In this document: positions 1-61,344 of the stretch, in pieces | How the letters are laid out: each line of letters begins with the position of its first letter | Position numbering within the stretch: position 1 is the stretch's first letter | DNA from: Spirochaetota bacterium | Lineage (GTDB): Bacteria > Spirochaetota > GWE2-31-10 | DNA: 61,344 bases | NCBI GenBank assembly: GCA_045133795.1 | Contig: JBGUUT010000100.1 | Coordinates: 1 to 61,344, forward strand | Direction of reading: 5' to 3' | The notes under the pieces: model-generated | Databases searched by the model: none | What the model saw: the letters and a program-made list of their open reading frames with translations, nothing else | Told to the model about the DNA's origin: nothing | Position numbers and translations under genes: made by a program

Positions 1-53
1 TAGTGGGTTGGTTCCGGTGTGAGAAGATACACACGAAGTGCATACTTTAACAT
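1..53 (-). CDS. 5' fragment of a CDS running off the window edge; possibly an HU-like DNA-binding/DUF4469 family protein
   Basis: Minus strand AAGGAG SD then ATG at 53; reads MLKYALRVYLLTPEPTH, which resembles from memory the MLKYSLRENLLT... N-terminus of this family. Only 17 codons visible and local sequence looks noisy. Confidence 0.35.
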   Translation of the reverse strand, partial: MLKYALRVYLLTPEPTH

Positions 54-363
54 TTTTTTTCTCCTTTTTTTTACTTTTGAATTTTAATCAATAAGTTTTT
101 AAAAAAAAAAAAAAAACTGTCAACTTTGTAGTAGAGATAAGGTGCATTTTTTCCCGAGGCGGGAGGGCTTTTATAAAACCATTTCGGGGGGGTAATCGGT
201 TTTGCCGGGCAAACTATTTGGGTTTGGGGGCATTTTGCCGGCATAGCCGGCACGGAACTAAACTTTGGTTCAAAGTTTAAGAAATTCTTTTTTGGGGTAA
301 AATTCAATTCGCCGACAAGTCGGCACAAATATTAATTATTGTTCAAAGAACAACGAAGTTTTA

Positions 364-453
364 AGGGGTATTTCTCTTTTTTTGTAATCAAAAAGAGAAA
401 TACCCCTTTGACCCCAAAGAGAAAAAACATACTCCTAACGGTAGTTCATTCTC
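364..453. repeat. Palindromic dispersed repeat (REP/MITE-like), part A
   Basis: Hairpin AGGGGTATTTCTCTTTTT...AAAAAGAGAAATACCCCT, then ACCCCAAAGAGAAAAAACATACTCCT..CGGTA.TTC.TTCTC, which recurs at 34729-34778. Confidence 0.75.
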
Positions 454-516
454 TCTTTGTTAAGAAGTCTCAATCTTACCTTGTAGAACAGTGTGTGCCA
501 TTAAGCTTTCGCTTGG

Positions 517-622
517 TATTTCCTACGGAAACATTTCGTTCGCATGTTCCATGCTCACCGTACTACATCGATGTTTACTAAAGTAAACATTTCGTTCGTA
601 CACTTCGTGTACTCACCGTACT
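517..622 (+). repeat. Two tandem units of the structured repeat [hairpin]-TTCGTTCG-[hairpin]-CTCACCG
   Basis: Units at ~517-564 and 571-622 share AAACATTTCGTTCG and CTCACCGTACT but have different self-complementary inserts. Confidence 0.8.
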
Positions 623-676
623 TGCCAAAATGGAATGTTTTATTTATAAGAAAGCATCTTATAAAAGGAAAGTTTT

Positions 677-1258
677 ATGTTTTTAATTACTTGTCTCGGA
701 AATCCGGGAAAAGAATATCAATTTAACCGTCACAACGCCGGTTTTTTATTTGCTGATTTTTTGGTACAGAAAAATAGCTTTGATGATTTTAAGAAAAAAA
801 ATAATTACTGTTTTTCTAAGGGCAATCTTTTCGGTGAAAGTGTGGTTATTTTGAAACCGCAAACCTTTATGAATTTAAGCGGACAGGCTGTTACATCAGC
901 TATGTCATTTTTTAAGATTCCTATAGATAAAACACTTGTCGTTTATGATGACATTTCTCTGCCGTTCGGTGCGATTCGTATTCGGCAACGTGGCAGTGCC
1001 GGCGGCCATAACGGATTGAAAAATATTGAGAAAGAATTAGGGACTTCAGATTATCAGCGAGTAAAAATTGGAGTAGGTGCTCCGGAAGTTCACGGTACCC
1101 TTGTTAATTTTGTGTTGGGGAACTTTTCTGAAGAGCAACTTAAAACTTTTAATGATGAAACTTTTGTGCAGATTGAAAAGTCTTTGGAATGGATTCTTCA
1201 CGGTAATACAGCACAGGCAATGAGTCTTTTTAATGGAAAAAATCAGTCAAAAGATTAA
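677..1258 (+). CDS. pth: Peptidyl-tRNA hydrolase
   Basis: LGNPG..Y..NRHNAGF, KPQTFMNLSG, GSAGGHNGLK motifs. Confidence 0.97.
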   Translation: MFLITCLGNPGKEYQFNRHNAGFLFADFLVQKNSFDDFKKKNNYCFSKGNLFGESVVILKPQTFMNLSGQAVTSAMSFFKIPIDKTLVVYDDISLPFGAIRIRQRGSAGGHNGLKNIEKELGTSDYQRVKIGVGAPEVHGTLVNFVLGNFSEEQLKTFNDETFVQIEKSLEWILHGNTAQAMSLFNGKNQSKD

Positions 1259-2507
1259 CAACTTTATTAATTCATTAGATTCGCAAAAGTTAAATAACGG
1301 TATTCTTGTTGCCTGTTCCGGCGGACGTGACAGCATGGTACTTCTTGATGTTTTAGTGAAAACGTTGCCCGGAATGCGTATCGGTGTGCTTTATGTCAAT
1401 CACAATTTGCGAGGCGACGATTCGGTTGCGGAAAAAAGCTTTGTAAAAAAGGTAATTACAGAGAAATACAAACTGCCGCTTTTTTTTCATAGTGTAGATG
1501 TTAAAGAATGGCAAAATTGCGGCAGTATAGAAAATAAAGCACGTGAGATTCGATATAATTTCTTTTACGATATTTTGGAACGTGAAAAATACGGCTTTAT
1601 AGCAACCGCACATCATATGAATGATAAAATAGAAACCTTTTTTCTTAATTTGTTGCGTGGCGGCGGCTTGCAATCTTTGTCATCTATTCCGTCGGTAAAT
1701 CATAATATTATAAGACCTTTGCTTTGTGTTACACGTTCGCAAATCAATGATTATGTAGAAAAAAATACTGTCGAATATGTTGAAGATAAAACTAACAGTC
1801 AACCGCTTTATAAACGAAACAGGATTCGCAATGAAGTTCTTCCGATATTGAAAACTTTATCCGGTAATTTGGAAAAATCATTTGAGGCAATTTTTGAAAA
1901 TCTTGACAATGATGTTCAATTTTTGGAAGAAGAAACGGAAAGAAGATTAAAAGATGTTTTATTTCATTGCACTTGTAATGTTTGGTGTCTTGATAAGCGG
2001 AAGCTTTCATTGCAACCTATGGCGATTCGTTCCAGAATAATAAAGAAAATTTGTTACTGTTTTAATATTCAACCCGGACGGCAATTAACGTCGTTTGTTA
2101 TGAATGCAAAAAATATTGATATAAAAAAACACGGTATGAATATTCAGTCGAAAGGTTCTTATTTATGGTTTTATCCGAATGAGATTGATTATAATGTCGA
2201 GTTTTGCGAGGAAACAGGGCGATATCAACAAGGTGATTTTGCATTTTCACAAAATGTCGGTCAATTGAAAATACGCAGCTTGAAAAATGCGGATGAATTG
2301 GAAACGGCAAACGGGAGAATGAAAATTGCAGATATATTAAAAAAACGCGGAGTTCCGGAATATTTGACCTTACACACAAGAGTTTTTGTTACGGAAAACG
2401 AAGTTATTGCCGGATATTTTTGTTTTGGTTTTTTCGGTGTTTCAACACAATTTTATGCAATGCAAAATGAGAATGCCAGAATTTTTAATTTGAGTCAGAT
2501 TAATTAA
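1233..2507 (+). CDS. tilS: tRNA(Ile)-lysidine synthetase
   Basis: PP-loop SGGRDS, ATAHHMND, RNRIR; follows pth. Confidence 0.95.
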   Translation: MEKISQKINNFINSLDSQKLNNGILVACSGGRDSMVLLDVLVKTLPGMRIGVLYVNHNLRGDDSVAEKSFVKKVITEKYKLPLFFHSVDVKEWQNCGSIENKAREIRYNFFYDILEREKYGFIATAHHMNDKIETFFLNLLRGGGLQSLSSIPSVNHNIIRPLLCVTRSQINDYVEKNTVEYVEDKTNSQPLYKRNRIRNEVLPILKTLSGNLEKSFEAIFENLDNDVQFLEEETERRLKDVLFHCTCNVWCLDKRKLSLQPMAIRSRIIKKICYCFNIQPGRQLTSFVMNAKNIDIKKHGMNIQSKGSYLWFYPNEIDYNVEFCEETGRYQQGDFAFSQNVGQLKIRSLKNADELETANGRMKIADILKKRGVPEYLTLHTRVFVTENEVIAGYFCFGFFGVSTQFYAMQNENARIFNLSQIN

Positions 2508-2521
2508 TCGGAGGTTTTTAT

Positions 2522-3838
2522 ATGGCACAAAAGCCGATTTTTATGTCACCGCTTTCAGAACTTGTACGTCCGATTACAATGAAAGAATATATCGGTCAGC
2601 ACAGTGTGGCAGGTGAAAATTCTTTGCTGTTAAAAATGATTGAAAATGATGATTTATCATCTTTTATTTTGTGGGGACCTCCGGGCTGCGGAAAAACAAC
2701 GCTTGCCAATATTATTGCGAAGCAGACTCAGGGCGTTTTTATTGCTATGAGTGCCGTAACATCGGGAATAAAAGAAGTTAAAGATATTATGAAAGAAGCA
2801 GAAGAGAAGTTTAACTTTTTTCATCAGAAAACAATTTTATTTATTGATGAGATTCATCGTTTTAATAAAGCCCAACAAGATGCGTTTTTGTCATACGTTG
2901 AAAACGGTTCTATTATTCTTATCGGGGCAACGACGGAAAATCCGTCATTTTCGGTAATTTCTCCGTTGTTATCCAGAATGCGAGTTTTTATTCTTAAACC
3001 GTTGGGACATGAAGAGCTTATTAAAATCTTGCAACGCGGACTTGAAAAATCAGCTGAAGCCGTTGGGCAAGATTTGGAATTTCCGCAACAATTGTTGGAT
3101 GATATTGCGAATATTGCCGGCGGTGATGCAAGGCGTGCGTTGGGAATTATGGAAATGGCTGTAAAATTGTCATACGAAGCCGGCAGCGGAAAGAAAGTTG
3201 TTATTACGAAAGAAATTATACAAAAAGTCTTGCAAGGGCGACTTCCGAGTTATGATAAAAACGGAGATTATCATTATGATTATTTGTCGGCACTTCATAA
3301 ATCTATGCGAAATTCAGATGCCGATGCCGCATTGTATTATGCCGTAAAAATATTAAAAAGCGGCGATGACCCGATGTCAGTAATGCGACGTGTGATTCAA
3401 TGCAGCAGTGAAGATATAGGATTGGCGGATCCTCAAGCTTTGCAAATTGCTATAGCAGCAAAAGAAGCTTTACAATCTTTGGGAATGCCGGAAGCTACAT
3501 TGTCTATAATGCAAGCTGTTGTCTATAATGCTTTGGCTCCTAAGTCTAACTCTCTTTATACTGCATTAAATGCTATTACTCGTGATATAGAGGCGTTTCC
3601 TGATTTACCGGTGCCGCTTCATATTCGTAATGCTCCGACAAAGTTGATGGAAGAGGCTGGGTACGGAAAAGGCTATAAATATGCTCATGATTATGAAATG
3701 CCGATTACCGGAATGCAATGTTTACCGGATGAATTGAAAAATCGGCTTTATTATAAGCCTAAAAATTTTGGTTTTGAACAAACAATGGCGAAGCGACTTG
3801 AGAAAATTCGCCAGATAAAAGATTCAATGAATGAGTGA
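2522..3838 (+). CDS. rarA: Replication-associated recombination protein A (MgsA/RarA AAA+ ATPase)
   Basis: GPPGCGKTT, FIDEIHRFNKAQQD, GATTENPSF, PLHIRNAPT, GYKYAHD. Confidence 0.96.
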   Translation: MAQKPIFMSPLSELVRPITMKEYIGQHSVAGENSLLLKMIENDDLSSFILWGPPGCGKTTLANIIAKQTQGVFIAMSAVTSGIKEVKDIMKEAEEKFNFFHQKTILFIDEIHRFNKAQQDAFLSYVENGSIILIGATTENPSFSVISPLLSRMRVFILKPLGHEELIKILQRGLEKSAEAVGQDLEFPQQLLDDIANIAGGDARRALGIMEMAVKLSYEAGSGKKVVITKEIIQKVLQGRLPSYDKNGDYHYDYLSALHKSMRNSDADAALYYAVKILKSGDDPMSVMRRVIQCSSEDIGLADPQALQIAIAAKEALQSLGMPEATLSIMQAVVYNALAPKSNSLYTALNAITRDIEAFPDLPVPLHIRNAPTKLMEEAGYGKGYKYAHDYEMPITGMQCLPDELKNRLYYKPKNFGFEQTMAKRLEKIRQIKDSMNE

Positions 3839-3990
3839 ATGTGATTTTTTTTTGCAAATAATAAAGGATTATTATCAATTTTGAAAATAATTCAGATAGG
3901 TAATTTTTCTTGTTACATTGACAATAAACAGTATTTGTTATATGAAACACTGTTTTTAATTATTAGATATAGATTATTTAGGAAAAAGTT

Positions 3991-4941
3991 TTGAGTTATG
4001 GATATCAGCCTTATGTAGGCAGAAAGAACGCAAGAAAACATTATATACATATATTTTTTAATGCTCTGCTGGTAGTAGCTTTTTTATCCGCAATTATTTG
4101 GGGTGTTGTTTATTGTGTGCGATATGTTCGACATGACAGAGAAGAAAAGCTCGCAATAAAAGAATCTTACAGTGAACTTTATGCCAATAAAAATTATCTT
4201 GAATTGATTGAAAAAATGGACGGGGAGTTACGTAATAATCCGTTACAGCCGGAGTTTTTGGTATACAGAGGTTTTTCCTATTATTTGTTAGGTGAAGCGG
4301 AGCATGACAGCAGTAAACGCAGTGTTTATTTTTCACTTGCTTTGACAGATTTGCGAAAGGTTTCTGTGGTTTATTCGGCAAATGATTTACTCGGAAATGT
4401 TTATTTCTGTATCGGTAAGATTTATTATTATTACGGAAAAGGATATTATAATCAGAGTATTGAATATCTTAATCGTGCCATAAAATGCGGAAATGAACGT
4501 ATAGATTTGCTTTATGTTTTGGGGTTGGTGTATTCTTACATCGGAGAATATGATAAGGCTAATCAAATTTTGTTACGCTCGCAGGATTTGGAAAAAAACG
4601 ATTTGGTTCTGCTTTCTATGGGAATAAATTGTTATCGCATGGGAAGTATGGATGAGGCGATGAAGTATTTGCAAGAAACTGCAGATGTTTCGGCTGAAAT
4701 TAAAAATAAAGAAAAGGCCTTGTTTACTTTGGGAATGATTTCTTTTGAATTAGGAAAGTATGAAAAGGCCTTGCAATATTTTGATAAAACAATTGAGTTA
4801 AATGAAAATAATGCGGAAGCATATTTTCAACGTGGAGAGATTTACTATCTTTATTATCACGACAATATTAAAGCCAGAGCTCAATGGCGTAAGACAATAG
4901 AGATAGATCCGGGACATTTGAAAGCCGGAAAACGATTGTGA
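3991..4941 (+). CDS. Membrane-anchored tetratricopeptide repeat protein
   Basis: N-terminal TM segment, several TPR-like repeats, directly upstream of mreB; TTG start. Confidence 0.85.
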   Translation: MSYGYQPYVGRKNARKHYIHIFFNALLVVAFLSAIIWGVVYCVRYVRHDREEKLAIKESYSELYANKNYLELIEKMDGELRNNPLQPEFLVYRGFSYYLLGEAEHDSSKRSVYFSLALTDLRKVSVVYSANDLLGNVYFCIGKIYYYYGKGYYNQSIEYLNRAIKCGNERIDLLYVLGLVYSYIGEYDKANQILLRSQDLEKNDLVLLSMGINCYRMGSMDEAMKYLQETADVSAEIKNKEKALFTLGMISFELGKYEKALQYFDKTIELNENNAEAYFQRGEIYYLYYHDNIKARAQWRKTIEIDPGHLKAGKRL

Positions 4942-5012
4942 ATTTAACAAATAGTTGTTTATGACGTTTGTTATCTATAGATATTTTTATAGAGTTAGAA
5001 AGGGGTGGGATT

Positions 5013-6014
5013 ATGGGAAAACTATCTGATTTATTTTCTTTGGATTTGGGAATTGATTTAGGAACAGCAAATACTTTGGTTCATGTAAAAGGACGCGGTA
5101 TTGTACTTTCAGAGCCGTCAGTTGTTGCGGTAGAACGCGGAACAAAAAAAGTAATTGCATGTGGTTTGGAAGCTAAGAAAATGTTGGGTAGAACACATCG
5201 TGAAATTATAGCTATCAGACCTTTACGTGACGGTGTAATTGCAGATTTTGAAACAACAGAAAAGATGATTAAATATTTTATAGAAAAAGTTTCGCCTAAA
5301 AATATTTTAAAAACAAAACCTAGAATTGCAATCGGTATTCCTTCATGTATTACGGAAGTAGAAAGACGTGCGGTAAAAGAAGCGGCAGAACAAGCCGGTG
5401 CACGTGAAATTTTCCTTATTGAAGAATCAATGGCTGCGGCAATCGGTGCTAATATTGCAATTGATGAACCTGCCGGAAATATGATTTGTGATATCGGTGG
5501 TGGTACTTCTGAGATTTCAGTTATTTCGTTGGGCGGTATGGTTATTTCAAATGCTATACGTGTAGGTGGAGATGAGTTTGATGAATCAATTTTGAAATAT
5601 GTAAAATTGGTTCACAACTTGATGATTGGTGAATCAACAGCAGAAGATATCAAGATTAAAATCGGAAATGTTTATGCTGAAGGTGAAACAAAGAAAATTG
5701 AAATCCGCGGTCGAGATGCTATCAGTGGATTGCCGAAAACTCAAGAAATTGATTCAAATGAAGTTCGTGAAGCATTACAAGAACCTGTAAGTCAGATAAT
5801 TGAAGAAGTAAAGAAAACTTTGGAACAGACTCCGCCGGAATTGGCTTCTGATATTGTAGAACGCGGAATTGTTCTTACCGGTGGCGGTGCATTATTGAAA
5901 GGATTATCAAAATTAGTTGCACAGCAAACAGGTGTTCCGGTAATTATTGCAGAAAATCCGCTTCTTTGTGTTGCGTTAGGTGCAGGAAAATTTATCGAAA
6001 AAAGACAAAAATAA
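5013..6014 (+). CDS. mreB: Rod shape-determining protein MreB
   Basis: [23 protein letters not shown]; start moved to ATG 5013 after a purine-rich SD. Confidence 0.98.
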
Positions 6015-6017
6015 ACT

Positions 6018-6893
6018 ATGTTAGATTTTATTTTTAATCATAAACGCGGACTAACAACTTTTGTCCTGTTGATTGTTTCTGTTATGTTAATAGGATTGAC
6101 AGAGACTAAAGTTGGTGTTTCTGCAGGTAAAATAGGTTTTTCTTTAATTTATCCGTTTCAATATATTTTTAATTCGACCGGAAAAGGTGTAAATGGAGTT
6201 GTAAATGCTGTTGCAGAAAGAAATAAACTGGAACAGCAATTAAACTTGGCGATGATAGAATTGGAACAATATCGAAAGATGTTAATTGACTTTAATGTAA
6301 TTATTAAAGAAAATTTAGATTTAAAAAAGACTTTAGAGTTACGTGACAGTTTCAATTATAAATCACTTACGGCACAGATTATAGGACGTGATCCGGCGAA
6401 TATGTTTGATTATCTTGTTATAGATAAAGGTTCTAAGCACGGAATTAAAGAAAATATGGCTGTAATCAGTTATAAAAACGGACGGAAAGCTTTAGTCGGA
6501 AAAATCTTTGCGGTAACTCCGTTTGCTTCAAAAGTCATGACGTTGAAAAATCCCGACTTACAAGTCGGAGTTGTAATCGATTACAACGGAACACATTGTG
6601 TAATACAAGGTCAACGTTCTCCTAATCAAGATGTTCGATTATTATATGTACCGAAAGAGTTTACTCTCAGTGATGGTGTCAGTCCGTTAGTTTATACTTC
6701 CGGAGATTCTTTTTTTTACAGTAAGGGAATTGAAATAGGAACTATAAGTGAAATAGTTTCATCTAAACGTTTTGAGATTTATAATGAAGCTAAAGTTACG
6801 ATGTCTGAAGATTACAGTAAATTAGAATATGTTTTAGTTTTAATGCTGGATGCAGATAAAGATAATTTTAAAAGCATGGAGAATCCGTTTTGA
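6018..6893 (+). CDS. mreC: Rod shape-determining protein MreC
   Basis: TM + coiled coil, IDKGSKHGIKENMAV, YTSG motif; operon position. Confidence 0.93.
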   Translation: MLDFIFNHKRGLTTFVLLIVSVMLIGLTETKVGVSAGKIGFSLIYPFQYIFNSTGKGVNGVVNAVAERNKLEQQLNLAMIELEQYRKMLIDFNVIIKENLDLKKTLELRDSFNYKSLTAQIIGRDPANMFDYLVIDKGSKHGIKENMAVISYKNGRKALVGKIFAVTPFASKVMTLKNPDLQVGVVIDYNGTHCVIQGQRSPNQDVRLLYVPKEFTLSDGVSPLVYTSGDSFFYSKGIEIGTISEIVSSKRFEIYNEAKVTMSEDYSKLEYVLVLMLDADKDNFKSMENPF

Positions 6894-7405
6894 TAAAAAA
6901 GTTTTTTGTTGATTTATTTTTGATTCTTGCAGTAGTAATACTTTTATATGTCAGATATATAAATATAACACTTTACGGTGTTCGTCCTGATATATTGCTT
7001 GTTTTTATTACTTTAATAGCTTTATTTGAAGGTGATAGCTTACATTCTATATTTTTAGGTTTTTTCGGCGGATTAGTTATGGATTTTATGTCCGGTTCAA
7101 CTCCGTTAGGATTTAATGCGGGAATCTACCTTTTAATAGGTTATGTTGCTACGGCACCGCATCGTCTTTTTAATGCAGAGTCAATTTTAGCTTCTATCTT
7201 ATCATTGACTGGAGCTTTTGCTATTTATGTAGTTTTATACCTAGGATTTGGATATTTGTTTTTATCGCCGGAAGAAATGCAGGGATATTTTAATATGTCT
7301 GTTGTTTACAAATATATTTATACATTGGCGATATCATTAATATTATTTCCGTTTTTCCGTTCTGTATATCAATTTATTAGTAGTGTGAAGAAACATGATG
7401 CATAA
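6890..7405 (+). CDS. mreD: Rod shape-determining protein MreD
   Basis: Hydrophobic protein with RPDILL and GFFGGLVMD; between mreC and mrdA. Confidence 0.9.
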   Translation: MIKKFFVDLFLILAVVILLYVRYINITLYGVRPDILLVFITLIALFEGDSLHSIFLGFFGGLVMDFMSGSTPLGFNAGIYLLIGYVATAPHRLFNAESILASILSLTGAFAIYVVLYLGFGYLFLSPEEMQGYFNMSVVYKYIYTLAISLILFPFFRSVYQFISSVKKHDA

Positions 7406-9263
7406 CTCTTCTGATAATAATTTAGAAAAAGATTTAAGTTTACGTGTACTTATAATAGGTGTTATAGCTTTCACAGTGTTAATGACACTTATGTTTCGAG
7501 TAACTTATATTCAGGTTTTTAAAAATCGTAATTACAGTGAACGTTCAAAAAGAACTCGTGAATCTATAACTCGCTTCCCGCCCATTCGCGGTCGTATTTT
7601 TTCTTCTGACGGAAAAGTATTAGCAAATAATGTAAAATCCTATGACCTTGTTATTGATCCGAGATTATTAAGCAAAGACAATTTGTTGCGACAACAAGAG
7701 CTTCTGTATGTAAGTAAAGTTGTCGGTATTGATTATCCCGATTTGGAACAAATGTTGCAAAAAGTATCTAAAAAACGAGAGAAATTGGTTTTAGCTGAAA
7801 ATATTCCTTTTAATGACTTTGTAAAAATCAGTGAAAATTTAGATAAGCTTCCCGGTATAGAAATGCCGGAATCATTGATTAGAAATTATCCCGAAAAAAA
7901 ACGATTGAGCCATGCGATAGGATATATCGGGCATATTGATTATGATGAATTTTCTAAGTTAAAAGAAAAAGGTTATAAATCACAGGACTGGGTCGGAAAA
8001 ACCGGAATAGAACTTAGTTATGAAGATGTTTTGCGTGGTGAAGAAGGTTTCATTGCTTATGAAATAGATGCAAAAATGAATGTTAATAAAGAAAATATTG
8101 CCAGAAGTAAACCTTCGACACCCGGTGATGACTTGATTCTTACTATTGATATGGAATTTCAAAAGAATGTAGAAGATATTTTGGCGGATCGAAAAGGTGG
8201 AGTTGTAGTTTTGCGACCTACGACCGGTGAGATTCTTGCAATGGCAAGTTTTCCGAATTTTGACCCTAATATTTATATCTTGCAGACTGAAGAGAATAGT
8301 AATAAGAAAAGAGAATTGGCTCTTGATACTCAGGGAACTCCACTTATAAACAGGACTCTTCAATCTGAATATCCTCCGGGGTCTACTTTCAAAATGATTC
8401 CGGCTTCGATTGTTTTGGAAGAGGATACAGTTCCTATTTCAAAAACTTTTTATTGTAACAGAGCTTTTCGTTTAGGTAATGAAAGATTTGGGTGTTGGAA
8501 TTTTCATGCATGGCAAGATTTGAATGAAGCTCTTACTAATTCTTGCGATATTTATTTTTATAATACAAGTATAATGTTCGGTATTGAAAAGCTTACCAGA
8601 TATTCAATGTCTTTTGGATTGGGACGCAGTACGGGAATTGATATACCTTTTGAGAAAAATGGTTTTATTCCGTCGATAGAGGCGGCAGCAAAACAGGGGG
8701 TAAATTGGTACGGTGGTTTGACATTAATCAGTAGCATCGGACAAGGGGAAGTAAAAACAACTTTAGTTCAGTTGGCAGATTACATAAGTGTTATTGCAAA
8801 TCAAGGAAAATCTTATCGTCCTCATATAGTAAAGGAAATTGTAGATGGCCAATCCGGAGAAGTAAAACAAAGGATAGTTCCGGAATTATTAACTCAAGTT
8901 CCGTATTCAAAAAGTACTTTTCAATTTTTGACGCATTCAATGCGTGAAGTAGTAAAAACAGGGACAGCGGCTAAAGCTTTTGCCAGATTGCCTCTTGAGT
9001 TTGCGGGGAAAACAGGAACGGCAGAAGTTGGATTTGGTGCAAAGAAACAGACGCATTCTTTGTTTACCGGTTTCGGACCTCTTAATTTTCCGGCAAAAGA
9101 GCAAATCGTCGTAGTTGTTCTTATTGAATACGAAAACGGTCATCCGCTTAAATATGCTGGAAATGTCGCTGCGATGGTTGTAAATTCTTGGTTTTATAAA
9201 GAAGATTTCCATACTACAGCTAAGAAACTTTGGTATCCGATACGTGATTCTTATAATGATTAG
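7395..9263 (+). CDS. mrdA: Penicillin-binding protein 2
   Basis: RGRIF, PGSTFK (SxxK), SCD (SxN-type), KTGTAE. Confidence 0.95.
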   Translation: MMHNSSDNNLEKDLSLRVLIIGVIAFTVLMTLMFRVTYIQVFKNRNYSERSKRTRESITRFPPIRGRIFSSDGKVLANNVKSYDLVIDPRLLSKDNLLRQQELLYVSKVVGIDYPDLEQMLQKVSKKREKLVLAENIPFNDFVKISENLDKLPGIEMPESLIRNYPEKKRLSHAIGYIGHIDYDEFSKLKEKGYKSQDWVGKTGIELSYEDVLRGEEGFIAYEIDAKMNVNKENIARSKPSTPGDDLILTIDMEFQKNVEDILADRKGGVVVLRPTTGEILAMASFPNFDPNIYILQTEENSNKKRELALDTQGTPLINRTLQSEYPPGSTFKMIPASIVLEEDTVPISKTFYCNRAFRLGNERFGCWNFHAWQDLNEALTNSCDIYFYNTSIMFGIEKLTRYSMSFGLGRSTGIDIPFEKNGFIPSIEAAAKQGVNWYGGLTLISSIGQGEVKTTLVQLADYISVIANQGKSYRPHIVKEIVDGQSGEVKQRIVPELLTQVPYSKSTFQFLTHSMREVVKTGTAAKAFARLPLEFAGKTGTAEVGFGAKKQTHSLFTGFGPLNFPAKEQIVVVVLIEYENGHPLKYAGNVAAMVVNSWFYKEDFHTTAKKLWYPIRDSYND

Positions 9264-9275
9264 AGGAGGCAGATT

Positions 9276-10604
9276 TTGGATTGGAAAAAACTGATTCGTA
9301 ATTTTGATTATTTTATGTTTTTTACTGTAATCGGATTAACAGTGTTCGGGATTATGTTTATATATTCTGCTAATTTGAATAAACAACTTTATTTACGTAC
9401 GGAATATTTGAAACAAATTCTGTTTGCAATAATATGTATTGTTATGTTTTTTACCGTATTATTTTTAAAACCCAGCCAAATCTCGTCATTTACGTTTTAT
9501 TTTTATATCGCATGTTTGATAGGATTAATGCTTACGCTTTTTTTTCCAAGTGTAAAGGGACAAAGACGTTTTACCGTAATGGGGATTTCAATTCAGTTTA
9601 GTGAATTTTTAAAAATAGCTACGGTGTTGTTTTTATCGAAATTTTATACGGCACATCAAAATGAAATTCAAAGTTTGAAGGTTTTTTGTAAGGCCGGTTT
9701 GATAGCATTAATTGCTGTAGGTGCGGTTATTATTCAGCCGGATTTAGGTTCGGCTTTAGTGTTTATTCCGATTTTCTTTGGAATATCTTTTGTCGCCGGT
9801 GTCCGAAAACGTTATTTATTGTATACGTTCGGATTATTTGTTGCGGTATCTTTTGTGCCTTTGGTAACGACATTAAACAGCTTGTTTTTTAATAATGAAA
9901 GTGAAATTGTTTATTTGATAATGAATTATAAATATATCTTTATAATTGCGTTATTCTTTATTCTTACAATTACACTTTGTATTTTGGCTTATTTCGATAT
10001 TATTAAAGGAATTGCAGCTAATTTTAAACCTATATTTTATTGGTATGTATTTTTTGCTTCCTTTATATTTGTAGGACTTATGTTTTCTTATCCTGCGAAT
10101 AAGTTTTTGAAACAATATCAAAAAGACAGACTTTTAATATTTTTCAATCCTTATGCAGATCCGTTGAATACAGGTTACAATATTATTCAATCTATGACAG
10201 CTATCGGTAACGGCGGTATAAGCGGAAAAGGATGGCGACAAGGGGAAATGATTCAGAATAAGTTTTTGCCGGAACAAGCTACAGATTTTATTTTTCCGGT
10301 AATTGCAGAAGAAGCCGGTTATATGGGTAGTTTGTTGTTGTTGTTTTTATACGGGCTTTATTTTTTCAGAGGAATTTCAATTGCGTATAAAGCTAAAGAT
10401 TCATGGTCGATTTATGTGTGTATTGGTTTACTGAGTATGATATTGTTTCATATTCTTGAAAATATGGGAATGACAATGGGGATAATGCCGATTACGGGAA
10501 TTCCATTACCGTTTATTTCGTATGGTGGTTCTTTTCTGATTGCGTGTTATCTTTCTACGGGTTTGATGATGAATATAAAATTAAATAGAATTTCAGCCTA
10601 TTAG
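9276..10604 (+). CDS. rodA: SEDS glycosyltransferase RodA
   Basis: QPDLGS, LPEQATDFIF, GIPLPFISYGGS; follows mrdA. Confidence 0.95.
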   Translation: MDWKKLIRNFDYFMFFTVIGLTVFGIMFIYSANLNKQLYLRTEYLKQILFAIICIVMFFTVLFLKPSQISSFTFYFYIACLIGLMLTLFFPSVKGQRRFTVMGISIQFSEFLKIATVLFLSKFYTAHQNEIQSLKVFCKAGLIALIAVGAVIIQPDLGSALVFIPIFFGISFVAGVRKRYLLYTFGLFVAVSFVPLVTTLNSLFFNNESEIVYLIMNYKYIFIIALFFILTITLCILAYFDIIKGIAANFKPIFYWYVFFASFIFVGLMFSYPANKFLKQYQKDRLLIFFNPYADPLNTGYNIIQSMTAIGNGGISGKGWRQGEMIQNKFLPEQATDFIFPVIAEEAGYMGSLLLLFLYGLYFFRGISIAYKAKDSWSIYVCIGLLSMILFHILENMGMTMGIMPITGIPLPFISYGGSFLIACYLSTGLMMNIKLNRISAY

Positions 10605-10706
10605 CTGAAGCAATTTTTTTACTAAAAGAGAATCTTACTGTGAATGAAAAACGTTCATGGTAAGATTTTTCTTTAATAGGGGAATGTTTAAAAAAAGGAG
10701 AAAAAG

Positions 10707-13160
10707 ATGTTCGAACAGATTGAGAAATATTTAATGGAAATTGAAAAACCGGGGCGTTATATCGGAAATGAAGCGGGGATTCCGGATAAGGATTTTAAAA
10801 ACAGTGAAGTTCGTATGGTTATTTCATATCCTGATGTTTATGAAGTCGGAATGTCTAATTACGGAATCAAGATTTTATATGATGTGATAAATAAATTGCC
10901 GTTTGCTTCATGTGAACGTGTTTTTTCTCCTTGGGAAGATTTTGAAGCTTTATTGAAAAAACTGGATTTGCCGTTATTTTCTTTGGAAACTAAAACGCCG
11001 TTGAATGAATTTGATGTTATTGGTGTCAGTATTCAATATGAACTTTTATTTTCTAATTTCTTAGCGTTGTTACATTCCGGAAAAGTTCCGTTGAAACGTG
11101 AGGAACGCGGTGAAAATGACCCGATTGTAATTATCGGCGGACCGGCATCGGTAAATCCGATTCCTTATAATCCTTTTATAGATTTGTCATGTGTGGGCGA
11201 AGGTGAAGAAGTTTTGGCAGAATTGGCAACAAAACTTAGAGAGCTGAAAAATAAAAAATATTCAAGACGAGAAATATTGCAAGAATTGTCTAAAATTGAC
11301 GGAATTTATTCTCCGGAATTTACAAAGGAACCAGTCAAACGCCAAGTGTATATGGATTTTGTAAATGATACCGGTCCGGATTCTGTTATTATTCCTAATA
11401 TTGATATAGTACAAAATAAATTGAATGTAGAAATAATGCGAGGCTGTCCGAATAAATGTCGTTTTTGCCAAGCCGGAGTTATTTATAAGCCGTATAGAGA
11501 AAAAAATACTTCTGTCATTATGAAAACAGTGGAGAAAGGTTTGAAATTATCCGGAGTTAATGAAGTGACTTTTACGAGTCTTTCAAGCGGAGATTATTCT
11601 CAAATCTTACCGTTAACTGCTTATTTTAACGAAAAATATAAATCTAAAAAGATTTCTGTTGCATTGCCTTCATTGAAGGTTGAGTCTTTTGATACAGAAA
11701 TTTTAGACCGACTTTCTGAAGTACGAAAAAGCGGATTAACATTTGCAATTGAGTCAGGAAGTCATGAAGGACAATTTTCATTAAATAAACGTGTAGATCT
11801 AGAAAAGATTTACCAAATTCTTGATGCTGCTATAGCTAAAGGCTGGCGATTGGTAAAATTTTATTTCATGATTGGACTTCCGGATGAAGGAAATGATGTA
11901 GAAAATATCAAAAAATTTGTGGATTCGGTTTTGGAGCGTTATAAAAAATTAAAAATTAATTTAAATGTGGCAACTTTTGTTCCTAAACCGCACACGCCTT
12001 ACCAAGATGTTCCGCAGTTACCTTATGAAGAAGCTGTTGTCAGAATTAAAGCATTGCGTGATTATTACAGAAAAACTCGTGTAATGGTAAAAGCTCATGA
12101 ACCGGAAATTTCTTATATCGAGGGGTTTATCAGTCGCGGAGATGAAAAAGTCGGTCTTGCGGTATATGAAGCATTTTTACGTGGAGCGAGATTTGACGGT
12201 TGGAATGAAAAGTTTAATTTTCAACGTTATCTTGACGTTTTTAATGAAGCCGGAATTAAAGCGGAAGATTATATGAACGGCGGAAGAAGTGAAACATGGA
12301 AAATGATAGATTGTTTGCCGTCAGATAAATTTTTGAAAAAAGAACGTGAACTTTCATTACAACATAAAGAATCTAAATTGTGTAATCAAGGTTGTGATGA
12401 AGATTGTAAAATTTGCGGTAACGGAATTTCTAAAAGAAAAGCTGCTGATGATTATGAAAAACAAGAAGATTTTGAGTCGGGACAGGAAATGGCAGGACGA
12501 TTCAGATATTTTCTTGAGTTTACTAAAAGCGGTTTGTCTCGCTTTTTATCTCATAAAGACTTAATGCGTCATTTTGAAACATTATTTCGTATCGGAGATG
12601 TAAGTTTATTGATGTCAGAAGGTTTTAACCCTCATCCTCGTTTCCAATTTTCAAGTGCATTGTCATTAGGAATTGAATCTAATTGTGAAATATTAGAATT
12701 TTTTACATCTAAAGAATATTCGATTGAAGAACTTGAAAAACGATTGAAAGTAGTTTCTAATTCACAATTGGTTAGAAGAAATCATGCTGATTTGAAAATT
12801 GTTCGTATTCGCAAATGTGAAGGAACAAAAAAAGTTTCTATATTTAATAATTTGGCAATGACTGAATATTTATTAACTTATAATATTGCTTACAAAGAGC
12901 AAATAGATAAACATATAAAGATATTTGAACAGGAAAAGGAAAAAATATTTGTCGATGAACGCGGCGAGTATGATTTAAAAACTTTTATTTCTTTAGAAAG
13001 TACTGATAACGGAGTGAAAGTTTTTGTAAAACAATTGAATGCATCGCCTAAAATCAAAGTTTTGGTAGAACAAATATTTCCGGATGTTGAATTTTTATCT
13101 GTTATCAAAGAGCGAATGTTTAAAGATTTGCAAAAAAATGAATTATTTTATTTGGATTAA
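10707..13160 (+). CDS. TIGR03960-type radical SAM protein fused to a TIGR03936/DUF2344-like domain
   Basis: EKPGRYIGNE, YPDVYEVGMS, RGCPNKCRFC (CxxxCxxC); C-terminal RFLSHKD..R and SEGFNPHPRF. Confidence 0.9.
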   Translation: MFEQIEKYLMEIEKPGRYIGNEAGIPDKDFKNSEVRMVISYPDVYEVGMSNYGIKILYDVINKLPFASCERVFSPWEDFEALLKKLDLPLFSLETKTPLNEFDVIGVSIQYELLFSNFLALLHSGKVPLKREERGENDPIVIIGGPASVNPIPYNPFIDLSCVGEGEEVLAELATKLRELKNKKYSRREILQELSKIDGIYSPEFTKEPVKRQVYMDFVNDTGPDSVIIPNIDIVQNKLNVEIMRGCPNKCRFCQAGVIYKPYREKNTSVIMKTVEKGLKLSGVNEVTFTSLSSGDYSQILPLTAYFNEKYKSKKISVALPSLKVESFDTEILDRLSEVRKSGLTFAIESGSHEGQFSLNKRVDLEKIYQILDAAIAKGWRLVKFYFMIGLPDEGNDVENIKKFVDSVLERYKKLKINLNVATFVPKPHTPYQDVPQLPYEEAVVRIKALRDYYRKTRVMVKAHEPEISYIEGFISRGDEKVGLAVYEAFLRGARFDGWNEKFNFQRYLDVFNEAGIKAEDYMNGGRSETWKMIDCLPSDKFLKKERELSLQHKESKLCNQGCDEDCKICGNGISKRKAADDYEKQEDFESGQEMAGRFRYFLEFTKSGLSRFLSHKDLMRHFETLFRIGDVSLLMSEGFNPHPRFQFSSALSLGIESNCEILEFFTSKEYSIEELEKRLKVVSNSQLVRRNHADLKIVRIRKCEGTKKVSIFNNLAMTEYLLTYNIAYKEQIDKHIKIFEQEKEKIFVDERGEYDLKTFISLESTDNGVKVFVKQLNASPKIKVLVEQIFPDVEFLSVIKERMFKDLQKNELFYLD

Positions 13161-13175
13161 TAGTAAGGATTAAAA

Positions 13176-14270
13176 ATGAGTACACAATGGAATGTAACTT
13201 TTCAATTTATCTCACAAGCATCTGCGAAAGAAATGCAAGAAATTCTTGAAACGTTTTTTTCGGCTGATATTCCGCCGTCTGCACAGATGTTGGAGCAAAT
13301 TGTAGGAAAAGTTAATGAAGTTCTAGTGCATGAAGATAACGAAATAAGACCGTTGGCAAAAAATAAAAAACCGGGCGGATTAGTCGATTTGTCGGGAGCT
13401 CGTTATGTAGTAATATTACCGGATCTTCATGCAAGACGTGAATTTTTGCAGTCTGTACTTATGTGGAAACCTTTTGATAATCGTAATGTTTTAGAATTAA
13501 TGGATAGTGAAAATTTTGTTCTTCTTTGTCTCGGAGATGGTGTGCATAGTGAAGTATCTACGGTTGACCGATGGAAGAAAGCTGAAGAAGAGTATTTTGG
13601 GCATTATAAAAAACATGAAGCAATAGATAGAGAGGTAACAGAATCTTTTCATTTAATGCTGGCTGTAATGCTTCTCAAGATTCGATATCCGCAAAAGTTT
13701 CATTTTCTAAAAGGAAATCATGAAAATATTTTGAATGAATTTGGTAACGGAAATTACCCGTTTGCAAAATATGCAAATGAGGGGGCGATGATTTATGAAT
13801 ATTTTCAAAGTAATTACGGAAAGAAAGTTTTAGAAAAATATGCAATGTTTGAAAAATTACTTCCGATTTTTGCTGTCGGAAAAAACTTTATAGCCAGTCA
13901 TTCTGAGCCGGCGTGTAGATATTCTCGTGATGAAATTATAAATTATCACAATGACGGAATGTTGATTGATGCATTTACATGGACAGAAAATTTTAAAGCA
14001 GATGAAGGGACTGCGGAATGGTATTTGGATGAGTTTTTAAATAGAAAGTCTCCTGGTGATTATTATTTTGGTGGTCATCGTCCTATTCGCGGACTTTATA
14101 ACAGAATTAACAACGATCGTTATGTCCAAATTCATAATCCGTTAATGCGAATTGCTTTTTTTGAAGATATCGAAAAATATCAGCAGATAAATTTAGATGA
14201 ATGCATTTGTGAAGTTCCGCTTTTTTCAGAGGAAAACTCGCCGGATAAAACTTTGTGTTTTGATATTTAA
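13176..14270 (+). CDS. Calcineurin-like metallophosphoesterase
   Basis: PDLHA, LGDGVH, KGNHE, ASH, GGH metal-binding motifs. Confidence 0.85.
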   Translation: MSTQWNVTFQFISQASAKEMQEILETFFSADIPPSAQMLEQIVGKVNEVLVHEDNEIRPLAKNKKPGGLVDLSGARYVVILPDLHARREFLQSVLMWKPFDNRNVLELMDSENFVLLCLGDGVHSEVSTVDRWKKAEEEYFGHYKKHEAIDREVTESFHLMLAVMLLKIRYPQKFHFLKGNHENILNEFGNGNYPFAKYANEGAMIYEYFQSNYGKKVLEKYAMFEKLLPIFAVGKNFIASHSEPACRYSRDEIINYHNDGMLIDAFTWTENFKADEGTAEWYLDEFLNRKSPGDYYFGGHRPIRGLYNRINNDRYVQIHNPLMRIAFFEDIEKYQQINLDECICEVPLFSEENSPDKTLCFDI

Positions 14271-14290
14271 TAAAGTAAGAGGCTTGATTT

Positions 14291-16228
14291 ATGGGAACAG
14301 AAATAAAAGGTTATTCAATTCTTGGGAAAATAGCAAAAGGCGGAATGGGGGAAGTTTACAAGGGAATTCATTTGGGGTTAGGAAAAGAAGTTATTCTAAA
14401 AAAGCTTTCTCCTAATGCTCCTGCCGGTTTTTATGAACGTTTTAAGCGTGAAGCTTCTATAATGATGGACATTTCTCATCCTAATATTGTTCACATGTAT
14501 GATTATTTTCAAGACGGTGGTTCTTCGTATATTGTAATGGAATATATTGACGGATATAGTCTGTCAGAGTTAATTCATAGATATAAACAGGTTCCCGTAT
14601 ATCTTGCAGCATATATAATTTTAAAAATTGCAGAAGGTTTAAAGTATGCACATAGTGAAGGAATAATTCATCGTGATATAAAACCAGGAAATGTTTTGCT
14701 TTCAGCAAAAGGGGAGATAAAATTAACAGATTTCGGTATTGCATTTCGTCCGGAAAGCCACGAATCTGAAAATGTAACAAAGCAAGGAACTATTTTAGGA
14801 ACTCCGGCATATATGTCGCCGGAACAAATTAAATCATCTAAAGATGCCGATTGTTGTTCTGATCTTTATTCGCTTGGTGTTTTATTTTATGAAATGCTTA
14901 CAGCTAAACGCCCTTTTTCAAATGAATTTACTAATGAGAATATAAAAAAAATAATGAAGGGAAAATATGCGAGAATTCGCAAGTATAATAAAGCTGTTCC
15001 GTTAAAACTAATTTCCATTATTCGTAAGATGATGCATCATGATTCTCGTAAGCGTTACAAGACTGCTGATGAAATTATTAATATTCTTACAAAGTTTATT
15101 TCATTTCGTTTTAAGGATTTTAATGTAATAAGAAAGGATTTGGCATTAATTGTAAACGGAGATGACAGTGAAGTGAAATTTGCAGAAGATGGTATAGGGG
15201 TGACCAGTGGGCTTTTTGAACGCTTGGCACAATATCGTTATCCGGATTTATTTATTGCTTTTGAAATTGTTAAGATTAGTTTGATTGCGTTTTTTATATG
15301 TTTATTTTTGTTCTTTTCTATAAAGACATATTTTCCGACTCTTTTTTTATCTTGTATGAATTTGGAAGGTAAATATGGAGTTGCAAATATCAAAGTAGAA
15401 AACAGAAGAAATTATGATAATAAGATTTTAAACTCTGGAAAAATTGAAATTTCGCTTAAGAATCTTCATAACGGAAAGATTAACAATTATATTTTACAAG
15501 GAAAAAAGAAAACTTTAAATAAAAAAAGGATAATTCTTCGTGTCGGTGAATATCATGTAAGAATGAGAAATTATGATAATTTAACGGAAGTCGGTTTTGT
15601 TGTAAAACCTTTTGAAGTTCTTGAAAAAAATGAGATTCAATTAAGATTACCGGCTTTTATTTCTAAGCCGATAAATTTTAATATTTTAGTTCGTGATGAG
15701 AATACGGGAAAAGAAATTACGTCAGAATCCGATATCAGTTTTAGAGAAGGAAATGGAGAATGGCAAAAATATTCAGAAAATGTGACTTTGTTTAATGGGA
15801 AAAAGTATGAATTTAAAGCTAATGCAGAAGGTTACTTATCTTCTTTTCCTTATGAAGTGGATTTTTCTTATTGGATGTACGATTCGAGTTTAGAAATAAG
15901 ACTTTCAAAAGTTAAAACAGTAGTTTATTTTCAAGTACCGCCGGTTACATTGGATGTAAAAATTAACGGAGAAAAATATTGGAATACAAAATTCGGCGAA
16001 CAGGAAGTAGAAAAAGTGTTTCTTCCTAAAAAAGGTGAAGGTAAAAAGATTTATTGTTATCCGGGAAATTATCTTTTGGTTTTTAGTAATAAAAAAGAAG
16101 GTATTTTGATTGAAAAAAATATTTTAGTTCCTCAAGCAGATAAAGAAGTGCATGTTTCTTTTGAAAAAGACGGCGGGGACGAGCTTTGTGCTGTATTAAA
16201 AATAAATAATTTTCAAAAAAAAGATTGA
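14291..16228 (+). CDS. Membrane-anchored Hanks-type Ser/Thr protein kinase
   Basis: KGGMGEVY, HRDIKPGN, DFG, GTPAYMSPE, then a TM segment and a beta-rich C-terminal region. Confidence 0.93.
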   Translation: MGTEIKGYSILGKIAKGGMGEVYKGIHLGLGKEVILKKLSPNAPAGFYERFKREASIMMDISHPNIVHMYDYFQDGGSSYIVMEYIDGYSLSELIHRYKQVPVYLAAYIILKIAEGLKYAHSEGIIHRDIKPGNVLLSAKGEIKLTDFGIAFRPESHESENVTKQGTILGTPAYMSPEQIKSSKDADCCSDLYSLGVLFYEMLTAKRPFSNEFTNENIKKIMKGKYARIRKYNKAVPLKLISIIRKMMHHDSRKRYKTADEIINILTKFISFRFKDFNVIRKDLALIVNGDDSEVKFAEDGIGVTSGLFERLAQYRYPDLFIAFEIVKISLIAFFICLFLFFSIKTYFPTLFLSCMNLEGKYGVANIKVENRRNYDNKILNSGKIEISLKNLHNGKINNYILQGKKKTLNKKRIILRVGEYHVRMRNYDNLTEVGFVVKPFEVLEKNEIQLRLPAFISKPINFNILVRDENTGKEITSESDISFREGNGEWQKYSENVTLFNGKKYEFKANAEGYLSSFPYEVDFSYWMYDSSLEIRLSKVKTVVYFQVPPVTLDVKINGEKYWNTKFGEQEVEKVFLPKKGEGKKIYCYPGNYLLVFSNKKEGILIEKNILVPQADKEVHVSFEKDGGDELCAVLKINNFQKKD

Positions 16229-16253
16229 CAATATAAAAAGCTTCTGATATAAA
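16225..16253 (+). promoter_or_regulatory. sigma70-type promoter of tRNA-Gly
   Basis: TTGACA-17 nt-TATAAA with an extended TG motif. Confidence 0.8.
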
Positions 16254-16264
16254 GATCACATCTT

Positions 16265-16335
16265 GCGGGTGTAGTTCAATGGTAGAACACTAGCCTTCCA
16301 AGCTTGTTACGTCAGTTCGATTCTGATCACCCGCT
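16265..16335 (+). tRNA. tRNA-Gly (TCC)
   Basis: Acceptor stem GCGGGTG/CACCCGC, D-arm GTTC/GAAC, anticodon loop CTTCCAA, T-loop TTCGATT; CCA not encoded. Confidence 0.95.
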
Positions 16336-16337
16336 GT

Positions 16338-16366
16338 AAGCCACATATTAGTATGTGGCTTTTTTT
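16338..16366 (+). terminator. Intrinsic terminator after tRNA-Gly
   Basis: AAGCCACATA-TTAG-TATGTGGCTT plus T-run. Confidence 0.9.
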
Positions 16367-16540
16367 GTACAAAAATCCATTGTCTTTTTTAGAAAAAATA
16401 GAAATAAAATAATGAGGTCGTTATTCGGAAATCTTTTTATTCGAAAATAATAAAAAAAGTTGACGGTGTTATTTATATTTATTATTTTCCTCTACAATAA
16501 TTGGAAAAAATAAAATGTAAGCTTTTAAAAGGGGTTTTAT

Positions 16541-17152
16541 ATGAGTGAAAAAGAAGCTGATTTGGCAGCAGAAGAAAAAATAGAAGAAAATGTTGCTGAA
16601 ACTGCTGAAGTTAATTGGGAAGAAGCTTCAAAAGAAGAACTTTTAGAAGAATTAGTAAAACTTAAAAATGCAGAATCAGAAAACGAAAGTTTAAAAAAAG
16701 AATTATCAGAAAAAAAAATAGATGCAGAAAAAAACTTTGATCTTTATAAAAGAGCATTAGCTGATGTTGAAAATATCAGAAAAAGAAGTGCAAATGAAAA
16801 ACAAGAAGTTTTGAAATTTGGTAATTTTAATATTGTGTCTGATTTGTTGGTAATTTTGGATGATTTTGACAGAGCGTTAATGTCAGGAAAACAAGAAAAT
16901 ACTGCGAAAGAATCAATTATAGAAGGTGTTGAAATGATTCAAAAGCAGTTTGAAGATTTATTGTTTAAGAAGTATGGTGTAGAAAAGTTTGGTACAGCAG
17001 GAGAAGAATTTAATCCAGAACGTCATCAAGCAGTAATGATGGAAGTCGGAGATTATAAAGAAGAGACTGTCGCTGAAGTTTTCAGAAATGGGTATGCTTT
17101 ACATGAAAGGGTTATCAGACCGGCTCAGGTAAAAGTAGGAAAGCCTGAATAA
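16541..17152 (+). CDS. grpE: Nucleotide exchange factor GrpE
   Basis: ADVENIRKR, FNPERHQAV, GYALHERVIRPAQVKV; upstream of dnaK. Confidence 0.96.
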   Translation: MSEKEADLAAEEKIEENVAETAEVNWEEASKEELLEELVKLKNAESENESLKKELSEKKIDAEKNFDLYKRALADVENIRKRSANEKQEVLKFGNFNIVSDLLVILDDFDRALMSGKQENTAKESIIEGVEMIQKQFEDLLFKKYGVEKFGTAGEEFNPERHQAVMMEVGDYKEETVAEVFRNGYALHERVIRPAQVKVGKPE

Positions 17153-17191
17153 AATTGTAAAAAATCATATTAATATATAAGGAGAAACAAG

Positions 17192-19105
17192 ATGAGTAAA
17201 ATTATAGGTATTGACCTTGGAACAACAAATTCATGTGTAGCGGTAATGGATGGTTCGGAAGCTACCGTTATTGTAAATTCAGAAGGACAAAGAACTACTC
17301 CTTCTATAGTTGCGTATACAGCAAAAGGTGAGCGTTTAGTAGGACAATCTGCTAAAAATCAGATGGTAACAAATCCTAAAAATACTATTTTTTCTGTAAA
17401 AAGATTTATGGGACGAAGATTTAATGAAGTTGGTGATGAAAACCAATTATTGCCTTATCAAGTTGTTGCCGGTTCAAATGGAGATGTAAGAGTAAAAGTG
17501 GATGATAAAGAATTTTCTCCACCAGAAATAAGTGCTGCAATTCTTCAGAAGATGAAAGCAACGGCAGAAGAATTTCTTGGAGAAAAAATTACAGAAGCAG
17601 TTATTACTGTTCCTGCATATTTTAATGATGCTCAAAGACAAGCAACAAAAGATGCCGGAAGAATCGCAGGATTGGAAGTAAAAAGAATTATTAATGAACC
17701 AACAGCAGCTTCTTTGGCTTTTGGTATGGATAAAAAGAAAGAAGGTAAAATCGCTGTATATGACCTTGGTGGTGGTACATTTGATATTTCTATTCTTGAA
17801 ATCGGTGACGGTGTATTTGAAGTAAAATCTACTAATGGAGACACTCACTTAGGTGGAGATAATTTTGACCATGTATTGATTGAATGGATGATTTCTGAAT
17901 TTAAATCTCAATCAGGAATTGATTTGTCTTCAGATACAATGGCATTGCAACGTTTGAAAGAAGCTGCTGAAAAAGCTAAAATTGAATTGTCTAATAAACA
18001 AAATGCAGATATCAATTTGCCGTTTATTACTGCAGACAGTACTGGTCCTAAACATTTAGTATTAAACATAACACGTGCTAAATTTGAACAATTAATCGGT
18101 GATTTGGTTAGAAAAACAGAAGGTCCTTGTCAGACAGCTTTGAATGATGCGGGATTGAGTGCCAGTGAAATTGATGAAGTAATTCTTGTTGGTGGTTCAA
18201 CTAGAATTCCTATGGTTCAAGAATTGGTTAGAAAAGTTTTTGGAAAAGAGCCTTCAAAAGGTGTAAATCCGGATGAAGCAGTTGCTGTAGGTGCAGCAGT
18301 TCAAGGTGGAATTCTTTCTGGAAATGTAAAAGATATTCTATTGCTTGATGTAACTCCGTTGTCTTTGGGTATTGAAACATTAGGTGGAGTAATGACTGTT
18401 TTGATTCCTAAAAATACAACAATTCCAAAAACAGAAAAACAAGTTTTCTCAACTGCTGCAGACAGTCAAACTGCAGTATCTATTCACGTTCTTCAAGGTG
18501 AAAGAAAAATGGCAGGACAAAATCGTTCTATCGGAAAATTTGACCTTGTTGGTATTCCTCCTGCTCCACGTGGAGTTCCTCAAATTGAAGTAACTTTTGA
18601 CATTGATGCTAATGGTATTCTTCATGTAAGTGCTAAAGATTTGGGTACTGGTAAAGAGCAGAAAATCAGAATTGAAGCATCTTCTGGATTGAGTGAAGAC
18701 GAAATCAAAAAAATGGTTCAGGATGCGGAACTTCATGCGGCTGAAGATGAAAAACAAAAAGAAACTATTGAAGCCAGAAATTTAGCGGATTCAATGATTT
18801 ATCAAACAGAAAAATCATTAACTGAATTTGGTGATAAAATTGGTGAAGATGATAAAAATGCAATAAATTCAGCAATTGCAGAATTGAAAAAAGTTTTAGA
18901 GGATTCTAATTCTGATGCAGCTGTAATTAAAGCTAAAACAGAAGAACTTCAAAAAGCATCTTACAAATTGGCTGAAGAAATGTATAAAAATACAGCTCAA
19001 AATCAAGGTGCTGCAGGTGAAGCGAATGCGGAAGCTAACAATACCACAAATCATAATACAACTGCAGAAGATGCAGATTATGAAGTTGTAGATGATGACA
19101 AATAA
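17192..19105 (+). CDS. dnaK: Chaperone DnaK
   Basis: [35 protein letters not shown]. Confidence 0.99.
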
Positions 19106-19227
19106 ATAATTTGTTTTTTTAAGAAAAAGATTTTATCATTTATTGAAATATCGGAGTTTTTTAGTCTTAGACTAATTTAAGCAATAGTGCTTACTCCGAT
19201 ATTTCCATTAGAAGAGAGAGAATAAAT

Positions 19228-20349
19228 ATGGCAAAAAGAGATTGTTATGAGATACTCGGTATTTCAAAAACCGCAAGTGCTGATGAAATAAAAAAAGCAT
19301 ATCGTAAATTGGCAATGCAATATCATCCGGACAGAAATCCGGGAGATAAAGTTGCCGAAGAAAAATTTAAAGAAGCATCTGATGCTTATGCAATTCTTTC
19401 TGATGAAAATAAAAGAAAAATGTATGATCAATACGGATATCGCGGAGTTGAAGAAGGCGGCGGAGGAAGTGGTTTCGGCGGTGGTTTTGAGGATATTTTC
19501 GGCGGTGGTTTCAGCGGCGGTTTTGAAGATTTGTTTGGTTCGTTTTTTGGAGGAGGAAGTCGTAGAACTTCTCAATCTCAACGTGGAAATGACCTTCTTT
19601 ATACAATGGAAATAACATTAGAAGATGCTGTTTTGGGAAAGACAACAGAAATTTCTTTTGAAAAAGATTGTAAATGTGAAAAATGTCATGGTTCCGGTTC
19701 TCGAAGCGGAAAAGGGAAAAAAACTTGTCCGACATGTCACGGTGCAGGTCAAGTAAGAAGAACGCAAGGGTTCTTTTCTATGGCAACTAATTGTCCGACT
19801 TGTTATGGTTCCGGAAGTGTAATTGAGGATCCATGTAGTGGATGTCGCGGTACAGGTATTGGTAAGAAAAAAATTAGTAAGACAATAAAAGTTCCTGCGG
19901 GTATTGACAGTGGGAAAAAAATGATACTGCGTGGGGAGGGGGATGAAGGTCCTAACGGAGGTAGTGCCGGGGATTTAATTCTGAAATTTATAGTTAAACC
20001 GCATCAGTATTATCAAAGATCGGGAAATGATTTGAAATTGTTTATTCCGATAACTTATATGCAGGCTGTTCTCGGAGATGATATAAATATAAAATTATTA
20101 AATGAAAAGAATATTAAAGTAAAAATTCCAGAAAATTGTGAAAATGGAAAAATTTTACGAATAAGAAATGAAGGTGTGGAAATTTTAGGTTCGGCCGGAC
20201 GAAAAGGGGATTTATACTTACAGTTTATCATTGATGTTCCTGCAAAATCCTCTAAGGAAGAAAAGGCTTTGTTGGAAAAGTTACGAGAGCTTCGCGGAGA
20301 AAATAAGCAGCCTCAACCTAAAAAATTATCAGAAATTCCTTTTGATTGA
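19228..20349 (+). CDS. dnaJ: Chaperone DnaJ
   Basis: J-domain HPD, G/F-rich region, four CxxCxGxG repeats. Confidence 0.98.
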   Translation: MAKRDCYEILGISKTASADEIKKAYRKLAMQYHPDRNPGDKVAEEKFKEASDAYAILSDENKRKMYDQYGYRGVEEGGGGSGFGGGFEDIFGGGFSGGFEDLFGSFFGGGSRRTSQSQRGNDLLYTMEITLEDAVLGKTTEISFEKDCKCEKCHGSGSRSGKGKKTCPTCHGAGQVRRTQGFFSMATNCPTCYGSGSVIEDPCSGCRGTGIGKKKISKTIKVPAGIDSGKKMILRGEGDEGPNGGSAGDLILKFIVKPHQYYQRSGNDLKLFIPITYMQAVLGDDINIKLLNEKNIKVKIPENCENGKILRIRNEGVEILGSAGRKGDLYLQFIIDVPAKSSKEEKALLEKLRELRGENKQPQPKKLSEIPFD

Positions 20350-20448
20350 TTTTATTAAATGTAATTTTTTTTTCTTTAAAAAAAAGATTGAATTTTTAAT
20401 GCAGTTATTTATAATAAAGAAAAAAATATAACGGTTCAGGAGGAGCTT

Positions 20449-21147
20449 GTGTCTAAGTCTAAAAGAAAAAATTATTTAATCGATAAACCGTTCCAATTGG
20501 GTTTTATTTTTAAATACCTTTCTGTTATTTTGGTAACAGTAATGTTTTGTTTCGGTTTAACTGCACTTTATTATTATTATGATAATCTTTTTGGTGATAA
20601 TAAAGTAAATGAGTCTGTTACTATTAAATATCATGCACCTTTGCATATTGAAATTTCAGAGAATGATAAAGGTAAATTTAAAATATCAGATAAAGTAGGT
20701 TTTCCTATTTATAATTTGAATATTAAAGAGTTAACTGTTTATAAAGATAAAGACGGAACTTATAAAAATTTGAATAGAGATTTATTAAGATATAATCCTT
20801 CTATTTACAGAAATACAGCATATGAATCAGATGCTGTTATTGAGTTAACAAATGAAGATGTTAAGTTGTTGGAAGTAGTTAGAGGACCGTTTGAAAAACA
20901 AACTCAAAGATTTTTTATTATAGTACCACCATTGTTAGTTACTTGTTTAATTTTAATGGTTATTATTGCAGTTTATTCTTTGTTCTTCTCTCATAAAATG
21001 GCAGGACCTGTATACAGAATGAGAATATCTTTAGATAGAATGCTTACAGGCGATTATGATTTCAAAATTCGTGTAAGAAAAAATGACTTTTTCAGAAATA
21101 TTGTAGAGAAAATCGAATTGTTGAGAATGAAACAAAAAGGCGAATAA
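20449..21147 (+). CDS. Two-TM membrane protein with a C-terminal HAMP-like domain
   Basis: KRKNYLIDKPFQ N-terminus, two TM helices, SHKMAGPVYR...IRVRKND tail; GTG start after AGGAG. Confidence 0.7.
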   Translation: MSKSKRKNYLIDKPFQLGFIFKYLSVILVTVMFCFGLTALYYYYDNLFGDNKVNESVTIKYHAPLHIEISENDKGKFKISDKVGFPIYNLNIKELTVYKDKDGTYKNLNRDLLRYNPSIYRNTAYESDAVIELTNEDVKLLEVVRGPFEKQTQRFFIIVPPLLVTCLILMVIIAVYSLFFSHKMAGPVYRMRISLDRMLTGDYDFKIRVRKNDFFRNIVEKIELLRMKQKGE

Positions 21148-21168
21148 ATAGTTTTTTTTTAAGTATGC

Positions 21169-21198
21169 AAAGCATCGGATTTTATCCGGTGCTTTTTT
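21169..21198 (+). terminator. Intrinsic terminator
   Basis: AAAGCATCGGAT-TTT-ATCCGGTGCTTT plus T-run. Confidence 0.85.
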
Positions 21199-21220
21199 AA
21201 TTTTAGAAAAGGGTTATAAA

Positions 21221-21249
21221 TTGACATGTTAGAACTCTTTTGATATAAA
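21221..21249 (+). promoter_or_regulatory. sigma70-type promoter upstream of the yebC-family gene
   Basis: TTGACA-17 nt-TATAAA with an extended TG motif. Confidence 0.75.
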
Positions 21250-21289
21250 ATTACATGATTTTATTAAAAAGAAATAAAAGGAGTTAAAA

Positions 21290-22027
21290 TTGTCTGGACA
21301 CAGTAAATGGGCAAATATACAGCATAAAAAAGGAGCGAATGATAAAAAAAGAGCTTCTATTTTTACAAAGATAATTAGAGAATTAACAGTTGCAGCTAAG
21401 GAAGGCGGAACAAATCCCGATGGAAATCCACGACTTAGAATGGCAATAATCAAAGCCAGAGCTGCTAATATGCCGAAAGATACAATGAAAAAGGCAATCG
21501 ATAAAGGTGCCGGCGGTGCAGATGGGGCAAATTATGAAGAGTTTACATATGAAGGTTATGCTCCGGAAGGTGTTGCTATATTAATGGAGATTATGACAGA
21601 CAATAGAAACAGAACCTCTTCTGATGTAAAATCTACATTGTCTAAGAATGGCGGTAATTTGGGTGCTAATGGTTGTGTGTCTTATATCTTCCATAAAAAA
21701 GGTGTTTTAGTATTTGAAAAATCTGTTATTTCTGAAGATGATGCCATGGCTATTGCGATAGATGCAGGAGCTGAAGATGTAATGTCTGAAGATGACAGTG
21801 TTGTTGTATATACTTCGCAAGAAGAGTTTGAAAATGTATTAAAAGCATTTGATGATAAAGGAATTGCACATATATCTGCAGAAGTTACAATGGTGCCTGA
21901 TACTTATCAAGAAGTATCAGCTGATCGTGTAGATAAAATTCTTGCATTAATAGAAAAATTAGAAGAATTTGATGATGTTCAAGCTGTTTATACAAACTTA
22001 AAGATTCCAGAAGATTATCAAGGGTAA
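21290..22027 (+). CDS. yebC: YebC/PmpR family protein
   Basis: MSGHSKWANIQHKK, YEGYAP, TDNRNRT; next to ruvCAB. Confidence 0.95.
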   Translation: MSGHSKWANIQHKKGANDKKRASIFTKIIRELTVAAKEGGTNPDGNPRLRMAIIKARAANMPKDTMKKAIDKGAGGADGANYEEFTYEGYAPEGVAILMEIMTDNRNRTSSDVKSTLSKNGGNLGANGCVSYIFHKKGVLVFEKSVISEDDAMAIAIDAGAEDVMSEDDSVVVYTSQEEFENVLKAFDDKGIAHISAEVTMVPDTYQEVSADRVDKILALIEKLEEFDDVQAVYTNLKIPEDYQG

Positions 22028-22070
22028 TTTTTTTATTATTTAATGATTTCTTATTTTTATTAAATAGGTT

Positions 22071-22110
22071 ATAGCCATGATGGATTTTTTTCATTATGGC
22101 TATTTGTTTT
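22071..22110 (+). terminator. Stem-loop (possible terminator) between yebC and ruvC
   Basis: ATAGCCATGATG...CATTATGGCTAT followed by TTGTTTT. Confidence 0.55.
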
Positions 22111-22146
22111 AATGGATATTGTATTATTTAAAATAAGAGGAATAAA

Positions 22147-22641
22147 TTGATTACTATAGGAATAGACCCCGGAATTGAACGAATAGGTGTGGGTGTTGTA
22201 GAGTCAAATAGCGGTAAAATGAGATTGTTGGCTCATGAATTAATCAAAACACCTTCATCTATGACAACAGCTGAAAGACTTTCAATGTTGTATGATAAGT
22301 TAACAGATTTTATTAAGGAATATAAAGCTGATAATGCGGCTGTAGAAGAATTGTTTTTTGCAAGAAATACTACAACGGCGATTGTTGTTGCACAAGCACG
22401 CGGTGTTATTTTATTAGCATTGCAAAAAGCCGGACTTCCTATTTACGAATATACTCCGTTACAAGTGAAACAATCTCTTTTGGGATATGGACGAGCGGAT
22501 AAAAAACAGATTCAATATATGATAAAAATGATGCTTGGGGATTCAGCTCCAAAGCAAGATGATGTTGCGGATGCGGTAGCTATTGCAATAACTCATATTA
22601 ATATGAATAGATTAAATGAAAAATTAAAAATATTATCATAG
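22147..22641 (+). CDS. ruvC: Holliday junction resolvase RuvC
   Basis: GIDPG, EELFF, QARGV, YTPLQVK, DDVADAVAIA. Confidence 0.96.
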   Translation: MITIGIDPGIERIGVGVVESNSGKMRLLAHELIKTPSSMTTAERLSMLYDKLTDFIKEYKADNAAVEELFFARNTTTAIVVAQARGVILLALQKAGLPIYEYTPLQVKQSLLGYGRADKKQIQYMIKMMLGDSAPKQDDVADAVAIAITHINMNRLNEKLKILS

Positions 22642-22651
22642 GATTTTTTTT

Positions 22652-23218
22652 ATGTATGATTATTTCAGAGGAATATTAGACCGGATAGACGGAAATGTTG
22701 CAATTATTGATGTAAACGGAATCGGTTATAGGGTGAGTTGTTCGCTTCCGGATATAGGAGCACTTTCCATGCAAAAAGGTAAAGAGGTAAAGCTTTTTTT
22801 GCATCTTGTACATAAAGAAGATACTATGTGTTTGTATGGTTTTTTGACAGAAGAAAGTAGAAAAGGTTATGAAGCATTATTAAAAGTGGGCGGAATCGGT
22901 CCGCGAACGGCTTTAAATATGTTATCACGTTGTAATATTGCGACTTTAGCACAATCTATAGAAAATGATGATGTCAGTATTTTAAAGAAAATTCCCGGAA
23001 TCGGAGAAAAAACTGCAAAAAAAATAATTTTAGATTTGAAAGGTAAACTTGCAGATTTAGTTGGAGATAAAATTTCTAAAGACGACCAAGACTTAGTATC
23101 TGCAATGATTTCTATGGGATATAATGAAAATGAAGTATTGAAATGTTATGAAAAAGCCAAGCCTTTTAGTGGGGATTTTTCTGCTGATATAAAGAAGTTC
23201 CTAAAGATGATGAGTTAG
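22652..23218 (+). CDS. ruvA: Holliday junction branch migration protein RuvA
   Basis: IDVNGIGY, LYGF, HhH motifs VGGIGPRTA and IPGIGEKTA. Confidence 0.96.
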   Translation: MYDYFRGILDRIDGNVAIIDVNGIGYRVSCSLPDIGALSMQKGKEVKLFLHLVHKEDTMCLYGFLTEESRKGYEALLKVGGIGPRTALNMLSRCNIATLAQSIENDDVSILKKIPGIGEKTAKKIILDLKGKLADLVGDKISKDDQDLVSAMISMGYNENEVLKCYEKAKPFSGDFSADIKKFLKMMS

Positions 23219-23231
23219 ATTTGGAGTATAT

Positions 23232-24245
23232 ATGAACGAAGATAAGCGAGAAGAAGACTTTGACATTGCGTTGAGACCGAGAAGATTGGATGATTTTATC
23301 GGTCAGAAAACTTTTGTTGAAAATTTAGGAATATACATTTCAGCAGCGAAGAAAAGAAATGAACCTTTAGATCATATATTACTTTCCGGACCTCCGGGAT
23401 TAGGAAAGACAACATTGTCAAATATTGTGTCAAAAGAAATGGGAGTAGATTTTAGAGGGACAAGTGCTCCTGTTTTGACAAAAGTCGGAGATTTAGCTGC
23501 AATTCTTACAGATATGAAGCGCGGCGATGTTTTTTTTATTGATGAAATTCATCGTTTAAATAAAAGCGTAGAAGAAGTTTTGTATTCTGCTATGGAAGAT
23601 TTTTCTATTGATATAATAATAGGTCAAGGGCCGGCTGCAAGAACATTGAAAGTTGACATTGAACCTTTTACTTTAGTCGGAGCAACAACTCGTTCCGGAT
23701 TGTTATCGTCCCCGCTTTTGGCTCGATTCGGGATAAATGAGAAACTTGATTTTTATCAAAATGAAGAGCTTTTTAAAATTATAAAGAGAGCTGCTTCTAT
23801 TTTAAAAATAGGTATAGATGAAGATGCCGGAATGTTTTTGGCTGGATGTTCACGAGGGACTCCAAGACGTGCAAACAGTATATTACGACGAGTTCGTGAT
23901 TTTGCACAGGTAAAAGGGAAAACTACGATTACACTTGATGTAGTAAAAGAAGCTTTGGAAAGATTGGGGATTGATAATCTTGGATTGAATAAGAATGACA
24001 AGAAATTGTTAGAAGTTGTAATTAAACATTATGGCGGCGGACCTGTAGGCTGCAAGACTTTAGCTATAAGTTTAGGTGAAGAAGTAGATACAATCGAAGA
24101 TGTTTATGAACCGTATTTAATTCAAATCGGATTTTTGCAAAGAACTCCTCGCGGAAGAGTTGCAACGCAAAAGGCTTATGAGCATTTAGGTTTTGATATT
24201 CCGCTAGATTTTCAAGATGAGGAAGCTAATCTTTTTTCATCGTAA
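23232..24245 (+). CDS. ruvB: Holliday junction helicase RuvB
   Basis: LRP...DFIGQ, GPPGLGKTT, FIDEIHRL, RTPRGR. Confidence 0.98.
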   Translation: MNEDKREEDFDIALRPRRLDDFIGQKTFVENLGIYISAAKKRNEPLDHILLSGPPGLGKTTLSNIVSKEMGVDFRGTSAPVLTKVGDLAAILTDMKRGDVFFIDEIHRLNKSVEEVLYSAMEDFSIDIIIGQGPAARTLKVDIEPFTLVGATTRSGLLSSPLLARFGINEKLDFYQNEELFKIIKRAASILKIGIDEDAGMFLAGCSRGTPRRANSILRRVRDFAQVKGKTTITLDVVKEALERLGIDNLGLNKNDKKLLEVVIKHYGGGPVGCKTLAISLGEEVDTIEDVYEPYLIQIGFLQRTPRGRVATQKAYEHLGFDIPLDFQDEEANLFSS

Positions 24246-24299
24246 AAGTAGAAAATTACATGATATATATATTTAATGAGGAAAAAAACGAGGTAAAAA

Positions 24300-25334
24300 A
24301 TGCAAACGGAAGATTATAATTTTGAAGTACCTGAACACTTGATAGCACAACATCCTGCGGCTCACAGAAGTGATTCAAAAATGTTAGTGTATTATCGAGA
24401 TTCTAAAAAAATAGAAGATAGAATGTTTAAGGATTTACCGGAGATTTTAGATAATAAGTATCATTTGGTTTTTAATAATTCACGAGTAATTTCATCGCGG
24501 CTTGCGGTGGTAAAAGAAAGTACCGGGCACAAAGGTGAGCTTTTAATTTTAAAGCTTGAAGACGCAAATCATGCGGTAGCATTAACAGATAAAAGCAAAA
24601 AATATAAAAAGGGAGAACGGATTATTCTTCCTTGTGATGATAAAAAATTGGTTTGTGTGGTAGAAGAAGAAATTGATACTTTAAAAAAACGACTTTATTG
24701 TGAAGATGCGATATTTACTGTTGAATATTTGAATAAATACGGAACAATTCCGCTTCCGCCTTATATAAAAAAAGATGTTGATGATGACGACAAGATTCGT
24801 TACCAAACTATTTACAGTAAACCTTATGGGTCGGCTGCAGCTCCTACGGCAGGATTGCACTTTGATGAAAAAGTTTTCTCAGAATTGCAAGCTAAAGGTG
24901 TGAACCATACTTATGTAACTTTGCATGTGGGACTAGGTACATTTCAGCCGATTTACAGTGACACGATAGAAGCACATCAAATTCATCAGGAAGAATATGA
25001 GATTAGTGAAAATGAAGCTCGAGAATTGAATGAAGCTTTATCTTCCGGGAAAATTTTACTTCCGGTGGGAACTACATCTCTTCGTACAATAGAAAGTAAT
25101 TTTGATAACGGAAGTTTTAAATCCGGACATTTTGCAACTCGTCTTTATATAACACCGGGATATGAATTAAAAGCAGCCGGTGCATTGTTTACTAATTTTC
25201 ATACACCTAAATCGTCTTTAGCGGTTTTAGTGTCAGCTATTACGGGATATGATGAATTCAAGAGAATTTATAATCATGCAATAAAGGAAGAATATAGATT
25301 TTTTAGTTATGGTGATTGTATGCTGATTTTATAA
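24300..25334 (+). CDS. queA: SAM:tRNA ribosyltransferase-isomerase QueA
   Basis: PLPPYI, AAPTAGLHF, LHVGLGTF, TNFHTPKS, YRFFSYGD. Confidence 0.97.
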   Translation: MQTEDYNFEVPEHLIAQHPAAHRSDSKMLVYYRDSKKIEDRMFKDLPEILDNKYHLVFNNSRVISSRLAVVKESTGHKGELLILKLEDANHAVALTDKSKKYKKGERIILPCDDKKLVCVVEEEIDTLKKRLYCEDAIFTVEYLNKYGTIPLPPYIKKDVDDDDKIRYQTIYSKPYGSAAAPTAGLHFDEKVFSELQAKGVNHTYVTLHVGLGTFQPIYSDTIEAHQIHQEEYEISENEARELNEALSSGKILLPVGTTSLRTIESNFDNGSFKSGHFATRLYITPGYELKAAGALFTNFHTPKSSLAVLVSAITGYDEFKRIYNHAIKEEYRFFSYGDCMLIL

Positions 25335-25347
25335 TTAGGAGAAGACA

Positions 25348-28300
25348 ATGTCATTACAGAATTATTTGAGTTTTTATCACAAACAGCTTCTGGCAGAGAC
25401 TCTCAGAACAACGGAAAATTATATACATGGTTTTCTTATATTTCATACGGAGCAGGTTTTTGCCGCTACAGATGAGATTTTGTTATTTATAAAAGAGCAA
25501 TTTGAGAATCATACAATTCTTAGATCTTCGGATGTGATGAAAGAATATTGGCATCCTTATGCACCTTTTTTAGATGATGTTATACAAGGATATTCTAGCT
25601 TTTCGGAAGAAGAGATAAATGAATTGTTTGAAAAACTTTGTGTTTTTTATAATCATCGTCCGATTCTTCAGGCATTGATTCGAGGGGTAACACTTAAACG
25701 CAATGAAGATATTTTAGAAGATGAAATTTTTCATGAAAAAGAAGCTATTATTGAAGCAATAATTCGTTTGTTTTTGTATTTACACAGAAATGAAAAGCTT
25801 GTAATTGTCATTGATAATTTTTATTCTCTTCCGCCGTCATCACAGGAAGTTTTGTTGCGGTTGTCGAGAAAGAAAGGAGCTAATTTTGTTATTATTATAG
25901 TTTTTAATAAGGACAAAGACGGCGGAGTACGTGAAGATTCAATTCATTTCAGGAAAAAATTAGAACAAAAAACAAATATTTTATTCTTAGAAAAAAATCA
26001 AATTAATTCAAATTCAAAGCATTCGGACATTTCTCTTATCAAGAAGCAAACCGGTATTCAAGCAGATTCATTGTTTAAAAAATTAGATTTGGCGTTTCTT
26101 CTTTTGGCATTTGATGATTGTCGACATCTTTGTGAACTTTTAGCACCTATGCAAGACAGCTTACCGTTGAATATGCAATTTCGTTTTCATTTGGCACATG
26201 GAAAGACTTTTTTAATGAATTACGAATTTACGCAAGCGGGAACATGTATCAATTTTGCTTTGAAATTGGCAGAGGAACTCGGAGATTATGAGGCCTTAGC
26301 GGAAGCTCATTATTGGTTTGGGCTTGCATCTTTTCTAAAAGGAGATTTGGACGATACAAGGAATCACGGTTTTATTTGTGTTCAGACGGGAAAGGATTTA
26401 CATAATAAAGTAATTGAAATGCGAGGGCGTTTGTTGCTTTTTATTTCTTCTGACGGAGATTTTAATATTCGTGAAGTCAGAGAATTGTGGGAAGAAAATT
26501 TTAATCGTTTAACATTGCTTGCTGAAAAATTAAACTGGAGTAATACTCAAATTTATTGTTACACATCAACGCCGTTTGTTTTGTCTACATATTTTTCTCC
26601 GTATTATAACAAGTTGTTGAATTGCGGTATTGATATGGCGATAGAAAAAAAATATTTTTATCGCTTGTCGTGGGCATATCAAGGGAAAAGTGTTGCGTAT
26701 GCAATTCGCGGAAAGTATTCAAGTGTTCTTAAATATTACCTTAAAAGTTTACATTATAAAAAGTTGGTGAAAGATTTCAGAGGCTTGACTTATATTTATA
26801 ACGGAATAGGGTCTTATTATTGTTTTGTCGGAAATTACAGAGATTCGGTACATTATCACTTTTTGGCATTGAAATATTTACGAAGGAGTCTTGAATATAG
26901 AGAAGTAACGGCAACGTTAATGAATCTGGGAATGTGTAGTTTTGTATGTGCTAATGATAAAATGGCTCTTTATTATTTAGAGCGAATGAATAGAATATCA
27001 AAGCTTAACAGAATTGAAGGAATCATGGGATATACAAAAGAGCTTCAAGATTTATTTTTGGCTCTTGTTTATGCGTTGAACGGTCGTTATGTAGATGCGT
27101 ATCATTATTATTGTATTATTAAGGATAAGGATTTTCAAAATGCATCAGCAACGGCAGAATCTCATTATTTCTTTTTGTTACTTAAAACGTTGTTTGCCGT
27201 ACATGAAAATGTTTTGGATAAAGTAGAAGAATATTTGTCTTCTATCGAAGAAATTTTATTGAACAGTAATCAACAGTATCATTTATTGCGTTTTTATTAT
27301 CAGGCTTTTTTAATTTATCAGGAGTTAAAATTTACATCAAAAAGTATGGAAATGCTTGCAAAAGGACAGCAGAAGGCTGAAGAATTGCAAAATGTTTTTT
27401 TTATTTCTGTATTTGAAAAACTTTCTATAGGACGAAAAATAAATTTATCTTCACGAAAGTGGTTTAGACCGTTGAATATATCTTCATGGATTCAAGCATC
27501 TAATTTACAAATAAATATCAATGAATTACGCGGAAGAATCAATGAAATTAATCTTTTAAATAAATTGCGTAGTTATTATGTATTACCAGATTCACATGAA
27601 CAATTATTACTGCGAGTCATGTGTATTTTAAAAGAAGACCTTTTGTTTACTTCTGTTTATTTGTATAAAAAAGAAAACGGAATGTGGTTTTTTAAGAACG
27701 GAACGGATAATTCTTTAGATTTACCGCAAGATAAGCTTGAAGTTTATTTCCGAGAACGTGCCAGAAAAATTCTTCTAAAACGAAAAGGAGAATGTAAACA
27801 TTTTCCGGGGATGACATCGGTTCTTTTTATTCCGATGAAAGTCGGAGATATGGAATTGGGCTTGATGTTTACCGTAGCTGAAAAATATAGTTTTGAAATA
27901 AGCGAAGATTGTATAAAAATATTAAATATCATAGTACAGCAATTGGAATTGGTTTTAGAAAAGAAAATACGCGAAGAAGCTATTGTTGAAAAAAATATAC
28001 GGCTTGAAAAGGATAATAAAGAATTAAAAATACTTGCAAATACGGATAGGTTGACGGGAGTAAATAATCGTCAGGCGTTACAATTTTTCTTGAAACGTGC
28101 ATCTGAAGCATTTTTATTAAGAGAAAATCCTGTAGGAATTTCTGCGTTATTTTTGGATCTTGATAATTTTAAATATTACAATGATACATTCGGACATAAT
28201 CTAGGTGATTTTTTGTTAATTCAGTTTACAAGAGTTCTTATGCGTAATGTTCGTTCGGTTGATGATTTTATTGCACGTTTCGGCGGAGATGAGTTTATTA

Positions 28301-28578
28301 TTATTTTACCAGATACGGCACAAGATGCTGCTGTTCACGTAGCAAAACGAATTCTTGAAGATATTGAAAAAAATAATCATTTTATTCCTGCGATATGTGA
28401 GTATTTGGGACGAATTCCGGAAATTGAAGATGAATATAAATTATCTGTATCTATAGGAATTGCGACATATAAAACTGTCAGCGGTATTGAAAATCTTATA
28501 CCATCGGCAGATAAAGCGTTGTATGAAGCTAAAAGAGGCGGTAAATCACGTTTTGCCGTATTTGAGGAAGACATTTAA
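25348..28578 (+). CDS. Large soluble diguanylate cyclase with a TPR region and a GAF-like segment
   Basis: C-terminal DRLTGVNNR, DLDNFKYYND.FGH, RFGGDEF, ADKALYEAK; central TPR-like helices. Confidence 0.88.
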   Translation: MSLQNYLSFYHKQLLAETLRTTENYIHGFLIFHTEQVFAATDEILLFIKEQFENHTILRSSDVMKEYWHPYAPFLDDVIQGYSSFSEEEINELFEKLCVFYNHRPILQALIRGVTLKRNEDILEDEIFHEKEAIIEAIIRLFLYLHRNEKLVIVIDNFYSLPPSSQEVLLRLSRKKGANFVIIIVFNKDKDGGVREDSIHFRKKLEQKTNILFLEKNQINSNSKHSDISLIKKQTGIQADSLFKKLDLAFLLLAFDDCRHLCELLAPMQDSLPLNMQFRFHLAHGKTFLMNYEFTQAGTCINFALKLAEELGDYEALAEAHYWFGLASFLKGDLDDTRNHGFICVQTGKDLHNKVIEMRGRLLLFISSDGDFNIREVRELWEENFNRLTLLAEKLNWSNTQIYCYTSTPFVLSTYFSPYYNKLLNCGIDMAIEKKYFYRLSWAYQGKSVAYAIRGKYSSVLKYYLKSLHYKKLVKDFRGLTYIYNGIGSYYCFVGNYRDSVHYHFLALKYLRRSLEYREVTATLMNLGMCSFVCANDKMALYYLERMNRISKLNRIEGIMGYTKELQDLFLALVYALNGRYVDAYHYYCIIKDKDFQNASATAESHYFFLLLKTLFAVHENVLDKVEEYLSSIEEILLNSNQQYHLLRFYYQAFLIYQELKFTSKSMEMLAKGQQKAEELQNVFFISVFEKLSIGRKINLSSRKWFRPLNISSWIQASNLQININELRGRINEINLLNKLRSYYVLPDSHEQLLLRVMCILKEDLLFTSVYLYKKENGMWFFKNGTDNSLDLPQDKLEVYFRERARKILLKRKGECKHFPGMTSVLFIPMKVGDMELGLMFTVAEKYSFEISEDCIKILNIIVQQLELVLEKKIREEAIVEKNIRLEKDNKELKILANTDRLTGVNNRQALQFFLKRASEAFLLRENPVGISALFLDLDNFKYYNDTFGHNLGDFLLIQFTRVLMRNVRSVDDFIARFGGDEFIIILPDTAQDAAVHVAKRILEDIEKNNHFIPAICEYLGRIPEIEDEYKLSVSIGIATYKTVSGIENLIPSADKALYEAKRGGKSRFAVFEEDI

Positions 28579-28602
28579 TTATCATAAAAAATGGAGACTT
28601 TA

Positions 28603-29808
28603 ATGAAAAGTAAGTTTATTCGTATATTATTAATATCTATAATGGCGGTGTTTGTTTTTTCATGTAAAAATCAAGCTCAAAAAAGTCAGCGTGATAAAGC
28701 AAAGTTTATGAAAGATTATCAAGGAAAAAAGATTGTCGGATATTTCCCGGCAAGATACTCATTGGCACAAGATTATGATGCCGGAACACCTTATTTGACG
28801 CATTTATTGTTGTGGTTTTACAATCCGGACGAAGAATATAATTTTTATTGTGATGAAGCTCAAGAACATGAAGTTATGCAACTTATAAAAAAAGCAAAAC
28901 GTGATAATTGCAAGGTTTTTCTTTCAATCGCTGGCGGAGCTGTTCATGCCGGTTCAGAGTATGCAGACCGTTATCGTTATTTGGTTAGTCCGGAAAATCA
29001 CGATTTCTTTGCTCAAAAACTTGTAGAGCTAGCAAAACATTATAATGCGGACGGAATAGATTTGGATCTTGAAGGTTCTATGATTTTACCGGGATTTTCT
29101 GAATTTATTGTTTTGGCAAAAGAAAAGTTGTCTCAGAATAAAATTGAGCTTTCCGGAGCTTTTAATATTTACGGTGGGAAAAAACTGACAGATGAGGCGG
29201 TTCACGCGTTTGATTTTATAAATATTATGGCATATAACGAGTCTGGATTGTTTGAAAAGAAATTGCGTAATCATTCATCTTATTATCATGCACAAAAACA
29301 TTTAAATTATTGGACAGATACGAGAAAAGTTGCTGCTGAAAAAGTTATTCTCGGTGTGCCTTTTTACGGCTGGTATAATGAATTTGATTTAGCCGGAGAA
29401 TTGTTGGAAAAACGTTCTATTTCTTTTTCTTACGTAAACAAACACTTTCATAATTTATCGGAAAAAGATAATCTTGTAGAAATTGAAACTGATACACGAC
29501 GAATAGTTTTTACTTTTAACGGTGTAGATTTGATTGCACAGAAAACACAATTATCTAAAAATTACGGCGGAATAATGATTTGGCATATAGCACAAGATAG
29601 CGACGATTTGAAGCTGTTGCGTACGGTTGCAGATAATTTGCAATATAAACCGGAAAACGTTGAAAATAGCGATGTTTCTGATGATTTGACGGGAATTGAC
29701 GTGACGTCTGATTTACAAGATGTTACGACGGATGTTGAAGTAGAGTTGATTGAGGATAACGGAGAGTTACGCCCTGTAAGAGCAAGTGATTTATTGCCGA
29801 CCAATTAA
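28603..29808 (+). CDS. GH18 chitinase-like lipoprotein
   Basis: Lipobox VFSC, SIAGG, intact DGIDLDLE (DxxDxDxE), NIMAY, GVPFYG, GGIMIW. Start may instead be 28591. Confidence 0.88.
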   Translation: MKSKFIRILLISIMAVFVFSCKNQAQKSQRDKAKFMKDYQGKKIVGYFPARYSLAQDYDAGTPYLTHLLLWFYNPDEEYNFYCDEAQEHEVMQLIKKAKRDNCKVFLSIAGGAVHAGSEYADRYRYLVSPENHDFFAQKLVELAKHYNADGIDLDLEGSMILPGFSEFIVLAKEKLSQNKIELSGAFNIYGGKKLTDEAVHAFDFINIMAYNESGLFEKKLRNHSSYYHAQKHLNYWTDTRKVAAEKVILGVPFYGWYNEFDLAGELLEKRSISFSYVNKHFHNLSEKDNLVEIETDTRRIVFTFNGVDLIAQKTQLSKNYGGIMIWHIAQDSDDLKLLRTVADNLQYKPENVENSDVSDDLTGIDVTSDLQDVTTDVEVELIEDNGELRPVRASDLLPTN

Positions 29809-29871
29809 GATGGTATAAAATTAGCTTATGTGTTTGAAATTATAATAAAAAGCAAATTTTGAGGAGGTTCT

Positions 29872-30282
29872 ATGAAAAGATTTGTTTTGTGTTTATTTAT
29901 GTTTTGCGGTGTTTTTGGACTTTTTGCTGAAATTCGTTATGAGCAAAAAGATAATGAGTTTGAATGTATTATAACGTACAAAAATGACAATTTGAATGCG
30001 GTAAATATCATTGGTTCTATGACTGATGATTGGGCGGAACCCGGTGTGCCAATGGTAAAAAATGCGGACGGTGTTTGGGAGTATCGTTTTAAAATGACTC
30101 GTTCACGAGAGTTTTATAAGTTTTACAATCCTGCAACTGAAGGAGAAACGGCTTACATAGAAGACCCAGAAGCACAGGAAACAATTGACAGTCCTATAGG
30201 CGGAAAAAATGCAGTAGCAAAACGACCGCCTAGAAAAGTAAAAAGAGTAGTTACTGTCGTAGAAGAAGTTGTAGAGGAATAA
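29872..30282 (+). CDS. Secreted protein with a CBM48/E-set (AMPK-beta-like) glycogen-binding domain
   Basis: Signal peptide; V.IIGS...W....PM.K..DGVW...YKF....DP pattern. Confidence 0.7.
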   Translation: MKRFVLCLFMFCGVFGLFAEIRYEQKDNEFECIITYKNDNLNAVNIIGSMTDDWAEPGVPMVKNADGVWEYRFKMTRSREFYKFYNPATEGETAYIEDPEAQETIDSPIGGKNAVAKRPPRKVKRVVTVVEEVVEE

Positions 30283-30306
30283 AAACTCTTTTGTCTTTGT
30301 ACCAAC

Positions 30307-30336
30307 AAAAAAAGAGCAGTCTAACAAGACTGCTCT
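30307..30336 (-). terminator. Intrinsic terminator, minus-strand orientation
   Basis: 10-bp perfect stem; the U-run is only on the minus strand, where no credible CDS ends. Confidence 0.8.
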
Positions 30337-30386
30337 AAGCAATTAAGCTACCGGGTACATAAGGCGGGAGGGGTAAGTACCCGGCA
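30307..30386 (-). ncRNA. Candidate small regulatory RNA with a C-rich anti-SD loop
   Basis: Minus strand: GCCGGGTAC-[TTACCCCTCCCGCCTTAT]-GTACCCGGT, then terminator AGAGCAGTCT-TGTT-AGACTGCTCT-TTTTTT; sigma28-like promoter upstream. Confidence 0.6.
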
Positions 30387-30393
30387 ATAACTA

Positions 30394-30421
30394 TATTCGG
30401 GGAAAATCAAAAAAAACTTTA
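30394..30421 (-). promoter_or_regulatory. sigma28 (FliA/SigD)-like promoter
   Basis: Minus strand TAAAGTTT...CCCGAATA (TAAA-N16-CCCGAATA), versus consensus TAAA-N15-GCCGATAA. Confidence 0.5.
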
Positions 30422-30447
30422 ATGAGCAAAAATTATTTTTTAATAAA

Positions 30448-31518
30448 ATGGGAAAACAGTTTGAAAATCGAAAAATAATACATATTGATATGGATGCTTT
30501 TTATGTGTCGGTAGAGCTGCTTTCTCATCCGGAATTGATAAATAAACCGGTAGCCGTAGGCAGAGCTCAAGATGAACGCGGTGTAATATCGACAGCTAAC
30601 TATGAAGCCAGAAAATACGGTGTTCATTCAGCGTTAAGTGTATCAGAAGCGTACCGATTATGTCCGCATTTGATATTGCTACCTCCTAATTTCAGAAAAT
30701 ATGAAGAAATATCAAAAGATATTTACCAAATGTATTGCCAATATACAGATAAAGTAGAACCGATTGCACTTGACGAATGTTATCTTGATGTTACAGGGAA
30801 AGGTTCTGCGACTTTAATCGCAAAAGAACTTAAATATAAAATTAGAATGAGACATGATTTAACAGCTTCAGCCGGAGTATCGTGTAACAAACTTATTGCA
30901 AAAATTGCGTCGGATTATCGTAAACCGGACGGCTTTTTGTTGGTAAAACCGTGTGATGTTGCAGAATTTATTGCGGATATCGATATAAAAGATATTCAAG
31001 GTGTCGGCAGTGAAACAGCTAAGAAAATAGAAAGTTTAAAACTGGGGAAGACTTGTCGTGATTTACAAAGAATAAGTTTGATTGATATGATTCGATTGTT
31101 TGGAAGTTACGGCGAGAAGCTGTATTATTTTGTCAGAGGAATTGACGAAAGACCGGTTGAAGCTAATCGAGAAATGAAATCTTTGGGGACGGAAGATACG
31201 TTTCCGGAAGATTTGTATATTGAAGATGAAATCTTGGATGAGCTGAAACGACAGATTGAAGAAATTAAACCAAAAGCACAAAGTAAAAAATTGCGTTGGA
31301 AAACAGTTACTTTGAAAGTTAAATACAGAACATTTATTCAAGTTACCCGAAGTAAAACATACACGGATTTTATTGATGATTTTGAGCAAACTTTTGATGA
31401 TATTAAGATTTTACTGAAAGAGGGAAATATTGATATTGAAGCCGGAGTACGTCTTGTAGGGGTAACTATTTCGAATTTTGAGCCTTTGATACATCAATTA
31501 GAACTTATTTTTCCATAA
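30448..31518 (+). CDS. dinB: DNA polymerase IV
   Basis: HIDMDAFYVSVE, ANYEARKYGV, LDECYLD, AKIASDYRKPDG. Confidence 0.96.
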   Translation: MGKQFENRKIIHIDMDAFYVSVELLSHPELINKPVAVGRAQDERGVISTANYEARKYGVHSALSVSEAYRLCPHLILLPPNFRKYEEISKDIYQMYCQYTDKVEPIALDECYLDVTGKGSATLIAKELKYKIRMRHDLTASAGVSCNKLIAKIASDYRKPDGFLLVKPCDVAEFIADIDIKDIQGVGSETAKKIESLKLGKTCRDLQRISLIDMIRLFGSYGEKLYYFVRGIDERPVEANREMKSLGTEDTFPEDLYIEDEILDELKRQIEEIKPKAQSKKLRWKTVTLKVKYRTFIQVTRSKTYTDFIDDFEQTFDDIKILLKEGNIDIEAGVRLVGVTISNFEPLIHQLELIFP

Positions 31519-31580
31519 GGCTTCCAGTTAATACCTAAGTGTTTCGATAATATAAAAAAATTTAAGCTTAGGTTGAAATC

Positions 31581-32582
31581 GTGAAAAGAATTAAATTTAA
31601 ATTAATAAGAATAATCATTGGTATTTTTATTGTTGCGGTATTTTCTGTTCTTGTTTTTGGTGGATTGTACGGACTTAATAGTGCAAATTATTATGACAAA
31701 CTTACCATGGAAGAGGCATTAGGAAATCAAGAAACATTGGAAAAGTTTGGTTGTCTTAATAAAACAACTCCGGCAGCGTATGGTTTTGAAAACTATGAAG
31801 ACATAAAGTTTATTTCACCGCTAAATAAAAAGATAATACTTTCGGGTTGGTATATTCGTACCGGAAAAGCTGAATCGAAAGAGGGACGAAAGCTTCTTTT
31901 GATTACGGAGGGGCGTTGGGTAAATCGCTTAAAAGCTATTAAATATCTTGAGCTTATCAAGAATACAGGTCTTGATGAATTGTATGATATTTATATAGGA
32001 GATATGCGTAATGCCGGAGATTCCAGTGAAGGGAATACCGGAATTGGTTACAATATAGCAGAAGATATTGCTGCATCTTTAATTTATTTAAATCAATCAT
32101 ATAAAAATAACTCTTTTGTAGTTTGGGGATTTTCTCAATCCGGTATGGCAGCGGCGATACTTTCTGATAGAAAAGACTTGCAGAATAAATTAGCGACAAA
32201 CGGCGTAGTAATAGAAAAGACGATTTTAGACAGCCCTATATCTAACACTCTGAAGATGTTAAAAAAAGAAGCTGAAGTAAAACATATTCCTCAGATTTTT
32301 ATCTATATGACATATTGTTTTATGAATTTCGATTATGACTTTTATGCTACCAGAATGCGTTTGGGAAAGATTTTGGAAGCAGTGCCTTATCCTTTCTTAA
32401 TTTTACAATCAAAACAAGACCAATTAACTTTATATTCATTTTTTGAGGAAGAGAGTAAGAAGTTTTCACCAGAAATTAGCGTGAAATTGTTTGATTCCGG
32501 AGCTCACGTTTCAAGTTATTTAGTATCGGAAAACAAACAGGCTTACGAAGAAAAAGTAAGGGATTTCTTAATTGATAAATAG
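31581..32582 (+). CDS. Membrane-anchored alpha/beta hydrolase
   Basis: N-terminal TM, LSGWY, D.RNAGDS, nucleophile elbow GFSQSG, C-terminal GAH. Confidence 0.75.
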   Translation: MKRIKFKLIRIIIGIFIVAVFSVLVFGGLYGLNSANYYDKLTMEEALGNQETLEKFGCLNKTTPAAYGFENYEDIKFISPLNKKIILSGWYIRTGKAESKEGRKLLLITEGRWVNRLKAIKYLELIKNTGLDELYDIYIGDMRNAGDSSEGNTGIGYNIAEDIAASLIYLNQSYKNNSFVVWGFSQSGMAAAILSDRKDLQNKLATNGVVIEKTILDSPISNTLKMLKKEAEVKHIPQIFIYMTYCFMNFDYDFYATRMRLGKILEAVPYPFLILQSKQDQLTLYSFFEEESKKFSPEISVKLFDSGAHVSSYLVSENKQAYEEKVRDFLIDK

Positions 32583-32764
32583 TTTATTTATTAAATTACA
32601 GTGTATCTAAAAAGATAAAGATTAAAGTTTATAATTAAGTTATTGACAGCGATAAGGTGTTATTATTGCAGATACACTGTAATTTTGTTAAATATCATTA
32701 AAAATGTGTTTTACGATGTTTTGTCAAAATTGTGGCAGTAAAAAAATATTTTGGAGAAATTGCA

Positions 32765-34651
32765 ATGTCATTAATAAAATTTCAAAATGTAAGCTTTTCT
32801 TTTGGTGCGGATGTTATTTTGGATGATGTAGATTTTCAAATTAATCCCGGTGAAAAAGTCGGAATTGTCGGAAATAACGGAGCCGGAAAAACGACTTTGT
32901 TTCGTATGATTACAGGTGAACTTTTTTCTAATTCCGGTGAAGTTGTCATGGGAAAAGATGCGGTAATCGGTTATATGGAACAACATCCGCTGACAAATTG
33001 TACTGAAACTTTATTTAATGAAATGGATAAAGCATTTACCGAAATACATTCCATACGTCATGAAATGGAACGTATTGAAGAAGAAATGGGAAAGGAAAAT
33101 GCTGATTTAGAAAAATTGACGGCATATTACGGCAACTTACAAGAAACTTTTGAAAAGAAAGGCGGTTATCAACTTGAATATAAGATTTCTCGTATATTAC
33201 TCGGAATAGGTTTTAAAAAAAGTGATTATAATCGAAATATTGCAGAGTTTTCCGGCGGAGAGAAAAATCGTGTTCATTTAGCAAAATTACTTTTAAGTGA
33301 ACCTGATATTTTACTTTTGGATGAACCGACAAATCATCTGGATATTGACGGAATAAATTGGCTTGAAGGTTTTTTGTCTCAATGGGAAAAAACAATTGTG
33401 ATTATCAGTCATGACCGGTATTTCTTAGACAAAGTGACAAATCGAACATTGGAACTTGAGAATCATGAAATAAAAAGCTACCGAGGCAATTATTCTGCTT
33501 ATATTCGTCAAAAGACAGAACAGATTGCTTTGCAGGAAAAAATGTATACTTTGCAAAAGGCTGACATTGAAAAGAAACAGGAATTTATCAGACGAAATAT
33601 AGCCGGACAAAAAACTAAACAGGCTAAAAGTCGTATTATAGAATTAGAGAAGATGAAGAAAATCGCACCGCCGGCACATAGAGTCCATTATCAGCTTTCT
33701 TTTTCTGATGGGCAACGAGGCGGAAATGATGTTTTGCATATTGAAGATTTAAATAAAAGTTTTGATGACAGAAAAATAATATCATCATTGAATTATCTAG
33801 TACGTAAAGGTGATAAAGTCGGAATTATAGGGGCAAACGGAAGCGGAAAGACGACACTTTTAAAAATGATAATCGGTAAATTGTCGCAAGACAGCGGAAA
33901 TATTACACTGGGAAGCCATATAGATGTGGGGTATTTTTCGCAGAATTTAGAAAATCAAAATCCGGAAAATACGATTGTTGAAGAAGTTTGGCAGGCAGAC
34001 CCTAAAAAAACAATGCAGGAAATGCGAAGCTTTTTGGCTCAATTTTTGTTTTATGATGAAGATGTGTTTGCTCTTATAAAAAATCTTTCCGGAGGTGAAA
34101 GAAGCAGAGTTGAATTGGCAAAGTTGATTTTGTCCGGAATTAACTTTTTGATATTGGATGAGCCGACAAATCATCTTGATATTTTTGCAAAGATGGCGTT
34201 GGAAGAGTCTTTGTCTGCATTTACGGGAACAATTTTAGTTGTAAGTCATGACCGTTATTTTTTGGATAAAATAACTAATCGAATAATTTATTTAGAAAAC
34301 GGAAGTCATTTAACATACGAGGGAAATTATTCAGAATTTTGGGTGAATAATAAACAAAAGGAAGAGAACGGTGTTAATAAAACAACAACAGATAACGGCG
34401 GAAAACAGAAATATCAGGAACAAAAAAAGGAAAATAGAAAGAAAGAACGTTCTAACAGAAAACGCAATCCACAGATAATAGAAAGTGAAATTGAAAATAC
34501 GGAAAAACGTATTGCAGAATTGGATGAACTTTTGCAACAGGAAGATGTTTTTTCAAACTTTGAGAAAACACAACAAATAGATGTGGAATACAAAGAACTT
34601 TCGGCTAAACTTGAAAAACTTTATGAAGAGTGGGAAGAGTCCGGCAAATAA
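32765..34651 (+). CDS. ABC-F family ATPase
   Basis: Two ABC cassettes (GNNGAGKTT and GANGSGKTT; SGGE; LDEPTNHLD), no TM, C-terminal coiled coil. Start moved to the ATG after GGAG. Confidence 0.95.
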   Translation: MSLIKFQNVSFSFGADVILDDVDFQINPGEKVGIVGNNGAGKTTLFRMITGELFSNSGEVVMGKDAVIGYMEQHPLTNCTETLFNEMDKAFTEIHSIRHEMERIEEEMGKENADLEKLTAYYGNLQETFEKKGGYQLEYKISRILLGIGFKKSDYNRNIAEFSGGEKNRVHLAKLLLSEPDILLLDEPTNHLDIDGINWLEGFLSQWEKTIVIISHDRYFLDKVTNRTLELENHEIKSYRGNYSAYIRQKTEQIALQEKMYTLQKADIEKKQEFIRRNIAGQKTKQAKSRIIELEKMKKIAPPAHRVHYQLSFSDGQRGGNDVLHIEDLNKSFDDRKIISSLNYLVRKGDKVGIIGANGSGKTTLLKMIIGKLSQDSGNITLGSHIDVGYFSQNLENQNPENTIVEEVWQADPKKTMQEMRSFLAQFLFYDEDVFALIKNLSGGERSRVELAKLILSGINFLILDEPTNHLDIFAKMALEESLSAFTGTILVVSHDRYFLDKITNRIIYLENGSHLTYEGNYSEFWVNNKQKEENGVNKTTTDNGGKQKYQEQKKENRKKERSNRKRNPQIIESEIENTEKRIAELDELLQQEDVFSNFEKTQQIDVEYKELSAKLEKLYEEWEESGK

Positions 34652-34728
34652 ATAAAATGAAAAGGTTAAACTTTAGGCAAAGTTTTTCAAACTATTTTGG
34701 TTTGGGAGGTTCTGCGGAACAAGTCCGT

Positions 34729-34870
34729 CCCTTAACCCCAAAGAGAAAAAAACATACTCCTTGCGGTAATTCTTTCTCACTTTTTCACATCTAAGAAAAG
34801 TCGTTAGACATTTCGAATCCGCGGTGAGTTTGCAACGCAAACGAACGAAGTCTTTCCGTTTCGGAAAGAC
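34729..34870. repeat. Second copy of the dispersed repeat (part A at 34729-34778) plus an inverted structured unit (34822-34870)
   Basis: Close match to 404-453; the reverse complement of 34822-34870 reads hairpin-TTCGTTCG-hairpin-CTCACCG. Confidence 0.8.
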
Positions 34871-35022
34871 TGAAGGCAATTTTCTATCCTTTGAAAACGA
34901 TTTAAGCCAAAGGAAATAAAAAAAATGTAAAACAGCTCAATCCGTGTAAGCAAAAATACACCTCAAGTACATTAAAGATAAGTAGAGATTTTTTTCTCTA
35001 ATTTATTATTTAAGGAAAAATT

Positions 35023-35925
35023 ATGTACAGAATCAAAACATGGGAAGAACTTACAATCACTGATGATTTTATGTTTTGCAAAGTTATGTCCGATCCGGCT
35101 CTGTGCAAGGAACTTTTGGAAATTTTATTGCACATCGAAATTGAGCGTTTGGAGTTTCAGGAGCCGCAAAAAAGTTTCAAACTCACACCAGAATCAAGAG
35201 GTATTCGTCTTGATGTCTATGTCAAAGACAGTAACCGCATTTTTGACATTGAATTACAAACTACAAACAAGAAGAATTTGGAACTAAGAATTCGTTACTA
35301 TCAAGGCGTAATGGATATCGACGAACTGGAAAAAGGCGAGCTATTTTCGAACATGAAAGAAAGTTATATCATTTTTATTTGCATGTTTGATCCGTTTGGT
35401 GCAGATATGCCGATTTACACGGTAAAACAGACCTTTGCAGAAAATGAAAATCTTATTTTTGATGATAAAACTCATAAGATATTCTATAATGTTAATGCGT
35501 TTGAAAAGCTTTCAAATGATGTTGAAACTAAGGCTCTTTTGGAATACCTTTGTAACCATCAATCGACCAGTAAATTTACACAGTCGCTGGAACATGCCGT
35601 TTACAAAAACAAAGGTAATCAACTCTGGAGGAAAGATTATATGACTTTAGCTTATGATTTATCATTAGCAGCACGAGAAATGGCAGAAGAAATGGCACGA
35701 GAAATAGCACAAGAAATGGCAGAAGAAATTGTAGAAAATGTTACAGCTGAAGCTCGCAATGAAGGCATTGCAATCGGTGAAGAACGTGGCATTTCATTGG
35801 GAATTACGCAAGGTGCTTATCAAAAAGCCGTTGAAACTGCAAAGAATATGCGATTTAGAAACATTCCTATCGATGTAATTGTTGAATGTACCGGCTTGTC
35901 GGTAGAAGAAATAGAAAAGCTGTAG
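35023..35925 (+). CDS. Rpn family (PD-(D/E)XK nuclease / putative transposase) protein
   Basis: TDDFMFCKVM, RGIRLDVYV, DIELQ, RIRYYQ, YIIFICMFDPF; C-terminal EG...G repeats and TGLSVEEIEKL. Confidence 0.92.
   Translation: MYRIKTWEELTITDDFMFCKVMSDPALCKELLEILLHIEIERLEFQEPQKSFKLTPESRGIRLDVYVKDSNRIFDIELQTTNKKNLELRIRYYQGVMDIDELEKGELFSNMKESYIIFICMFDPFGADMPIYTVKQTFAENENLIFDDKTHKIFYNVNAFEKLSNDVETKALLEYLCNHQSTSKFTQSLEHAVYKNKGNQLWRKDYMTLAYDLSLAAREMAEEMAREIAQEMAEEIVENVTAEARNEGIAIGEERGISLGITQGAYQKAVETAKNMRFRNIPIDVIVECTGLSVEEIEKL
35641..35925 (+). CDS. Putative in-frame small Rpn C-terminal protein (RpnS-like intragenic antitoxin), 94 aa
   Basis: GGAGG at 35627-35631, 9 nt upstream of in-frame ATG 35641 (MTLAYDLS...). 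Confidence 0.6.
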   Translation: MTLAYDLSLAAREMAEEMAREIAQEMAEEIVENVTAEARNEGIAIGEERGISLGITQGAYQKAVETAKNMRFRNIPIDVIVECTGLSVEEIEKL

Positions 35926-35944
35926 TTTAATCGTCTTTATATAC

Positions 35945-35994
35945 AAAGGCTTTCTTTGTGAAGTTTTGATGTTTCATAGAAGACAGCCTTTTTT
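35945..35994 (+). terminator. Probable terminator after the Rpn gene
   Basis: Imperfect stem AAAGGCT...AGCCTTT plus T-run. Confidence 0.65.
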
Positions 35995-36090
35995 ATTTTA
36001 TTATAAGCACTGTAATATTTTTGCATACCCGGTCACTTTTGGTCACTGTTTGTATCCTGTAAAGATAGAGGAAATAGAGAAGCTATAAGC

Positions 36091-36120
36091 AAAAAGAGCG
36101 GAGAAGTCCGCTCTTTTTTT
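36091..36120. terminator. Bidirectional-type intrinsic terminator
   Basis: AAAAAGAGCGGA-GAAG-TCCGCTCTTTTTTT. Confidence 0.85.
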
Positions 36121-36214
36121 GTTTGCAAATTGTGTTTTTCTCTTTAGCTAAAACATATCGTTCGTAAGTCTGTCGAAGCAATCTTACCGTTTATTAAAAA
36201 ATCATCAGAATCTA

Positions 36215-36243
36215 TTGACCAATCTAATAATTTTTTTTATTCT
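36215..36243 (+). promoter_or_regulatory. sigma70-type promoter of the candidate ncRNA
   Basis: TTGACC-17 nt-TATTCT, ending ~7 nt before the structured block. Confidence 0.65.
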
Positions 36244-36249
36244 TTACTA

Positions 36250-36494
36250 TGAGTCTGGGCAGTGATAGGTTTGGACGGGGAGTAGCCACTATCGGTGGTC
36301 TTGTTTTCTTCAGGACCATTGTCTCACACTCAGCTTACCGAAAAGGTCAATATTAGTACAGTCGAAAAAGCCCCTAATTTTTTAAGCAACTGAAGATTGT
36401 ACTTCAAATTATTCTTAATAAATAACGGAAGGTAATCTTCCGGGATTTACAGATTTAAAATCTTTGCTATAGCTTATTTTATTCCTCTTTTTTT
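36250..36494 (+). ncRNA. Candidate structured non-coding RNA, family unassigned
   Basis: Several nested stems with G-U pairs in the + orientation, upstream promoter, no ORF in the track, ends in a T-run. Confidence 0.55.
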
Positions 36495-36634
36495 ATTATC
36501 GGATATCATTTTTCTTTCGAATATTTTGTATTTGGTTTCTTGTATCGGCAAAAAAGTTATAAGAAAGCTCATTGTTCAATGAAATGCGTTATGTCTGGTT
36601 TTGTATTTTTATGTTTTATGATATATTGTGTTTC

Positions 36635-37351
36635 ATGAATGTTATTGTGTTAGCTGCCGGCAGTGGTAAAAGGTTGGGAGGTGAGCTTCCTAAACAATAT
36701 TTATTATTAAATGTAAAACCTGTTTTATATTATAGTTTAAAAGTATTTGAAAAAAGTCCGTTGGTAGAATCTATCAGTGTTGTGATTTCGCAAGAAGCTC
36801 AATATTTATATGATGAATTTTTGTCGTATTACGGTGCAGAATTTTCAAAGCTTACATCTCCGTTTTTTGGGGGTAAAGAGCGGTGTGATTCTGTATTTAA
36901 TGCAATGTCTGAAATTGCAAAGAAAATGATTCCGAATGATAATCTTATTGCTATTCATGATAGTGCCAGACCGATTTTGTCTGAAGATTTACTTGTAGAA
37001 TTGTATAAAACAGCTCAGGAGTTCGGAGGTGCGGTTCCGGCATTGCCTTTGACAGATACGGTAAAAGAAATTGATGAAAATGGTTTTATTGTAGCTAATC
37101 CGGTTCGTGAAAGGTTGCAAGCTGTTCAAACTCCGCAAATTTTTGATTTTAAAGAATATTGGCGTGCTATTCAAATTTGTAAAAAAGAAAATATTCCGGT
37201 AACTGATGATTCAGAAACTTATTCGCGTTTCGCTGCATACGGACGAGTTAAATTAATACCCGGAGATTTACGCTTATTTAAGATTACTTATAAAGATGAT
37301 ATTGAACGTGCTGAAAAAATAATCAATGAGAGGAACGAATGGAAATTTTAG
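36635..37351 (+). CDS. ispD: 2-C-methyl-D-erythritol 4-phosphate cytidylyltransferase
   Basis: LAAGSGKR..PKQY, IHDSARP, VQTPQ, KITY..D. Start moved to ATG 36635. Confidence 0.95.
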   Translation: MNVIVLAAGSGKRLGGELPKQYLLLNVKPVLYYSLKVFEKSPLVESISVVISQEAQYLYDEFLSYYGAEFSKLTSPFFGGKERCDSVFNAMSEIAKKMIPNDNLIAIHDSARPILSEDLLVELYKTAQEFGGAVPALPLTDTVKEIDENGFIVANPVRERLQAVQTPQIFDFKEYWRAIQICKKENIPVTDDSETYSRFAAYGRVKLIPGDLRLFKITYKDDIERAEKIINERNEWKF

Positions 37352-37818
37352 TAGGGAATGGATATGACTTACATCGCCTTGTAAGTAAAAGAGATTTTAT
37401 TCTCGGTGGAATAAAGGTTGAATATAATAAAGGTTTTTTAGCCCATTCCGATGGGGACGTGTTATTTCATGCTCTTATAGACAGTTTACTCGGAGCTTTG
37501 GCATTAGGGGATATCGGGGGGCATTTTCCTGATAAATCAGCTGAATATAAAGATATAGATTCTGCTGTTTTATTGAAAAAGACTTTGGAGCTTGTAATTC
37601 AAAATAATGCACGAATTGGCAATATTGATATAAATGTAATTTGTCAGGCTCCTAAGCTTGCTCCGTATATTTTGGCGATACGTGAAAATATATCTAAATT
37701 GACCGGAGTTGCTTTGAATCGAGTTTCAGTAAAGGCTAAGACAAAGGAAAAAGTAGATGCAGTAGGAAAGGGAAAAGCTGTAGAAGTTTTTTGCAGTGTT
37801 TTATTATATAAAGACTAA
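37339..37818 (+). CDS. ispF: 2-C-methyl-D-erythritol 2,4-cyclodiphosphate synthase
   Basis: GYDLHRL, AHSDGDV, GDIG.HFPD, VSVKAKT. Confidence 0.96.
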   Translation: MEILVGNGYDLHRLVSKRDFILGGIKVEYNKGFLAHSDGDVLFHALIDSLLGALALGDIGGHFPDKSAEYKDIDSAVLLKKTLELVIQNNARIGNIDINVICQAPKLAPYILAIRENISKLTGVALNRVSVKAKTKEKVDAVGKGKAVEVFCSVLLYKD

Positions 37819-37834
37819 AAGTGTTGAGGAAATT

Positions 37835-38926
37835 ATGAGTAAAAAACATTTATTGTTTATTTTTGTTTTAATATCGATGGTTTCTGTTTTGTTTGCAGAT
37901 GAAAATCTTGATAAACAGTTAGAAAACGGAGTTTTCAATATAAAGGACTGGAATTTGGCATTTATAAGAGAGTCTAATCCATCGTTAATGCTTGCCAGAT
38001 TATATCAGAGTTATAACAGAGTTTTTGTAAAGAAGCACGGACGTAATAAAGATTTGGAGCAATTTATAAAGGAAAAAATGCCGTTGGAATCACAAAAAGC
38101 TTTGTGGGAAAATCTTTTATGGCAGAATAATTTTAACGAGTATCTTTCTGAATGTATTGCAAATGAAATTACTTCGGAAGAATATGACAATGCTCATTAT
38201 TTGGCAGATTTGGACTTTATTCTTAATCCTGCAAATGCGGAAAATCCGGAAAAGATTCTTGAGTATGCTGACAGAGCAATGAAATATAAAGATAATTTTC
38301 GTTTTACCGGAGTTGTGCATAATGCAGCAAAAAGAGCAAAAATAGAATATCGTGTAATAGAAACTGATTATTTTGACTACTTGTTAAAGAAAGATGTCAA
38401 TATGATTGATGATATAAAATTTAAAGCTCGTTGGGTTGTAAATAATGACGGTACAGTTTTTAATAAGATGGATTTACGTGTTAAAGAACGCTTGAAACGT
38501 CTTCTTTTTCGTACTGTAAATAAAACACTGTTTGCAAATCCGTCTTTAGAGCCATTGAATGTTCCGGTCTTTCCCGGAGCTGCCGGTTATATAACCATGT
38601 TTTTTAATACGGATTGTCAGTTTTGTAAAAATGAAATTGAGTATTTATCCAAAAAGCGTTTTGCTCAGAAAAAACAGATTTTACTTGTGAATACTTTATA
38701 TAAAGATTTTCAGAAGAGCAAAGATGATACAAGGAAGTTAATTGAAGAATATTCAGTCGAATTTCCGACTTTTATAGATAAAGATAATTCTATTGCCGAA
38801 AAGCTTGGTTTTTCCGGATTACCAGTATTTTTATATGTTCCTCCGCAAGGCAATGATGCAATTTTGTTTGAGGTAAAAATTCCGGGAAATATAATAGAAA
38901 AACTAAATTGGCTTGCAGGAGAATAA
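37835..38926 (+). CDS. Secreted protein with a C-terminal TlpA/thioredoxin-like domain
   Basis: Signal peptide; FFNTDCQFCKNE (CxxC) and G..GLP cis-Pro motif. Start moved to the ATG after GAGGA. Confidence 0.75.
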   Translation: MSKKHLLFIFVLISMVSVLFADENLDKQLENGVFNIKDWNLAFIRESNPSLMLARLYQSYNRVFVKKHGRNKDLEQFIKEKMPLESQKALWENLLWQNNFNEYLSECIANEITSEEYDNAHYLADLDFILNPANAENPEKILEYADRAMKYKDNFRFTGVVHNAAKRAKIEYRVIETDYFDYLLKKDVNMIDDIKFKARWVVNNDGTVFNKMDLRVKERLKRLLFRTVNKTLFANPSLEPLNVPVFPGAAGYITMFFNTDCQFCKNEIEYLSKKRFAQKKQILLVNTLYKDFQKSKDDTRKLIEEYSVEFPTFIDKDNSIAEKLGFSGLPVFLYVPPQGNDAILFEVKIPGNIIEKLNWLAGE

Positions 38927-38927
38927 T

Positions 38928-41321
38928 ATGGCAATCAAAGGAGAAAATAAACAATCTACATCTGTAATTACAGTTATTTACCGACTGTTACCGTTATTAC
39001 TTTTGTTTTTTATCGGATTAATAAAAACATCAACTCATTCATATCATCAAAAAGTATTCAAAACAGAATTAATTTTGTTTTCTTGTGCAATATTGATAAT
39101 GTTTGTTTTTCTTTTGTACAAAAAGAAATCGAAATTGTCGTTGTTGCATATCTTTTTTGCTGTTTTTTTGTTTTTGTATGTTTTTCAATATATTGTAACT
39201 TTCTTTTCCGGTGAAATCAGTTATGACCGTGAATATTATATAGCTAATTATATATTCTTACTTGTATTTTCCTTTTTTACGGCTTTATTTTTCAATGAAG
39301 AATCGGATTTTTTATGGGTAATGAAATTAATTGCTGTATTGATGGTTGTTTTGTTTTGTATTTCAATGCACGATTTTATCAATTATGTTTCTTATCCTAA
39401 GACAATTAATACAAAGCTTTACAGAACAGTTTCTTCTAATTTATCAGCTAAAGACAGCGAGCAACTTGATTATTTTTATGAAGCGACTTCGAAAAATTAT
39501 AAATTAAACGTGCCGTTAAATAAGACAAATAAGAGTATTCTTAAGGTTTTACTTAAAAAAGGGAAGTATTATTCTACCGTAAACTATAAAAGTTTGATGA
39601 CTTATTTCAGACCGGCACTTTCTTTTGGGAATACAAATTATTTTGCAGCTTATTTAATAGGGCTGTTGCCGTTGGGGATAATGGCGTTCTTTTGTATGTT
39701 TGACAGGCGAAAATCTATAAAGGAAAATAAAACAGCGGTGATTTATGGAATTATGGCATTACTTGGTTTTATTCCGCTGGTGTTTACACAAACAACGTCT
39801 GCATTTTTAGGTTTATTTATAACTTGTTTGGTTTTAGTAATTCCTGCTATTATTTACGCATCGTCTTTTTCTAAAAGAACAAAAATAATTTTATTGGCAG
39901 CCGAAGTTTTTATTTTCTTGATATTACCTTTGGTGGCATGGTTTGTTTTACCGGATTTGATAGGGACATTATTTCCTCGTGTTATAAAAAAATTGAGTGC
40001 TCCGGAGTTTGCGATACGTGACAGATTCAACGGTTGGACTCCGGCATTACAGTTATTTTTAGGACATCCTGTTACCGGAGCCGGGCTTGGGACTGTTTAT
40101 CCGGCATCGTTTAAGTATATTTCAAAATATTTTTATATTTATTCAAACAGTAATTCTTTTAAACATGCTCATAATGAATATGTAGAGCTTTTAGGCGAGG
40201 GAGGAATCTTAGCGTTAGGTTTATTTTTGTTTCTTTGCCTTTTTATAATAGTGAATATGATTAGAATATACTTAAGAAAAGATTGCAGTAAAGTAATGCG
40301 TTATGCTGCTTTGGGAATTGTTACGGGGATTTGTTCGATATTAGGACAGCAATTTTTTGATTTGTCATTGAGAATGAGCGTAACAATGGCAGCTTTTTTC
40401 TGGTTAGTCGGAGCGGGATTCTTTTTAATTTTAAAATGTCCGATAAAAAATGAAAAATTACAGTTTTTATGGCGGGAAAAGCTTGTTTTGCCGAATTTTG
40501 TAATAGGTTTTGTGACATTGGCATTAATAGTAATAGGTGGCTTGCTTGCAAAACCTTTGTTTACGGCAGAATATAATTTGATACAATCATTACGTTCAAA
40601 AAATCAAAAAGAAATCTTTTTGGAAAGAGCATATAAGGCAATGCCACAAAATCCTTATGTTTTAAATCATCGTTTTTCTTATCATTCAGCAATGATGCAA
40701 ATGGTTATTAATCAGTTTGAAAAATCAGTACAGGTAAACGGTGATGAAAAAAACGATTATATAAAAACATACATTCAAAATATGTATCAAAAAGCAAATA
40801 CCGATATTTCTTTACTTTCTCAATCAATTCCCGGTTATCAAGATTTGTGGAGTAAACGAGTTTCTTTGAATATTCAATATTTGCGTTTTCTTACAGTAGA
40901 TTATAATTTTGTTCCGCGAGAAGAAATTATTGCAGCAATTGAATCATTAAAAAATGATATTTTGAATGACTTGGAAAGCAGTTTAAATCAAAATTTTTTA
41001 AATATTTCTAACCATGTTTCAAGAATATATTTGCTTGCAGAAATGAAAAATAGTGACAGTATTAATAATGCGATAAAAGAATATCTAGAAGCAAAAATTT
41101 TAGTTAATTATGCAAAGGAAAAACGCTTGTTGCAGGAAAATGTGAAAATATCATTTAATGCTGAAGAAAAATCCGGTTTTAAAGAAAGTGATAAAGAGTG
41201 GCATTTTTTTATATCTGAAAGTTTAATAAATGAAACAGGTTCCAATATCTTGAATTCAAATAATGTTGGTGATGAATTGGAAAAACTTTATAAAACGGTG
41301 ACAAGAAAGGTGAATAAATGA
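38928..41321 (+). CDS. O-antigen ligase (Wzy_C) family membrane protein with a large C-terminal soluble region
   Basis: Many TM helices, SFGNTNYFAAY, R...W.......HPVTGAGLG, HAHNEYVELLGEGG. Confidence 0.85.
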   Translation: MAIKGENKQSTSVITVIYRLLPLLLLFFIGLIKTSTHSYHQKVFKTELILFSCAILIMFVFLLYKKKSKLSLLHIFFAVFLFLYVFQYIVTFFSGEISYDREYYIANYIFLLVFSFFTALFFNEESDFLWVMKLIAVLMVVLFCISMHDFINYVSYPKTINTKLYRTVSSNLSAKDSEQLDYFYEATSKNYKLNVPLNKTNKSILKVLLKKGKYYSTVNYKSLMTYFRPALSFGNTNYFAAYLIGLLPLGIMAFFCMFDRRKSIKENKTAVIYGIMALLGFIPLVFTQTTSAFLGLFITCLVLVIPAIIYASSFSKRTKIILLAAEVFIFLILPLVAWFVLPDLIGTLFPRVIKKLSAPEFAIRDRFNGWTPALQLFLGHPVTGAGLGTVYPASFKYISKYFYIYSNSNSFKHAHNEYVELLGEGGILALGLFLFLCLFIIVNMIRIYLRKDCSKVMRYAALGIVTGICSILGQQFFDLSLRMSVTMAAFFWLVGAGFFLILKCPIKNEKLQFLWREKLVLPNFVIGFVTLALIVIGGLLAKPLFTAEYNLIQSLRSKNQKEIFLERAYKAMPQNPYVLNHRFSYHSAMMQMVINQFEKSVQVNGDEKNDYIKTYIQNMYQKANTDISLLSQSIPGYQDLWSKRVSLNIQYLRFLTVDYNFVPREEIIAAIESLKNDILNDLESSLNQNFLNISNHVSRIYLLAEMKNSDSINNAIKEYLEAKILVNYAKEKRLLQENVKISFNAEEKSGFKESDKEWHFFISESLINETGSNILNSNNVGDELEKLYKTVTRKVNK

Positions 41322-42019
41322 ATGTAAAATATGCAGTGATTCTTTTTATTTTGAGCTTGTTACTTTGTGGTTGTAAAACATTTAAAAGCGGTATAGGAAA
41401 AAATATACTGCTTGGAGACCGTTATGAGGATACTGTAACAGCTGATAATGTTTATAAAAATTCTGATTTAAAATTAACGATTTCTTTTAATGAAAAGTGG
41501 ACTTTGAAAAATCAATACAGACATTTTGATAATTTCGAAAAAATGTTTGTTAATCAATATAATTCTGAAAACAGTGAAGTTTTGTTTATTGGTTATAATG
41601 ATGAAGATAAGTGTGGTGTCAGATGTTTTGTATCTGAACTAGGCATGAAGAATCAAGATTATTTTGAAAAATTAAAAGCTCAAGAAAGTGTTACTTTAGG
41701 AAAATATAAAACAGATTGTTTTTTAACAGAAGATTTAGCGTTAAAAAATTTTGAGTGTTATCATACTGTAATGGAATTGACCTTAAATGCAAATAATGTT
41801 TTTGTATATGATTCAATTTTTTTCAAAGATACTTTGTACAACTTTCGCTTGGATTTTTGGTGTACTAAAAGTGATTATGAAGTACAAAAAGAAGTTTTTA
41901 ATAATTTTTTTAATAATGTTGAATTGAATCCGGAAGGCGGATATGTACAAAAAAAATTTAATTCAGAAAATGAAAACATGCAAGATATAACTAATTTAGA
42001 AGGAGGCGAAGAAAAATGA
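41318..42019 (+). CDS. Hypothetical lipoprotein
   Basis: Signal peptide with lipobox LCGC. Confidence 0.7.
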   Translation: MNVKYAVILFILSLLLCGCKTFKSGIGKNILLGDRYEDTVTADNVYKNSDLKLTISFNEKWTLKNQYRHFDNFEKMFVNQYNSENSEVLFIGYNDEDKCGVRCFVSELGMKNQDYFEKLKAQESVTLGKYKTDCFLTEDLALKNFECYHTVMELTLNANNVFVYDSIFFKDTLYNFRLDFWCTKSDYEVQKEVFNNFFNNVELNPEGGYVQKKFNSENENMQDITNLEGGEEK

Positions 42020-43257
42020 AAAAAAATTTTTATGTTATATGTTTTTTAGTTTTCACTTTATCACAAGTTTTTTCAACAGAATCATCTTTACGTGGGATGA
42101 ACGGAATCAGTGATAACGGTAATAATTTTATACCGGATTTTTGGGCTGATACTTTAATGGTAAACCCGGCTTTTGCAACTGAATTAAAAGCAAAATGGGG
42201 ACTTCATCTTAATAATTCATTGAGATTAGGTATTCATGGTACAGCAAATAATGTTGCCAATAAAGTCGTAACAGATGTTAGTTTTGCAACCGGTGTAGAT
42301 CCGATGGTATTAATTAACTTTTCTAATTTTGTTTTTGGTATCGGTGGTGCTGCTAATTTTGGATTTTTTTCCAATGATACAAATGGAGACGTAAGTGTTT
42401 CACCTTATGTGAATGCCGGTGCGGAAGCTTTATTTGCTTTTAATATTAAAGATTCTTTTAGATTTGGTATTGATGCAAAATTTGTTGCGAATTTGGATGG
42501 TAGTTTAATCTTAAGAGGTGTGGTTACTCCGGGTATAATATTTTCATTTGAGAAGAATATGTTATCACTATCAGCTCCTATTCATTTAGCCTATGTTGAC
42601 GATGAAGATTTAAACGGAAAATTCAGATTTGGTATTATTTTTGTTGATGATTTATTGATAAGCGATAAATTTACGATTCGTATTCCTGCCAGAGCTGATG
42701 TAAGACTTTATACGACACCTTCAACATGTCATGTTACAGTGCCGTTTTCTGCCGGAATCTCTCTTATCGGAAAAGTTAATGATCCGTTGTTGTTCTTTGC
42801 AGGTTTAGATATCGGAACTTCTTTTGGTAATGCTTCCGTGACTGTTGATGATGATGACAAGGAAACGGTTAAAGCAACAGAAAAAAACTATTTTGGATTT
42901 ACGCTGGCACCGACTTTGAATGCCGGAGTGGAAGCAAAAGTTCTTTCATGGTTTACACTCAGAACAGGGTTAAGTCATTATTTCTGTCGTAATGAATATC
43001 ATCACTATGATGAAACTGACTTAACTGATGAGTGGTGGGAAAATAAATTTACTCTTATTGGTGGAATTACTTGGACTGCAGGATGTACTTTTGTTGTAGG
43101 AAAAAATGTTAGAATTGATTTGGCTGCAGATTTGCAAAATTTAGAATCTGCTTTCTATTCTAAAAATCATGCAGTTACAGGTTATGACTATGATAACAAT
43201 TTTAAAGTTTTGTTGACTGCTGCAGTTTCTGTTTTTTCATCTAAAACAGCAGAATAG
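42016..43257 (+). CDS. Putative outer-membrane beta-barrel protein
   Basis: Signal peptide, early NPA motif, alternating hydrophobic beta-strands, GVEAKVLSWFTLRTG. Confidence 0.6.
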   Translation: MKKNFYVICFLVFTLSQVFSTESSLRGMNGISDNGNNFIPDFWADTLMVNPAFATELKAKWGLHLNNSLRLGIHGTANNVANKVVTDVSFATGVDPMVLINFSNFVFGIGGAANFGFFSNDTNGDVSVSPYVNAGAEALFAFNIKDSFRFGIDAKFVANLDGSLILRGVVTPGIIFSFEKNMLSLSAPIHLAYVDDEDLNGKFRFGIIFVDDLLISDKFTIRIPARADVRLYTTPSTCHVTVPFSAGISLIGKVNDPLLFFAGLDIGTSFGNASVTVDDDDKETVKATEKNYFGFTLAPTLNAGVEAKVLSWFTLRTGLSHYFCRNEYHHYDETDLTDEWWENKFTLIGGITWTAGCTFVVGKNVRIDLAADLQNLESAFYSKNHAVTGYDYDNNFKVLLTAAVSVFSSKTAE

Positions 43258-43296
43258 TTATTGTGATAATAATTTTATTTAATAATTAATTTTTTT

Positions 43297-43338
43297 AAAG
43301 GATTTAACCTTGTTTTTTGTGAGGTTAAATCCTTTTTT
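43297..43338. terminator. Terminator between convergent genes
   Basis: AAAGGATTTAACCT...AGGTTAAATCCTTT. Confidence 0.85.
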
Positions 43339-44167
43339 AATCTAAATGTGGTAAATCTAAAAGTGTTGTTGTAATTTCTGTTTTGTTAATAGATACTAAT
43401 AAAACAGCATTTTTTTCTTTTCCTAACGTTGTAAGTGTTTTATACGTAACATTACGAATTTTGCTTTCATTATTTTGGTGTAAATGTCCAGAGATTACGT
43501 ATTTAACATTGTATTCATCGTTAATATTGAAGAAATAGTATTCATCTTCAGTGTAACTTACGGAAGTCCATTCTTGAACTGTTCCGGTGATAAAATTGTA
43601 ATGAGTAAAAACTAATAATTGCTTATTTGTTGATAATTCTTTTTCATACCAATCTTTTTGCTTGTTTCCGAATGTTCCGGTGGCTGTATCGAGAAAAATG
43701 AGTTTGGTATTTCCTATTTCTAAGGAATAAATAAATTGCCCCAATAACTTTCCAAAGATTTTATTTCCATTATTGTAAACATCGTGATTTCCTAATACCG
43801 GATAAATTATTCCGTTATAATCTTTCATATCATCCAGGAAAAGATTAAATTGTTTTTCTAAACCACTTTGTGAAATATCTCCGTTCACAATTAGAAATGC
43901 GGCATTGTAATCTTGACGTAACTTATCCAGTCTTTTTCCATATCCAAAACTTTTTTTATAATAATGAGTATCTGAAACAATAAGAAAAGAAAAGTTTTCA
44001 GAATCATTTATAGTAGGATTGGGATGTTTTGAATATTTTTTATTATCATCAAAACGAAAATCGATAGTTTCGGAATTTACGATAGAACACAAATCAAGAT
44101 ATTCACAAGAAGTAATAAATAAGAATAAAATAATAGAAAGCTTTTTAATTCTTGAAAAAATGTTCAT
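43337..44167 (-). CDS. Metallophosphoesterase lipoprotein
   Basis: Lipobox ITSC; SDTH, NGDI, GNHD, FTH, SGHLH. Confidence 0.88.
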   Translation of the reverse strand: MNIFSRIKKLSIILFLFITSCEYLDLCSIVNSETIDFRFDDNKKYSKHPNPTINDSENFSFLIVSDTHYYKKSFGYGKRLDKLRQDYNAAFLIVNGDISQSGLEKQFNLFLDDMKDYNGIIYPVLGNHDVYNNGNKIFGKLLGQFIYSLEIGNTKLIFLDTATGTFGNKQKDWYEKELSTNKQLLVFTHYNFITGTVQEWTSVSYTEDEYYFFNINDEYNVKYVISGHLHQNNESKIRNVTYKTLTTLGKEKNAVLLVSINKTEITTTLLDLPHLD

Positions 44168-44906
44168 AAGTACCTCCGATTGCTATCCAAAATTGGTTTG
44201 GGTAACCGGCTAATGCTCCGGAGCCGGTAAAACCGATTCCGGCATCAACTTCGATACTCCATATTTTTTTTCTTTGCGGGAAAAAATAATTCATTAATTC
44301 TAATTGAAAATTTCCAATTGAAATAAGGTCATCATCAAATACATTTGATAGTTTAATGCCGATATTATAAAAATTAGTAGGGTAGAAATGCGTTTCTAAT
44401 TTTAGAATAGGTGCTAAACGAATGCTGTAATCATTGTTAGATTTATTTATTTTTTCAATATTATAATCAATAATTTTTATATTACCGCCTCCACCTAACA
44501 CAAATAAAAGAACTTTTTTTACTGGAAGTTGTATTTGGAATGAAGTAAATAGATTGTGTTCTATAATTTTATATTTGTTGTAGTTCCATAAAGTATATCC
44601 TTGACACGCTGAGAAAAACTTACATAAGAAAAAATTATTTCTGATACTGAAACGGTCAAGTATTCTATTATCAGAAATAAGAGCAATTTTTATTTCAGGT
44701 GCTATAATTTTTGATAGTTTTACTCTTAGATAATTGGTAAATAATATGCCATTTGATATACCAATATTTGTATTAAAAGTAACAGTGGAAGTTGCACTGA
44801 AAGAAGTTGGGGCGAATAAATAGGGTGATATACCAAAATCTACTTCTTCTGAACAAAGTCCTATTTTTATGAAAATAAATAAAATTATTAGTTTATGCTT
44901 TTTCAT
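44145..44906 (-). CDS. Hypothetical exported, possibly beta-barrel, protein
   Basis: Signal peptide and amphipathic beta-strand pattern; overlaps both neighbours. Confidence 0.55.
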   Translation of the reverse strand: MKKHKLIILFIFIKIGLCSEEVDFGISPYLFAPTSFSATSTVTFNTNIGISNGILFTNYLRVKLSKIIAPEIKIALISDNRILDRFSIRNNFFLCKFFSACQGYTLWNYNKYKIIEHNLFTSFQIQLPVKKVLLFVLGGGGNIKIIDYNIEKINKSNNDYSIRLAPILKLETHFYPTNFYNIGIKLSNVFDDDLISIGNFQLELMNYFFPQRKKIWSIEVDAGIGFTGSGALAGYPNQFWIAIGGTYEHFFKN

Positions 44907-45513
44907 TATTTGTATTACCAGATAAAAATTTTATAACTTTCTTTATATCTTCCCAAGTTTCACGCTTGGTTGTTGAACCAGGGAAGTTGTTACGCAAAAT
45001 ATAAGATGGATGATATGTAGGAATGACAGGTATGTCTTGATAATAATTAAAAGTTCCATGCATTTTTGTGATTCCTATTTCTGTATTTAATAAAAATTTA
45101 GTAGCAGGATTGCCTAAGGTTACGATTATTTTAGGACGAATTATATTAATTTGTTCTAATAAAATCCAAGAACAAGCATTTATTTCATCTTTTTCCGGAG
45201 GTCTGTCTCTAAAACCTTTTAAATCAATTGTAGGACGACATTTTACAACATTTCCGATATATACTTGATTACGTGGAATTTTCATTCCTTTTTCAATAAT
45301 TGCAGTTAATAATTCACCTGCAGGTCCTACAAATGGTCGGCCTTGTAAATCTTCCTGTTTGCCTGGACCTTCTCCGATAAACATAACTTGAGCATCTGGA
45401 TTTCCTTCGCCAAAAACAAAACAATTTCTACATGCACCTAATTTGCATTTCTGACAATCTTTAGTATTCATGTATAGTTTATGAAGTAATTGTTTTTTTT
45501 CATCGAAATCCAT
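44893..45513 (-). CDS. Uracil-DNA glycosylase, family 4
   Basis: C..C.L, GEGPG..ED..GRPFVG, NVVKCRP, TYHPSY. Confidence 0.95.
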   Translation of the reverse strand: MDFDEKKQLLHKLYMNTKDCQKCKLGACRNCFVFGEGNPDAQVMFIGEGPGKQEDLQGRPFVGPAGELLTAIIEKGMKIPRNQVYIGNVVKCRPTIDLKGFRDRPPEKDEINACSWILLEQINIIRPKIIVTLGNPATKFLLNTEIGITKMHGTFNYYQDIPVIPTYHPSYILRNNFPGSTTKRETWEDIKKVIKFLSGNTNNEKA

Positions 45514-45534
45514 TATTCATTCCTTTGAGGCGAT

Positions 45535-45562
45535 AAAAAAAGGCTTCCTTTAGGAAGCCTTT
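45535..45562 (-). terminator. Terminator after rplY
   Basis: Minus strand AAAGGCTTCC-TAAA-GGAAGCCTTTTTTT. Confidence 0.85.
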
Positions 45563-45578
45563 CACATAATCTATTTAT

Positions 45579-46133
45579 TTATTTGTCAGAAGCTGCAACG
45601 TTTGCAATTACTTCATCTGCATTATCTAAAACCTTAAACTTTTTAGAGTCAAGAGTTAAATCTTTAACGCAGAAAGATTGATTGATATCTAAGTTAGAAA
45701 CATCAACATCGATGTTTTCAACTAAATCTTCAGGCAAACATTCAACTTTAACAGTTGATTTAAAAGTTTCAAAACTACCAAATTTCTTTAAACCAATAGG
45801 AGAACCAACGCATGTTAATGGGATAGAAACAGTAACAGGTTTTCCATTTTTTAATTCATAAAAATCAACATGTAAGAAAATATCTTTCAAGTGATCTTTT
45901 TCGTAATCTTTAACCAAAGCTTGGTATGTTTTATCTTCGAACTTAATATCAATAACAGTTGCTCTTGATATTTTTGAAGAAATTTTTTCAAAAGCATCTT
46001 TTTTTATTAAGAAATTAACATTTTCTCCTTGACCATACATGTTAGCAGGAATAAAACCTTCTTTTCTATATTTTTTAGAAGCTTCTTTTTTTAATAAATC
46101 CCTTTTTTTTGCTTCAAGTACAAAATTTGACAT
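45579..46133 (-). CDS. rplY: 50S ribosomal protein L25 (Ctc form)
   Basis: R.EGFIPANMYG, HVDFY, C-terminal Ctc domain. Start moved to the ATG after AAGGAG. Confidence 0.93.
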   Translation of the reverse strand: MSNFVLEAKKRDLLKKEASKKYRKEGFIPANMYGQGENVNFLIKKDAFEKISSKISRATVIDIKFEDKTYQALVKDYEKDHLKDIFLHVDFYELKNGKPVTVSIPLTCVGSPIGLKKFGSFETFKSTVKVECLPEDLVENIDVDVSNLDINQSFCVKDLTLDSKKFKVLDNADEVIANVAASDK

Positions 46134-46174
46134 TTTGTGAAACACTCCTTCGTCATTTTCCATTTAATAAAGAT

Positions 46175-46247
46175 CTGGGTCGGCAGGATTCGAACCTGCG
46201 GAATGCCAGTACCAAAAACTGGTGGCTTACCACTTGCCGACGACCCA
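46175..46247 (-). tRNA. tRNA-Gln (TTG)
   Basis: TGGGTCG TC GGC AAGTGGTAA GCC A CCAGT TTTTGGT ACTGG CATTCC GCAGG TTCGAAT CCTGC CGACCCA G; CCA not encoded. Confidence 0.95.
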
Positions 46248-46279
46248 AAAACTTTTTTGAAGCTATCAAGATGTTCATC

Positions 46280-47146
46280 TCATAGCTGCGTTTCAAATGT
46301 AATTAGCTTATATCCTTTTTTTTCTAATATTTCAATACTTTTTTTCATTTTTTTGCAAGAATTAAAAAAACCAATAATTGTTGAGCCAGAACCGGACATT
46401 AAAGCACCATCAGCCTCACTTTTTAGAATATCGTTTTTGATAGTTTGGAGTTCACTAAATCTGGTAAAAATACTTTTTTCAAATTTATTATAGAGAGAAC
46501 TAATGAATAAATTATAATCTCCTGTTTTTATTGCTTTAATCATCATTTTTAGTTTTATTTGATTTTCATATGAGTTGAAGATTAATTTATCTTCGTCTAA
46601 GCATTGATATGCAAATGGAGTAGGAATTTTTGTTTCAGGAAAAACCATTAGAGAATAAAAATGAAGTTTAGGATTATTAATGTTTCGTGTTATTTCACCG
46701 AAACCTGTGATTTTTTGTGTACCGGCATCTATAAAATATGGGACATCGGCACCTATATGTGCTGCAATTTCTTTTAATTTTTGTGAGGAGAAGCGGGTAT
46801 TACAGTAACGATTTAATATTTTTAAAATCCCGGCAGCATCGGAAGAGCCTCCGCCTAAGCCTCCGCCTAGTGGAATATTCTTTTTTAATTCAATATTTAA
46901 TCCTATTTTTTTTATTTTAGTGTAATCAAAAAAGATATCATAAGCTTTATTGATTAAATTGGATTTAGAATCGATGGAATTGGTGGAATCTTGTACTATG
47001 CATTCTTGTGATGAATTTTCAGAACAAATCAATTCATCTTTAAGATTAGTTTCGAAGAAAATACTTTCAATTCTGTGAAAATTATTTTTGTATTTTTTGG
47101 TAATATCCAGGAAAACATTTATTTTTGCAGGGCAATGAATTGTCAT
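46280..47146 (-). CDS. ispE: 4-diphosphocytidyl-2-C-methyl-D-erythritol kinase
   Basis: PAKINVFL, KNIPLGGGLGGGSSDAA, GADVP, MSGSGS. Confidence 0.95.
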   Translation of the reverse strand: MTIHCPAKINVFLDITKKYKNNFHRIESIFFETNLKDELICSENSSQECIVQDSTNSIDSKSNLINKAYDIFFDYTKIKKIGLNIELKKNIPLGGGLGGGSSDAAGILKILNRYCNTRFSSQKLKEIAAHIGADVPYFIDAGTQKITGFGEITRNINNPKLHFYSLMVFPETKIPTPFAYQCLDEDKLIFNSYENQIKLKMMIKAIKTGDYNLFISSLYNKFEKSIFTRFSELQTIKNDILKSEADGALMSGSGSTIIGFFNSCKKMKKSIEILEKKGYKLITFETQL

Positions 47147-47154
47147 TTTTAATC

Positions 47155-48006
47155 CTAACTTATAGTTTGTTTTATTTCTATATCAACTTTTGAAATAGTT
47201 AATCCGGTAAAACTTTCAATTTTTTCCTTAATAATATTGCGCAATTTCAATAATATATCCGGTGTAGTTTTTTGATAGTCAGCGGCTATGTATAGTTTTA
47301 TGGAATAACGGAGTTTATCTTCATTTATAAGTTTATTTTTTAAAAGTTTAATATCAGGGGAATATTCTTCTATACAAAAGCTTATCATTTGACTTAGTGC
47401 TTCTGGTGAAATTTGAATTTTCCCATCTTCATTGAAATTGGGACGAACAATTGTTTTTTCTATAACTTTTTCTTTTCCCTTTACATTTTTAAAAAGATGA
47501 ATTGCATTTAACACAAGTGTCGGGTATTTCTTTTTTACTTCGATAATCGGAATTGGGATGACATGTTTTCCTTCTTTTATTCGACTTTTTCGAGCTAATT
47601 GAATTTCTTCTTTTGTTGCAATATCTTCAATCTTAATCATTTTATATTTTTTAGGGAGATGAAGCCGTTCTATAATTTTTTTCAGCATATTTTCACTGGT
47701 GGATAAAATTAATAGTGAATTGAAATGTTCTTTTTGAAGTGCTTTTCGAACTTCTCTGGCGTGTTTTGTTTCTGTGAATATAGCCCTTTTAATTGCACTT
47801 ACGTGATATTTTTCTTCCTTTGCAGAATATCCGGCTAGAATTTTTTGGTCTTTTAATAATAGACCGTCATCGATAACATAATGAATGTTATATTTATCTG
47901 CAAGTAGAAAAGCTCTAAAACTTTTACCTGTACCGGGTGCACCCACTAAACCATATATTTTTTTGGGACGAATCCCCCAGAATAAATCATTAAAGGAAAA
48001 AGCCAT
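47155..48006 (-). CDS. P-loop protein with a C-terminal Asp23/Gls24-like domain
   Basis: GAPGTGKSFRA, IDDGLL, GKHVIP.P, EKTIVRP; C-terminal IESFTGLTISKVDI. Confidence 0.7.
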   Translation of the reverse strand: MAFSFNDLFWGIRPKKIYGLVGAPGTGKSFRAFLLADKYNIHYVIDDGLLLKDQKILAGYSAKEEKYHVSAIKRAIFTETKHAREVRKALQKEHFNSLLILSTSENMLKKIIERLHLPKKYKMIKIEDIATKEEIQLARKSRIKEGKHVIPIPIIEVKKKYPTLVLNAIHLFKNVKGKEKVIEKTIVRPNFNEDGKIQISPEALSQMISFCIEEYSPDIKLLKNKLINEDKLRYSIKLYIAADYQKTTPDILLKLRNIIKEKIESFTGLTISKVDIEIKQTIS

Positions 48007-48142
48007 TTTTTTCTCCTGTTGAATTCAATTAATTATTAAACTTATAAGGTTTTATTTATTAATGAACAAGTTTTTTTCATTATAAAAGCATTAATTCATT
48101 TAAAGTATGGACTAATTTTATCAAAAATTGTATTTTATCTCT

Positions 48143-49399
48143 ATGAAAAGAAGAACATTTTTATTTTTTATTTTTATAATGTTTATGGTTGCATGTGCTT
48201 CAGAAGAGGAGAAAACTTCTAATGATTTCGGAGTAAAAAATATAACTCCTTACTTTGTTGGAGATAATGAAGATTCTAGTGAAATGAAGTTTGAATTTCA
48301 GGCAAATCTTACAGATAAAACTTATGCTCTGGATTTTTCTCAAAATTGGGAAATAGAGAAAATTTCTTTAGAAAATTATAATTTTTATTCGGGAAAATTG
48401 AACAGTAAAATCGTTGAGAAAAATGATAATAAAATTATTAATAATGACTTTATTTATGAAAATAAAAATGATGATTTAAGTAGAATTTCTGCAATCTTTT
48501 ATAAAAACGGATATTATAAAGTAAAATATTTTATTACGGATTATGAAAATACTCAAGAAAAAGAATTGATTCTTAAAATTGGTGAGGTAGATATCCCGAA
48601 TTTATATCTTTCTTTAAATATTCCGGATATAGAAAGAGATGTATCGAATGATTATGTCGGGCATTTTGAAATCTCTGCAGGAAATATCGATACGACTCCG
48701 GATTATGTTGATATAGAATTGAAAGATCTGAAAAAGTCATGGTTTGATTCTAAAATAAAAATAGATTCTTTAAAACAATTTGTAATAAATAGCGGTGTAT
48801 CATTTGATATAAAAAATAAAAAAGATGAAGTTTTGTCAAATAATTTTGTTGCTTTCTCAGATTTTATAGAGATACAGAAAAAAGGTGAGAATTTTTTCTT
48901 CACTAATGAAGAGATTGATATAACAAATAAACAAATAGAAATTTCCATAAAAAATTATGTTTACGAAAATGAAGAAGAAAGACTTTTTTATGATATGAGA
49001 AATCCATTGTATTTTTCTATTTTGAATTTTGGAGAAGAAAATGGAAAGAGTTTTTTTACATCGTTATATAATACTTTTGATATATCAAAAAGTCCTTGTA
49101 AATTTCAAAAAACAGATAAGAATGTTATTTCATCTAGTTTGTTTGTAGGGACAGCTGGGGTTTATTTTAAAAAATCAAATTATGCTGTTTGTTTTTCTGC
49201 AGATGGAGTTGTATCCGAAATTGTTGATGTTGATAAAAAAAGACCATATCCTGCTTATCCTTATGGATATTTGTTTGGGCGTTTAGGAAAGAATGGTTGT
49301 GTTTTTCCGATTGGTAAATATTTTTTGAGTGATTCAAAAAAGATGACTGATTTTTATATTTATGATGCAGTAAATAATTCATTGGAAAAACAGGAATAA
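48143..49399 (+). CDS. Surface lipoprotein with PKD-like and LecA/PA-IL-like motifs
   Basis: Lipobox MVAC; GYYKVKYFITD; C-terminal PYGYLFGRLGKNGCVFPIG. Start moved to ATG 48143. Confidence 0.6.
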   Translation: MKRRTFLFFIFIMFMVACASEEEKTSNDFGVKNITPYFVGDNEDSSEMKFEFQANLTDKTYALDFSQNWEIEKISLENYNFYSGKLNSKIVEKNDNKIINNDFIYENKNDDLSRISAIFYKNGYYKVKYFITDYENTQEKELILKIGEVDIPNLYLSLNIPDIERDVSNDYVGHFEISAGNIDTTPDYVDIELKDLKKSWFDSKIKIDSLKQFVINSGVSFDIKNKKDEVLSNNFVAFSDFIEIQKKGENFFFTNEEIDITNKQIEISIKNYVYENEEERLFYDMRNPLYFSILNFGEENGKSFFTSLYNTFDISKSPCKFQKTDKNVISSSLFVGTAGVYFKKSNYAVCFSADGVVSEIVDVDKKRPYPAYPYGYLFGRLGKNGCVFPIGKYFLSDSKKMTDFYIYDAVNNSLEKQE

Positions 49400-49459
49400 C
49401 TTTTTAGTTTGGTAGATAAAGTTATATGTATTTAGTTGTGATTATAAAAAAGGTAGTAT

Positions 49460-50665
49460 ATGAAGTCAAAAAGAATAGCTTATTCCTTGAATGGTGAAGG
49501 GTTTGGGCATTACGGAAGAAGTATTGGTATAATAAAATATTTAGCAAATTATTTTTCGGATTTTCAAATAGATGTTTATTGTTATTATAATACTTATTCT
49601 ATAATTTCTAAAGATTTATCGCTTCCTGCCAATGTTTCAATAAAAAAGAATGTTGGTATGCATATGTGTTATAACAAAAGAGGAACTATTAGTTTTTTGA
49701 AGACGATTTTTTTGAGTAAATCTAATTATGCGAACTTTTTTAAAATTTTTAAAGTAACGCTTTGTGCTAAAATATTTAATCCTATTATAACGTTTTTTAA
49801 TAAGAAATCTTCTTTTGGATATAATTATACAAAAAAATACATTGATGATTTTGATTTTGCAATTGTAGATTATGAACCTTTATTGCCACAGATTGCAGAA
49901 ATTAGAAAGAAAAAGTTCATTACTGTGGATAGTATAAATTTATTACTTTGTGGGGATTTTTCAGGTTGTGGTTTGAATGGAAAAGATTGGTTTTATAGAC
50001 AAATTAATAAGTTTCTGACACAAATAGAAGCTCCGTTATCAAATCCTGCAATAATAACAACAATTTATGATTATCCTATAAAAAAGAAATTTAAAGATAG
50101 AATAATTAAAGTTGGTCCGTTGGTTCGTAAAGAGATATCAGAATTAGTATCTGAAGTGGTTGTGGATGATTTTATTTTGGTTTACGTAAGAGGGGCTGTT
50201 AAGAAAAAATTATTGCCGGTAATAAAAGAAGTTACAGATGTTTCTTTTGTTGTATTTACTGATACTTTGTCAGAAGTGGAAATGGTGCAATATTCTGCAA
50301 GTCATATAAAATTTCATGATATTAATCCTGTTGTATTTCCGGATTATTTTAAGCGTTGTCGTGCAATCATATCTGCATCAGGATATACTTCCATATCAGA
50401 AGCAATGATATTAAAGAAGCCTTTTTTTGCCGTTAGTATAGGTGGTGTGCTTGCATTTGAACAGCGTTTAAGTTTGAATGCACTTCGTAATAGTGGGTGT
50501 GGAGACGGGTGTACTCATAGAAAATTTAATAAGAAGTGCTTGATGTCTTTCTTGGAACATTTAAATCAATATCAGCAAACGTTGGAAGAACGAAATTATC
50601 AAGATGATACAACCCATGTTGCTGAATTGATTATAGATATGATTGAAAAAGAGCTGAAAAATTAA
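49460..50665 (+). CDS. GT-B glycosyltransferase (MJ1255/VC2487-like)
   Basis: GEGFGHYGR, VDYEP, GPLVR, ILVY, SGYTSISEA...KP, FEQ. Confidence 0.85.
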   Translation: MKSKRIAYSLNGEGFGHYGRSIGIIKYLANYFSDFQIDVYCYYNTYSIISKDLSLPANVSIKKNVGMHMCYNKRGTISFLKTIFLSKSNYANFFKIFKVTLCAKIFNPIITFFNKKSSFGYNYTKKYIDDFDFAIVDYEPLLPQIAEIRKKKFITVDSINLLLCGDFSGCGLNGKDWFYRQINKFLTQIEAPLSNPAIITTIYDYPIKKKFKDRIIKVGPLVRKEISELVSEVVVDDFILVYVRGAVKKKLLPVIKEVTDVSFVVFTDTLSEVEMVQYSASHIKFHDINPVVFPDYFKRCRAIISASGYTSISEAMILKKPFFAVSIGGVLAFEQRLSLNALRNSGCGDGCTHRKFNKKCLMSFLEHLNQYQQTLEERNYQDDTTHVAELIIDMIEKELKN

Positions 50666-50681
50666 TTTCAGCTCTTTTTTT
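50646..50681. terminator. Bidirectional terminator between convergent genes
   Basis: AAAAAGAGCTGAAA...TTTCAGCTCTTTTTTT. Confidence 0.85.
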
Positions 50682-50865
50682 AAATATACATATCAATTTT
50701 ATTTCCGATTCCGGAATTGTTATTGTTTACCACAGTCTGATTAATAACAGCAGAAAGTTGATTAGTTACGTTACTTTTTGCAACAATTGCTTGTGATATG
50801 AATTTATTTAACTGTGCACTCATTTGTGCGATTTGATTGTAAGTTGACATTGTAACAGAATTCAT
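50680..50865 (-). CDS. Small YjfB-like (putative motility-associated) protein
   Basis: Strong SD GGGAGG; 61 aa, helical, C-terminal GIGNKIDMYI like the G..ID... ending of YjfB. Confidence 0.6.
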   Translation of the reverse strand: MNSVTMSTYNQIAQMSAQLNKFISQAIVAKSNVTNQLSAVINQTVVNNNNSGIGNKIDMYI

Positions 50866-50916
50866 TTTTTATTCCTCCCGATTTAAATTTTCGGAAGAAA
50901 TAAAAAAAATAAAATA

Positions 50917-51540
50917 TTAATCTTTCAAAAATTGCGGCATATTTATTAAATAAATAAATAAACTTGCTAACGATAAAAACGCTATTATTGAAAATAAAAT
51001 TGGAGCCAAAATTGTGATTAAACTTTGAATAAAATCTGTATTTTTAGAAAGTAACATAAAAGTATCTTTTAAAATAAATAAAAATAACAGTATTAAAGAA
51101 AATACACACTGACAAAATGTTTTTATTTTTCCGAAAATACTTGCCGGAAGGGATTTTCCTTTTTTCTTGGCAAACGGTCTTAAAAACAAATGCATAAAAC
51201 CTTCACGCAATAAAATCAGTATTAACAATATTGGATGCATTAAACCCGTAATTGTAAAAGTAGAAAAAACAATTATAAAAAATAAACAATCAGCTAGAGG
51301 GTCTAAATGCTTGCCGATATCAGTTACGATATTCATTTTTCTTGCTAAAAAACCATCAAGAGCATCTGTTATAATTGCTACAATAAAAACTAAAAATGAA
51401 ATTAAGTTTAAAGTTAGGTTTAGCTTAGGCTCAAATTTGTTTCCTTGAACAATTAAAAAAAGGATAAGAAAAATTCCCCCCAAAGGAATTCTGGAAAAAG
51501 ATAAAAAATTAGGTACGTTAAAAATGTCTGATTTTTTCAT
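50917..51540 (-). CDS. pgsA: CDP-alcohol phosphatidyltransferase (PgsA-like)
   Basis: NVPNFLSFSR, TDALDGFLARK...TDIGKHLDPLAD, RE, GKIKT. Confidence 0.88.
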   Translation of the reverse strand: MKKSDIFNVPNFLSFSRIPLGGIFLILFLIVQGNKFEPKLNLTLNLISFLVFIVAIITDALDGFLARKMNIVTDIGKHLDPLADCLFFIIVFSTFTITGLMHPILLILILLREGFMHLFLRPFAKKKGKSLPASIFGKIKTFCQCVFSLILLFLFILKDTFMLLSKNTDFIQSLITILAPILFSIIAFLSLASLFIYLINMPQFLKD

Positions 51541-51546
51541 GAGCTG

Positions 51547-51574
51547 ATTATACTAAATACTATTCTAATGTCAA
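51547..51574 (-). promoter_or_regulatory. sigma70 promoter of pgsA (leaderless geometry)
   Basis: TTGACA-16 nt-TATAAT, 6 nt before the ATG, no SD. Confidence 0.75.
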
Positions 51575-51761
51575 AAAAAATATCAATTTTATTTTAAAGT
51601 AAAAAATAATTTGCATTGCATGAAAAAGATTCTAATAATTAAAAGAAAAAAGTCGAAATAATAATGAATTGGTCGTATTAGATTGAGAAAACTTAAGTTA
51701 TTGCTTTTATCTTTAGTGAAAAGCATATAAGATAGCATAACTATTTTTTAGAGGTTATAAG

Positions 51762-54311
51762 ATGAAATTTTTGCAAAAACGAAGTGTTCGATTAAAATGG
51801 AGATTATTGGGGATAATTCTTCCTGTTGCACTTATTCCAATCTCTGTAATTATCTGGTTTATAAACGGTAGGGTTTCTCAATATTTAAGAGATGATAGAA
51901 AAGTTTTAAATGATACAATGGTATATCAAATTATGCGTAACATAGATAATGTATATAGTGATATTGTTGCGAAAATACCAGCGTTAATATCGCCGTCAGA
52001 AATAAAAGAAAATATTTATAAGAAGTCTTTTGCTAACGGAATGGAAGAAAAAGATATTGATGATGTAGTTAATGGAAATGATAAAAACGGTAAAGGTATA
52101 AGAAATATGGCTGATACCTTGTCGTTTGAAGGTACGATTTATATTATTAATAAAAACTTACCGTCTATAAATGGTGGGACTTCATTTAAAAAGTGGGTTA
52201 CGGGTACTGTTAATGAGGAACCTAAATTTGAAAATGTGGCCTTAAATGAACCGATGTATAAAACTATGAATTCAAATATTTCAGTTTTTGACGGAGGTGC
52301 AAAGACAGGAAAAGCAATTCTAGGTAAATTGAAAAAAGAAACTCATAGATTAACAGATCAGTATGTTACTATAATGTATCCGATTCTAAATGAGCAAAGT
52401 AGCCCAGATCCGAAGTCATCAGATTATAATCTTTACTTAATGTTGCAATTTATTAACATGGGTGACAGTGGAATGATTGCAAAGACAGTTAAAGATGTTG
52501 ATAGTATTCAACAAGGAACTATTTATGTTCTTGATTATAAAAATGACATACTTTTCTGTAACTATATAAAAGAGTTTGGTGGTAAAGAAAAAGAATATGA
52601 AGATGATCCAGAGTATGGAATTTATGCAAAATATATTAACGATGATGTAAAGATTCTACAGAACGAAAAAGTTAATGAAGCGTTGACATTAGGTGATGAC
52701 TTAAGAGATGACGGTCATTATCGTTCTTATACATTTAATATAATGCATGAAAAACAAGAATATCAGACTTTAATATTAGATTCAAATTGGGATCGATTAA
52801 ATTCGGGAATCAAGGTAATATTCTTTTATCCTATGGAAGTTATTCGTAAGCAAGTAAATGGAATTATATTTCAAATCTTGGCAATTGTATTATTTTTTGT
52901 TCTTGTGATTATTTTGTTTTCTACAATGTTCAGTAAGACTCTTGTGGTACCTATATCAAAACTTGACTATGCAACATATAAAGTTGCACAAGGATATATT
53001 GATATTCAAATCAATACAGAATCAAAAGATGAAATCGGTTCGTTGTTTAAAAATTTTAAACGAATGATTTTAACGATTAATAATGTACTTGCAAATATTC
53101 AGCGTTCATCTAATAACTTGCTTGGTTTTAAAATGACATTTGATAAAGCAATTAATAATTTCCAAACAAACCTTGATGGACAGCGTTTATTGATAGGGCA
53201 AAGTACTAATGAATTTGATAATTTAAATTCTTCCATCAAAGATGTTTCTAACAGTGTTCACGATTCATTAACGTATATGAAAAAATCTCAAAATCAGGTA
53301 GATTTAACAAATCAAGTAATTAATGAGATGGTTAATGAAATTAAAGAAACTGAGAAAATTAGTAATCAAATTAATGATTTTACGGAATTAATTAATGGAA
53401 TTGCCGAACAAACACGATTGCTTTCGTTAAATGCTGCGATAGAGGCAAGCCGTGCAGGAAGTGCTGGTAAAGGTTTTAACGTTGTTGCGGGCGAAATTAG
53501 AAAGTTGGCAATTCAATCAAAACAAGCAGCTGATGAAATCGGTAATTTGATAAAAATGAATGAACGAAGAATTAAGTCCAGTATAAATAAGACAACGGAA
53601 GTATTTGAGGCACTTGAAAATATTAATACAAATTTCCAGAACTTAAATACAACGATTATTTTGATTAATCAATCATCAGAAGAGGCTGCTAAACGAGGTT
53701 TGGAAATTATGCAGGTTATAAATGAAGTTTCTGACAGTTCCGGAAAGAATAGTTTATATATTGAAGAAATTTCTAAAACAAGAGACCAACTTTCTTCTGA
53801 AGTATCAAAAATGCGTGATTTGATTTTAGCTTTTAGAGTAGAAAGCGATGCTATTGAAGTTATTAATGATACAAGTATTGATGAAAAAGCATTAGCTGAA
53901 AAAGAAGAAAAAATAAAAGAAAAGAAGCGATTAAAGAAAGAATATAAAGAAATGAAAATTCATGAAAAACAAATGAAAGAGCTTCAAAAAGAAACTATAA
54001 CAACTTCAGATGAAATTTCCGGTTATAAAGAAAAGAAAGTAAGCTTTTGGGAAAAATTAAAAGAAAAGGCTTTCTTTAGAAAAAAAGCAGCAAAAAAAGA
54101 GAAAGTGAAATTTTCAATACCGCAAACTGTAGCTAAAGAGCGTTTTGAAAATGAAGTTCTTGCAAAGATAACAGACCAGGAAGAGATGGGAGCTGTTTTT
54201 TCTATGTATGTTTATGATGAATTTACAGAAAATTATCAGGTAAAATCTGAAATGACAGATGAAGAAAAAGTATTACTTGAGAAAATTCTTACGAAAATAG
54301 AATTTAAATAA
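51762..54311 (+). CDS. Methyl-accepting chemotaxis protein with a C-terminal extension
   Basis: Two TMs, HAMP (DEIGSL), hairpin [35 protein letters not shown]. Confidence 0.93.
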
Positions 54312-54320
54312 GGATTTTCA

Positions 54321-55118
54321 ATGAAAGTAGTGTTTTTGGGGGAAATTGTAGGTTTGCCGGTGGTGCGAGCCTTGAAGAAAAAAGTAAAATTAATAAAATC
54401 TTATTATCAAGCTGATTTTATTTTTTGTAATGCTGATGGAGCTTCAGATGGATATGGAATCTTAGCTGAAACAGCTTCGGAATTAATTAATGCCGGTTTT
54501 GATTGTTTAACCGGCGGAGATTTAATTTACAATAAACGAAATATTAAAGATTTTATTAATTATAGTTCATTATTACGACCTTACAATCTTCCTCCGACTT
54601 CACCCGGTAGGGGGTATAAAATTTTTACTCTTTCATCTGGAAAAAAAATGGCAGTAGTGTCTTTGTTGGGGCGTAATAATTTTAATAAGATTTTTGCAGG
54701 AGATCCGTATCATATAGAGGAAACTTTATTAAATTATTTAGCCAAAGATAATATAAGTTCAATTATTGTAGATTTTCACGGGGGTACAACCAGCGAAATT
54801 CAATCTTTACAATGGCTTTTAGCCGGTAAAGTTTCGGCTGTTTTGGGAACTCATGCGAGAGTTCTTACAGCGGATTCTAGAATTTTAAATTCTCATACTG
54901 CGATTATTACGGGGATGGGGATTTGTGGTAGCCCTTACAGTATTGCCGGATTTGCACCGGAAATTGAGATTCAAAAGATAAAGACAGGAAGATTTTCCTA
55001 TTCAAAAATAGAAAAAGAAAATATTGCAATACAAGGGGTTCTTTTAGATATTGATGAAGATTCCGGAATATCAAAGTCTATTGAACCTATAAATAAGGCT
55101 TTAGTAGACTTTAATTAA
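54321..55118 (+). CDS. YmdB/TIGR00282-like metallophosphoesterase, degenerate
   Basis: GEIVG, LRPYN.P...PGRG, VDFH, GTH pattern. Confidence 0.8.
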   Translation: MKVVFLGEIVGLPVVRALKKKVKLIKSYYQADFIFCNADGASDGYGILAETASELINAGFDCLTGGDLIYNKRNIKDFINYSSLLRPYNLPPTSPGRGYKIFTLSSGKKMAVVSLLGRNNFNKIFAGDPYHIEETLLNYLAKDNISSIIVDFHGGTTSEIQSLQWLLAGKVSAVLGTHARVLTADSRILNSHTAIITGMGICGSPYSIAGFAPEIEIQKIKTGRFSYSKIEKENIAIQGVLLDIDEDSGISKSIEPINKALVDFN

Positions 55119-55666
55119 TTATCTAAAAAGAAAAAACTGGAAAATCTGGAATAAACGGCGGAGTTTTCTGGATTAAATATGTTGGCTTGTAATAAATAGA
55201 TTTCTTTTTTAAGAAAAGTTTTTCTCTTGTTAGACCATACGTTTCGTATATCGGAAGCTGTTTTTCCTATATTTATCATAAGAACAGCATCGTATTGCAT
55301 ATTTTTTGCAGCCCACATTATTTCATCTTGACCGGCATTTTTTATTATAATTTTTGCGATTTCAGGATTTTTCTTTTTTAACATATCCATTGTGATGATA
55401 TCAAAATCTAATTTTTTAGCAGATTTATAAAATGTTTCAGGTATAAGTGTTTCTAGCACTTTTTTGTCTGAATCTGTTGCATTTACAATGTATGGAGAAT
55501 ATAAAAAGACTTCAACTCCATTCGGCATAATTTTTTGAATTTTTTTAACAATATCGTCGAAAACAGCTTGTGATTCAAAAACCGCTAACGGGATATTTTG
55601 GCAAAAAATTAAGGATGAAGAAAACAATAAAAAAATAAAAAATAAGATTTTTTTAGAATTATACAT
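55115..55666 (-). CDS. Hypothetical exported protein
   Basis: SD AAGGA, signal-peptide-like N-terminus, 183 aa. Confidence 0.6.
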   Translation of the reverse strand: MYNSKKILFFIFLLFSSSLIFCQNIPLAVFESQAVFDDIVKKIQKIMPNGVEVFLYSPYIVNATDSDKKVLETLIPETFYKSAKKLDFDIITMDMLKKKNPEIAKIIIKNAGQDEIMWAAKNMQYDAVLMINIGKTASDIRNVWSNKRKTFLKKEIYLLQANIFNPENSAVYSRFSSFFFLDN

Positions 55667-55791
55667 AATAGCTTTCCTTGTATTTTACTTATCATATCTT
55701 TGTAATTTTAACTATATACAATTTTATGTTATTGCTTTTTTTATTAAAAAAGAGTTAAGTTCGTTTTTAATAAAAAAATGGAGATTATTAA

Positions 55792-56520
55792 ATGAAAAGA
55801 AAAATACTTTTTATATTTTTATTTTTAGGTGTTGCTATTTTTTTATCATCAGAGCAATTAAGATTCGAAAATAAGAAATGTTTGTTTTTTGATGAGTTTG
55901 AGAATCTAGAAGAATGGATTTACGTAAAACAACCGTTAGTGAGAAATGAAACGAAATATTCAATTGTTAAGCAAGGAGAAAAAACTGCATTGAAATGTGA
56001 ATCACATAATTCTGCTTCATCTTTGCAATCTAAATATAATTTTAATGTTTATGAATATCCGATTGTAAGATGGCGATGGAAGAGTGATCAGTTATTGAAT
56101 ACGGGAGATATTCGAAAAAAAAAGACAGAGGATGCAACTTTAAGAATTTACGTGAATTTTAGATATAACAAGGAAACTGCCGATGCAGGTTATAAATTTA
56201 GATATAATTTTGTTAAAAATACTTATGGGTTGGAAATACCGCAATTTAGTCTTGTTTATGTTATCGAATCAAGGGAACAAGAAGAGGAGATTTATGACAG
56301 CCCGTTTGATCCGGGAAACTCGAAGATTATAATAAAAAGAAGCGGAAAAAAAGATGAGAGAAAATGGTTTGAGGAAGAAATCAATATATTGGAAGATTAT
56401 AGAAAAGCTTTCGGAAAAGAACCGCAAAAAGAGGCTTATATCGGGATAATGTGTGATACAGATAACACTAAAGAATCAACTGTTTCATATCTTGATTATC
56501 TGGGTGTGTTTGCGGAATAA
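55792..56520 (+). CDS. DUF3047-like exported protein
   Basis: P..RWRWK, ED..LRIYV.F, W..EE.NI.EDYRKAFG, IMCDTDNT. Confidence 0.8.
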   Translation: MKRKILFIFLFLGVAIFLSSEQLRFENKKCLFFDEFENLEEWIYVKQPLVRNETKYSIVKQGEKTALKCESHNSASSLQSKYNFNVYEYPIVRWRWKSDQLLNTGDIRKKKTEDATLRIYVNFRYNKETADAGYKFRYNFVKNTYGLEIPQFSLVYVIESREQEEEIYDSPFDPGNSKIIIKRSGKKDERKWFEEEINILEDYRKAFGKEPQKEAYIGIMCDTDNTKESTVSYLDYLGVFAE

Positions 56521-56636
56521 GTCAGAAATGAATTGAAATAATTTAATATAAATGCTAATTGTTAGCACTCTCAGAAGAGTGATGTTTATTGATATAATAT
56601 GTATTTTTAATTCTTTTATTTACTTACAGGTATTTC

Positions 56637-58424
56637 ATGAAAAAAATAATAAAAATTGGTTTTTTTATAATATCGTTATTTAGTTCTGTTTTTACTTTGT
56701 GTTCTATAACAGAATATAATGAATATTTGGATTCAGGTTTGGTAGAGAAAAACGGAACTTTTGGATTGAATCCATATTTAACGCCTAATTTTATTTCCGG
56801 TTTTATAAGTAGTTCGACTGATGATTATTTTGAACTTGGTGCACGTTTAAAAGTTCATTACTCACCGAAAGAATTAAAAGGTTTGTTTTTTAACGGTGAA
56901 ATGACAATGAGTAATGTTTCTGTACGTGAAACCGGCGGAGATGCTGCGGCGTGGTGGAATGGGACGATTCCGTGGTGGGGAGAGACGAATTTTGGTTTTG
57001 AAAGTCGTTGGTTTGATTTTAAATTAGGCTATCAAAATATGGTTTCTTCTACAGGGATATACAATAATTTGATGTTGGATGATTATTCCGGTGCTTTTTT
57101 GGGATATAAGTCAAATTTGGCGATTACTAAGTTTTTTGATTTTCAGGTTATTATGAACTTTGTTCGTATTCATCAAGGTCCTTGGTATACCGGAGATGCT
57201 ACTTACGAATGGGATTATATATATGATTCTATAAAGTTGCATGAAGATGAATACAGTTCAATAGATTCAAAATATCAAGCAAAATACGGAAAAACTTTAT
57301 ATATGCATAAAATAAATATTCGACCGGCTCCGTGGATTCGTTTTGGTTTGCAGGAATCTGTTTATTTTCTTGGAGAAAATCTAAATCCATATTTTATAAA
57401 TCCTTTTTTCTTATATTTCGCAACAGGGATGATTGGAGGAGAACTTGAAGATAAATATGGTACTTCAAATAATGTAGGAGCAAATGATATTAAAATAGGG
57501 CTAGATTTTTCTGTAGGATTTGACGGTTGGCGACTTTACGGAGAATTGATGATAGATGATGCAAATGGTGAGTATTTGAAATTTCAACAACCGGATCATC
57601 CGGATAGAGTAGCATTTATGCTAGGCGGAGAGTTAAGAGGATATTTATTTGATAAATATTTGCCGTTACCACGTAAAGTAAGTAATATAATTAAAAATTT
57701 GTATGTAAATTTTGAAATGGCTACTATTTCTCGTTATTGTTTTTCGAGAGATGACAATTATAATTATGAATATGTCAGAGAGGAGTATCCGTTTAAATAT
57801 TATCCGTCAAATTATGCATTAGTAAAAAATACAGACGGTTCTTTAAAATATCCGGATTATATTGAGTATACCGAAGAAATGAGCCGTAAGATTAATCGTA
57901 TCGGTAATTTTATTGGTTATAAATACGGTTCTAACTCAGATAGTTTTGATATTGCTATTGGTTGGCGAAATGATTTGTATAATGTAAAGGATTCCAGAGC
58001 TGATTATATTACTGATCGTTACTATGAATCATTGAAAGAAAATAAAAGACCGGACAGACTTTTAAAAATGCAATTGCATTATCAACATTATCGCTTAGGG
58101 ACAGACCGAGATGTTGTATTGCCGTTTTATATGAATGAACATTTTTATTATAATTTGAATCTGTATGATGAACAAGGAAATCCTCTTACCGGAGAAGATG
58201 CCGAAGGCGGTACTGATTTAAGAACAGGATTTATCAATGAAGTTTTATTTGCCGGAGATACATTAGATTTTAACATTTATGCAGATTTATTTCATTTTAA
58301 TCGTGGAATAGTTGGTTTGGAAATGAAACATTCTTTTATATGGGGAACTACATATCCTAATAGTAGTAATGCCAGTACAGAGTTTACTTATAAATTTGAT
58401 ATGGGTATAATTATAGGTTTTTAA
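56637..58424 (+). CDS. Putative outer-membrane protein, capsule assembly Wzi-like
   Basis: Signal peptide, NLML.D, H.INIRP..WIRFGLQESV, YGELMIDD, IGYKYGSNS, C-terminal Phe. Confidence 0.65.
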   Translation: MKKIIKIGFFIISLFSSVFTLCSITEYNEYLDSGLVEKNGTFGLNPYLTPNFISGFISSSTDDYFELGARLKVHYSPKELKGLFFNGEMTMSNVSVRETGGDAAAWWNGTIPWWGETNFGFESRWFDFKLGYQNMVSSTGIYNNLMLDDYSGAFLGYKSNLAITKFFDFQVIMNFVRIHQGPWYTGDATYEWDYIYDSIKLHEDEYSSIDSKYQAKYGKTLYMHKINIRPAPWIRFGLQESVYFLGENLNPYFINPFFLYFATGMIGGELEDKYGTSNNVGANDIKIGLDFSVGFDGWRLYGELMIDDANGEYLKFQQPDHPDRVAFMLGGELRGYLFDKYLPLPRKVSNIIKNLYVNFEMATISRYCFSRDDNYNYEYVREEYPFKYYPSNYALVKNTDGSLKYPDYIEYTEEMSRKINRIGNFIGYKYGSNSDSFDIAIGWRNDLYNVKDSRADYITDRYYESLKENKRPDRLLKMQLHYQHYRLGTDRDVVLPFYMNEHFYYNLNLYDEQGNPLTGEDAEGGTDLRTGFINEVLFAGDTLDFNIYADLFHFNRGIVGLEMKHSFIWGTTYPNSSNASTEFTYKFDMGIIIGF

Positions 58425-58426
58425 AA

Positions 58427-59284
58427 ATGTTACCGGTTCTTTTGGTTGGGGATTTTACTCTGGATTTAGTGTATGAAGACGATAAATTTTATGCATCTGC
58501 CGGAGGTTCGGTGTTTAATGTTGCATCTGTTTTATCTAATCATAAAACAGATGTGCGTTTTATTTCACGAGTGGGAAATGATTTGCCAGGAAAAATTCTA
58601 TTATCTCAATTAAAGAAATTAGGGATTCCTCAGGATACAATTTTACAAGAGGATGATTTTAAAACGTCACTGGCATTTTGTGAATATAATCAGAACGGAA
58701 AACCTAGTTATTCGTTTTATAAAGAAAAAAAAGATTTCTTATATTCAGATGAGAAGTTGTGTAATATAAAGTGTAGTTTGTTGCATATAGGTTCTTCTTT
58801 TGCATTTTCACAAACAGCTTTTCCTTTCGTTTTGAAGTTCTGTAATATTATGAAAGAGCGTAAAACTCCAATTACTTATGATGTTAATTTAAGAAAGATA
58901 CCAACAAAAATAGAAAAAGAGCGAATTTCATTATTGATGGAAAAGGCTGATATAATAAAAGGTTCTGACGAAGATTTTGTGTTTTTATATGGAACTTCTG
59001 ATAAAACTTTTATAATGAATCAAATTTTAGCTGATTTTAATTGTAGGTTAGGTATTATTACGTACGGAAAAGACGGAGTATTTTTATTTTCAAGGTCTGG
59101 TTCTTGCTTTGTAGAACAGAAAAAAATCTTAGAAAATGCAAAATCAATCGGAGCAGGCGATTCTTTTATGGCGGGAATTATACTTTTTTATCAGAAAGAT
59201 TCTTCTCTTACAGATTTAGAGGAATTAGGACGTTTTGCTAATAGTGTTGCTGTTGATTTTCTATCCTCAAACGGATGTGTTTAA
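58427..59284 (+). CDS. PfkB family carbohydrate kinase (fructokinase-like)
   Basis: AGGS..NVA, VGND..G, YDVNLR, DIIKGS.ED, IGAGDSFMAG. Confidence 0.9.
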   Translation: MLPVLLVGDFTLDLVYEDDKFYASAGGSVFNVASVLSNHKTDVRFISRVGNDLPGKILLSQLKKLGIPQDTILQEDDFKTSLAFCEYNQNGKPSYSFYKEKKDFLYSDEKLCNIKCSLLHIGSSFAFSQTAFPFVLKFCNIMKERKTPITYDVNLRKIPTKIEKERISLLMEKADIIKGSDEDFVFLYGTSDKTFIMNQILADFNCRLGIITYGKDGVFLFSRSGSCFVEQKKILENAKSIGAGDSFMAGIILFYQKDSSLTDLEELGRFANSVAVDFLSSNGCV

Positions 59285-60535
59285 ATGGATAAAAAAAAGA
59301 AAAGAGTTTTATATATAGAAGACGATCAAAGTAGTTATTTGCTGATAAAGCGACTTTTAAAAAATTCAGATGTAACTTTAGTTCAAGCAGAGGATAGTTT
59401 AAAAGGCTTGGAGCTTGTAAAAAAGCAAGATTTTGCTTTAATTTTGATTGATATAAATATGTCAGGGCTTAACGGTTATGAAACAGCAACACGCTTGAAA
59501 ATGTTAAAAAGTAAAATTCCTGTAGTAGCACTTACTGCAAATAAAATGGACCGTGCAAAAGAACGTGCTTTAATGTCCGGGTGTGATGGTTTTATAAACA
59601 AGCCTTTTAATCCGTTGATGTTTCCAATTTTAATATCAGAATATATAAATGGGCGTAAAGATAAAATTTCAAGTAATGAACGAATGATGGAAGCTTTGAT
59701 TTTGAATAATCAATCTGCGGTTTGTCATTTAGAAGAGCAAATCAGAGAATTAAAGCGAGCAAATCAAGAATTAAGAGAATTGGACAAGATGAAATCTCGT
59801 TTTATATCATTAGTTTCTCATGAATTGAGAACTCCCTTATCTCCCATTGTTGGATATTTGAGTTTTTTACTTGGTAATACATCCAATTTTACTGAACGTG
59901 AGAATAGAATTCTGAATATTATATTTAAAAATTCTAAAAGGCTTGAACGGCTTTTAAATAATTTATTTACCTTGAATTTGTTGGAACGTGATGAAACGTT
60001 CCTTTCTTGCGAAAATGTTAAATTTAAAACTTTAATTTCAGGTTTGATGGAAGATTTTCATTTGGTTTTTGAAAAGCGTAATTTGCAGTGTGAATTTATT
60101 TGTGAAAATGAAATTCCAGAAATTTATTGTGATGAAGCAAAGATAGAACAAGTATTTTTTGCATTATTGGAAAATGCAACAAAGTATACAAATGATAATG
60201 GTAAAATCTCAATTTATCTAAATTATCCGTCTCGTAATATTTTAAAAAAATATGATTTATCTCCTAATGATTATGTGGAAGTAATATTTGAAGATAACGG
60301 AATCGGAATCCCGGAAAATCAATTGAATGCAATTTTTGAAAAGTTTGTAGAATTATCAGATATAGACAGACATCATACTTCAAATGAAGATTTTCTCGGT
60401 TGCGGTCCCGGAATAGGTTTGTCATTGTGCAAAGGAATCGTGAAAGAACATAAAGGTTTTATATGGGCTGAAAACCGCCGTTCGCATAAAGGCAGTAGAT
60501 TTTATGTAATACTTCCGCTGGAAATGACAAATTAA
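59285..60535 (+). CDS. Soluble hybrid response regulator / histidine kinase
   Basis: REC domain (IEDD, LIDINM, ALTA, KP); HisKA SHELRTPL; ENATKY, DNGIGI, GIGLS. Confidence 0.93.
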   Translation: MDKKKKRVLYIEDDQSSYLLIKRLLKNSDVTLVQAEDSLKGLELVKKQDFALILIDINMSGLNGYETATRLKMLKSKIPVVALTANKMDRAKERALMSGCDGFINKPFNPLMFPILISEYINGRKDKISSNERMMEALILNNQSAVCHLEEQIRELKRANQELRELDKMKSRFISLVSHELRTPLSPIVGYLSFLLGNTSNFTERENRILNIIFKNSKRLERLLNNLFTLNLLERDETFLSCENVKFKTLISGLMEDFHLVFEKRNLQCEFICENEIPEIYCDEAKIEQVFFALLENATKYTNDNGKISIYLNYPSRNILKKYDLSPNDYVEVIFEDNGIGIPENQLNAIFEKFVELSDIDRHHTSNEDFLGCGPGIGLSLCKGIVKEHKGFIWAENRRSHKGSRFYVILPLEMTN

Positions 60536-61242
60536 TCTGAGGAGAGCGGAAGATTAAAAATAAAACCGTGATCTGTTTTTTTAGAAAAAAGATTTTCAGT
60601 TAAATCATTCCATTTTTTCCCAAAGAGATATTTAATATTTCCGTTTGCATCATTTACTATTTTTTCGATAAATAATGGAAATAATCCACGCTTACAATTT
60701 TCAACTTCTTTGTATGTAAAATAATCTGATTCTATAAAAATCGGACTTGTGGAATCTGTATAATAAAAAATAATATTTTGCTCGTCTTTATCAATTTTAA
60801 TTCTGATTTCATTATTTGTAGTTTTTTTCATTTCTTTAAAAGAAAAGGAAAAAAGATTGTTTAGTAAGTGGTAAAATCTTTCTCTTACGAATTTTATTTC
60901 AATATTTTCAGGAATTTGAGCTATAACTCGAATTTCTTTATCATTAATATCGTAGGTTTTTTGTTTTAAAAATCGATTCCATTCGGATTGAATATGAATA
61001 TTTTCAAAATAAAGATTATCTTCTTCTGAAAAATAATTATCAATATTGGAAAGTAAGTCTTCAATTTTAAAACTGGAATATAAAATATTTTGTAGATACG
61101 ATCTTATTTCAGTGTTAATAGTTTCATCAATTTGAAGAATAGAAGAAAAACCGATTACAATATTTAGAGGATTACGAATATCTTGTATTATTTGCGGAAT
61201 AGCTTTTCCGAAAATCTTTTCTTTATCTTTTTTTGTATCCAT
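60532..61242 (-). CDS. Degenerate histidine-kinase-like protein (probable pseudokinase)
   Basis: H-box-like IQDIRNPLNIVIGFSSIL with Gln at the His position; eroded HATPase motifs; terminal GFIFNLP. Confidence 0.75.
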   Translation of the reverse strand: MDTKKDKEKIFGKAIPQIIQDIRNPLNIVIGFSSILQIDETINTEIRSYLQNILYSSFKIEDLLSNIDNYFSEEDNLYFENIHIQSEWNRFLKQKTYDINDKEIRVIAQIPENIEIKFVRERFYHLLNNLFSFSFKEMKKTTNNEIRIKIDKDEQNIIFYYTDSTSPIFIESDYFTYKEVENCKRGLFPLFIEKIVNDANGNIKYLFGKKWNDLTENLFSKKTDHGFIFNLPLSSD

Positions 61243-61269
61243 ATTTTCTCCTGATGAGGCAAATTAAAA

Positions 61270-61344
61270 TTAACGATATGGGAGACAAATCATATTGGCT
61301 TTTACTCCAAGTTCTTCAATTTTTTCTTTTGCCATTTCTTCTGT
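61270..61344 (-). CDS. 3' end of a CDS entering from beyond the window
   Basis: Open frame ...TEEMAKEKIEELGVKANMICLPYR-stop, just upstream of the SD of the next gene. Confidence 0.5.
   Translation of the reverse strand, partial: TEEMAKEKIEELGVKANMICLPYR

Follow-up and report, generated by a model that had tools for sequence, protein, structure and literature searches.

Does a short interval between two plus-strand genes of a gut spirochaete encode a regulatory RNA on its minus strand, and which genes would such an RNA control? The interval (30307-30421) lies in a window of 61,344 nucleotides, the whole stretch of DNA that was analysed. Read from sequence and from comparison with related genomes, it is very probably a real regulatory RNA gene of roughly 80 nt.

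Anatomy and promoter of the minus-strand unit

The element is a stand-alone unit, whose strand is opposite to that of both adjoining genes, and is not UTR-derived. An earlier note had described from the DNA letters a sigma28-like promoter, a GC-rich stem of 9-10 bp, an 18-nt C-rich loop, a terminator with its U-tail in the same direction, and no credible ORF, and each of these features is borne out on the minus strand (Table 1). The promoter reads TAAAGTTT-N12-CCCGAATA. The stem comprises 10 bp, and its single G.U pair (30385/30350) is valid on the minus strand only, becoming an A-C mismatch if read on the plus strand. The terminator is the single site returned by a scan of 29500-31000, and the sole AUG frame of the RNA has five codons. 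Two minus-strand ORFs (30103-30342 and 30153-30308) were rejected, as they read past the terminator and enter DNA that is unconserved and lies antisense to the upstream gene. The minus-strand RNA folds with an energy of -35.5 kcal/mol (z = -5.9), equalled by none of 200 shuffles. This element, hereafter type A, occurs in one copy in its own genome.

Table 1. Positions of the features discussed, numbered along the window
Feature	Position	Strand	Basis or remark
-35 element TAAAGTTT, sigma-28-type promoter	30414..30421	-	sequence; invariant in four species of the genus
Promoter spacer, 12 nt	30402..30413	-	differs among the four congeneric species, boxes on both sides constant
-10 element CCCGAATA, core CCGA	30394..30401	-	sequence; kept within the genus
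Predicted sRNA, ~80 nt	30307..30388	-	5' end predicted from the promoter
Stem-loop 1, 10-bp stem and 18-nt loop	30349..30386	-	sequence, fold, covariation across 18 homologues; 5' arm 30386-30377, 3' arm 30358-30349
Loop UUACCCCUCCCGCCUUAU, 18 nt	30359..30376	-	core CCCCUCCC at 30373-30366, the proposed seed
Single-stranded linker GCUUAAUUGCUU	30337..30348	-	invariant inside the genus, where its conservation ends
Rho-independent terminator, 10-bp stem, 4-nt loop, six U	30307..30336	-	stem-loop 30336-30313, six U 30312-30307; stem kept, loop variable in the genus
CGGGAGG RBS of the 61-aa gene with ATG at 50865	50874..50880	-	duplex -14.9 kcal/mol, rank 112/2525

The consensus of sigma-28 (FliA) promoters is TAAAGTTT-N11-GCCGATAA. 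The -35 box of the element matches it at 8/8 positions and the -10 box at 5/8, CCGA included; the three positions at which CCCGAATA differs from the canonical GCCGATAA have a counterpart in the flagellin promoters of the clade, which deviate likewise. A FliA-type sigma factor of 259 aa with regions 2, 3, and 4 is encoded in the genome downstream of flhA-flhF-flhG, where this cluster ends, and is identified by this gene position and its domain make-up. One of the three flaB genes (contig C63) displays TAAAGATT-N12-CCCGAAAA 71 nt upstream of its ATG. The flagellin comparison proposed in the earlier note gave the expected result: 16 out of 18 genomes from the order possess the same promoter form, T(A/T)AAG-N-CCGA(A/T), 62-79 nt 5' of the ATG of the flaB orthologue. 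In Treponema denticola, according to the accessible part of the source, flaB2 is the only flagellin gene for which a sigma-28 promoter was mapped, with a CCGATAA -10 box (PMC9481697). A scan of the genome for TAAA-N15-17-CCGA[AT] returned 308 matches, a noise level too high to define a sigma-28 regulon. By comparison, the sRNA promoter belongs to the sigma-28 class, and its transcription would depend on FliA.

Conservation and covariation

In three sister species (G001-G003), the element is 93-95% identical, versus 78-83% for the flanking 1.5 kb with their genes, and the conserved block is bounded exactly by the -35 box on one side and the U-tract on the other. Since the bounds of this block are those of the promoter and the terminator, the element is more than a chance assembly. 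Sequence differences within the genus are found in the spacer and in the loop of the terminator, and the 25 nt past the terminator are unconserved; in G003, the DNA past the terminator cannot be aligned with the upstream gene found in the other three species.

Type A was detected in 14 of the 20 genomes of the order. Eight were found with a strict pattern (none with its reversed control), one with a relaxed pattern, and five by a search for the loop only, with no promoter in the query. All five loop-only finds exhibit a -10 box of the form (C/T)CGA(A/T)TT at the expected position, and four of them a -35 box reading TTAAGTTT or TCAAGTTT, the exception being G013, in which the -35 box is not clear. 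The sRNA was not found in four genomes of the order (G004, G016, G017, G018), which are 72-93% complete, although each of them retains the G-rich fliF site described below. Either copies have been overlooked, or the G-rich sites are independent of the sRNA.

Beyond the order, at loci inspected in 14 further spirochaete families, a sigma-28-like promoter precedes a C-rich motif with a GC-rich hairpin on its 3' side. The -10 box is often the canonical CCGATAA, and the C-rich motif is mostly located inside a hairpin loop, while in family f39 it is unpaired at the 5' end of the RNA. The tally is restricted to loci with inspected anatomy; raw pattern counts over the phylum (99/201 genomes) were discarded as evidence, the reversed control matching about equally often. 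Two loci, one in Treponema berlinense (L049) and one in genome G179 (L323), possess the promoter and the C-run, but the latter pairs with a downstream G-rich stretch, making them ambiguous. A second, similar sRNA, "type B", is encoded in the same genome as the element (contig C30, 12693-12802). Spread of an sRNA family through the phylum Spirochaetota is the best explanation for these occurrences.

For covariation, 18 copies were aligned with MAFFT by sequence only, and the alignment was analysed with RNAalifold. The motif CCCCUCCC, which includes the anti-Shine-Dalgarno core CCUCC and additional C residues, is the sole invariant block (18/18 copies), and the stem sequence changes between homologues with its pairing retained. 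RNAalifold returns a 6-bp helix around the loop, with compensatory changes at all six pairs. The helix cells are paired at 80%, versus 64.8% in shuffles, and the covariation score is 0.595, versus 0.329; neither observed value is attained by any of 500 shuffles, and slid control helices are paired at 29-55%. For 16 of the 21 distinct copies of type A, at most 4 of 300 flank shuffles fold better when the motif is forced to be unpaired, and the minimum-energy folds of all nine copies from the order leave the motif unpaired. These folds indicate that a covarying helix keeps the conserved putative seed unpaired.

Predicted targets and competing readings

The loop core CCCCUCCC is complementary to the GGGAGGGG ribosome-binding sites of flagellar genes. 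GGGAGGG or GGAGGGG occurs at 66 sites in the genome, of which 32 are at RBS distance, and ten of these 32 genes are flagellar by Pfam. The motif stands at the RBS of 11 of the 28 labelled flagellar genes (two of which, fliG-like and csrA, were labelled after the motif had drawn attention to them) compared with 20 of the remaining 2497 genes (odds ratio 80, p = 2.5e-15). When the 2525 genes are ranked by plain duplex energies, computed without accessibility on crude gene calls, ten of the top 30 are flagellar, with fliL, fliE, fliF, fliP, fliQ, fliN, flgD, flhA, and flhB represented. The hypergeometric p value is 1e-13 with 28 labelled genes and 5.5e-10 assuming 60, for draws that are not independent, as the flagellar genes lie in two operons. 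Motility genes are therefore strongly enriched among the predicted targets, the outcome that the earlier note had named as a check on its proposal of a flagellar-regulon sRNA with an anti-SD loop, which this comparative evidence supports. In a control ranking by ribosomal anti-SD pairing, a single flagellar gene is found in the top 30; as the assembly lacks a 16S gene, the anti-SD was checked on one family relative, whose 16S 3' end is canonical.

The second-ranked target is ftsZ, and mraY-like, mreB, and smc are among the top 25. Other high-ranked non-flagellar genes are a PNP_UDP_1 gene and an Imm49 gene; as the loop holds the anti-SD core, it would pair partially with any strong RBS. The target singled out in the earlier note, a YjfB-like gene at 50865, fares less well: CGGGAGG is indeed present at its RBS, 8 nt 5' of the ATG, but the gene is a weak target by rank (Table 1), and this 7-mer occurs 32 times in the genome. 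Its 61-aa product has no Pfam match at E <= 0.001. The best matches of type B are fliI, flhA, and one flaB leader. For type A, fliL, fliE, fliF, fliP, fliQ, flgD, flhA, and ftsZ are strong target candidates.

Across the order, G-rich ribosome-binding sites are found at fliE (16/20), fliF (19/20), fliL (13/18), and fliP (15/20). They are rare or absent at flgB (0/6), flgC (1/16), fliG (0/11), fliH (0/10), motB (0/16), fliM (0/19), fliO (0/9), fliR (1/18), and flhB (0/17). The division genes also differ from each other, with G-rich sites in 12/19 at ftsZ versus 1/18 at ftsA. The G-rich sites are gene-specific inside operons and kept across four families; the predicted target sites are hence both complementary to the loop and conserved between species. 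In a genome of the distant family f31 (G156), the sRNA loop reads GAUUCCCCUCCC. There, GGAGGGGAA occurs at 21 sites, ten of them at RBS distance, and among the nine of these ten genes that were scanned, four encode FliF, FliG, FliP, and an FlhF-like GTPase. The fliF RBS is ordinary in other lineages, namely family f39 and genomes putatively of Borrelia, Leptospira, and Brachyspira.

Most spirochaete flagellar operons are driven by housekeeping promoters, most of their genes are not known to be under a transcriptional cascade, and regulation is generally regarded as acting mainly after transcription. Building on the architecture of the unit, its conservation, the covarying helix, the promoter class assigned by comparison, and the enriched complementarity established above at the sequence level, we favour as moderately probable a mechanism in which a trans-acting sRNA of ~80 nt, with a sigma-28 promoter and its own terminator, exerts negative feedback on early flagellar genes. 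The RNA would be transcribed under sigma-28, which is active late in flagellar assembly, and would then build up. Stem-loop 1 would present CCCCUCCC unpaired, and in vivo the loop would pair with the unusually G-rich RBS (GGGAGGGG and variants) of early flagellar mRNAs (fliL, fliE, fliF, fliP, fliQ, fliN/Y, flgD, flhA, and flhB), and probably also of the ftsZ mRNA. Such pairing would block 30S binding and lower translation, the direction of regulation that we infer. As an outcome, late genes would feed back negatively on early flagellar genes, a task possibly shared with the type B sRNA.

It is unlikely, though still worth serious consideration, that a real sigma-28-type sRNA has its main role elsewhere, the flagellar G-rich sites then having another reason. 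It might act on ftsZ and other division or shape genes, broadly damp mRNAs with a strong RBS, activate its targets, or titrate an RNA-binding protein. The rank and G-rich site of ftsZ, the presence of mraY-like, mreB, and smc near the top, the four genomes with a G-rich fliF in which the sRNA was not found, and the general anti-SD core of the loop would all fit such a role. It accounts poorly for the flagellar share of the top targets (10/30 versus 1/30 by the ribosomal anti-SD), for the gene specificity of the sites inside operons of four families, and for the recurrence of the sRNA-flagellar link in a distant family. As for titration of CsrA, sponges of this protein carry GGA motifs, of which this RNA has none.

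The preferred reading also presumes that the hairpins function on the minus strand. It is very improbable that minus-strand RNA is absent and that they belong instead to a plus-strand transcript, as the 3' UTR or terminator of the gene at 29872-30282 (136 aa) or as dinB's leader (30448). A long plus-strand helix, in which positions 30286-30303 pair with the loop region's G-rich strand, has a predicted fold of -45.2 kcal/mol (z = -5.7); it was rejected because its left arm (30283-30307) is unconserved even inside the genus. Metatranscriptomes include four runs with small shares of the locus. The sole RNA-library contig to reach the element (run X1, 293 nt, spanning 30116-30377) extends from the 3' end of the upstream gene into the hairpin; it is strand-blind and may stem from plus-strand read-through or DNA carry-over. 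Run X3 yields a short piece within dinB, and runs X2 and X4 no contig over the locus. Against a plus-strand origin stand the U-tract, which is 3' of the terminator stem on the minus strand only, the G.U pair of the stem, and the promoter boxes, which are conserved in the minus-strand sense. The element is moreover retained where its surroundings have changed (G007, G010, G011, G014), as it is in G003, with no alignable upstream gene beyond the terminator.

Finally, a selfish or non-functional repeat, or a chance promoter-like string next to two hairpins, is close to refuted: TAAA...CCGA strings do abound in AT-rich genomes, as the 308 loose matches illustrate, and the relaxed pattern is nearly matched by its reversed control at the phylum scale, but the element is single-copy and better conserved than the adjoining genes, its helix covaries around a loop invariant in 18 aligned copies, and the strict pattern scores 8/20 genomes against a control of zero.

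Relation to known RNAs and significance

In Rfam at gathering score, the window yields two tRNAs only, and 40 related loci yield no match. With relaxed E-values, the best matches near the locus are MicC (26 bits, cut-off 90) and sbrA (22 bits, cut-off 45), which resemble it at the level of shape only. No description of this spirochaete sRNA was found in the openly accessible papers searched. With homologues across the order and the phylum and no family in Rfam 15, the sRNA family appears to be new, as the earlier note had surmised.

RsaE/RoxS of Firmicutes are sRNAs whose C-rich loops pair with G-rich leaders. Cuckoo RNAs harbor the loop motif CCUCCUCCC in stems with mainly compensatory changes and a variable number of hairpins. 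They were found only in alphaproteobacteria in the survey that described them, as two to four repeated modules, and the accessible part of that source reports no sigma-28 or flagellar link (PMC4615179). Unlike them, the spirochaete sRNA possesses CCCCUCCC or CCCUCCC in one loop. The same source names sX13 of Xanthomonas and RepG of Helicobacter pylori as similar to cuckoo RNAs; as far as the accessible text goes, these share with the spirochaete sRNA C-rich unpaired seed loops directed against G-rich sequences at or near the RBS (PMC4615179). The lineages and regulons of sX13, RepG, and RsaE/RoxS are unrelated to those of the spirochaete sRNA.

Functionally, closer parallels are found among flagellar sRNAs. 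In E. coli, UhpU, MotR, FliX, and FlgO depend on the flagellar sigma factor, as proposed for the spirochaete sRNA, and provide post-transcriptional feedback on flagellar synthesis; according to the accessible part of the source, they are UTR-derived (PMC10578931), whereas the spirochaete sRNA stands alone as a gene, with a promoter and a terminator of its own. It further differs from them by its anti-SD-like loop and predicted RBS pairing, and shows no sequence kinship or Rfam match to them. In Campylobacter jejuni, CJnc170 (FlmR) is FliA-dependent, and its overexpression shortens flagella and lowers motility, while CJnc230 (FlmE) is RpoN-dependent, arises by processing of the flgE mRNA, and acts as a repressor of flgM (PMC11187230). 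Like the proposed spirochaete sRNA, they balance flagellar gene classes; as described in the accessible text, neither involves a C-rich anti-SD loop or G-rich RBS on basal-body or export genes (PMC11187230). They belong to another phylum, and no homology to the spirochaete sRNA was detected.

A wider proposal is possible but rather doubtful at present, namely that sigma-28-timed anti-SD sRNAs of types A and B supply, throughout the phylum, the checkpoint missing from the flagellar hierarchy of spirochaetes, and couple assembly to division. If so, completion of hook-basal bodies and release of sigma-28 would switch off translation of the M-ring, the export gate, fliL, and ftsZ. The RBS of these genes would carry a dedicated G-rich "address" recognised by the sRNAs, and flagellar assembly at new poles would be coupled to cell division.

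Spirochaete flagellar gene control is poorly understood, and the sRNA together with the G-rich RBS signature offers a concrete, testable late-to-early feedback circuit. The occurrence of this signature on ftsZ as well as on fliE, fliF, fliL, and fliP also makes a link to cell division testable. The family would exemplify the co-occurrence of an sRNA seed with an mRNA "address", and would enlarge, by a family present across the phylum, the very small set of sRNAs characterised in this group.

Anatomy and strand of the element

The element sits in a 165-bp gap separating two plus-strand genes of an AT-rich window (~32% GC). It has a single copy in the source genome, a 2.69-Mb draft of 138 contigs. 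The anatomy proposed in the earlier note, comprising a promoter, a stem with a G.U pair, an 18-nt loop and a terminator, all on the minus strand, proved correct in every particular when the sequence was re-read. The G.U pair would become A-C on the opposite strand. The minus-strand RNA folds at -35.5 kcal/mol (z = -5.9), a value equalled by none of 200 shuffles, and a terminator scan of 29500-31000 returned the terminator listed below as its sole site.

Features of the candidate sRNA, its neighbours and the second (type B) unit
Feature	Position	Strand	Basis or remark
136-aa gene, without Pfam match	29872-30282	plus	left neighbour
dinB-type polymerase gene	30448-31518	plus	right neighbour
-35 box TAAAGTTT	30421-30414	minus	sequence
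promoter spacer, 12 nt	between -35 and -10 boxes	minus	sequence
-10 box CCCGAATA	30401-30394	minus	sequence
stem, 10 bp	30386-30377 with 30358-30349	minus	sequence
loop UUACCCCUCCCGCCUUAU, 18 nt	30376-30359	minus	sequence
linker, 12 nt	between stem-loop and terminator	minus	sequence
terminator: 10-bp stem, 4-nt loop, six U	30336-30307	minus	sequence and terminator scan
type B: TAAAGATA-N-ACCGAAGA promoter, AU-rich hairpin, loop CCUCCCAA, terminator	C30:12693-12802	plus	relaxed pattern

Of the four other species in the genus, three carry the element at 93-95% identity, and the surrounding 1.5 kb is 78-83% identical in the sister species. In a four-species alignment, the conserved block spans the -35 box to the U-tract. 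Within it, the -35 and -10 boxes and the terminator stem are invariant, the intervening spacer and the terminator loop are variable, and the 25 nt leading from the terminator to the stop codon of the upstream gene are unconserved. Invariant boxes and stem, variable spacer and loop, and sharp block edges are the pattern expected for a minus-strand transcription unit.

On the plus strand (30283-30370), an 18-bp helix that includes many G.U pairs can form between the 3' flank of the upstream gene and the G-rich complement of the loop. This alternative helix folds well in the source genome alone, and it is removed by the lack of conservation of its arm in that 3' flank. Small portions of the locus were found in four metatranscriptome runs. 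One of them gave a 293-nt contig from a related strain, without strand information, which covers 30116-30377 and so runs into the hairpin from the end of the upstream gene; plus-strand read-through accounts for it as well as any other reading. The minus-strand element is, in our judgement, very probably a real sigma-28-type sRNA gene.

Elsewhere in the source genome, a dispersed repeat starting with TAAAAAAAGTGTAAAGCCATCCCGAA has seven near-identical copies (contigs C16, C22, C36, and two each in C29 and C48), one of which precedes a 174-aa ORF by 83 nt; possibly the repeat is an end of a mobile or repeat element. A 958-aa ORF (C4:22212-25088, minus strand) joins in one frame an amidase domain (GatA-like), an OB-fold and a class II aspartyl/asparaginyl-type tRNA synthetase core.

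Homologues, covariation and promoter class

The element and its homologues, together termed type A, were found in 14 of the 20 genomes of the order. A weak BLAST match in a genome of another genus (G007) is a type A unit in a different neighbourhood, with the same promoter form and loop (CCCCUCCCGCCUU) and unrelated stem and terminator sequences. A strict promoter-to-loop pattern was found in 8 of the 20 genomes (reversed control, 0), a relaxed pattern added G008, and a loop-only pattern, in which the promoter is unused, added G005, G006, G009, G012 and G013, for a total of 14. Each of the five units added by the loop-only search carries (C/T)CGA(A/T)TT as its -10 box at the expected place, and four have a -35 box TTAAGTTT or TCAAGTTT, that of G013 being ambiguous. 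These boxes confirm in a non-circular way that promoter and RNA go together. The source genome carries a second unit outside the window, type B (294-403 of locus L183), which is 89-94% identical in three sister species, with conservation ending at the terminator. Type B is present in 10 of the 20 genomes, and A and/or B in 16; neither was found by the strict, relaxed and loop-only searches in G004, G016, G017 and G018 (72-93% complete).

When the C-rich motif was kept out of pairing, 16 of the 21 distinct copies of type A folded better than all but at most four of 300 flank shuffles, the weaker folders being L032, L122, L049, L148 and L151. Eighteen hairpins aligned by MAFFT on sequence alone share a sole invariant block, CCCCUCCC, around which RNAalifold places a 6-bp helix with compensatory changes in all six pairs. 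The fraction of helix cells paired (80% vs 64.8% in shuffles), the cells changed on both sides (28 vs 10.4 expected) and the covariation score (0.595 vs 0.329) were each reached by 0 of 500 shuffles; these figures are inflated by relatedness, yet slid controls, which keep it, score far lower (29-55% of cells paired).

A FliA-type sigma factor is encoded at the end of the flhA-flhF-flhG cluster of the source genome. Of its three flaB genes, one has TAAAGATT-N12-CCCGAAAA at 71 nt before the start codon, and the other two lack it. In Treponema denticola, likewise, only flaB2 is reported to have a sigma-28 promoter (mapped start, -10 CCGATAA) (PMC9481697). The comparison with flagellin promoters, suggested in the earlier note for the source genome, revealed the same form also across the order: in 16 of 18 genomes, T(A/T)AAG-N-CCGA(A/T) lies 62-79 nt upstream of the start of the orthologue of this flaB, and the TTAAG variant occurs both among these promoters and at several sRNA promoters. 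Since the flaB orthologues carry the matching form, the sRNA promoter belongs to the same class as the flagellin promoter of the clade. Judged from these sequences, the sRNA would depend on FliA.

At the scale of the phylum, raw pattern counts are uninformative because a reversed control matches about as often. Inspection of fetched loci, however, identified 14 more spirochaete families (f10, f14, f18, f21, f25, f28, f31, f32, f36, f39, f42, f43, f46 and f47) in which a C-rich motif is accompanied by a sigma-28-like promoter and, on the 3' side, a GC-rich hairpin. The motif sits in a hairpin loop in most of them, f39 having it unpaired at the 5' end, and the canonical -10 CCGATAA is common. 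A U-tract was detected automatically in 11 of 18 inspected loci; six of the other seven have a terminal hairpin with an interrupted U-run, and the seventh (genome G179) is ambiguous. A scan of named genomes returned 28 stretches, nine of them from spirochaetes, eight of which show the sRNA anatomy; the Treponema berlinense copy is ambiguous.

Four acidobacterial genomes (L045, L047, L048 and L060; Acidobacteriaceae, Candidatus Acidoferrum, Candidatus Sulfotelmatobacter) have a common conserved stretch running from TGTGGATTTC...GAAATAAAGTTTGC through CCCGAAACGGGA to a C-rich run, which looks like another conserved non-coding element caught accidentally by the pattern. In an uncultured bacterium (L061), two tandem hairpin-terminator units with C-rich runs CCCCCUCCCUCC and CCCCUCCCCCUC follow a TAAAGTTT...CCGAAAT string, their GC-rich stems overlapping the promoter spacer, possibly a tandem sRNA that is either related or convergent.

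Predicted targets and conservation of their sites

The source genome has only 17 copies of GGGAGGGG, the complement of the loop core. Merging GGGAGGG and GGAGGGG matches gives 66 sites, of which 32 are placed 2-12 nt before the start codon of an ORF of at least 40 aa, and ten of these 32 proteins are flagellar by Pfam (FliI, FliF, FliE, FlhA, FliQ, FliN/Y, FliL, FlgD, a second FliG-like protein and CsrA). The 2525 genes called by a simple ORF and ribosome-binding-site rule were ranked by the duplex energy of the loop with positions -30 to +9, a ranking that ignores accessibility and inherits crude gene calls. First comes fliL (-27.9 kcal/mol, 11 contiguous complementary bases, GGGAGGGGUAA) and second ftsZ (C36:12364-13617), whose G-rich ribosome-binding site is complementary to the loop, followed by fliG-like (4), fliE (5), fliP (7), fliN/Y (8), flhB (9), fliQ (15), fliF (19), flgD (21) and flhA (27).

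The enrichment for motility genes that the earlier note proposed to look for is thus present: ten of the top 30 are flagellar, or nine without the fliG-like gene (hypergeometric p = 1e-13 with 28 labelled flagellar genes, two of which, fliG-like and csrA, were labelled after the motif had shown them; 5.5e-10 if the genome held 60). Furthermore, a core-pairing 7-mer lies at the ribosome-binding site of 11 of 28 labelled flagellar genes vs 20 of the remaining 2497 (odds ratio 80, p = 2.5e-15). The YjfB-like gene (50865), the candidate named in that note, does have the complementarity but is a weak candidate, ranking 112th.

Against the flagellar reading, several non-flagellar genes also rank high, and the seed includes the general anti-Shine-Dalgarno (anti-SD) core. 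Ribosome binding fails to explain the extra Gs, since the top 30 by ribosomal anti-SD pairing contain one flagellar gene only and a family relative has an ordinary 16S 3' end, GGAUCACCUCCUUU. Type B matches fliI best (-25.4 kcal/mol, 12 contiguous complementary bases), then the leader of one flaB gene, with flhA in fifth place.

Counted over genomes of the order with a placeable start, the G-rich site is kept in fliE (16/20), fliF (19/20), fliL (13/18) and fliP (15/20), and occurs in fliN/Y (8/17) and fliQ (7/17). It is mostly absent from flgB (0/6), flgC (1/16), fliG (0/11), fliH (0/10), motB (0/16), fliM (0/19), fliO (0/9), fliR (1/18) and flhB (0/17). Genes with and without it share operons, and the site is gene-specific. 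That of ftsZ (L349-L367) is found in 12 of 19 genomes vs 1 of 18 for the adjacent ftsA, which hints at a link of flagellar assembly with cell division. The fliF site is also kept in the four genomes where the sRNA was not found (G004, G016, G017, G018), which counts against the proposed regulation.

In G156, a genome of the distant family f31 with loop GAUUCCCCUCCC, there are 21 GGAGGGGAA sites (reversed control, 14), of which one is the sRNA gene and ten lie at ribosome-binding-site distance; nine of these ten genes were scanned, a 65-aa TTG ORF being left out, and four encode FliF, FliG, FliP and an FlhF-like GTPase (~5 kb from fliP). Elsewhere in the phylum, the picture is mixed: the fliF site is GGGGAGGGG in one 1.1-Mb, Treponema-pallidum-sized genome, and ordinary in a genome of family f39, where there is an sRNA, and in Borrelia-, Leptospira- and Brachyspira-sized genomes. 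Borrelia reportedly lacks sigma-28 (PMC11607428).

Two further observations concern flagellar genes. The second FliG-like gene (C115:45799-47136, minus strand; 445 aa, with an N-terminal extension) lies outside the flgB operon, and its ribosome-binding site is GGGAGGGG, vs an ordinary site on the canonical fliG of the operon. Upstream of the fliE site (L099-L120), most genomes of the order have a short AT-rich gap with TTATATAT, suggestive of a processing site or an internal promoter in the flgC-fliE interval.

Relation to known sRNAs

Apart from two tRNAs in the window, no Rfam 15 family scored above threshold in the window, at the element, or on 40 related loci, and no sigma-28-dependent or anti-SD-loop sRNA was found for spirochaetes in the literature searched. 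Sigma-28-dependent sRNAs are described in E. coli (PMC10578931) and Campylobacter (PMC11187230), and the cuckoo RNAs of alphaproteobacteria are among the sRNAs with an anti-SD loop (PMC4615179). These precedents make the mechanism one of a known kind; the sRNA family seems not to have been described before, nor its range across the phylum or the regulon proposed for it. The earlier note had read the element as an undescribed flagellar-regulon sRNA with an anti-SD loop, and the homologues, covariation, flaB promoters and target enrichment all support that reading. Taken in full, we lean towards an sRNA that would pair with the G-rich ribosome-binding sites of early flagellar genes and thereby repress them.
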